A stretch of 64,000 bases of DNA from a virus. The stretch is from IMG/VR virus record IMGVR_UViG_3300020420_000012, positions 1 to 64,000 of that record; one strand, written 5' to 3'. The first letter of the stretch is position 1. The number at the start of each line of letters is the position of its first letter. Below are positions 1 through 64,000 of the stretch, piece by piece. A program made the position numbers and the translations under genes. Below the pieces are notes generated by a model. It did no database searches. It saw only the letters and a program-made list of their open reading frames with translations, and was not told where the DNA came from.

Positions 1-7
1 AATCCCA

Positions 8-685
8 TTACAATCCAAACCTTCCTTTGACTGCGTCAAAGTTTTGTTTAACTTCTGCTGCAGTTAATGCTTTATTATATACCATGCAGTAAGCAATTTT
101 TGCATTACCAAAACGTGTTCCAGCAAGACCGATATCATATCCAATACCTAAACTGCTTGTACTGGATGAAACAGTGTTTGATCTTGCCTTGCTACTACCT
201 TGTATTCCATTAAGATACAATCTTATAGTAGTTCCATCATAAGTTCCAGTCCAATTATGCCACTGTGTAATATCAAATGTCGAGTCATTTATAGTTGTAG
301 AATCAAATCCTCCTGCATGTATGTACCATCGAAATTGTTTACTTCCAATTTGTGGATGAAGTATGAATTGATTTCTTTTAGACATCAACCAACCAGTTTC
401 ATTCCAATTTGTTGTGTTACTTTTTACCCAACAACTTGCAGTTATACCTGGACTTAGGCTAACATGATTAGCTATTTCAAAATAATCACCGTCTCCGTCA
501 AAATCAAAATGTGAAATGCCGTCTGTAGTTGCAAAAGTAGGATTACCATTTGCTGTTGCATCTTGGTTTTTTGGAGATAAATCTGTCCAAGTAGTGCCAC
601 TACCAGAATAAGATTTTAAATTTCCAGCATCAAGCAATGTTACTAATCCATCTGTAATTATACTTGGATTATATGCTACACCCAT
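8..685 (-). CDS. LamG/concanavalin A-like lectin domain virion protein
   Basis: Motifs 'LDAGN..SY.GSGT.W.DLS', 'FDFDG.GDY', 'WH..GTYDG..RLYLNG', 'YNKALT..EV.QNF' typical of phage LamG proteins; directly follows the tail fibre gene. Confidence 0.8.
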   Translation of the reverse strand: MGVAYNPSIITDGLVTLLDAGNLKSYSGSGTTWTDLSPKNQDATANGNPTFATTDGISHFDFDGDGDYFEIANHVSLSPGITASCWVKSNTTNWNETGWLMSKRNQFILHPQIGSKQFRWYIHAGGFDSTTINDSTFDITQWHNWTGTYDGTTIRLYLNGIQGSSKARSNTVSSSTSSLGIGYDIGLAGTRFGNAKIAYCMVYNKALTAAEVKQNFDAVKGRFGL

Positions 686-686
686 G

Positions 687-3600
687 TTAATACTCTACAG
701 TTATTTTGTCGATATCTTTACGCTCACCATAAATTGTATAAAAGCAATTGATTTCTTTTTTAATAACGTTATCATTTCCAATAGTTACTACGTTATCAGC
801 TATGTCTTTTACATATAATTTTTGATGCTTACCGATAGGTGTTAATTCTACAGTTATTGTTTCTTCATCAACAAGTCCTGTCCAGTAATCAGGTAAATTT
901 ATCTTAGAACAATTTGCGCGTCCTCTTATATAAACTCCGTTTTCAGGACCCTCGAGAGATCCATATCTTAATCTCTTACCTTTTTTAGTCGGATGTTTGA
1001 TATCAAATGACTTACTAGTCGCTATTAACGGACCGCCAATAGTGAGTGTGTTTGTTGATTTGGCGAATGTAAATTCAGCATCGGCACCAAAAGCACCGCC
1101 ATCATTAAATTGAACCATGGTGTCGCCACCGGCTACTGCTCCACTGCCTGAACCTCCACCTGATATTGTAATAGTTTTAGTAGATCCTGATCCAGAAGCG
1201 ACAACGCCAGCTCCAACAAAATTTAATGTCGTTGCAAGAGTCGATAAGCTACCACCAGAATCTTGTATCGTAATACCGCTACTTATACCTAAGTTAGCCG
1301 GTGTAATTTTTTTCATCGTGCCGCCATCGTCGACTAAGACGAAGTCAGCGTCAGAAGCAGATGTTGTGGTAGTTGGTGCGTTAGAATTAGATGTTGATAT
1401 AAGCGTGCCAGTTGCTGAAGGAAGCGTTAGTACTACGTTACCACCAAATGTTGCATGTGCTGGTGCTTGTATAGCCGCATAGTGTGCGTTAGAATCTTCA
1501 CAATATAATCTTACTTGAGATTGAGTACCAGTATTCTTAACATTAAGTATGCCAGCTTCAATTGTAGCAGAATCAGTTATTAAATGTCCAACAACTTCTG
1601 CACCTGAATCTGATACTGTAAATCTTCTTATGCCACCGTGTGTAATTTGTAGATTACCTGCTCCATTTGCAAAAACGTTAGGTGATTCGAATATTGCAGT
1701 ATTACCACCATTCCAACTAAGACCTTCACCATTACCGGGGTCATTAAATGTAAGTGCATTAACACCATCTATATTATTATTATTAAGTCTTAAAACAGTT
1801 GCTACTGAAGTACTAGTAAATCGTAGAGAACTAGTAGTACCACTTATTGTTAAATTAGTTAAAGTAGCAGAATCAGCGTTAACAGTTCCAGTAACTGTAG
1901 CGCCATAAGCAGAAGTTTTAAACTTTTCAGTTCCATAATGATAAGCAATTGCTTCACCAGTAGAGCCATCGGCTCTAAAGTATTGTGAAATATTACCAGC
2001 GCCGTCGTCAGTTTGTAAAACAATATCTGCGTCATTAGTGTTGTTTCTTATAATAATATCACCAGTTTGATTATAAAGTTCAAAACGAGATCCGGTATGT
2101 TTTATTGTTGTATCATTATCAGTTCCAAATTCTATATTAGCATTGTCAACAAATTTAATACTGTATAAATTTGACGCAACTTTAAGTCTTTTAGCTGAGC
2201 GGTCATAGAATATAGCACCAGCAGAATCAAAATTTACATCTCCGCCAAAGGTAATATCATGATTAAAGTTTGAATCAATCATTGCCTGTGTGGCAGCAGA
2301 ATCAGTTGATGGTAACTGACGTGCTTGTACATACGCGGAATCTACAAATGTTTGAACCCTTGCGTTTGTATAGTATAAGTTGCTTGAACCTTCACTTAAA
2401 TTATCTGTAGTTTTCGTAGCTAATCGATTATCAAATCTTGTATCTGTGTAATATAGGTTTGCACCTTCACTTAAATTAGTAGTTGTAAATCCTGTAAAGT
2501 TACGAGTACCAATTTGAAGTGCATGGCCCATGTAACCATGAGCTGAACATTGATAATGTAATACAGAAGGGGTGGATTCTGTTATTAATATTCTTGCAAA
2601 TGTTGATCCAGTTGTAACGTTGGTTGTATACTGTGTAGTCTTTGCAGCATCATAATAAAATCTAAATGGGTGGCTTGACATATCACTTGAACTGAGATTA
2701 AATTGATATGTTCTTCCAATTTTTAAATTAAGTATTGGTGATTCTGTTCCATCGATATAGTAAGCATTACCACTACCACCGCTGTAAACATGATTTGCAG
2801 TTTTTGAATTAACCGTTACTGTAAAATCTGCAGAATCAATGTGTTGATTTCTCTCAACTGCGGTATTAGCTGAATCTTTTGCTAAGACATAATCACTATC
2901 AAAGTTTTCTTTAGTGTATACATCTTCAACGTCAATACTAAATTGACCTGTTCCAGAGTTATATGATAAATCTCCACTTGCCGAAAACATTCCACGAACG
3001 TTAGCAGAATCAATATTAATAGTTCTTGATGATGCAATGTTACCGCCACCGGTTAATCCATTACCTGCAATTATTGAAACTCCTGTATGAGCAACGTGTT
3101 CATCTGCTACAAAGTCACCGAAGTCATCATGCTTATAAAGAGAATATAATTCTGATGAATCAATCTTAATATCACCAGAAGATAGTCCTATACCAGAACC
3201 GCCTGTAAAGTGAGCTCTTACTTCAGATGCACTAGGTCCTGTATATGTAAATACTCCATTACTTGAATTGTAACTAAAAGATCCGTCACCGCCAGCGTCT
3301 GTCGCTGATACATAACCTCTTATTAGTGGCCTGTAAAAATTTGTAAGTTCAGATGAATCAATCTTAATATCACCTGAAGAGATTCCAATACCAGTTCCGC
3401 CAGTAAAATGTGCACGTACTTCTGATGCACTTGGCCCAGTGTATGTCATTACGCCTGTGCCAGAGTCATAAGTGAATGAACCATCTCCACCCGCGTCAAT
3501 TGCAAGTAAAGAGGCTTTCGCGTCAGAGTCTACACGGGCAGTGGTGTAATATAAGTTAGTGCCTTCAGCTAGATTACTTGTTGTTTTAGTTGTAAGTGCT

Positions 3601-5792
3601 GAATCAAAGTCAGAATCAAATCCTAGGTACTGACCTTCGAAAGGTTTATTAAATACAAACTTATCACCAGATGCTGAATAATTAAGTGTGGCTGACGCAC
3701 CATTTATTGTTATACCTGCACCATCGGCAGCTGCAGCATCTGCAGCAGAATCTGCAAGTACTATGTTCTTATCATTTATACTTACTGTAGTAGAATTAAT
3801 TATCGTTTGTGTACCTTCAACTTGTAAGTTACCAAGTATCTTAACTGTACCAGTGTTATCGCCTACAGTTGCGGGATCAATTATAAATTCTGCAGGACCT
3901 CTTACCTGATTAAATGTAACGTTATCAGTGGTTGCAACTGGTTGTCCTATAGCAATTACACCAGTTGATGAATCATAAGTTACACCCGTTCCGGCGAGTA
4001 ATGACGCCTTTGCTGCGCTATCAGCTCTTGCATCCGTATAATATAAATTTGTTGTGCCTTCTGGAACGTCATCGGTGTTAACTTGATTTGTGCCTGTACC
4101 AAAGTCGATATGAGTATCATCAATACCATCTGCCTTTATACTTACGGCACCTGAAGTTACACTAAAGTGTTCAGTGTCAAATGATGCTATACCTTTGTTA
4201 GATGTGGTAGCATCTTCACCAGATATTTCACCTGATGATATATCAATACCTTCGCCTGCAGAAAAGTGTGCTCTTACTTCAGAAGCTGATGGGCCGGTAT
4301 AAGTTAACTTACCAAGTGCAGAATCATAAGCAAAAGATCCATCGCCACCGGCATCAACCGCGTTTATGAATCCTCTAATATGTTGTCTGAAAAAGTCTGT
4401 AAGTTCTGATGAGTCAATTTTGATATCACCAGAGTTAATTGCAATACCTGAACCACCACTAAAATGTGCCCTTACTTCACTCGCACTTGGACCAGTATAT
4501 GTAAACGTACCAGTAGTAGCATTATATGCAAATGATCCGTCACCACCAGCATCAGTTCCAGATATGTAACCTCTTATTGTTTGTCTATATAAATTTGTTA
4601 GTTCAGATGAATCAAGGCGTATATCGCCAGTTCCACTATTATAACCGATACCGTCGCCACCACTAAAGTGAGCGCGCACTTCGGCTGCGCTTGGTCCAGT
4701 ATAAGTATATGCACCAGTTGATGAGTCGTATGAGAAAGAACCGTCACCACCTGCATCAACAGCCGCCATGTGTGCTCTTACTTCGGTCGCGCTTGGTCCT
4801 CTGTATATAAATTTACCAGTAGCTGATTCATATGAAAAGGCTCCATCTCCACCTGAGTCGATTGCAAGAAAATGTGATCTTACTTCAGTTGAGCTAGGGC
4901 CTGTATATGTAAAAACTCCTGTTGAACTGTTGTATGCAAAACTACCATCACCACCAGCATCAGTTGCTGAAAGATGAGCTCGTACTTCTGCAGGGCTTGG
5001 ACCTGTATAGGTTATTACTCCAGTAGTAGCATTATAACTAAAAGAACCATCACCTCCGGCGTCTGTTCCTGATATATAACCTCTTATGTCTTGTCTGAAA
5101 AATGATGATAATTCTGATGAGTCAATATTAAGAGTGTTTGTTGTATTATTATAGTTTAAACCTACACCTTCGAGTACTGCGCTGTCAAGTGTTAAATTAA
5201 AATCACTATCAAAATTTTCTTTAGTATATACGTCTTCTACATCAAATTGAAATATGCCTGCACCGGTATCATACGACAAATCACCAGCACCAGTAAACAT
5301 TTGTCTTATTTGTGATATAGATCCCTGTAAGTCGATATTTACTGGTGTACCAGTACTATCTTTAGCTCCAAACGTGCCACCTGAATCTTTTAAATTGATT
5401 CCTCCTAAGTGTATCGTTCCACCACTTAAATATAAATCTTTAAACTTCTTAGCACTATCACCTAAGTCAAACGTACTATCAAGAGTTGGTACTATATTTC
5501 CTTGAGTTGAAATACCAGTAACGACTGGAGTTGAACTTGAATCGATTTGAATTAAGAGCTTATCACCGCCTGGAGTATAAAATTTTTCTAAACCATTATC
5601 TGTTAATAAATCGAAATTTTTAAATGCATTTTCTGATGAATCATATACTAATATTTGACCATCAGATTTACTTGCAACGTTAAAATCAGTAAATGCATCT
5701 AGTGATAAGTTTTCGATTGCAGTTGAGACTGGTGTGCCTACTACAATCTTTTTTATAAAAGTTGTTTGACCTACTGTGAGTTTAATTGCCAT
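687..5792 (-). CDS. Long tail fibre / adhesin protein (1701 aa)
   Basis: G/S/T/D-rich with internal repeats and 'LxEGxNLYYT' fibre motifs; C-terminal 'KSFDIKHP..LRYGSLEGPENGVYIRG..LPDYW' domain common at the ends of phage fibres. Confidence 0.85.
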   Translation of the reverse strand: MAIKLTVGQTTFIKKIVVGTPVSTAIENLSLDAFTDFNVASKSDGQILVYDSSENAFKNFDLLTDNGLEKFYTPGGDKLLIQIDSSSTPVVTGISTQGNIVPTLDSTFDLGDSAKKFKDLYLSGGTIHLGGINLKDSGGTFGAKDSTGTPVNIDLQGSISQIRQMFTGAGDLSYDTGAGIFQFDVEDVYTKENFDSDFNLTLDSAVLEGVGLNYNNTTNTLNIDSSELSSFFRQDIRGYISGTDAGGDGSFSYNATTGVITYTGPSPAEVRAHLSATDAGGDGSFAYNSSTGVFTYTGPSSTEVRSHFLAIDSGGDGAFSYESATGKFIYRGPSATEVRAHMAAVDAGGDGSFSYDSSTGAYTYTGPSAAEVRAHFSGGDGIGYNSGTGDIRLDSSELTNLYRQTIRGYISGTDAGGDGSFAYNATTGTFTYTGPSASEVRAHFSGGSGIAINSGDIKIDSSELTDFFRQHIRGFINAVDAGGDGSFAYDSALGKLTYTGPSASEVRAHFSAGEGIDISSGEISGEDATTSNKGIASFDTEHFSVTSGAVSIKADGIDDTHIDFGTGTNQVNTDDVPEGTTNLYYTDARADSAAKASLLAGTGVTYDSSTGVIAIGQPVATTDNVTFNQVRGPAEFIIDPATVGDNTGTVKILGNLQVEGTQTIINSTTVSINDKNIVLADSAADAAAADGAGITINGASATLNYSASGDKFVFNKPFEGQYLGFDSDFDSALTTKTTSNLAEGTNLYYTTARVDSDAKASLLAIDAGGDGSFTYDSGTGVMTYTGPSASEVRAHFTGGTGIGISSGDIKIDSSELTNFYRPLIRGYVSATDAGGDGSFSYNSSNGVFTYTGPSASEVRAHFTGGSGIGLSSGDIKIDSSELYSLYKHDDFGDFVADEHVAHTGVSIIAGNGLTGGGNIASSRTINIDSANVRGMFSASGDLSYNSGTGQFSIDVEDVYTKENFDSDYVLAKDSANTAVERNQHIDSADFTVTVNSKTANHVYSGGSGNAYYIDGTESPILNLKIGRTYQFNLSSSDMSSHPFRFYYDAAKTTQYTTNVTTGSTFARILITESTPSVLHYQCSAHGYMGHALQIGTRNFTGFTTTNLSEGANLYYTDTRFDNRLATKTTDNLSEGSSNLYYTNARVQTFVDSAYVQARQLPSTDSAATQAMIDSNFNHDITFGGDVNFDSAGAIFYDRSAKRLKVASNLYSIKFVDNANIEFGTDNDTTIKHTGSRFELYNQTGDIIIRNNTNDADIVLQTDDGAGNISQYFRADGSTGEAIAYHYGTEKFKTSAYGATVTGTVNADSATLTNLTISGTTSSLRFTSTSVATVLRLNNNNIDGVNALTFNDPGNGEGLSWNGGNTAIFESPNVFANGAGNLQITHGGIRRFTVSDSGAEVVGHLITDSATIEAGILNVKNTGTQSQVRLYCEDSNAHYAAIQAPAHATFGGNVVLTLPSATGTLISTSNSNAPTTTTSASDADFVLVDDGGTMKKITPANLGISSGITIQDSGGSLSTLATTLNFVGAGVVASGSGSTKTITISGGGSGSGAVAGGDTMVQFNDGGAFGADAEFTFAKSTNTLTIGGPLIATSKSFDIKHPTKKGKRLRYGSLEGPENGVYIRGRANCSKINLPDYWTGLVDEETITVELTPIGKHQKLYVKDIADNVVTIGNDNVIKKEINCFYTIYGERKDIDKITVEY
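3207..5065 (-). repeat. Eight copies of a ~30-aa repeat D(A/S)GGDG(S/A)F.Y...G..(T/I)Y.GPS..EVR(A/S)H in the tail fibre
   Basis: Counted by eye in the translation; several copies are separated by an (I/L)DSSEL linker. Confidence 0.9.
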
Positions 5793-5799
5793 CTATACC

Positions 5800-6147
5800 T
5801 CAAGTAACCTGAGGAGTAACTTGTATGCGTCCTTCAAGTATTCTTTCAATAATAGTGTTACCTGAACTATCTGTAAACGATATTTCAACATCATAAACAT
5901 GTCTGCCGGATCTTAATGCAGCTGTTTGAGAATTTGTAAGAGTAAGCGTAGTTATTCCGCCTGTAACATCAGTGACATTTGTTGTAAAAGCGGTTGCTTC
6001 ACCAGCACTATCCGCATAATTTTTTTTAACTTTTGCTGCCACAGAGTAGCCGGTTAAGTTCTTTGCTGCACCGTTTTTATCGACTAAATGTAGTTCTATT
6101 GAGGTATCAGCACCTTGGTCAAAGGTGAATTCTTGAAATTGGGCCAT
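5800..6147 (-). CDS. Small virion structural protein (BppU N-terminal-like fibre/baseplate adaptor)
   Basis: 'DQGAD...LTGY..A.VKK.Y...G..TLTLT..QT..L..GR.VYDVE...RILEG..V.P.VT' pattern; late promoter and SD (GGAG) upstream. Confidence 0.65.
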   Translation of the reverse strand: MAQFQEFTFDQGADTSIELHLVDKNGAAKNLTGYSVAAKVKKNYADSAGEATAFTTNVTDVTGGITTLTLTNSQTAALRSGRHVYDVEISFTDSSGNTIIERILEGRIQVTPQVT

Positions 6148-6200
6148 GAAATACTCCAGTTGATTTCTTTGTCGGACGTTACCGCCCCTGCCATTTAATC

Positions 6201-6208
6201 TATTTATA
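6201..6208 (-). promoter_or_regulatory. T4-type late promoter TATAAATA (fibre operon)
   Basis: tatttata at 6201-6208 on +, i.e. exact TATAAATA on -. Confidence 0.75.
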
Positions 6209-6220
6209 CAAAAACACGTT

Positions 6221-6228
6221 TATAAATA
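6221..6228 (+). promoter_or_regulatory. T4-type late promoter TATAAATA (radical SAM cassette)
   Basis: Exact TATAAATA 5 nt before the ATG at 6234; divergent from the promoter at 6201. Confidence 0.7.
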
Positions 6229-6233
6229 CAATC

Positions 6234-7214
6234 ATGAAAAACTTTAATTACGTAGGATGGGATAGCCCACACCGAAAACTTGCTAATGTATTTTGGAAAA
6301 TCAACAGATACTGCAATTATTCATGTTCTTATTGCTGGCCTCACGCACATTCGAATAAAAAAGATTTTCTTGATGAAAATACATACTTATTAGCTATTGA
6401 TCATATGATAAATCAGTTTAAAAAAAATGGATTTGATGCTATAGGATGGGGGTGGGCTGGTGGAGAAGTAACTTTTAATCCACATTTTTTAACAATATTA
6501 GATGAGATTCAATCATATAAAATGAAGATGACTACTAACTTAGTTACTAATCTTTCTCAATCTTTAAAATGGTGGAAAATTTTTGTTGAAAATACTAAGA
6601 AATTTAAGAAAGTAAGAGTAAATGCCTCTTGGCATAAAGAATATCTAAAAGAAGAAAATAAAAAATTGCTATTTAAAGAAAAACTTGTTTTTTTAAAAGA
6701 CAATAATATTTCTACTGTTGTAAATTGCGTAATGTTACCTGGTGAATTAGAAGAAATGAAAAAACTTACAGATTTTTTTGATAAAGTTCAAATACCGGTT
6801 ATGATAAAAGCTTGTCGCGATGGTGGTAAAGTAATTAAAGGATATACAAAAGAAGAATTTGATTATGTACAAAAACAAATAAAACATAAAAATCCTAAAG
6901 TTATGCTTACAATAGATGATGATAATAACGAATATTATTATAGTTCAGCAGAACAGCTTATAGCTGGATCAAACTTAAATTTTTTAGGTTGGCAATGCAC
7001 AGCAGGTTATCAGTCTATTACAATAAGTGAAAATGGAACTGTTACAAGAGGTAGCGTTTGTAAGCCACAGATTCTAGGAAATATTAAAACTGGATTTAAA
7101 ATTTTTGATAAAGTAGAAAAATGCATTACAAATTGGAATTGTCATTGTGGTTCTGACTTAAAAATGCCAAAATGGAGATCAGATGAATATAATATGTCTG
7201 AAGTGGGGCGATAA
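6234..7214 (+). CDS. Radical SAM protein with C-terminal SPASM/twitch-like Cys cluster
   Basis: CNYSCSYC (CxxxCxxC) and GGE motif; C-terminal 'CTAG..I..G.V....C....GNI...C....CHCGSD'. Confidence 0.85.
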   Translation: MKNFNYVGWDSPHRKLANVFWKINRYCNYSCSYCWPHAHSNKKDFLDENTYLLAIDHMINQFKKNGFDAIGWGWAGGEVTFNPHFLTILDEIQSYKMKMTTNLVTNLSQSLKWWKIFVENTKKFKKVRVNASWHKEYLKEENKKLLFKEKLVFLKDNNISTVVNCVMLPGELEEMKKLTDFFDKVQIPVMIKACRDGGKVIKGYTKEEFDYVQKQIKHKNPKVMLTIDDDNNEYYYSSAEQLIAGSNLNFLGWQCTAGYQSITISENGTVTRGSVCKPQILGNIKTGFKIFDKVEKCITNWNCHCGSDLKMPKWRSDEYNMSEVGR

Positions 7215-7899
7215 GTATAGTCATATTGAAGTAAATCGCTTGTATAAAATGTGTCTTAAATATTTTAAAGATGATTTTACTTTTACTTGCTATACTGAAA
7301 ACTCAAATCAAATTAATAAAGAAGTAAAAATATTACCATTAAAACTTGATTATGATCTAGAAAAATGGTGGTGGAAATTAACTTTATTTGAAAATAAAGT
7401 TAGTGATTTAACTATGTTTTTAGATCTTGATGTTGTAATACAAAATGATATTACTCATTATAAAAAATATTATCAAAAAAACAAAATTTATACAATAAAA
7501 GCTTGGTGGAAACCACATGCAAGAAATGCAAAACCTATGCCACCAGGATTTAATATGGACTTAAACTCATCAATAATAATATGGAAAGAAAACTTTAACG
7601 ATATTTGGAAACATTTTAATGATAATCCAGAATATTATATGAATAAGTATCAAGGAATAGATTCTTATCTATACTTTCATCACTTCGATAAACTTAAATT
7701 TTTTCCTAGAAAAGAAATCTATTCGAGACAACACGGGTTTGATGAATATAATATGTGGAGTCATGGAAAAAGAGTTCCTTTGTTTTTTGATGAGTCGTAT
7801 AATATTTGTATATTTAATAAATGGAAGATGGACAAAGATTATGGTGGACAAGGTTTGCCATTGGATGCTTATAAAGGAATGGAAAAGTTTTGGAAATAA
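7183..7899 (+). CDS. GT-A fold glycosyltransferase-like protein
   Basis: 'IICLKWGDKY', 'WWWKL.LF', DLD (DxD) motif, 'NSS...W', 'GID.YL'. Confidence 0.7.
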   Translation: MNIICLKWGDKYSHIEVNRLYKMCLKYFKDDFTFTCYTENSNQINKEVKILPLKLDYDLEKWWWKLTLFENKVSDLTMFLDLDVVIQNDITHYKKYYQKNKIYTIKAWWKPHARNAKPMPPGFNMDLNSSIIIWKENFNDIWKHFNDNPEYYMNKYQGIDSYLYFHHFDKLKFFPRKEIYSRQHGFDEYNMWSHGKRVPLFFDESYNICIFNKWKMDKDYGGQGLPLDAYKGMEKFWK

Positions 7900-8486
7900 A
7901 TTATAGTAAATGTTTAGATTGGTTTTATAGAAAGCATCCGGAAAAAATAAAAGATTATATTCAAAGTGTTTCTCCAAAACAAATCGAGTGTAAGCAATGG
8001 TTAGTAGATGAATTAAGTAATATTACAAATTTTAATAACATCTATTTAATTGGTGGTTGGTATGGGTTTCCTCTTATTAATTTTTTGGAAAAAAGTAACT
8101 TAATTAAAAAATTAGTTAATATAGACATGGACAAAACTGCAACAAGTGTTTGTGTAAACTTTAGTAAAATTTTTGATTATGATTTTGTTAAAACTGTTTC
8201 TAAGTCAATATACGAGCATACTGAAAATTTTATTGATGCTGATTTGATAATTAACACATCATCTGAACATATGTATGATATGCCAATTATTATGAGAAAT
8301 AGAAACTTTAATAAAAATTGTATTTTTGCTATTCAAAGTAACAATATGAGTCATATAAGTGATCACATAAACTGTAGTGCTTCATTAGAAGATTTTAAGT
8401 TTAAATCAAAATTTAATAAAATTATTTTTGAAGGTGTAAAAAAATTTAATAATTATGAACGATACATGATAATAGGATTATACTGA
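7890..8486 (+). CDS. SAM-dependent methyltransferase-like protein
   Basis: Gly-rich 'IGGWYG', acidic strand 'NIDMD', 'INTSSEH', 'QSNN', 'RYMIIG'. Confidence 0.55.
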   Translation: MEINYSKCLDWFYRKHPEKIKDYIQSVSPKQIECKQWLVDELSNITNFNNIYLIGGWYGFPLINFLEKSNLIKKLVNIDMDKTATSVCVNFSKIFDYDFVKTVSKSIYEHTENFIDADLIINTSSEHMYDMPIIMRNRNFNKNCIFAIQSNNMSHISDHINCSASLEDFKFKSKFNKIIFEGVKKFNNYERYMIIGLY

Positions 8487-9092
8487 TTTAATATCATCTA
8501 TCATCATTTGCCAAAAATTTTCATCAGGTATAACAAACCCTAGTGTCAATCTGTCTTCATAAGCTCGAGCACAGTGCCAAAATAATTTATTAGGTTCTTT
8601 ATTACTACCGTAATAACCAACTTTTGCCGTCCATCCGGCTGCATCAAACATTGTCACTGTTTTTAAGTCAGTTGGTTTTTTATATCTAAAAAAGCCATTT
8701 CCGTTTTTTGTATACGAAAATAAAATATTGTAACCGTTTGCATTGTGATTATTGTGCCAACCCATATATCCATTTTTTGGATAATACATTTTTACAGCAC
8801 AGTTTCTAGAACCTAATATAGAATTAAAATCTTGATCTATATTCCTTATTTTATCTCTAAAAGATATAGGAGTTGAATATGCACAAGCTAAATCAATTCC
8901 ATGTGTTTCTTCTGGAAACCCTACATGATTTTTTTTATTAATAGTATTATAATATTCTTCACTAGTATAATATTCGTCATTGTCTTTTTTGCCTTTAAGT
9001 TCAATTTTATTTTTATCAACTAAATTAAACCAATCTGAAAAATCATTTAAAAGATTTAATAATTCTTTATTGTTAATTTCAATACTTTGCAT
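8478..9092 (-). CDS. 2OG-Fe(II) oxygenase-like (DSBH) protein
   Basis: 'YP.NGYMGWHNN' ... 'WHCA' ... 'RLTLGF' resembles the Hx(D/N)...H...R pattern. Confidence 0.5.
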   Translation of the reverse strand: MQSIEINNKELLNLLNDFSDWFNLVDKNKIELKGKKDNDEYYTSEEYYNTINKKNHVGFPEETHGIDLACAYSTPISFRDKIRNIDQDFNSILGSRNCAVKMYYPKNGYMGWHNNHNANGYNILFSYTKNGNGFFRYKKPTDLKTVTMFDAAGWTAKVGYYGSNKEPNKLFWHCARAYEDRLTLGFVIPDENFWQMMIDDIKSV

Positions 9093-9786
9093 TTCTAATA
9101 CTTCTTGGTATAGGCTGATGTGTTATTACAACCGGCTGATTATTGAGTTCTTCTTTTTTATAGCAATAAACAAAGTTCCATCTTGCATCCGGATCTGGAA
9201 AGTAATCTCTTTTAATTTTATATTTAGTCTTGTTTTGCAGCCACCAATAGGTCCACATGTCCCACGGCCTTAAATATTCTGGATATAATTCATAGTTCCA
9301 ATTCCATAATCCAGAGTTTTGATCTACATAAAGAAGCCACCACTGTTTCATAAATTCAAGTGTGTGTTTTTTATTATTATATAAAAATAAACCGCAATGA
9401 TCTTCAAGCTTGCCTCCTTTAAATGTTGATTTAATTGAAGCTGCATATGTTCTTGCTCGAGTAATTGTAATATCATTTTCATGATTATGCTGATTAAATA
9501 TTAACTTTACGTCTTCATGACTAACAAAAGTATCGCAGTCTATGTAACAGGTTAATTTATATGGTGTTCTAGAAAGAGCCCAAAGTTTTGTTCTTTTATG
9601 ATTAGGTACATTTTTAGTTATTATATTATCAAAAATATTATAATCATTTTCTTCAGGCCAGCCATCTATCGTAAATAAAGTTATTTTACTTTCTGGCCAA
9701 TATTCTTTTAAACTTTGTGCTGAGTATCTTGCTGCTATTAAGAATGCTTTATTAATAGTTGCAACATAGATAAAACCATTATTCAT
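9079..9786 (-). CDS. GT-A fold glycosyltransferase-like protein
   Basis: 'GFIYVA...A..SA.SLK', 'KL.AL..TPY..T.YIDCDT' (DxD motif), 'WD..T.W', 'RWN'. Confidence 0.7.
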   Translation of the reverse strand: MNNGFIYVATINKAFLIAARYSAQSLKEYWPESKITLFTIDGWPEENDYNIFDNIITKNVPNHKRTKLWALSRTPYKLTCYIDCDTFVSHEDVKLIFNQHNHENDITITRARTYAASIKSTFKGGKLEDHCGLFLYNNKKHTLEFMKQWWLLYVDQNSGLWNWNYELYPEYLRPWDMWTYWWLQNKTKYKIKRDYFPDPDARWNFVYCYKKEELNNQPVVITHQPIPRSIRNAKY

Positions 9787-10192
9787 TTTCTTTTAAGATC
9801 AACGCTGCTGAATAAGCAGTTACTTCAAATATAGTTTTAGCTTTTCTTATTTTAGATTTAAGTTCTCTATTTTTAGATTTTTTGATTTCTTCAATCTCAA
9901 AAGCTTCGAGCTTTGCTGAAAACAGCGCATCAGCTTTCATTCTTTCAATTTGTTCTTTTTCTGCTTCTTTTTTCTTTTGTCTATTTAAATTATCTTTTTC
10001 TAATAATTCATTTGTGTATGAATCAATTTGTTCTATTGTAAAAGTTTCAAATATTTCTTTCCAGTCTGGATTACCATCATTTGTGTTTACGACAGAAGCA
10101 ATTTGTTCTTTTCCATCAGTGAATCTAAATTTACACATGACTTGTGTTTTTTGTTGATTTCCCCAATAGGGGTCTAATATTGTGCGTGACAT
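9779..10192 (-). CDS. Hypothetical protein (possible fibre-associated chaperone)
   Basis: 137-aa ORF in operon context; 'LF.AKLEAFEIEEIK.S.N..LKS.IRKAK' helix. Confidence 0.6.
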   Translation of the reverse strand: MSRTILDPYWGNQQKTQVMCKFRFTDGKEQIASVVNTNDGNPDWKEIFETFTIEQIDSYTNELLEKDNLNRQKKKEAEKEQIERMKADALFSAKLEAFEIEEIKKSKNRELKSKIRKAKTIFEVTAYSAALILKENE

Positions 10193-10208
10193 TATATAAC
10201 TCCAATAA

Positions 10209-11225
10209 TTAAGCGATTCTCACCCATAACCTAACTGTACTTATAGTTTCAGTAGTATTTTGAACTCTAAGACCTGCAAAAGTATCATTAAAAAAACCTG
10301 TGAAAGTATTATTAAATGAACCAGTAAAAGTTTTTGCTATTGTTCCAGCAAAAGAACCACCAACGTTTCCATTAAAGAATGCAGTGTATGTTGTATTAAA
10401 AAAACCTGTAAAAGTATTATTAAAAGTGCCAGTAAATGTATTTGAAAAACTTGGACCAGCAAAAGACGAAAGCGCAATCTCATATCGAGTATCATTAAGC
10501 GCTTGGCCAGCAACAACCCATGTGCCACCACTCGTTGGAGCGTTTGTTTGTAGTTTATATTGCCCTACGCCAGATTTGATCTGATTTCTTAGTCTTGTTG
10601 TATACTGTTTAATTTCTGTGTCAGTCATTTCTCTTAAAGATGAACTGGCGGCCACATACTTTAATGGCCTTACTGTTGCCGGTGTACTTGCAGGTGCTGA
10701 TTTTCTCCACAGTTTTGTAGTGTTAGAAGTATTTTGTAAACTATCTGTTATTGTGGCTTTTTCAACCCATGTTCCATCAGTCGGTGCAGAAGGCTGCAGC
10801 TTATACATTCCTACACCACTGTTTACTAGTTTTGTTTGAGTGTCTGCAATAAAGTCAACGTTAACTTTAGTGTCGTTCATTCTCTGGATATTATCTCCAG
10901 AGCTATCAAGTGCTAGTGGTCTTGTTGAATTTGATATGCTTTCAGATGCTGTACCTAAATTTTGATAAAAGTTAAATAAGGTTTGTTGAACGCTACTATC
11001 AGATGCTTCAGTACCAGGAGCGTTTGCTCTATTTGTATCAGTAAATGTTCCAATTAATGTTAATCCGCTAGTAATACCCGGATTTACCAATACTGATCCA
11101 ACATCTGAGTCCGATGAATTAAAATCTGTTAATAAAACATGAGCTAAATAGTCTTTATCAGCAGAATCATTCATCTCCTGAATTACAGAACCACTTGAAG
11201 TCTGTTTAAGAACGACATTAACCAT
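10209..11225 (-). CDS. Virion structural / short fibre protein with tetrapeptide aromatic repeat
   Basis: Internally duplicated 'RPL....(L/I).(E/R)M.D...G.Y.L....P...W' module; C-terminal F-x-x-x periodic tract. Confidence 0.6.
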   Translation of the reverse strand: MVNVVLKQTSSGSVIQEMNDSADKDYLAHVLLTDFNSSDSDVGSVLVNPGITSGLTLIGTFTDTNRANAPGTEASDSSVQQTLFNFYQNLGTASESISNSTRPLALDSSGDNIQRMNDTKVNVDFIADTQTKLVNSGVGMYKLQPSAPTDGTWVEKATITDSLQNTSNTTKLWRKSAPASTPATVRPLKYVAASSSLREMTDTEIKQYTTRLRNQIKSGVGQYKLQTNAPTSGGTWVVAGQALNDTRYEIALSSFAGPSFSNTFTGTFNNTFTGFFNTTYTAFFNGNVGGSFAGTIAKTFTGSFNNTFTGFFNDTFAGLRVQNTTETISTVRLWVRIA

Positions 11226-11228
11226 AAT

Positions 11229-11990
11229 TTAACTTCCTGGTGAACGAATAGTTTTTAATGTGTTACCTGCTACATCTTTTATCAATATAGTTACAGCACT
11301 TGCAAATTTTGCACTCGTAATTTGATTATCTGCTAACTTACCGTTTTCTATTGTTGTATTTGCAATTTTTGCATTTGTAACTGCTAAGTCATTAATTTTT
11401 GCGGTTTCTACAGCATCAGTTGCTAGCTTGCCGGCAGTAACTTGTAAATTAGCTATATGAGCAGTATCAATCGAAAGATCTGTATAGTGTTCAGAATTAA
11501 TTGCATCATCAGCTATTTTATCGCCGTTAACTGCATCGGCTGCTATTCTATCAGTCGTGACAGAGAGATTTTCAAGCATGCTACTATTTACTGTACCTGT
11601 TGGAATAAAGAATCTCTTTTCAGACGAATCAAAACCAATACCATTTGCACTATCTTTTTGAAACAATGAAGAAATGCTAGAGTTGTTTGCACTAATATTT
11701 GTGTTTATTAAGGCTTGTGTTTCTGCACTATCATATGAATTTGCACGAATCACTGAAGGTGCTCGAGCGCTATCAAGTAAGTTTAATCCAGCTACTAGAG
11801 ATAGTATGTTGTCTGAGTCTGTTTTAAGCACAAGTGAATTAACAGAATTTATAGCTTGCACTAAGTCAGAGTCAGCACTACCCGGTATGTTAGCCAAATT
11901 AGCAGGATCACCGACGTTAACTGATATTTGATTCGTTTGATTTACGAGCGTAGTTACTGGATCTGCTAATGCTATTATCGGTCTAACCAT
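11229..11990 (-). CDS. Fibre/whisker-like structural protein
   Basis: 'TNQIS..VGD.A.L...DLV.AIN' N-terminus; 10-aa 'AV...KI.D' repeats. Confidence 0.6.
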   Translation of the reverse strand: MVRPIIALADPVTTLVNQTNQISVNVGDPANLANIPGSADSDLVQAINSVNSLVLKTDSDNILSLVAGLNLLDSARAPSVIRANSYDSAETQALINTNISANNSSISSLFQKDSANGIGFDSSEKRFFIPTGTVNSSMLENLSVTTDRIAADAVNGDKIADDAINSEHYTDLSIDTAHIANLQVTAGKLATDAVETAKINDLAVTNAKIANTTIENGKLADNQITSAKFASAVTILIKDVAGNTLKTIRSPGS

Positions 11991-12198
11991 CTAATTTCTC
12001 CACTATAGTTTTAAGCATAGATTTAATATCACCAACTTCATTTTTTAAATCTTCAAGTTCTTTTTCTTTATCTAAACGCTTTTGTTTTCTTTCTCTTGCT
12101 GCCTGTATTTCATTCTTATTTATATTCAATATAATTCCTGTACCTTTTACTCTTGCATAACCAGAATGGCCTTTTATTTTTACTAGATTTTGTTTCAT
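11983..12198 (-). CDS. Small coiled-coil protein usually found after VrlC in T4-like phages
   Basis: 'VKIKGH..Y.R...G.I.N' followed by a coiled coil; overlaps its neighbours. Confidence 0.6.
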   Translation of the reverse strand: MKQNLVKIKGHSGYARVKGTGIILNINKNEIQAARERKQKRLDKEKELEDLKNEVGDIKSMLKTIVEKLDG

Positions 12199-13793
12199 TA
12201 AACAGCCAATGCGATTATTCTTAAGTCTCTAATCAAAGGTACTTTAGCTTGATTTGTACTTCTCATAGTAATTTTAATTTGATATTTTGTAAAAGCTGAA
12301 ATCAAGTTACCACCTTCACCTCCTATTAGATATGTATACTGTTTAAAAACTTCTCGAGATTGTGAACTTGGAATTACATTTTCAGCTGGAGCTAAAGTAA
12401 AATTTTTAGTTTTTATATCTTCATCAGACGTTGCTGTTCTAAAATATAATTGAAAATCAGCTTCACTAGGTCTACTTGCAGATAAAAGTATTTTTAATCC
12501 AACAGCATCTTCTTCTAATTCTACAACTCTTGTAAAGTGTCGAGCTGCAGAGGATCCACCTACTGCAGAATCTTCACTACCAAAAACAAGAGGTGTGTTA
12601 AAATTAGGTCTGCTTAAAGCCGAATCTTGAAAGTCAATAACGTTATCACACAATGTAGCAGACATTCTTTGAGTATCAATCATAGGCGAAACATTAGAAT
12701 CTATTGTTGACAAGTTGACTCTAAAATCAAGTGACTTTGTTGTTGTGTCACTGAATAAAATATTTTCATTACTATCCGACATCACAACAAATCTACTTTC
12801 TGCTATATTATTTTTATTTCTTTGTAATGCTTGAAAGTCACTTACTTTGTCTTGGACTATTTCAGCGCCTGCGTACGATGATGTTTTAACCGGTTTAAAA
12901 GCTGTTGCAACAAACGTATTTTTTGGTTGTAAGATTTGTGTGTGTGGATAAATTAAGTTATATGGAATGTGCGTCGTAGCGAAGCAACTATCTCCGCCTC
13001 CAACTGCATCAGCTGATGCCGCTGCGCCAGCTTCGAATGTATATCCAGTAAAATCAACAGCAGTTACGTCTCTACTTCCTTCTAAATTGGCCTTCGAAAT
13101 TCCACCTACACCTGCCGTAGGTATTCCTCTTATACTTACTTTACTACCTACTTGTAAGCCACTGCTTCTATGTGTTACTCTTACGGTAGCATCTCCGCTT
13201 GAAGTAATTATTGGATTTGTAAATAATCTTTTTTGAGCTAAAGAAGCGTTATGAAAAATTGCCGTGCCTCGTGTGTTGTTAAATTTAGCTTGATGTAATC
13301 GAAAAGTTAAATCTTGATTTTGAGACGGGGTAAACGTCGCTCCGTTTTGTGAGTAAAATAAACTTCCTAGAACAGGCTGTTTGTTTATTCTTTTTGAAGT
13401 AGCACCGAAGGTAAACTCGTCCATCTCTGCTATATAAATTAAATAATCAAGTGAGTCAGCAATTACTACAATGGCAAAGTCTTCTTTACCTTTTAAAAAT
13501 ATCGGTTCATCAAATCTAAATTCAGTAGGTGTCAGCTCTGGGCCTGTTGTATCAACATTAACACTTGAAGCAGATTTTGTTACAATACTGCCTGGTATTA
13601 TTTGTGAGGAAGAAGGATACCCATTTACCATAGGTCTTAGTTGCACTTGTACAGGTAATGCTGTTCCAGCTGTAGGTTTGGCTTGAAAATATAAATCAAT
13701 CTGAGTACAGTAAACACCGTTAATTTCTTCTATAAAGAATGATTGAGCAATCGGTTGTTTGTTTAATCGATAACCGGTTGAAGTTACTGGCAT
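12198..13793 (-). CDS. VrlC/DUF4815-like structural protein, C-terminal part as a separate gene
   Basis: Starts with 'PIAQSF....GVY...DLYF..K', has 'GSLF.SQN..T.T..Q..DL.F' and ends 'P.I.DLR.IALA'; own SD (AGGAG, 13803-13807). Confidence 0.7.
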   Translation of the reverse strand: MPVTSTGYRLNKQPIAQSFFIEEINGVYCTQIDLYFQAKPTAGTALPVQVQLRPMVNGYPSSSQIIPGSIVTKSASSVNVDTTGPELTPTEFRFDEPIFLKGKEDFAIVVIADSLDYLIYIAEMDEFTFGATSKRINKQPVLGSLFYSQNGATFTPSQNQDLTFRLHQAKFNNTRGTAIFHNASLAQKRLFTNPIITSSGDATVRVTHRSSGLQVGSKVSIRGIPTAGVGGISKANLEGSRDVTAVDFTGYTFEAGAAASADAVGGGDSCFATTHIPYNLIYPHTQILQPKNTFVATAFKPVKTSSYAGAEIVQDKVSDFQALQRNKNNIAESRFVVMSDSNENILFSDTTTKSLDFRVNLSTIDSNVSPMIDTQRMSATLCDNVIDFQDSALSRPNFNTPLVFGSEDSAVGGSSAARHFTRVVELEEDAVGLKILLSASRPSEADFQLYFRTATSDEDIKTKNFTLAPAENVIPSSQSREVFKQYTYLIGGEGGNLISAFTKYQIKITMRSTNQAKVPLIRDLRIIALAV

Positions 13794-13831
13794 CTTATAA
13801 TTCTCCTATATTAATTATTTTTTTCATAATT

Positions 13832-16800
13832 CTACCAATTTCCATGATCACTAGCATCACCAGCACCCGGACCAGAAGCATCGGCCTCAACGTCTCCAGA
13901 GAAATCATTGCTTGGATTTGAACCTGATTGATCTGCACCATCAGCTTCAACATCTCCGGAATAATCATTGTTATCTCCACCCCACTCATTTCCTGGAGGA
14001 TCACCAGATGTGTCGTTTGCGTTGTCTGCATCTATTTCAGTCCCCGGACCATGTGTGCCATCGCCTTCATCACCACCACCGCCGCCTTGGCTGTTATTGT
14101 TAATGTAGTAACCTTGAATTCCAAGAACTCGAGTTGATGTATATGTTGCTTCTTTTGTATCTAAGTAACCTGTAGCGGTATATGCTGCTGCGGCATGGCT
14201 ACCAGCGTCATCTTCATTATCTACATTTATATCCATTATTTTAAACTTTACTGAACCCGTACGTACTCTTTTGTCATCGTTATTAGGAACAATAAATGAA
14301 CCTACGACTTCGCCGTTTCCATCAGTTACAAGATTGTCTACTGATCCACCAGATGGATGTGTATACACGTCTTTTAAAGTATTTCCTGGATCTGTGTTTA
14401 TGGTTGAATAGTTAGTAAAACCTCCGGTTTCTTCTCTTACTAGATCGCCTAAATTAAATCCATCAATAAATGCAAAATGTTTTGTGTTTGGTCTTAATCC
14501 TGTGGCTTTGAAAAATATTTGTCTCGCTCTACAAAAAGGTATGAACGCTGTCTGAATTACTCTATCTTCTATTAAATCAAGAACAATTTGATCTGATACA
14601 ACTCTATTAACCATATTACTAATTTGTTGAGTTTGATTATTTACCGCTAATTCTTCAGTAGAAATACCACCCCAACTCCATGACCAGTTATTCCAGTTAA
14701 AAGCATTTTGTGTGTTAAGTACTGTTCCGCCAGGTATAGATATGTCTGGCAATCTTTCAACGTCTCTCCATTCATCTGAAGCCGGCGATAAAATAATTGT
14801 GCCTTCATATATTGTAATGTTGAATGGATTTATTCTTATTGCTTTAGTAGCGTCTTTTTGATTAATATATAAATCTTCAGTAAAAGACATGTATATGTTA
14901 TCACCTCTTCTTACAGTGCCTAAAGCCAATGAAGCAGCTGAATCAAAGAATAATTTAACGTTATTTTCTTCAAACGCTGGTCTTAATATATGTCCAATAG
15001 GATCAATAGATGCTCTGTATTCTTTATGAGTAATATCTGATCCTTTATGATTATTAAAATTATCTACAAAAAAACCTGATTTAGTTCTATCATTACCAGC
15101 GGAGTCGAGTACTTCAAGATGTTTTGTATCTAACTCAAGTAAATTTAGCGATGTTATTTCTTCAAGTCTATCAATCCTTTTTTCTATGTTTGTAATGTCT
15201 TTCATTGTATGACGCTTATGTCTTATAGCTCTTACTTCAACGTCAGAGTCATCATCTGTGTTTGGATTTAATTTAATGTCATATAATCCAAGTGTATTTT
15301 CTGGTTTTTCAGGAAATCCTGGATTAAAACCAGCAGTTCCATTAAAAAATCTTACTATTCCATCTCTATCAATAACTAACTTTCCAGTTTTTGCTAAGTA
15401 ATATTCATTTGTTGATAAAGCTAAAGTTCCAGGTTGAGGAAGCTCGTTAACAATTGCTCCTTTAGAAGTATCTGAAAATTGACCAGCAGAATCCATCACT
15501 GATCTAAAATCTAAAAAGTTTCTTAAGAAAATTCTTTTACCACTTGATAATCTAAATGTTGGAATCTTATCGTAATCAATTTGACCATCGTATGAATTAA
15601 CACCAAAAAAGTCACCACCTTGGTGCGTAAAATGCTTGAATGTCACTGTTACATTACCTGTTGGAGCAGTTCTACCTGCTCTTAAAATAAGTCTTCCTAG
15701 TGCATAATGATTGTCTCTTTGACCATCATCGACAAAAAAGTCATCAGCAAATGAAAGACTACTATCAGTTGATTTTACAATTTCATCAACACTAAATATG
15801 TCAGCCTTTGCAAGATTTATTTGTTTGTTAACAACTGTGTATTGCTTAGTAGTGGTTGTTAAAACTTTTTGTCTTTGAGTTGGATTAGATTTATTAACGT
15901 ATGCAAAAACTTGTACCGCTTGACTTGGTGGTAAACCTGTAATTGTTGCACCGGTTCCACCTCCTGTTATGCTAGTACTAGCATCGCCGGTTAAAGTACT
16001 TGGTTGAAATATATCACTATCAGTACCAATTATCCAGTCACCTTCATTTGTAAATACTTCGTTACTTGCTAAACCACTTAATGAAAAAGAACCGGCACCA
16101 TCGGTAGTACCAGTAAACCTTCTTTGTACGGCAAAAGATACAGGTGTTATATTCTTTGGTCTAGGATGAGATACACCAAACAGTGATTTATTTATTGTTG
16201 GTTCTTTTATTGCAGCCTTCGAGTTTTGAAGTACTGGCTCGAAATATTGAGTTCCACTAGTTCCTATACTTTTGACTTGACGAAACGATTTGCCTGAATT
16301 CATCTGTATATCAAATAAATAAAATCTTAAATTATTGCCATCTTCATTTATTGACTTAACACGCGCAGTACCTATTGTTGATCCACCGTAATCTACAGCA
16401 TCTCTTAAATTAAGTTGTTCAAAAATTGCAATGTTAGGTAATTTTTTATTTGAGGTGTCTACACTTGGATTAACAATAACATAATTACCAAACTCTATTT
16501 GCGTAGCTTCGTTTGTAAACGTTAACGTTTCTGTTGGTTTAGCAATTCTTAATGTAGTAGGAAAATCTCTTGCTGCTCTAAATCCTTCGACTACCGCAAC
16601 CCCAGGGCTTACATTCAATAATAAATGAGTATTTTGAGAATCTTTTTCAAAATTTACGAAAAAAGGTTTTACAAAATAATCACCAGAATTTTCTTTAATT
16701 CTTTGTGCGATTACTTTATTAGGTACATTATATGAGTTAGTATCATTTACTGCATTGTAAATTACACCTTTTTTAACAGTTGCGACATGGACAAAATTTT

Positions 16801-17587
16801 CATCAGAATTTACATCACTTCTTTCTGCAAATGTTAAAGTTATTCTATATCTATCTGCTCCAGGTGCAGTTAAGTTTGGATTTGCGCCTTGGTTATCAAA
16901 TAAACTAACGTCGTCTGCTGAAGTTACGACTTGTTCTAAAGTTTTAAATCCAATTTCTGTGTTAGCGTCATCAGAATATTGAGATATTATTTTTGATAAA
17001 TCTTGAGTGAAAACAAAGTGCCCCGCAACGTAGTATATACCTGAAAGAATAGTCGCTTGTATTCCAGCTCCAACAGCAGGATCATCTACAGTATTAGTAC
17101 CTTGAACATCCATTGTTGTGGAGCCACCACCAACAGTAAGAGTTTCACCAGCTGTAAATCTTTTAGTAGTACTTCCACCGCTAGTGCCAGTGTTTATGTA
17201 TTGCACATAAAGAGTATCTATAGAAAGATTGCTTTGCGATGCCGGCAAAACTTCAATTATTTTTGCTACTATCGAAGATGTACCACCTTGAATGTTTTGA
17301 TTAACTATTGTGCTAGTATCAATACCTGATAGAGCTCCTCCAGCTAATTTAACAAACTCATACCTACTGTTTAAGTTTACACCACCAGGTTTGACAACGC
17401 CACCTTCTTTAAATACATTATTACCAAATCTTGTAATTTGTTCTTGTAATATAGTTTGTAATTGATTTAGTTCTCTAGCTTGTAATGCTTTTCCGGAGTT
17501 AAACAGTATTTTATGAAATCCTGCACTATCCGAAAAATCATCTTTATAAGTTGTACTAAAAGTTTGATTTGTTAATGTACTTACCAT
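13832..17587 (-). CDS. VrlC/DUF4815-like large baseplate/tail structural protein, N-terminal part
   Basis: 'Y.DDF....FHKILF..G.ALQARELNQLQTILQ.QI..FG..VFKEG', 'APGADRY.I.L', 'R.KSGFFVDNF'. Confidence 0.8.
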   Translation of the reverse strand: MVSTLTNQTFSTTYKDDFSDSAGFHKILFNSGKALQARELNQLQTILQEQITRFGNNVFKEGGVVKPGGVNLNSRYEFVKLAGGALSGIDTSTIVNQNIQGGTSSIVAKIIEVLPASQSNLSIDTLYVQYINTGTSGGSTTKRFTAGETLTVGGGSTTMDVQGTNTVDDPAVGAGIQATILSGIYYVAGHFVFTQDLSKIISQYSDDANTEIGFKTLEQVVTSADDVSLFDNQGANPNLTAPGADRYRITLTFAERSDVNSDENFVHVATVKKGVIYNAVNDTNSYNVPNKVIAQRIKENSGDYFVKPFFVNFEKDSQNTHLLLNVSPGVAVVEGFRAARDFPTTLRIAKPTETLTFTNEATQIEFGNYVIVNPSVDTSNKKLPNIAIFEQLNLRDAVDYGGSTIGTARVKSINEDGNNLRFYLFDIQMNSGKSFRQVKSIGTSGTQYFEPVLQNSKAAIKEPTINKSLFGVSHPRPKNITPVSFAVQRRFTGTTDGAGSFSLSGLASNEVFTNEGDWIIGTDSDIFQPSTLTGDASTSITGGGTGATITGLPPSQAVQVFAYVNKSNPTQRQKVLTTTTKQYTVVNKQINLAKADIFSVDEIVKSTDSSLSFADDFFVDDGQRDNHYALGRLILRAGRTAPTGNVTVTFKHFTHQGGDFFGVNSYDGQIDYDKIPTFRLSSGKRIFLRNFLDFRSVMDSAGQFSDTSKGAIVNELPQPGTLALSTNEYYLAKTGKLVIDRDGIVRFFNGTAGFNPGFPEKPENTLGLYDIKLNPNTDDDSDVEVRAIRHKRHTMKDITNIEKRIDRLEEITSLNLLELDTKHLEVLDSAGNDRTKSGFFVDNFNNHKGSDITHKEYRASIDPIGHILRPAFEENNVKLFFDSAASLALGTVRRGDNIYMSFTEDLYINQKDATKAIRINPFNITIYEGTIILSPASDEWRDVERLPDISIPGGTVLNTQNAFNWNNWSWSWGGISTEELAVNNQTQQISNMVNRVVSDQIVLDLIEDRVIQTAFIPFCRARQIFFKATGLRPNTKHFAFIDGFNLGDLVREETGGFTNYSTINTDPGNTLKDVYTHPSGGSVDNLVTDGNGEVVGSFIVPNNDDKRVRTGSVKFKIMDINVDNEDDAGSHAAAAYTATGYLDTKEATYTSTRVLGIQGYYINNNSQGGGGGDEGDGTHGPGTEIDADNANDTSGDPPGNEWGGDNNDYSGDVEADGADQSGSNPSNDFSGDVEADASGPGAGDASDHGNW

Positions 17588-17595
17588 TTTAATTC

Positions 17596-19008
17596 CTAAA
17601 GTGTTATTACGACCTTGATGTCTTCAGTTTGATCAGTGCTCCTAGTAACCGGTGCTCTATTTTCTATGTATAGTAGTTCTCCGGATAATAGTTTTATGTC
17701 ATCTGCTGAATCACCTTTAGTATTTGCGTCAAGACCGGCTGCAACTGTAGTTGCACTGTTACCACCACCTTGTATCGTTTCATTTTCTGCAAATGTATGA
17801 AATCCTGTTGTTTCTGTCTGATGGAAAAATATTTTATCACCTACGACTTCATCAACTAAACCTTTTGCTCCAGAAGTTTGTCCTGTTATGGTTGTATCTG
17901 CAGTAAAATTTGCTGCATCAACAGCACTTGTAACTAATAAAAATCTTATTGCTCTTCCGGATGCAACGTCTAATGCGGAGTCTGCACCAGCAATTCCTTT
18001 AAAAACTCTTGGATTTCTAAACAATCCTACTTGTCTAAAATCGTTTCCTACAATAAAATCATTATTCTCATTTCCACTTGGTTTAGTATTAAACATTAAT
18101 GATGTTGAAAGTAAATCTGTTCTTGCATCTGCACCGATACCACTATCTGGACCTATGATAACTCTTGCAGTTGCTTGTACTCCACCTGCACTATCAGGAG
18201 CTGGTATAAGCACACTTGCAAAGTCAAAACCTCTGCCCATTTGCATGGCACTATCTGCACTTGAATCAAGTTCAATTTTTGTGATAGATCCACCATTTAC
18301 TGTCGCAGTAATTGCAGGAGTACTATCGCCATCTCCTTGAATGACAACAGCAGGTGGAGAAGCATCGACGTATCCTGAACCGCTGTTTGTCATCACTACA
18401 CCTAAAATTTGCCCGGGCACTGCCGCGTCTTGAACGTTTTTTTGTAAAACTTCAAGTGGTTCTAGTGTTCTGTTTAAAGTAGCAGAATCAAGTTGAAGTT
18501 GAGTAGGTAAAAAATTTGCAGATAAAAATTTATTTGCATTTGCCGCACCCATTGAATATATGTACTTCCAAACGTAACCATCTGAAAGTTTAAATGCTTT
18601 TGTTCCAGTGCCACTTGGTTTTACAGTTGATACTTGTATTGCACCACTTGCATCTTTTGAAGGTTTAAGACAAACATAAACTTGATTATCTTCAGTTAAA
18701 ACATAATAGCTATTAGTGGAAGGTTGAGTTGCAAAAGTATCATCAAATCCTTGGTATTTATTTCCTGACGTCCAATTGTGTCTTGGAATAACGTAGCTGC
18801 AAGTCTGTGCTGATTTCATCGACTGAAGAGCTGCTCTTAAGTTTCTATCTTCTCTTCTACTATCAAGAGGAGTCGTGACATTTTCTGCAGAATCATAAGG
18901 CTCTGACTTTCCTATACCAATATAATATCTTGACGAATCAAGTCTTACTTCATCAAATATCAGTTGAGCAAATTTTCTTTTTAATTTTTTAGTTATTATT
19001 GCTGGCAT
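17596..19008 (-). CDS. gp8: Baseplate wedge subunit gp8
   Basis: 'YYIGIG', 'VIPR.NW.SG..Y', 'YYV.T....VY.CL', 'DGY.WKY.Y', 'DFRQVGL..NP', 'SGE.LYIENR....R..DQ.EDIK.V'. Confidence 0.85.
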   Translation of the reverse strand: MPAIITKKLKRKFAQLIFDEVRLDSSRYYIGIGKSEPYDSAENVTTPLDSRREDRNLRAALQSMKSAQTCSYVIPRHNWTSGNKYQGFDDTFATQPSTNSYYVLTEDNQVYVCLKPSKDASGAIQVSTVKPSGTGTKAFKLSDGYVWKYIYSMGAANANKFLSANFLPTQLQLDSATLNRTLEPLEVLQKNVQDAAVPGQILGVVMTNSGSGYVDASPPAVVIQGDGDSTPAITATVNGGSITKIELDSSADSAMQMGRGFDFASVLIPAPDSAGGVQATARVIIGPDSGIGADARTDLLSTSLMFNTKPSGNENNDFIVGNDFRQVGLFRNPRVFKGIAGADSALDVASGRAIRFLLVTSAVDAANFTADTTITGQTSGAKGLVDEVVGDKIFFHQTETTGFHTFAENETIQGGGNSATTVAAGLDANTKGDSADDIKLLSGELLYIENRAPVTRSTDQTEDIKVVITL

Positions 19009-19021
19009 GTTAAATCCTTAT

Positions 19022-19972
19022 CTATGCTACCGTTACTTCACCTTGGTTTCCTACCAAAAACCATTTTGCTCCATCCCATACGCAAGTACATCCATCGTTT
19101 GCTGCTAGAGTAAATTTACTTCCTTGAGCAAAACTAACTGGCGTAATCTCCATTGCTTCTGAACCTTTGTTTGTAAAAATTTTATATTCACCAACGGTGG
19201 TTCCATTAGCAAGACTAAGAGTTAATGTACCACCAGAATTTTTATTACCTATGACTAACGTGCCACTTACTATTGAAGTGGCGTTAGTATCGACAGTTAC
19301 AGAGCTAAAAGCTGCTTTGCTTAAATTGACTGAACCTGTACCTTTTGCACTAAGATCTAAATTAGCATCAGTGGCACCACCTGTAGTAGTTATTGAAGGA
19401 GCATTTGATCCTGCAGCATTCGCTATAGTAATTTCATTCTGTGCACTAGTAGTTGCGGTTAGTTTAATTATTTCTGCACCATTTGCATCATTAATTAAAG
19501 TTCCAATTCTTGGTGAATTTATGATAGGTGATGTTAATGTCTTATTTGTTAATGTATCTGTTGAAGTTCTAGCTACTAAAGTATCAGCGCCAGAAGGTAT
19601 CGTAACTGTACCACCATTTGTAATAGATGCTATTGTTGGTGTAGTTAAAGTTTTATTTGTCAGTGTATCTGTTGTTGCCTTACCAACTAGTGTATCTGTT
19701 GCATCAGGTAAATTGATTATGTTATCTTGACTAGGATCAGTGGCAATTAACTTTGTTTGTGTATCATCACCAGAAGTAGCACCTTGAAACATTACAACTC
19801 CAGTGCCACCAGAATCAGTAAGCTTTATCTTTTGGCTTAAGTTGCTACCGTCTGCACCCAACTGATTATATAATTCAGTAAAGTTTGAATTAATTTTAGT
19901 AGCTGCATTACGTAAGGTATCTCCGGTACCGTCGTTTGCTGATGAGCCTGTACTTATTGTTGCTTTTGCCAT
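19022..19972 (-). CDS. gp9: gp9/gp10-like baseplate tail-fibre connector
   Basis: N-terminal 'I.TG..ANDGTGD.LR.A..KIN.NF.ELY'; two TDTLTNKTLT repeats. Confidence 0.7.
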   Translation of the reverse strand: MAKATISTGSSANDGTGDTLRNAATKINSNFTELYNQLGADGSNLSQKIKLTDSGGTGVVMFQGATSGDDTQTKLIATDPSQDNIINLPDATDTLVGKATTDTLTNKTLTTPTIASITNGGTVTIPSGADTLVARTSTDTLTNKTLTSPIINSPRIGTLINDANGAEIIKLTATTSAQNEITIANAAGSNAPSITTTGGATDANLDLSAKGTGSVNLSKAAFSSVTVDTNATSIVSGTLVIGNKNSGGTLTLSLANGTTVGEYKIFTNKGSEAMEITPVSFAQGSKFTLAANDGCTCVWDGAKWFLVGNQGEVTVA

Positions 19973-19993
19973 TCTAAATCCTTATGATAGTTC

Positions 19994-20001
19994 TATTTAT
20001 A
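19994..20001 (-). promoter_or_regulatory. T4-type late promoter TATAAATA
   Basis: Exact match 22 nt upstream of the gp9-like start. Confidence 0.7.
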
Positions 20002-29724: not shown

Positions 29725-30486
29725 TTAAGACCTGATGGATTTTTTGAAGCTTGATATTAAATTATTAATTATATTTGGTTTAATAACTTTTATTTGCCTT
29801 AAACTTTCATTAGTGGTAAAGTATACATCTTCATGTGTTTTTTCAGTTATTTGAGCACCTGGCGGTAATAGACCTCCAAAATTTGATGATGTAGCGTCGC
29901 TATCAACTCCTAAATCTACAATTTCTCCACTAGCATTAACAAAATGACTAGCAGACTGAAATTCTTTAACTGCCGAAAATGTTTGTAATGATTCAACAAC
30001 ACCACTTGAGTTTGTAGATAAAATAACTTCTCCATCTTCTTTAAAGTTTGCTATTCCATCTAATATAATTTGACCAAGATCTAAATTTCTTTTTTTGATA
30101 ACTCCTACAGCGCCTGAAACTGAGCCAGTTACTGTTTGACCAACTTTAAACTTTGTAGCAAATGGTTGTCTTGTATTTAAAACTTCATTAGGAAATATTT
30201 TTCTTATATAGGCGTTAAGTTCTGTGTTTGTTAATGGCCAACCTTGTTCTCGAATGTCATCATTCAATAAGTAAAATGTCCAATAATTAAAAGGAGTACC
30301 ATATAATTGTATAGAAACTTGATCAGGTCTAAATCCTTCTTGTATTGTATGAAAATTTAAAAATGATATGCCATCTTTCACTTGATCTATGATGTCTGTA
30401 TATAGTGAAAGATCTTGGAAGACTACTGTATCAACTTCATCACCAAACTTATAAAATATCTTATTGAAATCATTGAAATATTGCAT
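29725..30486 (-). CDS. gp53: Baseplate wedge subunit gp53
   Basis: 'YF..F..I.Y', 'I.EG.RPD.VS..LYG....YW....LN', 'WPL', 'NE..R.I.VIKP'. Confidence 0.8.
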   Translation of the reverse strand: MQYFNDFNKIFYKFGDEVDTVVFQDLSLYTDIIDQVKDGISFLNFHTIQEGFRPDQVSIQLYGTPFNYWTFYLLNDDIREQGWPLTNTELNAYIRKIFPNEVLNTRQPFATKFKVGQTVTGSVSGAVGVIKKRNLDLGQIILDGIANFKEDGEVILSTNSSGVVESLQTFSAVKEFQSASHFVNASGEIVDLGVDSDATSSNFGGLLPPGAQITEKTHEDVYFTTNESLRQIKVIKPNIINNLISSFKKSIRS

Positions 30487-31742
30487 TAGAAACCACCTTC
30501 TATTACATCTTTTTTTGTTATTGTTTCATGCTCTACAAATTGTAAGGAAAGATCAATCTCATTAGGTTGACCGTCGTTTCTAAACCCGCCACCAGTTGGA
30601 TTTATTGTATGAGAAACATTTCTAAGATATGCAGGTTTTATTTGTGGTATTTTAGAAGAATCTACACCTTTAAATTGAAACGAAATTTTGAATGCATTTG
30701 GAAACTTAAATCCTACTGCCGCTTCTTGGTCGCCGACTGTAACTCCAAAAACATCTGGATATAATTCTTTTCTAAAGTGTTTAACAATGTTTTCAACTGC
30801 TCTTGCTTCTTCTGCTGAGGTTGCAATAAATTTAAATTGAAAACTAAATTCTCTTAAATTAACTCCTCTAAATATTGATCTTGCATTAGGGTTTATTATT
30901 ATTCTTGCTTGTAAAGAAACTGTATTTTGTATTCCTCCACCAAGTAATCCACCAAAAAAAGAATTTATTCTTGAAACACTGAATGCCATGGCGTCTCTAC
31001 CAACTTGAGGATTTGCACTTAGCACATCACTCAAAGAATTTACACCAGCTTGTAAATTTTGTACAACTGCTCCAGTAACTCCTAATCCAGAATTTAATGC
31101 AGCTTCTGCTATAGCGCCTGATGCCCCAAGATTGACGTTGTCATATAAAGCATTATCGTTAAATTGAGTTGACATTGGATAATACATCATTACTATAGGC
31201 TCGTCTCTTTCTTCTAAGAATCTCATTCCAGATTGTAAAGTTGTGGTGACACTTTTACCTAATTGTGTTTGAGCTACCGAACCAAAAAGTTGGCTAGCGT
31301 TAGAACTTATTTTTTGTCTTAAAGTTTTTCCAACATTTACTGTATCGTCAAAATTCGAAATATCAGTAGCATCATTAAAATCTTCTTCATTAGAAAAATC
31401 AGTATTTGCAGCTACGGTGTCATCAGCAAAAAACGGTGTAGCACCTTGTTTTTTTAGATTGTCTTCAATTGTTTTATCCATTTGTTTTTGTGGTTGTTCA
31501 GTAGGAGATCCATATCTCATAACTTTAAATCTTATAGTTGCAGGATATGCAGGATTGCCAATTACGTCTAACGGATACATCAATGCATCGCTTGATCCTG
31601 TTTCTGTTAATGACTGTACTGCGGTAAGGGTTTCACCTATTCCGCCTCTGTTAGTAAAACTACTAACTGCTTCACCAACGTTTCCGAACAATGATCTGCT
31701 AACTTTTTCGCCTAACGGGCCAACTTTATTTAGTATACTCAT
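30486..31742 (-). CDS. gp48: Baseplate tail-tube cap gp48
   Basis: 'NPN...F.GV.LR.FSF.FKF...S..EA.....I...FR', 'FP..F.I.F', 'DGQP....L.L.F.E'. Confidence 0.75.
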   Translation of the reverse strand: MSILNKVGPLGEKVSRSLFGNVGEAVSSFTNRGGIGETLTAVQSLTETGSSDALMYPLDVIGNPAYPATIRFKVMRYGSPTEQPQKQMDKTIEDNLKKQGATPFFADDTVAANTDFSNEEDFNDATDISNFDDTVNVGKTLRQKISSNASQLFGSVAQTQLGKSVTTTLQSGMRFLEERDEPIVMMYYPMSTQFNDNALYDNVNLGASGAIAEAALNSGLGVTGAVVQNLQAGVNSLSDVLSANPQVGRDAMAFSVSRINSFFGGLLGGGIQNTVSLQARIIINPNARSIFRGVNLREFSFQFKFIATSAEEARAVENIVKHFRKELYPDVFGVTVGDQEAAVGFKFPNAFKISFQFKGVDSSKIPQIKPAYLRNVSHTINPTGGGFRNDGQPNEIDLSLQFVEHETITKKDVIEGGF

Positions 31743-31777
31743 TTTAAACCTATAGATATATTAAAGGATTATTGTTT

Positions 31778-31785
31778 TATTTATA
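31778..31785 (-). promoter_or_regulatory. T4-type late promoter TATAAATA (gp48-gp53-gp5 operon)
   Basis: Exact match in the divergent gap between gp48 and gp4. Confidence 0.7.
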
Positions 31786-32291
31786 TGGTTTATTCAGGTC
31801 GTTACATAGTTAAAAACAAAACAAAATATAAAGGTGACTTTAATAACGTTATTTATAGGTCGCTTTGGGAGCGTGCTGTGTTTGGTTGGTGCGATAATAA
31901 TCCAAAAATTAAATATTGGAGTTCAGAAGAAGTTATAGTTCCATATTATTACGAAGTCGATAAAAAATATCATAAGTACTATGTTGACGTTAAAATAGTT
32001 TATGAAGATAAAACACTTATAGTTGAAATTAAACCTGAAAGAGAGACTGTGCCACCAACAGGTGAAAAAAGAACTAAGAGATACATTGCTGAAGGTTTAA
32101 ACTATGTGAAGAATATGAACAAATGGGAGGCTGCAGATAATTATGCAAAAGATAGAGGATGGGAGTTTCACATTTGGACAGAAAAAACGTTACAAGAAAT
32201 GAAACTTTTGCCGAAGCCTGTACCGGGTAAACTTAAAAAGTATACACCTCTAAAGCCATTTCGTAAAAGAAAACGTAAGAAAAGGTTATAA
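31785..32291 (+). CDS. gp4: Head completion nuclease gp4
   Basis: 'Y.G.Y...N..KYKGD...V.YRS.WE....WCD.NP....WSSEE..VPY', 'EIKP', 'N..KW.AA..YA...GW.F...TE'. Confidence 0.9.
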   Translation: MVYSGRYIVKNKTKYKGDFNNVIYRSLWERAVFGWCDNNPKIKYWSSEEVIVPYYYEVDKKYHKYYVDVKIVYEDKTLIVEIKPERETVPPTGEKRTKRYIAEGLNYVKNMNKWEAADNYAKDRGWEFHIWTEKTLQEMKLLPKPVPGKLKKYTPLKPFRKRKRKKRL

Positions 32292-32294
32292 ATA
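32287..32294 (+). promoter_or_regulatory. T4-type late promoter TATAAATA
   Basis: Exact match 5 nt before the gp2 start. Confidence 0.7.
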
Positions 32295-32299
32295 GAAAC

Positions 32300-32890
32300 A
32301 TGAGTAACTTATTTCAAAAACTTGAACTTGAAGCTTTTCGAAAAGGCATTACACCTAGGACAAGAGAATCAAGAGAATGGTTTCGTAAAAAAGTACAACA
32401 ACTAACTCGAGTCAATCGAGCGCAACTCGTTAGAAGTGATGAAGTAAAAGAAAGAAGTAGTCATAGATATGGTACAATGGTTATGTTTACTTATGATCCT
32501 AAACTAAAAGAAAAGCTACCTTACTATGATACGTTTCCACTAGTAATACCTGTTGAACCAGCAAAAGGTGGATTTAGAGGATTAAATCTACATTACTTAC
32601 CACCAGTTTTAAGAGCAAAATTTTTAGATGGTTTACTAGAAACAACTAATAATGATAAGTATGATGAAAGTACTCAATTTAAATTAACATACAATTTACT
32701 TAAAAGCGCTTCAAGATATAGATACTTTAAGCCTTGTATTAAACATTATCTTTTAGAACACGTAAGATCAAGATTTGCAGAGGTGAATTCACCAGAATGG
32801 GAGATTGCAACTTTCTTACCGATTGCAAGATGGCAAAAACAAAGTGCAAATAGAGTATATTCTGAATCAAGAAGGATAGCTAATGGCTAG
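32300..32890 (+). CDS. gp2: DNA end protector protein gp2
   Basis: 'G.M.MF.YDPK.K..LPYYD.FPLV', 'GLNLHYLPP..R', 'PC.K.YL..HVRS', 'W..A.FLP'. Confidence 0.9.
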   Translation: MSNLFQKLELEAFRKGITPRTRESREWFRKKVQQLTRVNRAQLVRSDEVKERSSHRYGTMVMFTYDPKLKEKLPYYDTFPLVIPVEPAKGGFRGLNLHYLPPVLRAKFLDGLLETTNNDKYDESTQFKLTYNLLKSASRYRYFKPCIKHYLLEHVRSRFAEVNSPEWEIATFLPIARWQKQSANRVYSESRRIANG

Positions 32891-33575
32891 TAGTGTAGAC
32901 GAATTAAAAGCATTGGTTAATACTAAACTTGGATTTGCAAGAGCAAATCGATTCTTAGTAACTTTACCAACAAATTTTGGTGGTGGAGGAGGGTTGATAG
33001 GTGGAGTATTAGGTCTATTAAATCTTGGTGGTGGCGGTGCATCTGGTAGAGAATTAAATATATTATGCAGCAATGCAACTTTGCCAGCAAAACAGATTCT
33101 TACGAATGATAGAAGAATAGGTATGGAGTTTCAAAAAGTTGCTTATGGATACGCAGTTGATGATGTAAGCATGACTTTTTATTTAATGAACGATTACGGA
33201 GTAAAAGAATATTTTGATGCTTGGAGAAATACAATAATACCTGAAGAAGGTTTTAATGCGTTTACATCTAAATACAAAGATGAGTATGCCAGAGATGTTA
33301 CTATACATCAACTCAGACAGCCACTTAAAGGTTTTAGTAAACAAATAGGACCTATAAGATTTAACGCTGGTATTGGCGGTGGAAGTGTTTATTCGGTTGA
33401 TTTAATTGATGCGTTTCCAATAGCAACTAGTGCTATAGAACTTAACAATGAACTAGATGGTCTAGTTCAATTAACAGTGTCCTTTGCATTTACAAACTGG
33501 AGAAGATCGAAAAATGTGCAAGGATTTATTAACATGGATATTAATACACCACTTGGTGGAATTGATATATTATAG
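32883..33575 (+). CDS. gp54: Tail tube initiator gp54 / gp19-like tube protein
   Basis: 'G.AR.NRF.V', 'C....LP', 'V.MTF', 'F..W...I', 'L..AFP', 'V.F.F..W'. Confidence 0.65.
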   Translation: MASSVDELKALVNTKLGFARANRFLVTLPTNFGGGGGLIGGVLGLLNLGGGGASGRELNILCSNATLPAKQILTNDRRIGMEFQKVAYGYAVDDVSMTFYLMNDYGVKEYFDAWRNTIIPEEGFNAFTSKYKDEYARDVTIHQLRQPLKGFSKQIGPIRFNAGIGGGSVYSVDLIDAFPIATSAIELNNELDGLVQLTVSFAFTNWRRSKNVQGFINMDINTPLGGIDIL

Positions 33576-33584
33576 GAGTGATTG

Positions 33585-34301
33585 ATGGGTTTACCTAAAC
33601 TATCAAATGATAAACCAATTTATGAACTAACTGTACCATCAACTAATCAATTAGTTAAGTACAGACCATTTTTGGTGAAAGAACAAAAAGCTATGCTTGT
33701 GGCATTCGAATCAAAAGACACAAAGCAAATATTAAATTCAATACTTCAATGTATTGAAAATTGTGTTGAAGGCATTGACGTCAAAACACTTTCTACTTTT
33801 GATGTTGATTATATTTTCACAAAGGTAAGAGCAAAATCAGTTGGTGAAACTTCTAAAATTTTGATGGCATGCTCAGCGTGTAACGAAGAAAATGAAGTTA
33901 ACATAAACTTAGATAACATTAAGTTAACTAATGCAGAATTAAAAGATAATGTTATTGAATTAAATAATGATATTGCAATTACAATGAAATATCCTACTTA
34001 TTTCGACATGCTCAAACATGGAAACTTATTCAAAGAAGATGTTTCTGAAGCAGCAGTTGTTTTTGATAATATGAAAATGTGTATGCATTCAGTACAAACT
34101 GAGAATGAAAACGTTTTAATTAAAGATGAAACTGATGAAGAGATTGAAACTTTTGTTAATAGTTTAAATAATGTTCAAATGCAAAAGATTATGAATTTTG
34201 TTGAAGGATTACCAAATTTAGTTTATGAAGATACTTTTGAATGCAAAAAATGTAAAAAAGAAAACATAGTTAAATTACAGGGGCTCAATGATTTTTTTTA
34301 G
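33585..34301 (+). CDS. gp26: Baseplate hub assembly protein gp26
   Basis: 'LPKL...P.YEL..PST...V.YRPFLVKE.K..L.A', 'FD..Y.F...RAKSVGE', two CxxC motifs, ends 'GL.DFF'; ATG at 33585 follows a GGAG SD. Confidence 0.85.
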   Translation: MGLPKLSNDKPIYELTVPSTNQLVKYRPFLVKEQKAMLVAFESKDTKQILNSILQCIENCVEGIDVKTLSTFDVDYIFTKVRAKSVGETSKILMACSACNEENEVNINLDNIKLTNAELKDNVIELNNDIAITMKYPTYFDMLKHGNLFKEDVSEAAVVFDNMKMCMHSVQTENENVLIKDETDEEIETFVNSLNNVQMQKIMNFVEGLPNLVYEDTFECKKCKKENIVKLQGLNDFF

Positions 34302-34495
34302 TTAACCTCTCTCATGAAACGTTGGAGAACTATTTCAAGACGAATTTTTTAATGATGCAACATTTCAACTATTCATTATCAGACTTAGAAGGAATGTTAC
34401 CGTGGGAGAGAGAGGTTTATATAATATTATTAAACGAGCACCTAGAGGAAAAACAAAGAGAGCAAAGTGGCAGCAACATTAGCAGATATCAATAA
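34292..34495 (+). CDS. gp51: gp51-like hub assembly catalyst, not in the ORF track; probably reached by -1 frameshift from gp26 (first in-frame ATG at 34352)
   Basis: Manual translation FFLVNLSHETLENYFKTNFLMMQHFNYSLSDLEGMLPWEREVYIILLNEHLEEKQREQSGSNISRYQ*; 'MQH..YSL..LE.M.PWERE.Y..LL' is the gp51-like signature. Confidence 0.8.
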   Translation, partial: FFLVNLSHETLENYFKTNFLMMQHFNYSLSDLEGMLPWEREVYIILLNEHLEEKQREQSGSNISRYQ

Positions 34496-36260
34496 GACCT
34501 TAATAAGTGTAGATGAGAATACTCAGAAAACAAGTAAAGGTATAAATGGCTTCTTAAATTATCTTAAAAGAAGAGACGCTAAAGAGGATAGAAAAGATCT
34601 TGAAGCTTCTCGTGAAGCAAGAAAAGTTAGCACTAAAGAGACACAACAGTCGTCAAGTGGAACTAGTAGATTTAGTAGATTTAAATTACCAAGTTTTGGT
34701 GTGCCTAGTGCAGGAGCACTTGCTGCTGGCGCCCTTGCTTTCACAAGTCGGCTTTTTAGAAGAGGGCTTGTAGGTGGCTTACTAACTACTTTCGCTGAAG
34801 AAATTGCTGACTTTTTTTTACCTGGTCAACCAGGAGAGAAACAATTAACAAAGGACTTAAGAAAATATTTAGTAGGTGGTTTAGAAGGATTTGGTTTAGG
34901 TTATATCTTATTTGGTAAAAAAGGTGGAATACTTGGTTTTGTACTCGGTGCCTTAACAAAGAACCCAAAAGTAGATAAAGAACTAGGTAGACTAACAGAT
35001 AATTTAGAAAAGTTAGCTATAGCAATTTTTGGTCCTGATTATAAAGGTGGATTTGCAAAAATGGCTGAAAGTATTTCTAATACTGCAGGTGACGGTCTTA
35101 CACGTTTAAATAATCTTGTTGAAGGTAAGAACTTTAGCACAGAAAATATAAGAGAACTTGGTAAAGATATACTTGGTGCGGCTGGTGTCTTAGGTGCCTT
35201 TGGTTTTTTTGTTTCACCTAAGTTTAGAAAAATGTTACTAAGCGTAAAGACATTGAAAAAATTACCAGTCGTCGCATCAATAATAGCATTGGCAAACTTA
35301 CTTGGTTATACAGTATCTGACGATGGTAGCGAAGGACCTTCATCTACTGAAATTGGTGCTGGTGCTGTAGGTGCCACTTATCTAGCTTATAAAGGAGCCA
35401 AGGCATTCAAAAATATGGGTGGTGCAGGTGATCCAAGAAAGTTAGATCCAGGATATAACGAAAAAATAAGAGCAGCAAATAAACTTTCTCCATCAGCTTT
35501 GAATAAAGCCGGTTTAGAAAAAGCTAAAGGTGGTGGCGTGCAACAAAAAGGTGGTAAGTTTGCTACAAATGCACAACTAGATAAAGCACTAGCAAACAGA
35601 TATGGTAGAATATTTGGACCTAAAGGAATTGCTCGTTTTCTTGGAGGAGTGTTTCCGTTAGGTTTACTTGCAGGTGTTCTAACAGCAAGCAGTGTAAAAC
35701 AAACATTAGCAAATGATAATTTATCTGAAGATGAGAAGAGAAAAATAATAGGTGAAGAACTTGGTACTTCATTAAATATGTTTGCATTTGGAGCACTAGG
35801 AAGTGCTCTTGGTGGTATAGCATTTGGTCCTAAGGGAGCTACGATCGGTGGAATAGGGCTTGGTGTTTTAGGAGCTTTAGCACCAAATGTCGCAGGCGAT
35901 TTTTTAGCAAGTTGGTTCTTAGGAAGACCAATGTCTGAAAGTCAACTAAATCAGATTACAAGTTTAAATAATGTTAGAAAAAAAGCTCAAGGCGGTGGAA
36001 TGAATCTATTTCAAGATATATCAAGTACAGAGGGGCTTATGAGTAGGTTACCACCTTCATCTGCTACTACCCTTGGTAGTAATCTTCCGAGTGCAATGAC
36101 TATGGGTGGAGCAGCGGCGTCTAGTCCTAACACATTAATTACTTCACAAAATAATTACTCATCACAACATCAATCTTTGATTGTAGGCCACCCTAACACA
36201 CGTGATAGAGATAACGCACTTAATCAAAGATTGAATATTGGTAATAGTTTTAATTACTAA
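34467..36260 (+). CDS. Tape measure-like protein (gp29 position)
   Basis: 597 aa, Gly/Ala/Leu-rich with hydrophobic stretches; directly after gp26/gp51. Confidence 0.6.
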   Translation: MAATLADINKTLISVDENTQKTSKGINGFLNYLKRRDAKEDRKDLEASREARKVSTKETQQSSSGTSRFSRFKLPSFGVPSAGALAAGALAFTSRLFRRGLVGGLLTTFAEEIADFFLPGQPGEKQLTKDLRKYLVGGLEGFGLGYILFGKKGGILGFVLGALTKNPKVDKELGRLTDNLEKLAIAIFGPDYKGGFAKMAESISNTAGDGLTRLNNLVEGKNFSTENIRELGKDILGAAGVLGAFGFFVSPKFRKMLLSVKTLKKLPVVASIIALANLLGYTVSDDGSEGPSSTEIGAGAVGATYLAYKGAKAFKNMGGAGDPRKLDPGYNEKIRAANKLSPSALNKAGLEKAKGGGVQQKGGKFATNAQLDKALANRYGRIFGPKGIARFLGGVFPLGLLAGVLTASSVKQTLANDNLSEDEKRKIIGEELGTSLNMFAFGALGSALGGIAFGPKGATIGGIGLGVLGALAPNVAGDFLASWFLGRPMSESQLNQITSLNNVRKKAQGGGMNLFQDISSTEGLMSRLPPSSATTLGSNLPSAMTMGGAAASSPNTLITSQNNYSSQHQSLIVGHPNTRDRDNALNQRLNIGNSFNY

Positions 36261-37144
36261 GCGTCTTCTTTTGCAAGTTTAGCGAAATAAGACATGGTAT
36301 CTTCTTCAGAAGTATCAACTTCTTCTGCAGTCACTGGAGCCACAGATTCAACTGGCTCATTAATCTTATTTTCTTCTTTTATTTGATATGAACCTACGTT
36401 CATTTCTTCACCAAGAACTCTCATCATTTTAGCCTTAAGCTCATCATATGTTTTATAATTCTTAGGATTAGTGAACTCTGTAAGATCGTGTAGTTGGTTA
36501 TACACGCTTTCTAACTTAGCTTCATTACCATCTTGAAATACAGCGGCTGATGCAAACTCAGATTTATCGTAGTTTCTATAACCTTCTACGTTTCTAATCT
36601 TAAGTTTAAAATCTGCACCTTCCCAGAAATCAAATGGATCTACAGGTTGCTCGTCTGCAAATGAAGGATTCATCAAGTCATAAATCTTATCGAAGATTTT
36701 TTTACCAAACTTATATAAGAATACTTTACCTTCGTTTTGAGGAGCTGAAGGATCACTCACTACACATATATTAGTAACATAGTGTAGTCTTCTTTTTTGT
36801 GACCTTGCTTTTTCTTTATCAGACTCTATACCTGAATTCCAAAGTCTAGAGTTTAACTCACCAACTGGATCAGGTTGACCTATGGAAGTTAGAGAGTTTT
36901 CAATATACCACAAACCAGTAGGACCTTTAAAACCATGATCCCAATATCTTACGAATGGAATCTCACCGTCTTTACCTGGTAAGAATCTTATTACGGCATA
37001 ACCGTTACCAGCTTTGTCAACAGTTGGTTTCCAAATCCTGTCATCGACGTAGGATTTTGTTTCACCACTTGATGTGGCTTCTGCTGCTTTAATGATTTTA
37101 TTGATGTTGCTTCCGCGATTGCGTTTTAATGTTTCAAATGACAT
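36257..37144 (-). CDS. gp32: Single-stranded DNA-binding protein gp32
   Basis: 'DKAGNGYAVIRFLP', 'WYIENSL', 'NEGKVFLYKFGKKIFDKI', 'PFDFW.GA.FKLKIR...GY.NYDKSEF'; acidic tail. Confidence 0.95.
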   Translation of the reverse strand: MSFETLKRNRGSNINKIIKAAEATSSGETKSYVDDRIWKPTVDKAGNGYAVIRFLPGKDGEIPFVRYWDHGFKGPTGLWYIENSLTSIGQPDPVGELNSRLWNSGIESDKEKARSQKRRLHYVTNICVVSDPSAPQNEGKVFLYKFGKKIFDKIYDLMNPSFADEQPVDPFDFWEGADFKLKIRNVEGYRNYDKSEFASAAVFQDGNEAKLESVYNQLHDLTEFTNPKNYKTYDELKAKMMRVLGEEMNVGSYQIKEENKINEPVESVAPVTAEEVDTSEEDTMSYFAKLAKEDA

Positions 37145-37253
37145 AGTATTGTCTCCTTATTTGCTGAAATATTAACTGAAATATTACTTGTATATATTAG
37201 TACTCTCCTAACCATTCACTAGCTTGCAAAGTACCTATATTATATATACAGCT

Positions 37254-37499
37254 TTACTCAAAAAATGCATCGTCAATAGAATTTTTTTTCGGTAAGAAAT
37301 TTAAATTCATTGCCTCTGCTTCAATCTTATCTTTAATTACAGGTGAAATAAATCTTTTAATATCTTCCACTTCAATCTGATTTTTTTCACACACGTGAAT
37401 CACAGCATCCATGTAGGGTATCTTTTTTTCAGCTACTGCACCTTCGATAAGTTTGGTGAATTTTGTTCTTGTTAGAAATTGTTCTTCAACTTTACTCAT
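37254..37499 (-). CDS. gp33: Late transcription coactivator gp33
   Basis: 'F...IE..V.....YMDA....C....E.E.....IS...K.KIE.EA..LN.L'. Confidence 0.8.
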   Translation of the reverse strand: MSKVEEQFLTRTKFTKLIEGAVAEKKIPYMDAVIHVCEKNQIEVEDIKRFISPVIKDKIEAEAMNLNFLPKKNSIDDAFFE

Positions 37500-38632
37500 T
37501 TATCTAACACTCTTAATAATACTGTATCTTTATTGATACGACCGTTAGGTACAAACGTTTTTGTTGTTATATCTTTCCAAGCTTCATCAATTTGCTTTGG
37601 CGTTTTTGATAAGAAGATTGGTAAGTAACTATCAGGCTTACGTAAAGTTACTGCTCTACTTGTCGCCTTGTTAAAGTTCTTTATTGTAGAACCTGATATA
37701 ACAAATCCATTTGGACTATCTGTTACGTATTCGGTAACAACTTTGTACTTACAATTAAATGTATATAACCTTGTATTGTTTGGTACTTGTATTGGATTTA
37801 TCGATTTAATTTTAAAATCATTATCTTCTTTCTTGTATTGTACCTTTGATACTTGTTTATCGATTGCTACAGAACCTTTAACCTTTACGTTACGAGATGC
37901 TTTACTTGCAGACTTAATTCTATCTAGATCAGAAAGCATCTCTTTACAAACTTTAATTCTACGGTTGAGTTCTGATCTTTTAAGGTGGGAGTAACCTTCA
38001 ACTGCCTGATCGCATCTTTTATGATACGCATCTTCATAATCTAACAACCAGCCCTCAACCGTAACTTTAACAGGACCTACCGCAGCACCCGTTAATCCAT
38101 GAAACTTAAATCTATCATACAAGTTAATTTCAGTTTCTTTACCATCAATCCAAGCATCTTCTAAATCAAGAAGCTCTTGCATTATAGTATTATTAATCTT
38201 TCTAATTAACTTTACAGTAGGTGATATTGAAACAACTTTTGTTTCTTGTTTTTTATTATTATATAACTCCTTACCTGAATCAATAAGTGGAATGATATAA
38301 TCAAATAATGAATTAAGATATTCTTTGGCTTTATCTCTACCAAGATCATTATTTTTATATAGATCGTTATTATACCAAAATGCAGTAGCCGCATGATGAG
38401 ACATAGTAAACTTCCACTCTGGATGACTTAATATATACTTTGACGGTTCAGGAAAGTTCTTCTTGATCCAAGTTTTAATTTGACTGATACAATCTTTTCT
38501 GTCAACTTCTAGATGAAAGTAATCTTTTACTGACTCAAATCCTTTTTCGATTGGCACACCGGCCAAACCTGTACGAGCTCTTGCTCTGATTTTCTTTTTA
38601 GTTCTTTTACCTTTTAATGCTGTCAAACTCAT
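37496..38632 (-). CDS. Conserved hypothetical protein of T4-like phages
   Basis: 378 aa; 'DQ..EGY', 'G.TI..F...S....LRKP', 'NGRIN..T.LL'. Confidence 0.7.
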   Translation of the reverse strand: MSLTALKGKRTKKKIRARARTGLAGVPIEKGFESVKDYFHLEVDRKDCISQIKTWIKKNFPEPSKYILSHPEWKFTMSHHAATAFWYNNDLYKNNDLGRDKAKEYLNSLFDYIIPLIDSGKELYNNKKQETKVVSISPTVKLIRKINNTIMQELLDLEDAWIDGKETEINLYDRFKFHGLTGAAVGPVKVTVEGWLLDYEDAYHKRCDQAVEGYSHLKRSELNRRIKVCKEMLSDLDRIKSASKASRNVKVKGSVAIDKQVSKVQYKKEDNDFKIKSINPIQVPNNTRLYTFNCKYKVVTEYVTDSPNGFVISGSTIKNFNKATSRAVTLRKPDSYLPIFLSKTPKQIDEAWKDITTKTFVPNGRINKDTVLLRVLDK

Positions 38633-38874
38633 AAATTATTCTCCCTTATATAATTACCGACTGCGCCTTTAACTATGTTAGGGTACTCACCTAAGTAAGT
38701 ACCTGCTACTAACATATCCTTTGTTAATAAGTATTTGTGCATATGCTGAATGTTATCCCAGTTATCTAAGATTTCTTTTGCTAATGCATCAAATTCAAAA
38801 TCTTCTATTAGTGGCTTATCCATTTCATAATAAGCATAAGCACACATTAAATATTTTGCGATAGGATTTTTCAT
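38629..38874 (-). CDS. Stand-alone protein resembling NAD+-dependent DNA ligase domain Ia
   Basis: 'YAYY..D.P.I.D.EFD.L..E' matches the LigA Ia pattern YY..D.P..(S)D.EYD.L. Confidence 0.55.
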   Translation of the reverse strand: MKNPIAKYLMCAYAYYEMDKPLIEDFEFDALAKEILDNWDNIQHMHKYLLTKDMLVAGTYLGEYPNIVKGAVGNYIRENNL

Positions 38875-39083
38875 TACGTACGTATCGCCTTTAATGATAC
38901 GTTGCTGATATCGTCATAAGTGCGAATAGTGAAGATCTGATCATCATTATCCATCTTGCCTATAGTATAGTTTTGGATAGCAATATCAATCGACTTCTTT
39001 TCGGTCTTAGCCTGACCTGAATAGAATGACTTGCCATCTAATGACTTATCTGATGCTGTAACGACTGTGAAATATTTAGACAT
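38874..39083 (-). CDS. Hypothetical early protein
   Basis: Early promoter and GGGAG SD directly upstream. Confidence 0.65.
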   Translation of the reverse strand: MSKYFTVVTASDKSLDGKSFYSGQAKTEKKSIDIAIQNYTIGKMDNDDQIFTIRTYDDISNVSLKAIRT

Positions 39084-39113
39084 ATTGAACTCCCTTTTTT
39101 ATTATATACTTAT

Positions 39114-39142
39114 ATTCTACCATACTTTTTAGTAAATGTACA
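39114..39142 (-). promoter_or_regulatory. Early promoter TGTACA-N17-TAGAAT
   Basis: -35 at 39137-39142, -10 at 39114-39119, A-rich UP element. Confidence 0.75.
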
Positions 39143-39185
39143 CCTTTTTTTTCACTTTTTTTAATTTTTGTTATTAACATGTTAA

Positions 39186-39548
39186 CTAGTTTCTACGCAT
39201 TGTTGCATATTCTTTTGCATCTGCGTTCTTACTTACAGGCACCATGTTTGATTTATGCATGGTAGCAATACCTGTTATAAAAGTGCCAGTGTAAGTATTT
39301 GATTTAGACTTACCAACAATAGGACCCGTATAGTCACTTGTTGGTAGAGCTCGTGAATGCTCCTTATAATTAGGAGCTTTAATACCTGCATTCTTAGTTT
39401 TATTTTTTAACTGTGATGGATGTACACCACGCTTCATTAACCAAGCATCATGTTCTGCTTGTGCTTTTTGCCAGCCGGCTTTACGAAAAGTTTTACGCTT
39501 TTTACTATTGTTATTGTTGTAATATACTGGCATTAAGTGCATTGTCAT
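39186..39548 (-). CDS. Hypothetical basic early protein
   Basis: 'YTG..I.GIATMHKSN.VPV.....AK....MRR' motif; own promoter. Confidence 0.7.
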   Translation of the reverse strand: MTMHLMPVYYNNNNSKKRKTFRKAGWQKAQAEHDAWLMKRGVHPSQLKNKTKNAGIKAPNYKEHSRALPTSDYTGPIVGKSKSNTYTGTFITGIATMHKSNMVPVSKNADAKEYATMRRN

Positions 39549-39576
39549 AATATAATCCTTTTTTTATTATACTTAT

Positions 39577-39605
39577 ATTTTACCATAGTTTTTCGTAATT
39601 GTAAA
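39577..39605 (-). promoter_or_regulatory. Early promoter TTTACA-N17-TAAAAT
   Basis: -35 at 39600-39605, -10 at 39577-39582. Confidence 0.7.
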
Positions 39606-39765
39606 GGAAAAAAATCAAAATTATTGAAATAATTATCACAATAGAGAATCTAAACATAAATCCTACTATTGCGACAATTGTACCAACAAGAATAGCACCA
39701 GCTACTGCGAAGAAGAGGAGTTGAAAAAATAGTGGTGCCAGTTCTTGTATCTCTACAAAGGTCAT
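39580..39765 (-). CDS. Small membrane protein
   Basis: 61 aa with two hydrophobic segments; ATGA overlap with the upstream ORF. Confidence 0.55.
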   Translation of the reverse strand: MTFVEIQELAPLFFQLLFFAVAGAILVGTIVAIVGFMFRFSIVIIISIILIFFLYNYEKLW

Positions 39766-39956
39766 GTTCTATACCTTTGTATTTCATCAGGTCCAGAATT
39801 ATTTGATAATTCTGGACTTTTATTCTTTAAGAAACTAATCTCTTCATTAAGTTCTTTAATTCTCTTATACAAAGCGTACTTCTCTTTAGTTTCTTCTGCT
39901 AACTGCTTTTTTAGTAAATCTATCTTAGTGGATAGTTCCATCGGGTTCGTCATCAT
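39762..39956 (-). CDS. Small coiled-coil hypothetical protein (start probably at MMTNPM, shorter than the ORF track call)
   Basis: 'LAEE.KEKY.LYKRIKEL' coiled coil; GGAGGAG SD-like sequence just upstream. Confidence 0.55.
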   Translation of the reverse strand: MMTNPMELSTKIDLLKKQLAEETKEKYALYKRIKELNEEISFLKNKSPELSNNSGPDEIQRYRT

Positions 39957-40131
39957 CAAACTCCTCCAGCTTAAATATAAATTCCATACCGTTATCATTA
40001 TGAGCTTGATGAACCATTTCACCGAGCTGATAATCATCACCTTCAACGGTAAAAATTATTTCATTTTCATCGTTAAATTTTTTAGCGGTTGCTTTTTTGA
40101 AATCAATTATATTAGATTTTTTTCTAGACAT
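39925..40131 (-). CDS. Hypothetical acidic early protein
   Basis: AGGAG SD and early promoter upstream. Confidence 0.6.
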   Translation of the reverse strand: MSRKKSNIIDFKKATAKKFNDENEIIFTVEGDDYQLGEMVHQAHNDNGMEFIFKLEEFDDDEPDGTIH

Positions 40132-40160
40132 TAAAACTCCTAATTTTTTATTATAGTTAT

Positions 40161-40189
40161 ATTATACACTACTTTTAAGTGAATGTACA
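40161..40189 (-). promoter_or_regulatory. Early promoter TGTACA-N17-TATAAT
   Basis: -35 at 40184-40189, -10 at 40161-40166. Confidence 0.8.
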
Positions 40190-40200
40190 CAAAAAAGTGT

Positions 40201-40602
40201 TTAACCTGTTAAATGTTTTGCATGAATTCTACAACCTATAAAGTTGTTGTAGTAATCATCTCTAAACAATACATTGTGATCAAACTGAAGCTTTGCTTCA
40301 TAGTAAGACATTTCGCCTTTTGTTTTACAGAGTTTTAATATTTCACGCTTAAATCTTTCTTTTCCATGTTGTTCCACGAGTTGGCGTACTTCATTTGATG
40401 ATCCATAATAATCTTTCCAGTCTGATTCAACACGCGTTCGTACACGTCTCTTACGTGTCTTATTGACGGGAAGAACTTTAGGTTTCCAGAAGTTCTTCTT
40501 TCCAATATACTTTTTGTTGTTATGAATTTCTGTGAGTTGATATACAAACCCTTGATAGTCTTCTGGTGTTACTTCAAATAATTCATTATTATAATACCAC
40601 AT
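40201..40602 (-). CDS. GIY-YIG family endonuclease
   Basis: 'GFVY.L.....KKYIGKK', 'ESDW..Y.GSS', 'F.REIL.LC', 'Y.E...Q', 'YYN'. Confidence 0.8.
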   Translation of the reverse strand: MWYYNNELFEVTPEDYQGFVYQLTEIHNNKKYIGKKNFWKPKVLPVNKTRKRRVRTRVESDWKDYYGSSNEVRQLVEQHGKERFKREILKLCKTKGEMSYYEAKLQFDHNVLFRDDYYNNFIGCRIHAKHLTG

Positions 40603-40610
40603 AAAGTTAT

Positions 40611-41864
40611 TTATTCTTTTTTATAGACAGCACCTCGTAATGCCAATGGGCTTGTCGCTTGTAATATTGGTGTATTGATACCAACAGGCAAAGGTTTTGT
40701 TGGCTCAAATTTTGGCAACAGTGGTAATAATATTAGAAAATGAAAGAAGTAATATCCTGTTGCTAATCTACTTAACGTAACATATATTCCTTCAGCTGGC
40801 ATTGCACCGAGATATCCAAGTGCTATACAGTCAATAAACAATATCCAAAAGAATATTTTATATAAAGGTCTAAAATTTGAACTACGTATAGGCTGTCTGT
40901 CAAGCCAAGGTAAAATAAAAAGTACTACTATTGCACCAAACATTAATAGTACACCGCCTAATTTATCAGGTACCGCACGCAGTATAGCATAAAAAGGTAA
41001 AAAGTACCATTCAGGTACAATGTGTGCGGGTGTAACCATTGGATTTGCTGGTATGTAATTATCAGGATGACCCATAAAATTAGGAAAGAAAAACACTGCT
41101 GCTGCGAAAAATGTTAAGAATATACCTAGTCCAAATAAATCTTTTATAGTATAATATGGGTGAAACGGTATAGTGTCTTGTTTTCCTTTAACATCAATAC
41201 CTATAGGATTATTAGAACCAAATCTGTGTAATGCTACTAAGTGTAATATTACAGTGCCAACTATTACGAAAGGTAACACAAAGTGTAAACTAAAAAATCT
41301 ATTTAACAATGCGTTATCAACACTAAATCCTCCCCATAGCCATGTAACGAATTGTTCACCTACCAGTGGTATTGCACTAAACAAGTTTGTTATTACTGTA
41401 GCACCCCAAAAACTCATTTGACCCCACGGCAGTACATAACCCATAAATGCAGTTGCCATCATTAATAGTAATATAAAAACGCCAAGAATCCAAAGAAGTT
41501 CACGCGGTGCTTTATATGAACCATAATACAGTCCACGAAATATATGTATGTACGTAACTATAAAGAAGAAGCTAGCACCATTCATATGAATGTATCTTAT
41601 TAACCAACCGTGATTTACATCTCTCATTATTCTTTCAACTGAATCAAACGCATAGTCTACATGAGCAGTATAATGCATACTTAATACTATACCAGTTACA
41701 ATCATAATTACAAGGGATATGCCTGCTAAAGAACCAAAGTTCCAAAAATAATTTAAATTTTTTGGTGTAGGATATTCGTTAAGTTCGTGATTCATAAACG
41801 TAAATATGCCAAGCCTATGATCTATCCAATTAACTACAGGATTTTTAAATTTAGTTTTTGCCAT
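40611..41864 (-). CDS. petB: Cytochrome b subunit of the cytochrome bc1 complex
   Basis: 417 aa; 'WNFGSL', two haem-ligand His pairs ([14 protein letters not shown]; [15 protein letters not shown]), '[19 protein letters not shown]', '[16 protein letters not shown]'. Confidence 0.97.
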
Positions 41865-42055
41865 TAAAAGTCTACGTCTATTCCATTTATACTATAAGTC
41901 TTACCGTTGAAACCTTTATCCATCTTTTCTTTATCAGTCATGTTGTCACTGTTAATTCTTTTCCAAGGATTGAACTTCTTCTGCTTCTGCTCTCCTACCA
42001 CAGATCGGGCAAAAAACAGGTTTTTGATATGATGCCACATAAGAAGTTTCATCAC
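41864..42055 (-). CDS. Hypothetical protein
   Basis: 63 aa; ATGA overlap upstream and TAATG overlap with petB. Confidence 0.55.
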
Positions 42056-42225
42056 ATTCTTCGCAATCTATCTGGTAATCTTTCAAGAATTTTCTTCTTT
42101 CTTTTTAAACTTGCTGTTGACCATTCCGCTATCTCTTGTGTCGATCTGCCACAGCCAATACAAAAATTGTCTTGTAGAGTGCAAATCTTTATACAAGGTG
42201 AAACGACTTTAGAAATCGATTTCAC
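42052..42225 (-). CDS. DUF1289-family small Cys-rich protein (likely GTG start at 42225)
   Basis: 'SPCIKIC....FCIGCGRS..EI..W' signature. Confidence 0.75.
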   Translation of the reverse strand: MKSISKVVSPCIKICTLQDNFCIGCGRSTQEIAEWSTASLKRKKKILERLPDRLRRM

Positions 42226-44422
42226 AGGCGCCACCTGCGCAGGCGGCTGCAGCGAGTGTATCAACATCGGTATACTTTCTTTCTTTAATATCTTCTTTCC
42301 AATCTACTGTCATAAGTGTCGATTGTATCTTATTCCACTTATGAAGTAGATACGCATCCTTTAAACAATGCTCAGCTAATGTTGTATCTGATTTTAAATA
42401 ATTATCAGCAAACTTTCCAAACCTTCTTATCCAATCTCTTTTAAGAGCATTTTCAGAAGTTTCTAGAGATATATCTTCACCAAACCCTTTTGCGGTTGAA
42501 CACGCATCCCATAAGTTATTAAAACATTTTAAGGCGTCCACGACCATACCTGACGCAAATACTGCTGCATCACCATATTTCTTCACCATATCTTTTGAAG
42601 TAATGACTGCCGTGTTTGGAGCTTGATTATAATCTTTATCACCACTCATAGATAAAAATGAAATACCAGCAAAAGAATCTCTGTTTTCAAAAACATATCT
42701 TTCAACATCATCCCAATTATCAACTATTATAGTATTTGAAACATTATGCCTAACGCCACTGTCTGCGCATAAATCTTCATTTGTGCCAGCTTCAACCCAA
42801 TGTTTTTGAGCTTTCTTTACAAGTTCCAAATGTTTTATACCTAGTAAGTCATCTTTATACAAAGAACCTTTTTTTGGTAGTATAGGAAAAGAAACAACAA
42901 CATCAGTGCCACCAGCAGACCATACTGAATCTTCTACCATATAAGGATTGGTCTTCATAATAGCTTGAGTTATTTCTGATTCTTTATTCATTTGTACGTT
43001 TCTTATATACATGTCAGAATGCTCAGCATGAATGCCAGATGCAGTTTGTAATAATACAGAAGCATTACCACTTGGCTTTACACACGTAGTTCTTGCTGCA
43101 GGATTGATTTTAATAATCATGGCAACTTCTCTATTTACTTCTTTAACTATCTTTGCGCCTTTTTCTAATATTTTTTCGTTAAATAAAATATCAGGATTAT
43201 TCATCCATCCAGTAATTGAAACTCCAAGTAACGCTTCTCTATCAAAGATAAGTTTTGATGTGTCAGTTAAAAACTTAAAGTCAGTGTACCCTGCTTGTAG
43301 GGTACCGAGGATAGACGCTGCTCGACATGCCTTATAAAAGTCTTCCTCGGTATTGCATTTGCCTCCGTTGATTTCAGTCAGGTTACAGCCTTGCCAACCT
43401 GACTTTTTATTAATCTGAGGATACATACCAATCTCAACACATGGATTAGTTGTATGCTCTTTTGATTCAACAAAGACGAATCCGGGTTCGCCAAATTGTT
43501 TGACAGATTCCATAATCTTGCCAAACTCTTCAGGTGTAGTCTTGTCTCTAACAATAACTGCAGAGTTGTTTGACCTACCTCTTTGCGGATTTTCCATAAA
43601 CCAATTCCCAGTTTTTGCGTTCAACATCTGTTCGTCATCTGGTGAGAATAAACATATTGTTGCAGATCTTCTTACACCACCGGATAATACAGCATCTGCT
43701 GCATGCATAGTGATATCATATGCATCAATAGGTTTGATTTCTATTGGTTCTTTGGAATCTAATACAATACCTTGTAATAAATGTTCTATCTTGTCTAAGG
43801 ACCTACGTAAACCGTTCGGTCCTGGTGCTTTAAATCCACCTGATATATAAGCACCCTTTGGTCTTATTTGTGATAAATCGAAATAAACTCTTCTTCCTTC
43901 GTATTCTGGATATTTACCTCCTCCAACAAAAAAAGAAGACATTAATATGTCTAATGCTGAAGCCCAACCTTCAATTGAATCTTCAACTATGTAACCTTTC
44001 GCTTGCTTTGTTCTATTTTGAATTTTTGGTAATTTTTTAATATGATGCTTTTGGACAGAGAAACCTGCACCAGCACCGCATAATAAAATATAAAACACTT
44101 CTCCAAAGAATGCTGGTCTGTCGACATAAGAAGACGTACAGTTATACATTCTCATTTGATGTTTCATTAATTGCTCGCCGCCAAACTGTAGAGCGCGTTG
44201 CGCACCAAGAACTCTTTGTTCTTTATAAGCTGTACGCGCCTCATCTAAGTAAGTAGCTAATTCATTATTATAGTTAATATAATTTTCGTCGTGCATGTTT
44301 ATAACACGATCGACAGCCTCATCCCAAGTTTCATATCTACCATCATCATCTTTAAATCTAGAATATCCTTCATAAAACTTAGTTTGAGACAAAAAATCTC
44401 TTGTGTCAACTTGTTGTTGCAT
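42209..44422 (-). CDS. nrdJ: Class II (adenosylcobalamin-dependent) ribonucleotide reductase
   Basis: 'YNC', 'GGVRRSA', 'NPCVEI', 'CNLTEI', 'TCVKPSG', C-terminal 'CAGGAC'; no beta-subunit gene adjacent. Confidence 0.85.
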   Translation of the reverse strand: MQQQVDTRDFLSQTKFYEGYSRFKDDDGRYETWDEAVDRVINMHDENYINYNNELATYLDEARTAYKEQRVLGAQRALQFGGEQLMKHQMRMYNCTSSYVDRPAFFGEVFYILLCGAGAGFSVQKHHIKKLPKIQNRTKQAKGYIVEDSIEGWASALDILMSSFFVGGGKYPEYEGRRVYFDLSQIRPKGAYISGGFKAPGPNGLRRSLDKIEHLLQGIVLDSKEPIEIKPIDAYDITMHAADAVLSGGVRRSATICLFSPDDEQMLNAKTGNWFMENPQRGRSNNSAVIVRDKTTPEEFGKIMESVKQFGEPGFVFVESKEHTTNPCVEIGMYPQINKKSGWQGCNLTEINGGKCNTEEDFYKACRAASILGTLQAGYTDFKFLTDTSKLIFDREALLGVSITGWMNNPDILFNEKILEKGAKIVKEVNREVAMIIKINPAARTTCVKPSGNASVLLQTASGIHAEHSDMYIRNVQMNKESEITQAIMKTNPYMVEDSVWSAGGTDVVVSFPILPKKGSLYKDDLLGIKHLELVKKAQKHWVEAGTNEDLCADSGVRHNVSNTIIVDNWDDVERYVFENRDSFAGISFLSMSGDKDYNQAPNTAVITSKDMVKKYGDAAVFASGMVVDALKCFNNLWDACSTAKGFGEDISLETSENALKRDWIRRFGKFADNYLKSDTTLAEHCLKDAYLLHKWNKIQSTLMTVDWKEDIKERKYTDVDTLAAAACAGGACEIDF

Positions 44423-44456
44423 TTTTTTCCTCTATCTAATTTTTGATTGTATAGTT

Positions 44457-44485
44457 ATTATATATTAAAAACAGGTTTTTGTAAA
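44457..44485 (-). promoter_or_regulatory. Early promoter TTTACA-N17-TATAAT for the nrdJ-petB operon
   Basis: -35 at 44480-44485, -10 at 44457-44462. Confidence 0.7.
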
Positions 44486-44489
44486 GGCA

Positions 44490-44708
44490 TTAATCATCAT
44501 TTTTTGAAAAATATTTTTCAATCATTTCAATTCTATCATGCGCTGCAGACATCTTATCGAGTTCTGCGATAACTGCCTCAGTTACATCACTGTGTTCACC
44601 TATACCAGCCGGCATAGTTTGATATACTTTTATGTTTGCTTTATGTACTTCAAGTTCTCCTTCAGCTTGTTTCTTAGCTGCAAATAATAAATGATCGCCT
44701 GCTTTCAT
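44490..44708 (-). CDS. Conserved small hypothetical protein
   Basis: 'EG....H.AN..VY...P.GIGEH.D..EA...E' pattern; GGAG SD. Confidence 0.7.
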   Translation of the reverse strand: MKAGDHLLFAAKKQAEGELEVHKANIKVYQTMPAGIGEHSDVTEAVIAELDKMSAAHDRIEMIEKYFSKNDD

Positions 44709-44709
44709 T

Positions 44710-45294
44710 TTAGTCTCCTATTTTTGCGTTCACGTCTCTATGTTTATTCCAAGCTACAAACCCACCGAGTCTTAATGCCCAGTAAGCAAGATAGTTTAAG
44801 AAATAAAAACCATTTACTTCAATATTAATGTCTCTAAATGTTTTATCCATCCATTTTTGAGTCTTAATACCTATTGTCTTTTTGTTTTTTAACAACAATG
44901 TTTCATACTTATATCCATAATCATGTATGAGACCGCCAATTAATAATACACCAACTGGTGATAAAAATTGACCTAAAAATTTTGGCACACTAGCACCATC
45001 AAATTTAAATCCTTTTGGTATTATAAAATTATTACCATTCATTGAATAATTAAAGTCTTTTACTACTTCCCAATGTCTTGAACTAAACGACCATAATAAT
45101 AATGCACCCCAAAAACCTTTTCCTTTAGTTGCAATAGGAATAGGTTTCATGTGTGGAAATTCTTTATATTTAAAATTTACTCTATTATCTATTTTCTTAT
45201 CAAATAGATTGATTATGAATCCAATAATTACTAGTATAATAAAAACTGTCATTGGCCAAAATTGAGTGGCTAGACCTAAAATTAAATCTGTCAT
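44710..45294 (-). CDS. DUF1353-family protein with N-terminal transmembrane helix
   Basis: 'IP.GF.FDGASVP', 'HDY.Y', 'D..F', 'Y..LR.GG'. Confidence 0.7.
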   Translation of the reverse strand: MTDLILGLATQFWPMTVFIILVIIGFIINLFDKKIDNRVNFKYKEFPHMKPIPIATKGKGFWGALLLWSFSSRHWEVVKDFNYSMNGNNFIIPKGFKFDGASVPKFLGQFLSPVGVLLIGGLIHDYGYKYETLLLKNKKTIGIKTQKWMDKTFRDINIEVNGFYFLNYLAYWALRLGGFVAWNKHRDVNAKIGD

Positions 45295-45530
45295 TTTTTA
45301 CTCCTCATTTGTTCTTGCATCTCTAACGCTGATTCGTTATCAATGCATGCAATTTCTACTAACTTCATATTAGGAAATTTAAGTTTAATGCCAGCTTTTA
45401 CATATTGATTATAAGTTTTAAGATATTCGACACATTCTTCTTTTGTGTTAAAAATAAAATTTTGATTTATTTTAAAACTAATTAAATCTGTATTTGGATA
45501 TGTTAAAGCTGCTATTAAAAACCAAATCAT
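45291..45530 (-). CDS. Hypothetical protein
   Basis: 79 aa with hydrophobic N-terminus and two Cys; coupled overlaps. Confidence 0.55.
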   Translation of the reverse strand: MIWFLIAALTYPNTDLISFKINQNFIFNTKEECVEYLKTYNQYVKAGIKLKFPNMKLVEIACIDNESALEMQEQMRSKK

Positions 45531-45679
45531 TGCTTTTCCTTTTTAATTAACCATTTTATACCATTATTATTATGTGTTACGACTTCTTCTATAACTTCAA
45601 GTTTGTTTTCAATTTTATTAACTTTTATCTCATCCCATAACATGTTGGCAATTAATGATGCCACAATTGATTCAAACAT
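45527..45679 (-). CDS. Small hypothetical protein (50 aa, below the track cutoff)
   Basis: Manual translation MFESIVASLIANMLWDEIKV...KEKQ*; TAATG and ATGA overlaps at the two ends. Confidence 0.55.
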   Translation of the reverse strand: MFESIVASLIANMLWDEIKVNKIENKLEVIEEVVTHNNNGIKWLIKKEKQ

Positions 45680-46038
45680 TATTTATTCTCTTTTGGTTTT
45701 ACTGCTTGTTCATAGTAAAATATAACTTCTTTTTGTTGTTCTATATATCTCTTTATTTCTTCAAAGTTAAGTGCTAAATTTTTAAAAGATGCTGGATCTA
45801 ATCCATATATTACAAACTCACCCATACCGGCTTTTACCTTTTTAATAACTTCAGGTAGGTTTTTTTCAGTTATTACAATAATTTTTGCTTCTAACATTTT
45901 AACTGCTTTTGGCCTTTGAGCAATTGCAATGGTTGGTGTTATTACTTTCTCAACAGTAACAATTTCTTTTTCTGGTTTCCAACTACAACTACTTAGTAGC
46001 AGTGTTGATACCATTAAACATGTTAACAACTTCTTCAT
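45679..46038 (-). CDS. Outer-membrane lipoprotein spanin (o-spanin, Rz1-like)
   Basis: Signal peptide with lipobox LLSS-C; overlaps the end of the i-spanin gene. Confidence 0.7.
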   Translation of the reverse strand: MKKLLTCLMVSTLLLSSCSWKPEKEIVTVEKVITPTIAIAQRPKAVKMLEAKIIVITEKNLPEVIKKVKAGMGEFVIYGLDPASFKNLALNFEEIKRYIEQQKEVIFYYEQAVKPKENK

Positions 46039-46363
46039 TTATTTTCTTTTCTGATGCTATTGGATCTGCAATACTATTTTTTATTATATCAGTTTTTGCA
46101 AGTATATTTGCAATCTTTTTATTATTTTCTTCAGCAATAGTTAACTTGTTATTTAAGTCTTTAGTTAACTTAATTTGATTTTCCATATTTTCTTTGAGAG
46201 CTTTAATTGTCGAATCTTTTGCTTTGACTGCAACTTCAAGTTTTGCATTATTATCTCTTAATACAGACATTCGTTGCATAGTATCATTATATATGTAATA
46301 TGCACCATATCCTATACCGCCTAAAATAATTAGAATAAAAATTAAAATATAGAGCCTAGCCAT
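45989..46363 (-). CDS. Inner-membrane spanin (i-spanin, Rz-like)
   Basis: N-terminal TM helix followed by a long coiled coil. Confidence 0.7.
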   Translation of the reverse strand: MARLYILIFILIILGGIGYGAYYIYNDTMQRMSVLRDNNAKLEVAVKAKDSTIKALKENMENQIKLTKDLNNKLTIAEENNKKIANILAKTDIIKNSIADPIASEKKINEEVVNMFNGINTATK

Positions 46364-47159
46364 AATTATCTTCTATGTATTTTCTAAATCTTTTTAGTAA
46401 TACTGGAAACTTATCTTTCTTTCTACGTTTATCATGCATAGTAGTAGTTTTTAATCTTGGCCCCATTGCTGTCGTGGCAGGATTTGGTATTGATGCTGTG
46501 TTTGTTGATGGCACATCTTCACTTCTTTGTGCTGATTTTAATGCATCTGCGGTAGGCGCACCTTTTTCACCTTTCTTACGCATACGTTCACCACGTTTAC
46601 GTTTCATATGAATATTGTGCCATAGTCCTTTTGATTTTTCTTCTAATGATTCTTTTTGCATAGCTTTTGTTTTCTTCTTCATTTTGTTTATAAAAGCTCT
46701 ATATACTGCAGCTGGACCAGGTTTGCCCATAACTCTCGCTCTTTGTTCCATTGCAATTGCTGCTTGTATCTGGTGAGCATGTTTTTTACCAGAATTTTTA
46801 ATTTTAGATACTGATGCTTTTGCATCATCTACTGTTGCAAACTTCAAACCGTGAATCGTACCTTTTGGATTCTCATCTGTATATAAGTCACTGTGTTTAT
46901 CTGAATTAGCTGGCTGTCCTTTTTTTCTTGGTATTCTTTTTGTAGCTTCAAACATATCTGTACTTGGACTCTTACCAGATTGTTTAACTACTTTTAAATC
47001 ATCTCCTACCAGTGGTGAATATTTTTCTGCAGCTTTCTTTGCACGTGCTTCTGAACTGTGCATACTAAAGGTATACCTTGACTTTGGAGCGTTAGGGTTA
47101 ACTACGACATGAGTGTAAGCTTTGATCTTACTGCCTTTTTGTCTACCTGCATATCTCAC
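46356..47159 (-). CDS. Basic modular hypothetical protein (putative internal head protein)
   Basis: Lys/Arg-rich modules such as 'HSDLYTDENPKGTIHGL.F' and 'GLW.NIH.KR.RGE.MRK.G.KGAP', separated by Glu sites. Confidence 0.6.
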   Translation of the reverse strand: MRYAGRQKGSKIKAYTHVVVNPNAPKSRYTFSMHSSEARAKKAAEKYSPLVGDDLKVVKQSGKSPSTDMFEATKRIPRKKGQPANSDKHSDLYTDENPKGTIHGLKFATVDDAKASVSKIKNSGKKHAHQIQAAIAMEQRARVMGKPGPAAVYRAFINKMKKKTKAMQKESLEEKSKGLWHNIHMKRKRGERMRKKGEKGAPTADALKSAQRSEDVPSTNTASIPNPATTAMGPRLKTTTMHDKRRKKDKFPVLLKRFRKYIEDNYG

Positions 47160-47743
47160 TTAACTAACTCGCTTGCTGTTACAAATATTTTCTTGTCAGT
47201 ATTAATGTGTGTTATTTCGTATATGTCAACGCCAAACAAGTCACCTACTGGAAAGCAGTGATCTTCAACAAGTACTTGGTCTTTAGCCCAAACCATTTCA
47301 TCACAACTTATATTTAAAAGTTTTGGATTTATTACTTTATATCTACCGGGTGTTAGTTGTTTGTTATTTAATAAAAACCATTCATTTTTTTCATTTAAAA
47401 AATCTAATACTTCGATATTACATTTTTCGCAAATATCTTTTATTCCTTTTTCGCTAATTCCAAATTTTTCTTTGATAAGATAGAGCGCTGACGCAAAAGA
47501 TCCGAGTTTGCTTCCACCTCCTGGAACTTTTGCAATGAGCCTTTTAATGTTAGCGGCAAGACGAACAAAAGGAGTATAAGCAGACTTCTTTTCATCGGTG
47601 TCAATTTTCACGTTCCTATTTCTCTTTCCGTTTTCATCGATAATACCTTCTTTATAGGCATCCCAATCTTTCCAATCCATAACCATCATTCTTATGAACC
47701 GAAATGCATAAGTTAAATCTACTGCTCTTTTAACTAATCCCAT
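47156..47743 (-). CDS. Conserved hypothetical protein of T4-like phages
   Basis: 'D..Y.FRF......W..W.AYK.GIID..G', 'YT.F.RL..N.KR', 'A.AL.LIKE'. Confidence 0.7.
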   Translation of the reverse strand: MGLVKRAVDLTYAFRFIRMMVMDWKDWDAYKEGIIDENGKRNRNVKIDTDEKKSAYTPFVRLAANIKRLIAKVPGGGSKLGSFASALYLIKEKFGISEKGIKDICEKCNIEVLDFLNEKNEWFLLNNKQLTPGRYKVINPKLLNISCDEMVWAKDQVLVEDHCFPVGDLFGVDIYEITHINTDKKIFVTASELVK

Positions 47744-48104
47744 TTAATTTCCTTAACTTATTTACGACTGTTGGATCCATTGTAATTCCAGTATATTGAT
47801 CATTTTTAATATATCTTAAAAACACTAAAAAAGGTTTTACAACTGGCCAATGTTTATCCTCAAGTTTGAGATCAAGTATATTTAAAGCAGCCTTTATACC
47901 AAACATATTAAAAACTACAATAAAATGATTAAGTAATAACCTGTCTGCCAAATCATCAGTTTCAAGGTATCTATTCAAGAGTCTTTTAATATATTTAAAT
48001 CTTTTTAAATCTTCATAAAACTCTTCGATATCAGAGTAAGTCGGATTTTTATAATTTTGAGCCGCGTAAAGAAGTAAATTTTTCTCATTAAGTTTTCTTA
48101 ACAT
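47730..48104 (-). CDS. Conserved hypothetical protein of T4-like phages
   Basis: 'L...N..LYA...Y.NP.....EF..DL.RFKYIKRL..RY....L..RL.LNH.I...N.FG'. Confidence 0.75.
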   Translation of the reverse strand: MLRKLNEKNLLLYAAQNYKNPTYSDIEEFYEDLKRFKYIKRLLNRYLETDDLADRLLLNHFIVVFNMFGIKAALNILDLKLEDKHWPVVKPFLVFLRYIKNDQYTGITMDPTVVNKLRKLNGIS

Positions 48105-48122
48105 AAAATTATATATTAAGAA

Positions 48123-48452
48123 TTAAATTACTTCTTTCAACTCCTCAATCAAATCAGCCTTATTTTTTCTTCTATCAAGTTCAATACCGTGTTCTCTGCC
48201 AAGAGCTTCAAGTTCAATCTTTGTCATACCTTCAAGATCATCATCATCCATTAGTTCAGCTTCAGCTTCCTCTGCAGTTGTCGGTGACTCTTTTAGTACC
48301 TTAACTTCTGCCTTGGTTTCAACGTTTAAGTACTCATCAATCTGTGTTTGTGATATTGGTCTTGATACTAACAATTCATTAGTTCTTGGATCTCTCCAAC
48401 CTTGAGGTGTAGGTATCGCATCTTTTTTAAAATTTGGTGGTGTTATTGCCAT
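48123..48452 (-). CDS. Protein with C-terminal HeH/SAP/Rho-N-like domain
   Basis: 'L..MTK.ELE.LGREHGIELDRR..K..LI..L'. Confidence 0.6.
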   Translation of the reverse strand: MAITPPNFKKDAIPTPQGWRDPRTNELLVSRPISQTQIDEYLNVETKAEVKVLKESPTTAEEAEAELMDDDDLEGMTKIELEALGREHGIELDRRKNKADLIEELKEVI

Positions 48453-48454
48453 AA

Positions 48455-49633
48455 TTATTTTCCTTTTGTTACTTGTTCTATTGCATCAAGTAAAGTATTA
48501 GAAACTTTATTTCCTGATATTCCATAGTCTTCTTTTTTCATTGATGGCTTTTTTGGAAACATCTTCATAGATGGTTTATCAATTGCCTTGAATCTACCAG
48601 CGTCTTTAGTATTATCATGAGCTTCGGTACTTTGCTTGTGAGCTGCATCTGCTGCAGACTTATATTGTTTTGAATCACCGCCGTGTTTTTTATGTGCATC
48701 GTGTGCAACCTTATGCAATCTTTCAGCCTCATCATGAGCATTTGCGGCATAGTCATGTGCAGAACTATCGCTATTACCTGCCTCAGTTGAGTGTCTTTCA
48801 CCATGATGTCCATGAGCGGCTGCCATTGATTTATGATAAGCCTGATCTTCATTGACTGTTGATTCTGCAGTTTGCATCTTTGCTGATGGATCTTTTACTG
48901 GTGTTGCGCTAGGCTTTACTGTAAGATCACCTTTATTTTGATCGCCTTTTCTTAACTTCTTACCAGGTGCACTTTTCTTGATAGCGTCTGCAGTATCTTT
49001 TGCAGCTTTCATTCCATCTGCTTCAACACTCTTTGGTGTATTAAGCATATCCATTGCGCCCTTTGATGACATTGACTTCATATGCATCGGCTCTGGTTCT
49101 GTGGCACCTTTATAGTGTGCAGCTCTATCGCCTTCAAACAGTGACATTAATTTTTCTCTAAAAGTCATTGTACTCTCTTTCTTTACTGATTCTTTTTTAG
49201 CCATGTCGTGATAATGGTCTTTATGTTTGTTATCAGTTCTGCTATACTGAGGTAACTTATCATAATCATGACCGTCTTTCTTAGCAAGTTCTTTTGCTTT
49301 TTGCAAATGAAAATAACTCTTATCACCTGCTGTTTTTCCTACTGATTCTTTTTTCTCTTTTTTCTTAACTCTTTCACCTGTCGAATAATGATAATCATCA
49401 GCTTCTTTCTGATCTGCGATCTTATTTGCTAAATCTTTCTTCATAGTAACCGGATGGGTCTTCCCACCAAAGTTAAAAGATTTCTTTCCTTTTTTAGCTG
49501 CATCTGCTGCTGCACCATGAAAAGCAGTTCTTTCGTTTGCTGGAATATCTTCAGGTATATGATACTTAAATGATTCGCTTAGGCCCTGTTTATTTGGCCC
49601 GTGATCACTAAATGGATTTTCTGTTAAAAACAT
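48455..49633 (-). CDS. Basic, His-rich modular protein (putative internal head protein; start probably MFLTE at 49633)
   Basis: AGGAG SD at 49641-49645; Lys-rich modules and a His/Ala-rich helical segment. Confidence 0.6.
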   Translation of the reverse strand: MFLTENPFSDHGPNKQGLSESFKYHIPEDIPANERTAFHGAAADAAKKGKKSFNFGGKTHPVTMKKDLANKIADQKEADDYHYSTGERVKKKEKKESVGKTAGDKSYFHLQKAKELAKKDGHDYDKLPQYSRTDNKHKDHYHDMAKKESVKKESTMTFREKLMSLFEGDRAAHYKGATEPEPMHMKSMSSKGAMDMLNTPKSVEADGMKAAKDTADAIKKSAPGKKLRKGDQNKGDLTVKPSATPVKDPSAKMQTAESTVNEDQAYHKSMAAAHGHHGERHSTEAGNSDSSAHDYAANAHDEAERLHKVAHDAHKKHGGDSKQYKSAADAAHKQSTEAHDNTKDAGRFKAIDKPSMKMFPKKPSMKKEDYGISGNKVSNTLLDAIEQVTKGK

Positions 49634-49644
49634 TTTTTTTCTCC

Positions 49645-49974
49645 TTACATCCACATATGGGCCACGTAGGCACCTACCGCTGCAACCACTGCAGCGTATA
49701 CAATCTTATTTATAATACTTACGGTTCTTGAATTATCATCGACAGCTTTCTGTATCTCGTCTAATTTTACTGAAAGCTTGTTCATACGTTCTCTCATATT
49801 CTCATGATCGTCTTGTAATGCTATGATTTTCTCCTCTGCTCGAGCCAAAGAGATCATAGCGTCTGCAAGTTTATCAATCTTAGTTTCGATTCTATCTAAT
49901 CGTGATTCAGTTGTCTCATTTTGAGCCATCTTACTGTAATCCTTTAATATTTGTTCTATGAGGTCTTTGTCCAT
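49645..49974 (-). CDS. Coiled-coil protein with C-terminal TM helix (XhlA/holin-like); true start may be internal at MAQNE
   Basis: 'RLDRIE.KIDKL......ARAEEKI' coiled coil plus hydrophobic C-terminus. Confidence 0.55.
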   Translation of the reverse strand: MDKDLIEQILKDYSKMAQNETTESRLDRIETKIDKLADAMISLARAEEKIIALQDDHENMRERMNKLSVKLDEIQKAVDDNSRTVSIINKIVYAAVVAAVGAYVAHMWM

Positions 49975-50049
49975 AAATATATTTATTGCTCGTCAAAAAA
50001 TTGACACCTACAATAATTTGTCTATAATTAACTGTCAGATTCTTGACAC

Positions 50050-50193
50050 TCATCTACTTTTTCCTTGTCCTCTATACTTTTTAAAACTTCTTCTTTTATG
50101 TTTATTCATAGTTGAAGTTATTGGTTTTCGTCCAATTGTTGTACCATGTTTTTTTGGTTCATGAACTGTTACTGAACGAAACAACTTTGCCAT
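50050..50193 (-). CDS. Small very basic protein (47 aa, below the track cutoff)
   Basis: Manual translation MAKLFRSVTVHEPKKHGTTIGRKPITSTMNKHKRRSFKKYRGQGKSR*; TAATG overlap with the upstream gene. Confidence 0.65.
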   Translation of the reverse strand: MAKLFRSVTVHEPKKHGTTIGRKPITSTMNKHKRRSFKKYRGQGKSR

Positions 50194-50357
50194 TACTCAG
50201 CTTTCCATATTGTCCATATACCATAAGCGATCGCTATACCTGCTGCAATTTTAGCTAATGGCGATAGAAATAAAATCATAAGACCAAGAGCAATACACAC
50301 TGCTCCGTCCATAGATGTTCTTTCTTTAATTCTATTGTTAATCCATTTTTTAATCAT
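50193..50357 (-). CDS. Small two-TM membrane protein (holin-like); start MIKKW at 50357
   Basis: 'R..ERTS.DG' followed by two hydrophobic helices; TAATG overlap. Confidence 0.55.
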   Translation of the reverse strand: MIKKWINNRIKERTSMDGAVCIALGLMILFLSPLAKIAAGIAIAYGIWTIWKAE

Positions 50358-50662
50358 TAGCAATTCCATCTCCTTCTTGCTTGTCTTAATCTGCTGTTTG
50401 GATCTTTTGCTGCTTTTGGAAACTTTTTCATTTGTCCTGCACTTCTTGCACAATAACTTTTTCTTCTATTAGCAGCTTTTGAACCTTTTTTTAACTTAGA
50501 TGGTTCTGTAGTTACAGCAGTTTTTAAATTTCCACCTGTCTTTCTATTTACAGCATCGACACCTTTCTGTGTCATACCTGCGCCTTTATCAGTTGCACGA
50601 AAATGACCTTTAGAGTCTTTACCTTTTTCTTCAATAAAAGTTTTAAATCTAACCAAACTCAT
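50357..50662 (-). CDS. DUF6321-like basic protein
   Basis: 'G.T.KG.....R..G..LK.AV...RRKSYCARS.G.......DPNSRL..A.RRW.C'; CTS-like N-terminus. Confidence 0.65.
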   Translation of the reverse strand: MSLVRFKTFIEEKGKDSKGHFRATDKGAGMTQKGVDAVNRKTGGNLKTAVTTEPSKLKKGSKAANRRKSYCARSAGQMKKFPKAAKDPNSRLRQARRRWNC

Positions 50663-51692
50663 GTCCAGCTATCCTTTTCATTTGTGCGTTGAACTCACCT
50701 TGGCCCGGCTTCTTCTTATAAAGTTTCTTTGTAAGGCTACTGTCTTTTTTACCTTTTATTCTGTACTTAAATCCTTTTGCTTTATGTTCTGGATCTGTAG
50801 TTTTTACCAATCTTCTTTTATATTGTGCTTCATAAGATTCTGGACCTTTTGGCGCATCAGTACCTTCGTTTTGACCGGGTGTTTGTTTCTTCATTAGTTT
50901 TACAGATTCAGGTGTACCGTAATCATATTTGTATTCGGCAACTTCTCTACCTTGTGCTTTTTGTCTAAATGCTTTTCTTTTTTTTGCAGTAGTAGTTCTT
51001 TCAACATCTTGTATTAGAGAAGGCTGTTTAACGATCTTTCTTAATTTTTGTAACAATGAACCAGGTGTTTTATCATCCATATACATATCAGGTAATCCTG
51101 CAATAGAAACTTTATAGCTTCCTTCATTTTTCATATTAAGAGCTCTTTTAATAAGTTCCTTTTTAGTATCGTCACGCTTAGCCACTGTAGTAAGTATATT
51201 TGCTTTTCTTTCAATCTCTTTTGCACGCTTACCAGTAGTTCTAAACATATCAGGCATAGCTTTTCTATTTGGTCCTACAAGTGCTCTTTGCAATTTTGCT
51301 TTTGTCTTTAACTTCATTGATAACTCGTTAACGTCATCCATCACTGGTCTTTTAAAGCCATGTTTTGATAACACGTCATCTTTATTATGTTTATCAAATG
51401 CTGATTGAGCCTTCTTAATGTTTTTCTTTTGTATTACTTTTTTTCTAAGCTTTGCAAAAGTTGGTTTATCTCTATCTAACTCAGGTTTACTACCGTCTCT
51501 ATTATTTTGACCAAAAAGTTTTAAAGTACTACCTGCAAACTTTGCTTCTTGTGGTCCACGCTTGGCGTCAAGGTATGCAGCAACAGCCATTTGTTGACGT
51601 TTCTTTTTACTCTTACCTTTAAACTGCGGTGCCTTTGACTTTTTAAAGTCTTTAATGTAGGAACCTATTCCATCTTTTGGATCTAATGGCAT
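50649..51692 (-). CDS. Basic modular protein (putative internal head protein)
   Basis: 'YI.DF.KS.APQFKGKS..KR..MA.AAY' module plus further modules after NE/QE sites. Confidence 0.6.
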   Translation of the reverse strand: MPLDPKDGIGSYIKDFKKSKAPQFKGKSKKKRQQMAVAAYLDAKRGPQEAKFAGSTLKLFGQNNRDGSKPELDRDKPTFAKLRKKVIQKKNIKKAQSAFDKHNKDDVLSKHGFKRPVMDDVNELSMKLKTKAKLQRALVGPNRKAMPDMFRTTGKRAKEIERKANILTTVAKRDDTKKELIKRALNMKNEGSYKVSIAGLPDMYMDDKTPGSLLQKLRKIVKQPSLIQDVERTTTAKKRKAFRQKAQGREVAEYKYDYGTPESVKLMKKQTPGQNEGTDAPKGPESYEAQYKRRLVKTTDPEHKAKGFKYRIKGKKDSSLTKKLYKKKPGQGEFNAQMKRIAGHEFG

Positions 51693-51693
51693 A

Positions 51694-51915
51694 TTACTTT
51701 GCTTTCATTGCTGTTTGCATGGCTTTGATGAGATTATTCATATCCTTTGAAAGAACTTGAATATATCTACCTCTTTCACCATAATTGATTTGATAACCTA
51801 TACCACCTTTAAGGCGTGTTTTTGTGATTTGTATTCCAAACTTATCATAAACGTCTTCGCCTTCTTCAATCTTTTCAGGCTGTAATACTTCAAAAATAGC
51901 TTTTCTTAAACTCAT
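51694..51915 (-). CDS. Hypothetical protein
   Basis: 73 aa; ATGA overlap; N-terminus MSLRKAIFE. Confidence 0.55.
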   Translation of the reverse strand: MSLRKAIFEVLQPEKIEEGEDVYDKFGIQITKTRLKGGIGYQINYGERGRYIQVLSKDMNNLIKAMQTAMKAK

Positions 51916-52712
51916 TTCATACTCCCTACTTTTTTACGAGTACCAAACGCTTTAGTATCGCCTTTATCCATCATACCTTTCATACCGGCTGCTGGATCAG
52001 ACTTACCGTGATAGCCTTGTGCATACCCTGGTTTTAGTTTTTTAATCTTTCCGCCTTTAGCTTTGAAAGCATCAATTGCTTTTTGATGTGCTGCTTTCTC
52101 TGCATCAGACATAGCTTCTTTTTTTGAAAGTCTGTTTGTAGCTCTATCAATGCCACGTACTCTCATCGATGCTTTTCTCTCAGGACCTTTTTGATAATCT
52201 TGGTCAGGATGCGTACCACCAAGTTTGCTAATAGCATCTTGTCTTTCATCATCTCTACCTTTTTGAAATACATCTCTTGCAGCTTTACTTATGTAATTCT
52301 TTGCTAGCTTTTTTGAGATCTCATTTACACTATTCATTAAATCATTTGTTACAGCTTCATTATTTTTTTTCTTCTTACCTCTTTCGGCCATAGATGCATG
52401 CGCTGCTTTTTGCTGAGCGTAAGATACGTAACCTTCTTTCTTATCTTTCTTCTTCTTACCTTTGCCGCTAAGATCAGAATCAGCACCGTAGTAAGTACCT
52501 TTACCTTTTGTGATATAAGAATTGACTCGAGCCATTCCCCATTGTTGTGGTGTAGTGCCTGGTCTATGACCAGTTCTCCAAGCCGCCATTCCTCTATTAT
52601 ACACCTTCTTTAATGTACCGAGAGATATACCCGACTTAGCTGCTTTTTTCTTTAAGCCTTCGTTTTCAAGTAACTCATCGAAGGATTCTGAATAAGATGA
52701 AAATTTAAGCAT
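51912..52712 (-). CDS. Basic modular protein with a DUF5824-like module
   Basis: 'LKKKA.KSG...G.LK.VY.RG.AAW.TGHRPG.T.QQW..ARVNS'; CTS-like N-terminus. Confidence 0.6.
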   Translation of the reverse strand: MLKFSSYSESFDELLENEGLKKKAAKSGISLGTLKKVYNRGMAAWRTGHRPGTTPQQWGMARVNSYITKGKGTYYGADSDLSGKGKKKKDKKEGYVSYAQQKAAHASMAERGKKKKNNEAVTNDLMNSVNEISKKLAKNYISKAARDVFQKGRDDERQDAISKLGGTHPDQDYQKGPERKASMRVRGIDRATNRLSKKEAMSDAEKAAHQKAIDAFKAKGGKIKKLKPGYAQGYHGKSDPAAGMKGMMDKGDTKAFGTRKKVGSMK

Positions 52713-53889
52713 CTTGTTTACTCCTGTTTTTTATTTTTCTTACTTTAGCGCGATCTAACATTCGAGCATGTTTTATTTTATCGACCATTTTTTCACGTTC
52801 AATTTTTTTCTTAGCAAGTTGAACAGCATCCTCACCAAACATCTTTCGATATTTAAGTGTATGTTTGCTTGGTTTTGTTTTTGCTTTCGCGTCGCCTGGT
52901 GCTTTTTTATAAGCAGCAGGATTATCATCATCCATTTTTGCATGTTTTCTAAAGTGTGCTAACCTCTTCTTCTTAGTAGCTTTCTCTAGTCCTTTATAAT
53001 AAGGTGCAGGCTGAGAGCCTTTTTTATCTTTTATATCTTTGTCTTGTCTTACTCTATCTTTAAAATCTTTTTCTACTAACTCTATAGCATCAAGCCATTT
53101 TCGATAAAGTTTATCACCTGACTCAATAATGACATAATTACTTCCAAGCTTGGTAACATGACCCAACTCGTCAGTCCCCAAGATAGCAACACAATCACCA
53201 ATACTATACAGATTTCCCTTAACATATTTCTCCCTCGTTTCTGAGACGGGGTCGAGGTTTATTTTGTTATAATATTCTTTCTGTTGTTTAAGGCCCATGC
53301 CTTTTCTCACTTCGTTATAAACTCTTTTTGCATCTGAGTTTGATACGTTTCTTGGTAATCCCTGAGAAAATTGTGTAAAGTCACCATCACTTGCAATCTT
53401 TCTCATTTTTGAAGCTGACATTCCAGAGACATCATCAGCATCAGGGTCCCTCTCCCCGGCTGACACGACATTAATTTTATTAAAATTATAAAGTCCGTGT
53501 CTACTTTTAACTCCATTATACTTGTTTAAGAGCGTTTTAAATTCATTAACTCTATCAGAACCAACTACCATATTAATATTTTTATAACCTTCATTATTTA
53601 ATTTAGTCATTGCATCAAAAACCGTCTTGACTTTCTTATCAAGAATTACTTGTCTTGCATGCTTAGGAAAAAATCTTCTAACAGTTTTAACTTTGAAATT
53701 ATAATCCAACGGATTTTTTTTGTTGTCAGTACTTTGTGTTAAATAAACTCTATAAGGATTCTTTCCAGACTTCTTAGATAGTTCATTCATCAATTTTTCA
53801 TGACCAGATGTTGGAGGATTCATACGACCAAAAGTAAAATATATGGTCTTGTCTTCCTCAATCAAAAATGATTTAAATGAATTTATCAT
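52705..53889 (-). CDS. HxGH-class nucleotidyltransferase (cytidylyltransferase-like) with basic C-terminal extension
   Basis: 'FTFGRMNPPTSGHEKL', 'VVGSDRV..F..LL..YNG', 'SAGERDPD', 'MSASKMR'. Confidence 0.8.
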   Translation of the reverse strand: MINSFKSFLIEEDKTIYFTFGRMNPPTSGHEKLMNELSKKSGKNPYRVYLTQSTDNKKNPLDYNFKVKTVRRFFPKHARQVILDKKVKTVFDAMTKLNNEGYKNINMVVGSDRVNEFKTLLNKYNGVKSRHGLYNFNKINVVSAGERDPDADDVSGMSASKMRKIASDGDFTQFSQGLPRNVSNSDAKRVYNEVRKGMGLKQQKEYYNKINLDPVSETREKYVKGNLYSIGDCVAILGTDELGHVTKLGSNYVIIESGDKLYRKWLDAIELVEKDFKDRVRQDKDIKDKKGSQPAPYYKGLEKATKKKRLAHFRKHAKMDDDNPAAYKKAPGDAKAKTKPSKHTLKYRKMFGEDAVQLAKKKIEREKMVDKIKHARMLDRAKVRKIKNRSKQDA

Positions 53890-55484
53890 TAACCTTTCTT
53901 TCTTTGTACTTCTGCTTTTCTTACGTCTTTAAATATTCTTTTTGCTATTCTTTGAATTCTACTTTTTAAGGCAGGCTTATCAAGTCTCTTTTCTATCTCT
54001 TGTTTTCTTGCAAATGTAAGTTCTCTTTTTGGTATTCCTCTTGTTAACTTTTTTGCAATTTGATTACGAGCCTGTCTCATTGCTCTTTTCTCGAGAGTCT
54101 TCTTATTAGCCATTTTTCTTTTGGCTCTATCTCGACCTATCTTGATTCTTGCTTTAAGTCGTTTCATTAAACGACCACGTTTCATTCTTTGCTGTAATGT
54201 TAGTGCTTCTTCAACGTTTTTTTCTTCGTTTGTTTCTGCATGTTTTTTGTACATGTTTTGCACGATATCACTATGATGTTCATCAGGATATTTCTTTTTT
54301 ACAGCTTTCATAAATGCACTTGTATTTCCTTTATATTTTTTATCCTTGGACATGTCACTTATGTTTTTCTTAACCATAGGATTAACTAGTGCAGTTTTTC
54401 GTCTAAAAGCTGTACTTGTAACTCTTGCTTCATCAACATCTTCTTTCTTTGCAGCTGCTTTCTTAGCTTCTTTTTCTTTTCTTTTCTGTATATTTAAAGG
54501 ATGAAGTGGATGTTTCATGCCGTATTTAGTTTTGCCATGATACGGATCTTTTTTTGTTGGTCTTCCTCTTAGATCCATAGGATCAATCATTTCATTAACT
54601 TCTTCTTTATGAATATCCATTCTTGTTCCTGATGGAGTCTTAACATAATTCTTTACTTTATAACCATGCTTCTTTGCAAAGTCTTGTCCGTCTTTCTCTT
54701 TGTGATAACTCTTCATGTGTAAGTGTAAATGTTTATCATCTGGCTTTTTAATCATACTTGGAATTTTTTTAACACTCATACTTCCATCAGAGTGTGTTTG
54801 AGCATCGCGATGTGCATCACTATGGTTTATGGCTTCTTTAGGGTACATTTTGAATACTTTAGCACGAGCTTTGTCTATATATTTTTTTCTATTCATCATG
54901 TAGTCTCTTGGATTCTTTGCGAGAGTTCTGGCGTGTTTGACAATATCCATAGCACTCTTCGGTTTAAGAACTGAAGCTTCATTCTTTGCTTTGTCTAACT
55001 CTTCTCTAGTTGGAATTCTTCTTTTAGGAAGACTGGAAACTGGTCCACGGTGTGTCAATGTGATATCACCTTTGACACCTTTTTTTCTAAGTTGTTTCAT
55101 AGCATCGTCTGGATTTTTAGCATGAACGTTGCCTGCCATGCTTTTGTGACCGATCCTATAAGCCTGCATTTCTTCTTTCTTAATAACTTCTTTATCAGTT
55201 GGTACCATTCTAATTCTTGTCTTACCGTCCGGACCAATATATTTTTCTGGTTTTTTATCCGCTGAATGCGTGCTGTCATTCATCTTTGCAAAAGCTGCCT
55301 TTCGATTTGCATCGCTTTTAAATCCAGCACTTAAATCATCTTTGGCTTTGGTAATAACTTTCTTACGCATAAACTTACTTACGCCTTTTTTACCTTTAAC
55401 TGGTACTTTTAAGTTTGGAAGTTTCTTGTCCGACTTCATAGACAGTTCGTTGACTAAGTCGAAAAAAGATTTCATTTGGGTCAT
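53889..55484 (-). CDS. Very basic modular protein (putative internal head polyprotein)
   Basis: CTS-like start 'MKSFFDLVNE'; Lys-rich modules separated by (V/K)xE sites; C-terminal 'AL...QR.KR...M.R' module. Confidence 0.6.
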   Translation of the reverse strand: MTQMKSFFDLVNELSMKSDKKLPNLKVPVKGKKGVSKFMRKKVITKAKDDLSAGFKSDANRKAAFAKMNDSTHSADKKPEKYIGPDGKTRIRMVPTDKEVIKKEEMQAYRIGHKSMAGNVHAKNPDDAMKQLRKKGVKGDITLTHRGPVSSLPKRRIPTREELDKAKNEASVLKPKSAMDIVKHARTLAKNPRDYMMNRKKYIDKARAKVFKMYPKEAINHSDAHRDAQTHSDGSMSVKKIPSMIKKPDDKHLHLHMKSYHKEKDGQDFAKKHGYKVKNYVKTPSGTRMDIHKEEVNEMIDPMDLRGRPTKKDPYHGKTKYGMKHPLHPLNIQKRKEKEAKKAAAKKEDVDEARVTSTAFRRKTALVNPMVKKNISDMSKDKKYKGNTSAFMKAVKKKYPDEHHSDIVQNMYKKHAETNEEKNVEEALTLQQRMKRGRLMKRLKARIKIGRDRAKRKMANKKTLEKRAMRQARNQIAKKLTRGIPKRELTFARKQEIEKRLDKPALKSRIQRIAKRIFKDVRKAEVQRKKG

Positions 55485-55485
55485 A

Positions 55486-56709
55486 CTAGTTCCTCCCTGG
55501 TTTGTCCCATCCTTTTAATATATCTGGTGAAAAGTTTGCGTATGAGAACTCCATACGGTCCACAATTTTCACTGCATCACCACCAAGTTTGTCAATAGCA
55601 ACGTATCCTTCTTGACCTGTAGTTTGATAACCATTTCTTGTCTTTAAGAACGTTTTAGTGCTATTTAACTTATTAAGTATATTTATAAGTTTTAACTTCG
55701 CTAGAACAATAACTTTTTGCATCTCAAACATCATAGTAAGACTTGTTTTGTTTTGCGGTGAAAAGAATTTTAATAATTCATCAAGTTTCTTTTGTTGTCC
55801 GGCTTTACCTTTTTCAGTTTTTCTTTTATCTATTTCTTTCTGATACTTTTGTTGAATGTACTTTATCAATTTTTCAACGTGGGCTTTGGTGTTACCAATG
55901 ACTTGGCCCTTTCGTACAAACGTATTATTAAACGTTTCAATAGTTTGAGCAAGGTTTTGATTAGCTTCGAGAGTACGTAAGGTAGTACCAGAAATTTTAT
56001 TAAATATCCTGCCAGCATTACTAAGATGTGCATTAACTTCCTCCGTATCTTTTTTAGTCATAGTGAATCGAGTCATGTCTCTTAACATAGCGTCTTGTGA
56101 CCAAACGTCTTTTGATTTAAAGTTAGAAGTGTTTACACCGTAAGAAGCTTTCATGTCTTCAAATTTTCTACCAGTGTAAGTTGTATGCCAAACAACACCG
56201 ATCTTTGCGGCCCTCGCCTTCTTTGCTGCTTCTGTGTTTGTTGGTATAGCATACATTATTGTATTTGGATGGAACGTAAGATATGGTTTGCCTTTTATCT
56301 TTTTTGTTTTTAAATCACCAGGTCCAAACAAAAAGTCTCCTTGTATTACGCCCTTAATACCAATATTTGGTAGGTATTTAAGTGCTGCTTTTAATTTTGC
56401 ATTGAGATCACCAGAAGTATCGTCATCAATATCATTGTTAGATTTATATACCTTTGGAGTGGCATTGAAAATTCCTTTCTTTGCAACAAAAAATGCACCG
56501 TCACGAGGATCAGTACCGGCAAAAACAGCTGGAGCTCCATCCCATTTGACGCTAACGTTTCCATCTTTGACACCTCCTAACATATCTCTGAGAGAACGAA
56601 GAGCAAGTATCGCTTGTCGAGTACCATCGACACCACCATAGAGAACTTTATCCTCAATGTGAGTCATATGAGTATTCTTTTGTTCTGATATAAATTCTTT
56701 AAAGTTCAT
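55486..56709 (-). CDS. DUF6267-like protein with ATP-dependent ligase-type motifs
   Basis: 'NTH..H.ED', motif I KWDG, 'QGDFLF', motif IV EGYV, motif V VKIV; starts MNFKEFISE. Confidence 0.65.
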   Translation of the reverse strand: MNFKEFISEQKNTHMTHIEDKVLYGGVDGTRQAILALRSLRDMLGGVKDGNVSVKWDGAPAVFAGTDPRDGAFFVAKKGIFNATPKVYKSNNDIDDDTSGDLNAKLKAALKYLPNIGIKGVIQGDFLFGPGDLKTKKIKGKPYLTFHPNTIMYAIPTNTEAAKKARAAKIGVVWHTTYTGRKFEDMKASYGVNTSNFKSKDVWSQDAMLRDMTRFTMTKKDTEEVNAHLSNAGRIFNKISGTTLRTLEANQNLAQTIETFNNTFVRKGQVIGNTKAHVEKLIKYIQQKYQKEIDKRKTEKGKAGQQKKLDELLKFFSPQNKTSLTMMFEMQKVIVLAKLKLINILNKLNSTKTFLKTRNGYQTTGQEGYVAIDKLGGDAVKIVDRMEFSYANFSPDILKGWDKPGRN

Positions 56710-56710
56710 T

Positions 56711-57574
56711 TTATAATTTTACTTCTGGCTTTGGTTTACCTTGTGTAATTTGCCCTAACCTAACTTGATTTTTTTTAATAGTTCCAATAAATTCAATATT
56801 ACCACCTACGTCTCTTTTCAAGTTACCTCTTGCGTCTTCGTCTTTTGCTGTACCAGATACTTTATTATTATTAAAAAGTAGTAACTTATTTTTTGCTAGA
56901 TAACCATAAGCTTTATTAACAAAATCAGATTCTATTTTTCTCATTTGAGTTGGATATTTCTTTCTAATTTCAATTAAATCAGCTTTGTTAACTTCTTCCT
57001 CACCGGTTCCACCAAATTTTAAACCTAAGTCTTTCTTAAATTGTACAACTTCTCTTACCATATCAGAAACTTTAACAGTTCCACCTAATCTAAAGCCGGC
57101 TGCAATTCTATCTTTTGATATTGTTGCTGCTTTTAGTTCATACTTATCTCCATCTAAAATCATGATATCAATTCCAGCACTACCTCCACCACCAACTATT
57201 GCTTTATTTACTAAAAAGTAAATCATAGCTTCACCTGGTCCAATACCTGCGGCAGGAAAATTCCATAGTTGCATAAAAGTGTTGTAATAATTATCTCTTA
57301 AATACTTAATTGATTTATTTACTGTATTTTTACTTGAAGTTGTAAGCTTTTCCTGTATTAACTCTAAAGGAAACTTAGGAAACCAATGTTGAGCAATCAT
57401 ATATTGTATTTCTTTTTTATATTTAATACTACCAAAATCTTTTGCTTTGATATTGATAGACTTGATAGCCATTGCTTTTCTAATATAGTCTCTGTCTAAG
57501 TCTTTTAAAAGTTGAGTAGCCATTTCATCTAGCCTCATGTAATGTGATTTAAATCTTTCCATATTAAACTCCAT
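56711..57574 (-). CDS. PD-(D/E)xK nuclease-like protein
   Basis: 'GIGPGE....' followed by 'IDI.......YELK'. Confidence 0.45.
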   Translation of the reverse strand: MEFNMERFKSHYMRLDEMATQLLKDLDRDYIRKAMAIKSINIKAKDFGSIKYKKEIQYMIAQHWFPKFPLELIQEKLTTSSKNTVNKSIKYLRDNYYNTFMQLWNFPAAGIGPGEAMIYFLVNKAIVGGGGSAGIDIMILDGDKYELKAATISKDRIAAGFRLGGTVKVSDMVREVVQFKKDLGLKFGGTGEEEVNKADLIEIRKKYPTQMRKIESDFVNKAYGYLAKNKLLLFNNNKVSGTAKDEDARGNLKRDVGGNIEFIGTIKKNQVRLGQITQGKPKPEVKL

Positions 57575-57588
57575 AGTTGTTTAATAGA

Positions 57589-57617
57589 ATTATACACTAT
57601 TTATAACAGTTTGTACA
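57589..57617 (-). promoter_or_regulatory. Early promoter TGTACA-N17-TATAAT with a nested late promoter TATAAATA (57598-57605)
   Basis: -35 at 57612-57617, -10 at 57589-57594; TATAAATA lies within the spacer. Confidence 0.7.
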
Positions 57618-57618
57618 C

Positions 57619-57643
57619 AAAAAAAGCACCCGAAGGTGCTTTT
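57619..57643 (-). terminator. Rho-independent terminator with UUCG tetraloop
   Basis: Minus strand AAAAGCACC-TTCG-GGTGCTTTTTTT, downstream of the transporter gene. Confidence 0.85.
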
Positions 57644-57667
57644 ATCACCGAAAGGAGAAGTGAATTC

Positions 57668-64000: not shown

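Follow-up and report, generated by a model that had tools for sequence, protein, structure and literature searches.

Why would a T4-like marine phage carry the gene for one core subunit of the respiratory bc1 complex? Cyanophages with auxiliary metabolic genes that serve photosynthetic electron flow are in the textbooks; phages of heterotrophic bacterioplankton with a core subunit of the respiratory chain are not. The gene considered here, petB, lies in a 64,000-nucleotide stretch of viral DNA (hereafter the window; positions 1 to 64,000 of IMG/VR record IMGVR_UViG_3300020420_000012). An earlier note, made from the letters of the window, had read it as a respiratory analogue of psbA. We asked what the gene encodes, where it came from, how it is maintained and what it may do for the phage.

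Results and Discussion

The Phage Gene Encodes a Complete Cytochrome b

petB (40611 to 41864, minus strand) begins with ATG, and its open reading frame translates into a 417-residue, full-length cytochrome b of a bc1-type complex III. Both Pfam domains of the family, Cytochrome_B (PF00033, 1.6e-77, residues 30-216) and Cytochrom_B_C (PF00032, 1.9e-44, residues 272-373), are found in the single polypeptide. Residues 8-395 align with solved cytochrome b chains from mitochondrial and bacterial bc1 complexes, the closest solved structure being cytochrome b chain 8bel_C (E 1.2e-152). The histidine pairs 93/107 and 194/208, each with a spacing of 14 residues, are present in 64/64 viral and 79/79 cellular rows of our alignment; we take these four residues to be the ligands of haems bL and bH on helices B and D. 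The PEWY motif at 284-287 and His, Lys and Asp at positions 213, 241 and 242, which we assume to represent the Qo and Qi sites, respectively, are unvarying across all 64 viral rows. Counted by group, the haem histidines, PEWY and the Qi-site residues are kept in 32/32 rows of viral clade A, to which the window belongs, in 32/32 rows of a second viral clade (clade B) and in 78-79 of the 79 cellular rows. Within clade A, 315 of the 417 positions are invariant, including every catalytic residue checked. The earlier description of an intact 417-residue cytochrome b bearing four haem-ligand histidines, PEWY and WGATVITN therefore stands, with all of these elements in the translation and the Pfam matches, the alignment with solved chains and the residue counts in agreement.

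petB Recurs in T4-like Phage Genomes

The window comes from an IMG/VR virus record that is 81,635 bp long and, by CheckV, an estimated 39% complete. In the window, Pfam identifies gp32, SegE and ribonucleotide reductase genes as well as baseplate wedge, hub, tail tube cap and tail-fibre families, and structural phage genes flank petB on both sides. Judged by these families, the DNA is a fragment of a T4-like myophage. Among isolated phages, those with the most similar baseplate wedge protein are Phage C48C1 (45%), the Methylophilales Melnitz phages (37%) and Pelagibacter phage HTVC008M (36%).

Scanning viral contigs yielded 76 loci with a petB relative. In 38 of these the gene is 89-95% identical to the window copy and in the other 38 it is 56-67% identical. 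A protein with 92% identity (P0007) is also encoded on an ENA contig of 215,109 bp. As far as each contig reaches, 30 of the 38 close-petB loci have the neighbour genes of the window, and the remaining eight carry a near-identical petB in another phage backbone. The full order nrdJ-DUF1289-(small ORFs)-petB-segE is displayed by 22 viral loci, segE comes next after petB in each of the 26 window-type loci long enough to show it, and every viral petB copy not cut by a contig end (63/63) is full-length. The second petB backbone is represented by a 131.6-kb viral record (L026), in which radical SAM genes, a serine hydroxymethyltransferase gene and a gene for a DAO-family oxidoreductase lie near petB; its stretches rich in metabolic genes are found at 1362-4128 and 14717-17015.

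The window is part of a metagenome-assembled fragment, and low GC is also a property of its nearest cellular relatives, so that a chimeric assembly, or cellular DNA misfiled as viral, has to be considered. The gene order of the window, sought in viral contigs as the earlier note had proposed, is common to 30 independent contigs of many metagenome ids, which repeat the junctions on both sides of petB and thus rule out the chimeric assembly that the note had named as a possible refutation. In addition, phage structural genes lie on either side of petB in the window, and the segE/petB junction is spanned by an RNA-library contig of a relative. We regard the chance of an artefact of either kind as practically negligible, and the observation of a phage-borne lone cytochrome b is confirmed as real and robust.

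Among isolated phages, a tblastn search of PetB against 50,697 phage records gave a single match, and none of these records carries this gene. The match lies at the very end of Helicobacter phage Pt11470_1 (PQ159902.1, 35792-36760 of 36761), in a cytochrome b-like sequence of 42% identity that is annotated as hypothetical and is probably host DNA at the edge of a prophage.

No Partner Subunit Genes Were Found in the Viral Fragments

Neither the window, as the earlier note had stated, nor the whole 81,635-bp record, to which it had suggested extending the search, contains a Pfam match to a Rieske protein or a cytochrome c1. Likewise, tblastn searches with SAR116 and SAR11 PetA and PetC gave no match in the 76 viral loci and the window, and petA and petC are absent from five further clade-A records of 32-132 kb; all viral records searched are fragments (20-47% by CheckV), and a partner gene may lie elsewhere in the genome. 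In the cellular relatives L078, L079, L084, L133 and L159, petB is part of a petABC operon. The phage protein has the same Pfam domains as the cytochrome b of Rhodobacter and Paracoccus (PetB/FbcB; 1zrt, 2qjy, 2yiu), falls in the same length class and shares its haem ligands and Qo/Qi residues; it differs from alphaproteobacterial PetB/FbcB in being encoded in a phage, outside any petABC operon, and in bearing a few lineage-specific substitutions. We also clustered the 1,048 same-strand ORFs located within 3 kb of petB in the 76 loci. None of the resulting families lay next to petB in all three viral contexts of the gene, a procedure that tiny proteins could escape.

With no partner genes in any viral DNA examined and no neighbour gene common to the three viral contexts, the phage protein could be imagined to act as a stand-alone di-haem protein, be it an electron sink linked to quinone, a modulator of membrane potential or a block to superinfection, to name some examples. 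We consider such a role quite improbable, as no viral row departs from PEWY or from the Qi residues, which are relevant only to a full Q-cycle, and as the protein is 84% identical to a cellular subunit that is encoded in an operon.

The Gene Chain around petB

The chain that contains petB starts with a gene for an nrdJ-type class II B12-dependent ribonucleotide reductase (42209 to 44422, minus strand). Its Pfam matches to ribonucleotide reductases are weak; the product aligns over 98% of its length, at 61% identity, with a protein of Rhizobium phage RHph_I1_18, its ribonucleoside-triphosphate reductase. Just upstream of nrdJ lies a sigma-70-like, early-type promoter (TTTACA-17 nt-TATAAT, 44457 to 44485, minus strand) that matches the consensus at 11 of 12 positions; no other site of this kind within 39500-45500 scores as high, and it is in line with the early promoter that had been placed ahead of the chain. 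Its hexamers are unchanged in 17/17 aligned sequences, from the window and 16 related loci, in which spacer and flanks differ. The motif TATAAATA, which we take to be the late-promoter motif of T4-like phages, is present beside the structural genes, and none was found between about 32.3 and 49.7 kb.

Downstream of nrdJ, a gene for a small Cys-rich DUF1289 protein (42052 to 42267, minus strand; Pfam DUF1289 6.5e-17) occurs in related loci both with and without petB. With the ATG at 42267 as its start, the gene shares 59 nt with the end of nrdJ. The true start may be a GTG at 42225, for which the overlap is smaller and the Pfam match (3.4e-17) just as good.

The earlier note had described the chain as nrdJ, DUF1289, a 63-residue ORF, petB and a GIY-YIG nuclease gene. 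The nrdJ, DUF1289, petB and SegE genes of that order are borne out by Pfam, whereas the 63-residue ORF (41864-42086, minus strand) did not survive as a single gene. Codon-position analysis of 21 distinct sequences showed that its first part codes in another frame and that the proposed frame is used in no more than the last 19-25 codons. In the region 42050-41955, variability at the three codon positions is 0.109, 0.049 and 0.143, which fits the frame of a 44-residue zinc-ribbon protein (CxxC...CxxC; 41952 to 42086, minus strand, TTG start) and not that of the 63-residue ORF. Pfam zinc-ribbon matches to this small protein are weak and all below the cut-off, and its gene belongs to the phage backbone. 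The rest is a micro-ORF of 25 codons (41864 to 41941, minus strand) with a conserved 19-codon core from 41923, whose codon-position variability (0.029, 0.036 and 0.206) has a coding pattern and whose last 19 residues are nearly identical across the 21 distinct sequences. On this codon evidence, the 63-residue ORF is an overlapping-frame artefact made up of the zinc-ribbon gene and the micro-ORF. The stop codon of the micro-ORF overlaps the start of petB in the TAATG sequence previously pointed out as a coupling overlap. No Pfam match was obtained for the micro-ORF.

Two further ideas about these small genes were rejected. The zinc-ribbon gene was considered as a partner of petB, but it is also found in petB-less loci, e.g., L239, L241, L242 and L281. 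The micro-ORF was considered as a remnant of the 3' end of a donor petA; its likeness to the PetA C-terminus is a chance match of seven residues.

Directly downstream of petB lies the gene for a SegE-like GIY-YIG homing endonuclease (40201 to 40602, minus strand; Pfam SegE_GIY-YIG 4.9e-36).

Capture from a SAR116-type Bacterium

In a comparison with one cellular genome per species, the best cellular match to the phage PetB is the SAR116-cluster single-cell genome L078 (84% identity), with the Pelagibacteraceae at 63-67%. L078 has the gene order petA-petB-petC in a locus with a GC content of 0.305. The alphaproteobacterial look that the earlier note had remarked on is in keeping with these SAR116-type nearest relatives. 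Its appeal to phage-like AT-rich codons, on the other hand, turned out not to be diagnostic, as GC3 is 0.218 in the phage petB and 0.244 in the nearest cellular gene (L078).

In a FastTree of 143 rows, clade A (32 rows) is a single group with a support of 93 and has L078 as its sister (99). In a 60-row IQ-TREE and in a further tree, clade A received SH-aLRT values of 99 and 95, respectively, giving the phage-specific clade that had been named as a favourable outcome of such a phylogeny. The starred group of the 60-row tree also includes L078 and metagenome proteins of 84-88% identity. These proteins (P0012 type) bear the cellular residue signature, and a metagenome locus of L078 type, L159, has petABC and is 93.4% identical to L078 and 88.5% to P0012. 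Phylogenetically, these comparisons show that petB passed from a low-GC SAR116-type alphaproteobacterium into a lineage of T4-like marine myophages, and such bacteria are probably the host group of the phage.

Beyond the window, the record encodes a permuted tmRNA with the tag ANDNFAPQEFAQAA at 68774-69117 (L158 4774-5117, minus strand). Of five genomes tried, only L078 significantly matches the phage tmRNA, inside its own permuted tmRNA (tag ANDNYAPVAAAA), and the likeness is mostly in parts conserved among alphaproteobacteria. This match may be a hint of a SAR116-type host.

A Second Viral Cytochrome b Clade

The second viral clade (32 rows; loci L035-L077) groups with Fonsibacter-type and other Pelagibacterales behind a branch with a support of 100, and tblastn with SAR116 and SAR11 queries found no PetA or PetC in its loci either. 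A tree forcing all viral rows together was 513 log-likelihood units worse (p-AU 1.9e-41), in a test whose constrained viral group was named after the tree was seen. As a single clade for all viral rows is rejected, there were at least two captures, each of a lone subunit. Rows of the second clade interleave with cellular rows of Fonsibacter-type and other Pelagibacterales, and P0237, grouped as cellular, is identical to the viral L047. In 12 of the 38 second-clade loci (e.g., L050 1522-2658), petB directly follows class I ribonucleotide reductase-like genes, a putative assignment made from N-terminal sequence. Adjacency of petB to ribonucleotide reductase genes, putative ones in the second clade, is a tendency of both viral clades.

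Selection and Virus-Specific Residues

We estimated dN/dS, as the earlier note had proposed, for the 471 of 496 clade-A pairs with dS above 0.05. The medians were 0.072 for dN, 1.63 for dS and 0.041 for dN/dS, with a maximum dN/dS of 0.117; dS is saturated for most pairs and the values are rough. The closest listed pair, the window and L010, has a dN/dS of 0.038 at a dS of 0.785. By these estimates, the phage petB is under strong purifying selection.

At eight positions the clade-A consensus differs from the residue of at least 85% of the 79 cellular rows, namely P19G, V104T, I172F, P185A, T186L, L196V, S324Q and V326I. The combination G-T-F-A-L at 19, 104, 172, 185 and 186 occurs only in viral-type rows, the nearest cellular-type rows having P-V-I-P/S-T. 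Residue 186 (about 41307-41309 in the window) is Thr in 99% of the 79 cellular rows and Leu in clade A; in clade B it is Phe in 16/32 rows, while Fonsibacter-type cellular rows keep Thr. Compared in this way, the change at residue 186 looks like a convergent virus-specific change.

These substitutions might themselves be what the phage gains, through a bc1 complex retuned in inhibitor sensitivity, radical by-products or regulation. Such an interpretation would account for a clade-A consensus set apart from the cellular rows at eight positions, for a five-site pattern confined to viral-type rows and for the loss of Thr 186 in clade A and in half of the clade-B rows. Set against this, only 8 of 417 positions are involved, none of them a nameable catalytic residue, and neutral founder effects in the clade could account for the substitutions. 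On balance, retuning as the main value of the gene appears rather unlikely.

petB Is Optional Cargo Next to segE

The distribution of petB among relatives of the phage was followed in a scan anchored on nrdJ, in which the best 80 of 468 matches were kept, 75 of them with at least 700 nt downstream. Within this set (best 80 of 468), petB is present in 15 of the 75 related loci and missing from 60, so the phage does not need it. In the 60 petB-less loci, again from the best 80 of 468 nrdJ matches, segE comes directly after the DUF1289 and zinc-ribbon genes. The segE gene itself is kept in all 80 related loci (best 80 of 468), while the neighbouring cargo varies. These counts mark petB as flexible cargo of a hotspot that lies ahead of the segE homing-endonuclease gene. 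Four loci of the best 80 of 468 matches have the micro-ORF without petB, and other, unrelated ORFs of about 210-250 residues occupy this place, after the zinc-ribbon gene and before segE, in L254 (2527-3466), L259 (7162-8101) and L303 (7204-8144).

A SegE-family GIY-YIG gene adjoining a variable insert is likewise found at the seg-type homing endonuclease loci of T4. The present locus differs from these in that the endonuclease is constant in the 80 related loci (best 80 of 468) and the cargo varies, and homing is putative. On the 60-row IQ-TREE, the petB copies of the two phage backbones intermingle, and these interleaved copies suggest exchange between phages.

An arrangement of this kind could also arise if petB were a selfish passenger that spreads with segE without benefit to the phage. 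The position directly upstream of segE, at a site filled by other cargo in other phages, the occurrence in only 15 of the 75 related loci (best 80 of 468) and the intermingling of the two backbones would all be compatible with it. A useless gene should decay, yet 63/63 uncut viral copies are intact, none of the catalytic residues has been lost, and dN/dS is about 0.04 at a synonymous divergence near saturation. A passenger without benefit is, in our view, very improbable.

Signals in RNA Libraries

Traces of the locus occur in RNA libraries. One library contains two 151-nt contigs identical to petB (unstranded, with DNA carry-over possible), and another contains nrdJ pieces at 98-99% identity, for which DNA carry-over is likewise possible. 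The RNA-library contig that crosses the segE/petB junction belongs to a relative and is subject to the same reservation. The shares in the RNA runs are small (0.05-0.11), and parts without cover are uninformative. The deepest RNA bin, 41318-41463, coincides with the conserved WGATVITN stretch shared with cellular petB and probably derives from cellular genes. Altogether, the RNA contigs are few and give no more than a hint of petB expression.

A Proposed Role in Host Respiration

With moderate confidence, we propose that petB is a host-derived auxiliary metabolic gene and that its lone cytochrome b supports host respiration during infection, as a respiratory counterpart of cyanophage psbA. As found for such genes, petB has phage genes on both sides, a cellular derivation, a phage-specific clade and purifying selection; it also displays the presence/absence polymorphism of an insert that is expected of homing-endonuclease cargo (15 of 75 loci, best 80 of 468). 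petB would be read together with nrdJ from the conserved sigma-70-type promoter upstream of nrdJ, and hence early in infection, and its translation would be coupled to the conserved micro-ORF. The phage cytochrome b would then insert into the host membrane, bind two host-made haems and join the Rieske protein and cytochrome c1 of the host. The resulting bc1 complexes would sustain quinol oxidation and proton-motive force through infection, which is where a benefit to the phage may lie.

The cyanophage genes psbA and psbD, which encode D1 and D2, are host-derived, form phage clades, evolve under purifying selection and are not universal in their phage group. petB shares with them the host derivation, the phage clade, the purifying selection and the patchy presence, and in both cases T4-like marine phages carry one core cofactor-binding membrane subunit while the rest of the complex is missing. 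The differences are that petB would serve respiration, that its host would be a heterotroph and that no rapid-turnover rationale is known for cytochrome b. A replacement view modelled on psbA assumes a rapid turnover of the host cytochrome b, the weakest point of the comparison, and we know of no reason for replacing this protein, unlike D1.

Earlier encounters with the gene family in viruses are few. In the parts of the literature available to us, phage cytochrome b appears as list entries and in one whole bc1 set, and no dedicated study was found. Table 1 of Roux et al. (2013; PMC3877843) lists K00412 (CYTB, petB) with 7 reads in 2 viromes, and the same K00412 is a list entry among virome genes in a 2023 catalogue (PMC10653327). 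The entries in these marine virome catalogues concern the same gene family and come without genome context, phylogeny, selection or host. The main text of a pelagimyophage survey does not contain the word "cytochrome" (PMC7029224). A complete bc1 gene set is described, among many host-like genes, in a temperate Nitrosospira phage (10.64898/2026.05.02.722434). As far as that description goes, the Nitrosospira phage also carries complex III genes, but all three subunits in a temperate phage, whereas here a single subunit recurs across many contigs of a lytic-type T4-like phage. New in the present work are petB as optional cargo at the segE hotspot, the promoter hexamers invariant in all 17 sequences and the division of the supposed 63-residue ORF into a zinc-ribbon gene and a micro-ORF.

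It is tempting to go one step further, although we do so tentatively and hold the wider picture to be possible rather than probable. Phages of streamlined ocean heterotrophs may have independently taken a lone cytochrome b at least twice, from SAR116-type bacteria in one case and SAR11-type bacteria in the other, may keep it working and may trade it at a homing-endonuclease hotspot, and the viral versions that lack the near-universal Thr before helix D may build a virus-tuned respiratory chain. If this wider picture is true, cytochrome b would be the component of bc1 that is limiting or prone to damage during infection, like D1 in photosystem II. The presence/absence polymorphism of petB (15 of 75 loci, best 80 of 468) and its few virus-specific substitutions are ready-made experiments. 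Mitochondria retain cytochrome b in their own genome, and the phage gene raises the question of why it is cytochrome b alone, the same subunit, that is carried here. If the proposed role is true, viruses directly rebuild complex III in SAR116-type cells and, via the second clade, in those of SAR11 type. Few respiring cells in the sea are as abundant as these, and the respiration of infected cells would then run partly on viral protein.
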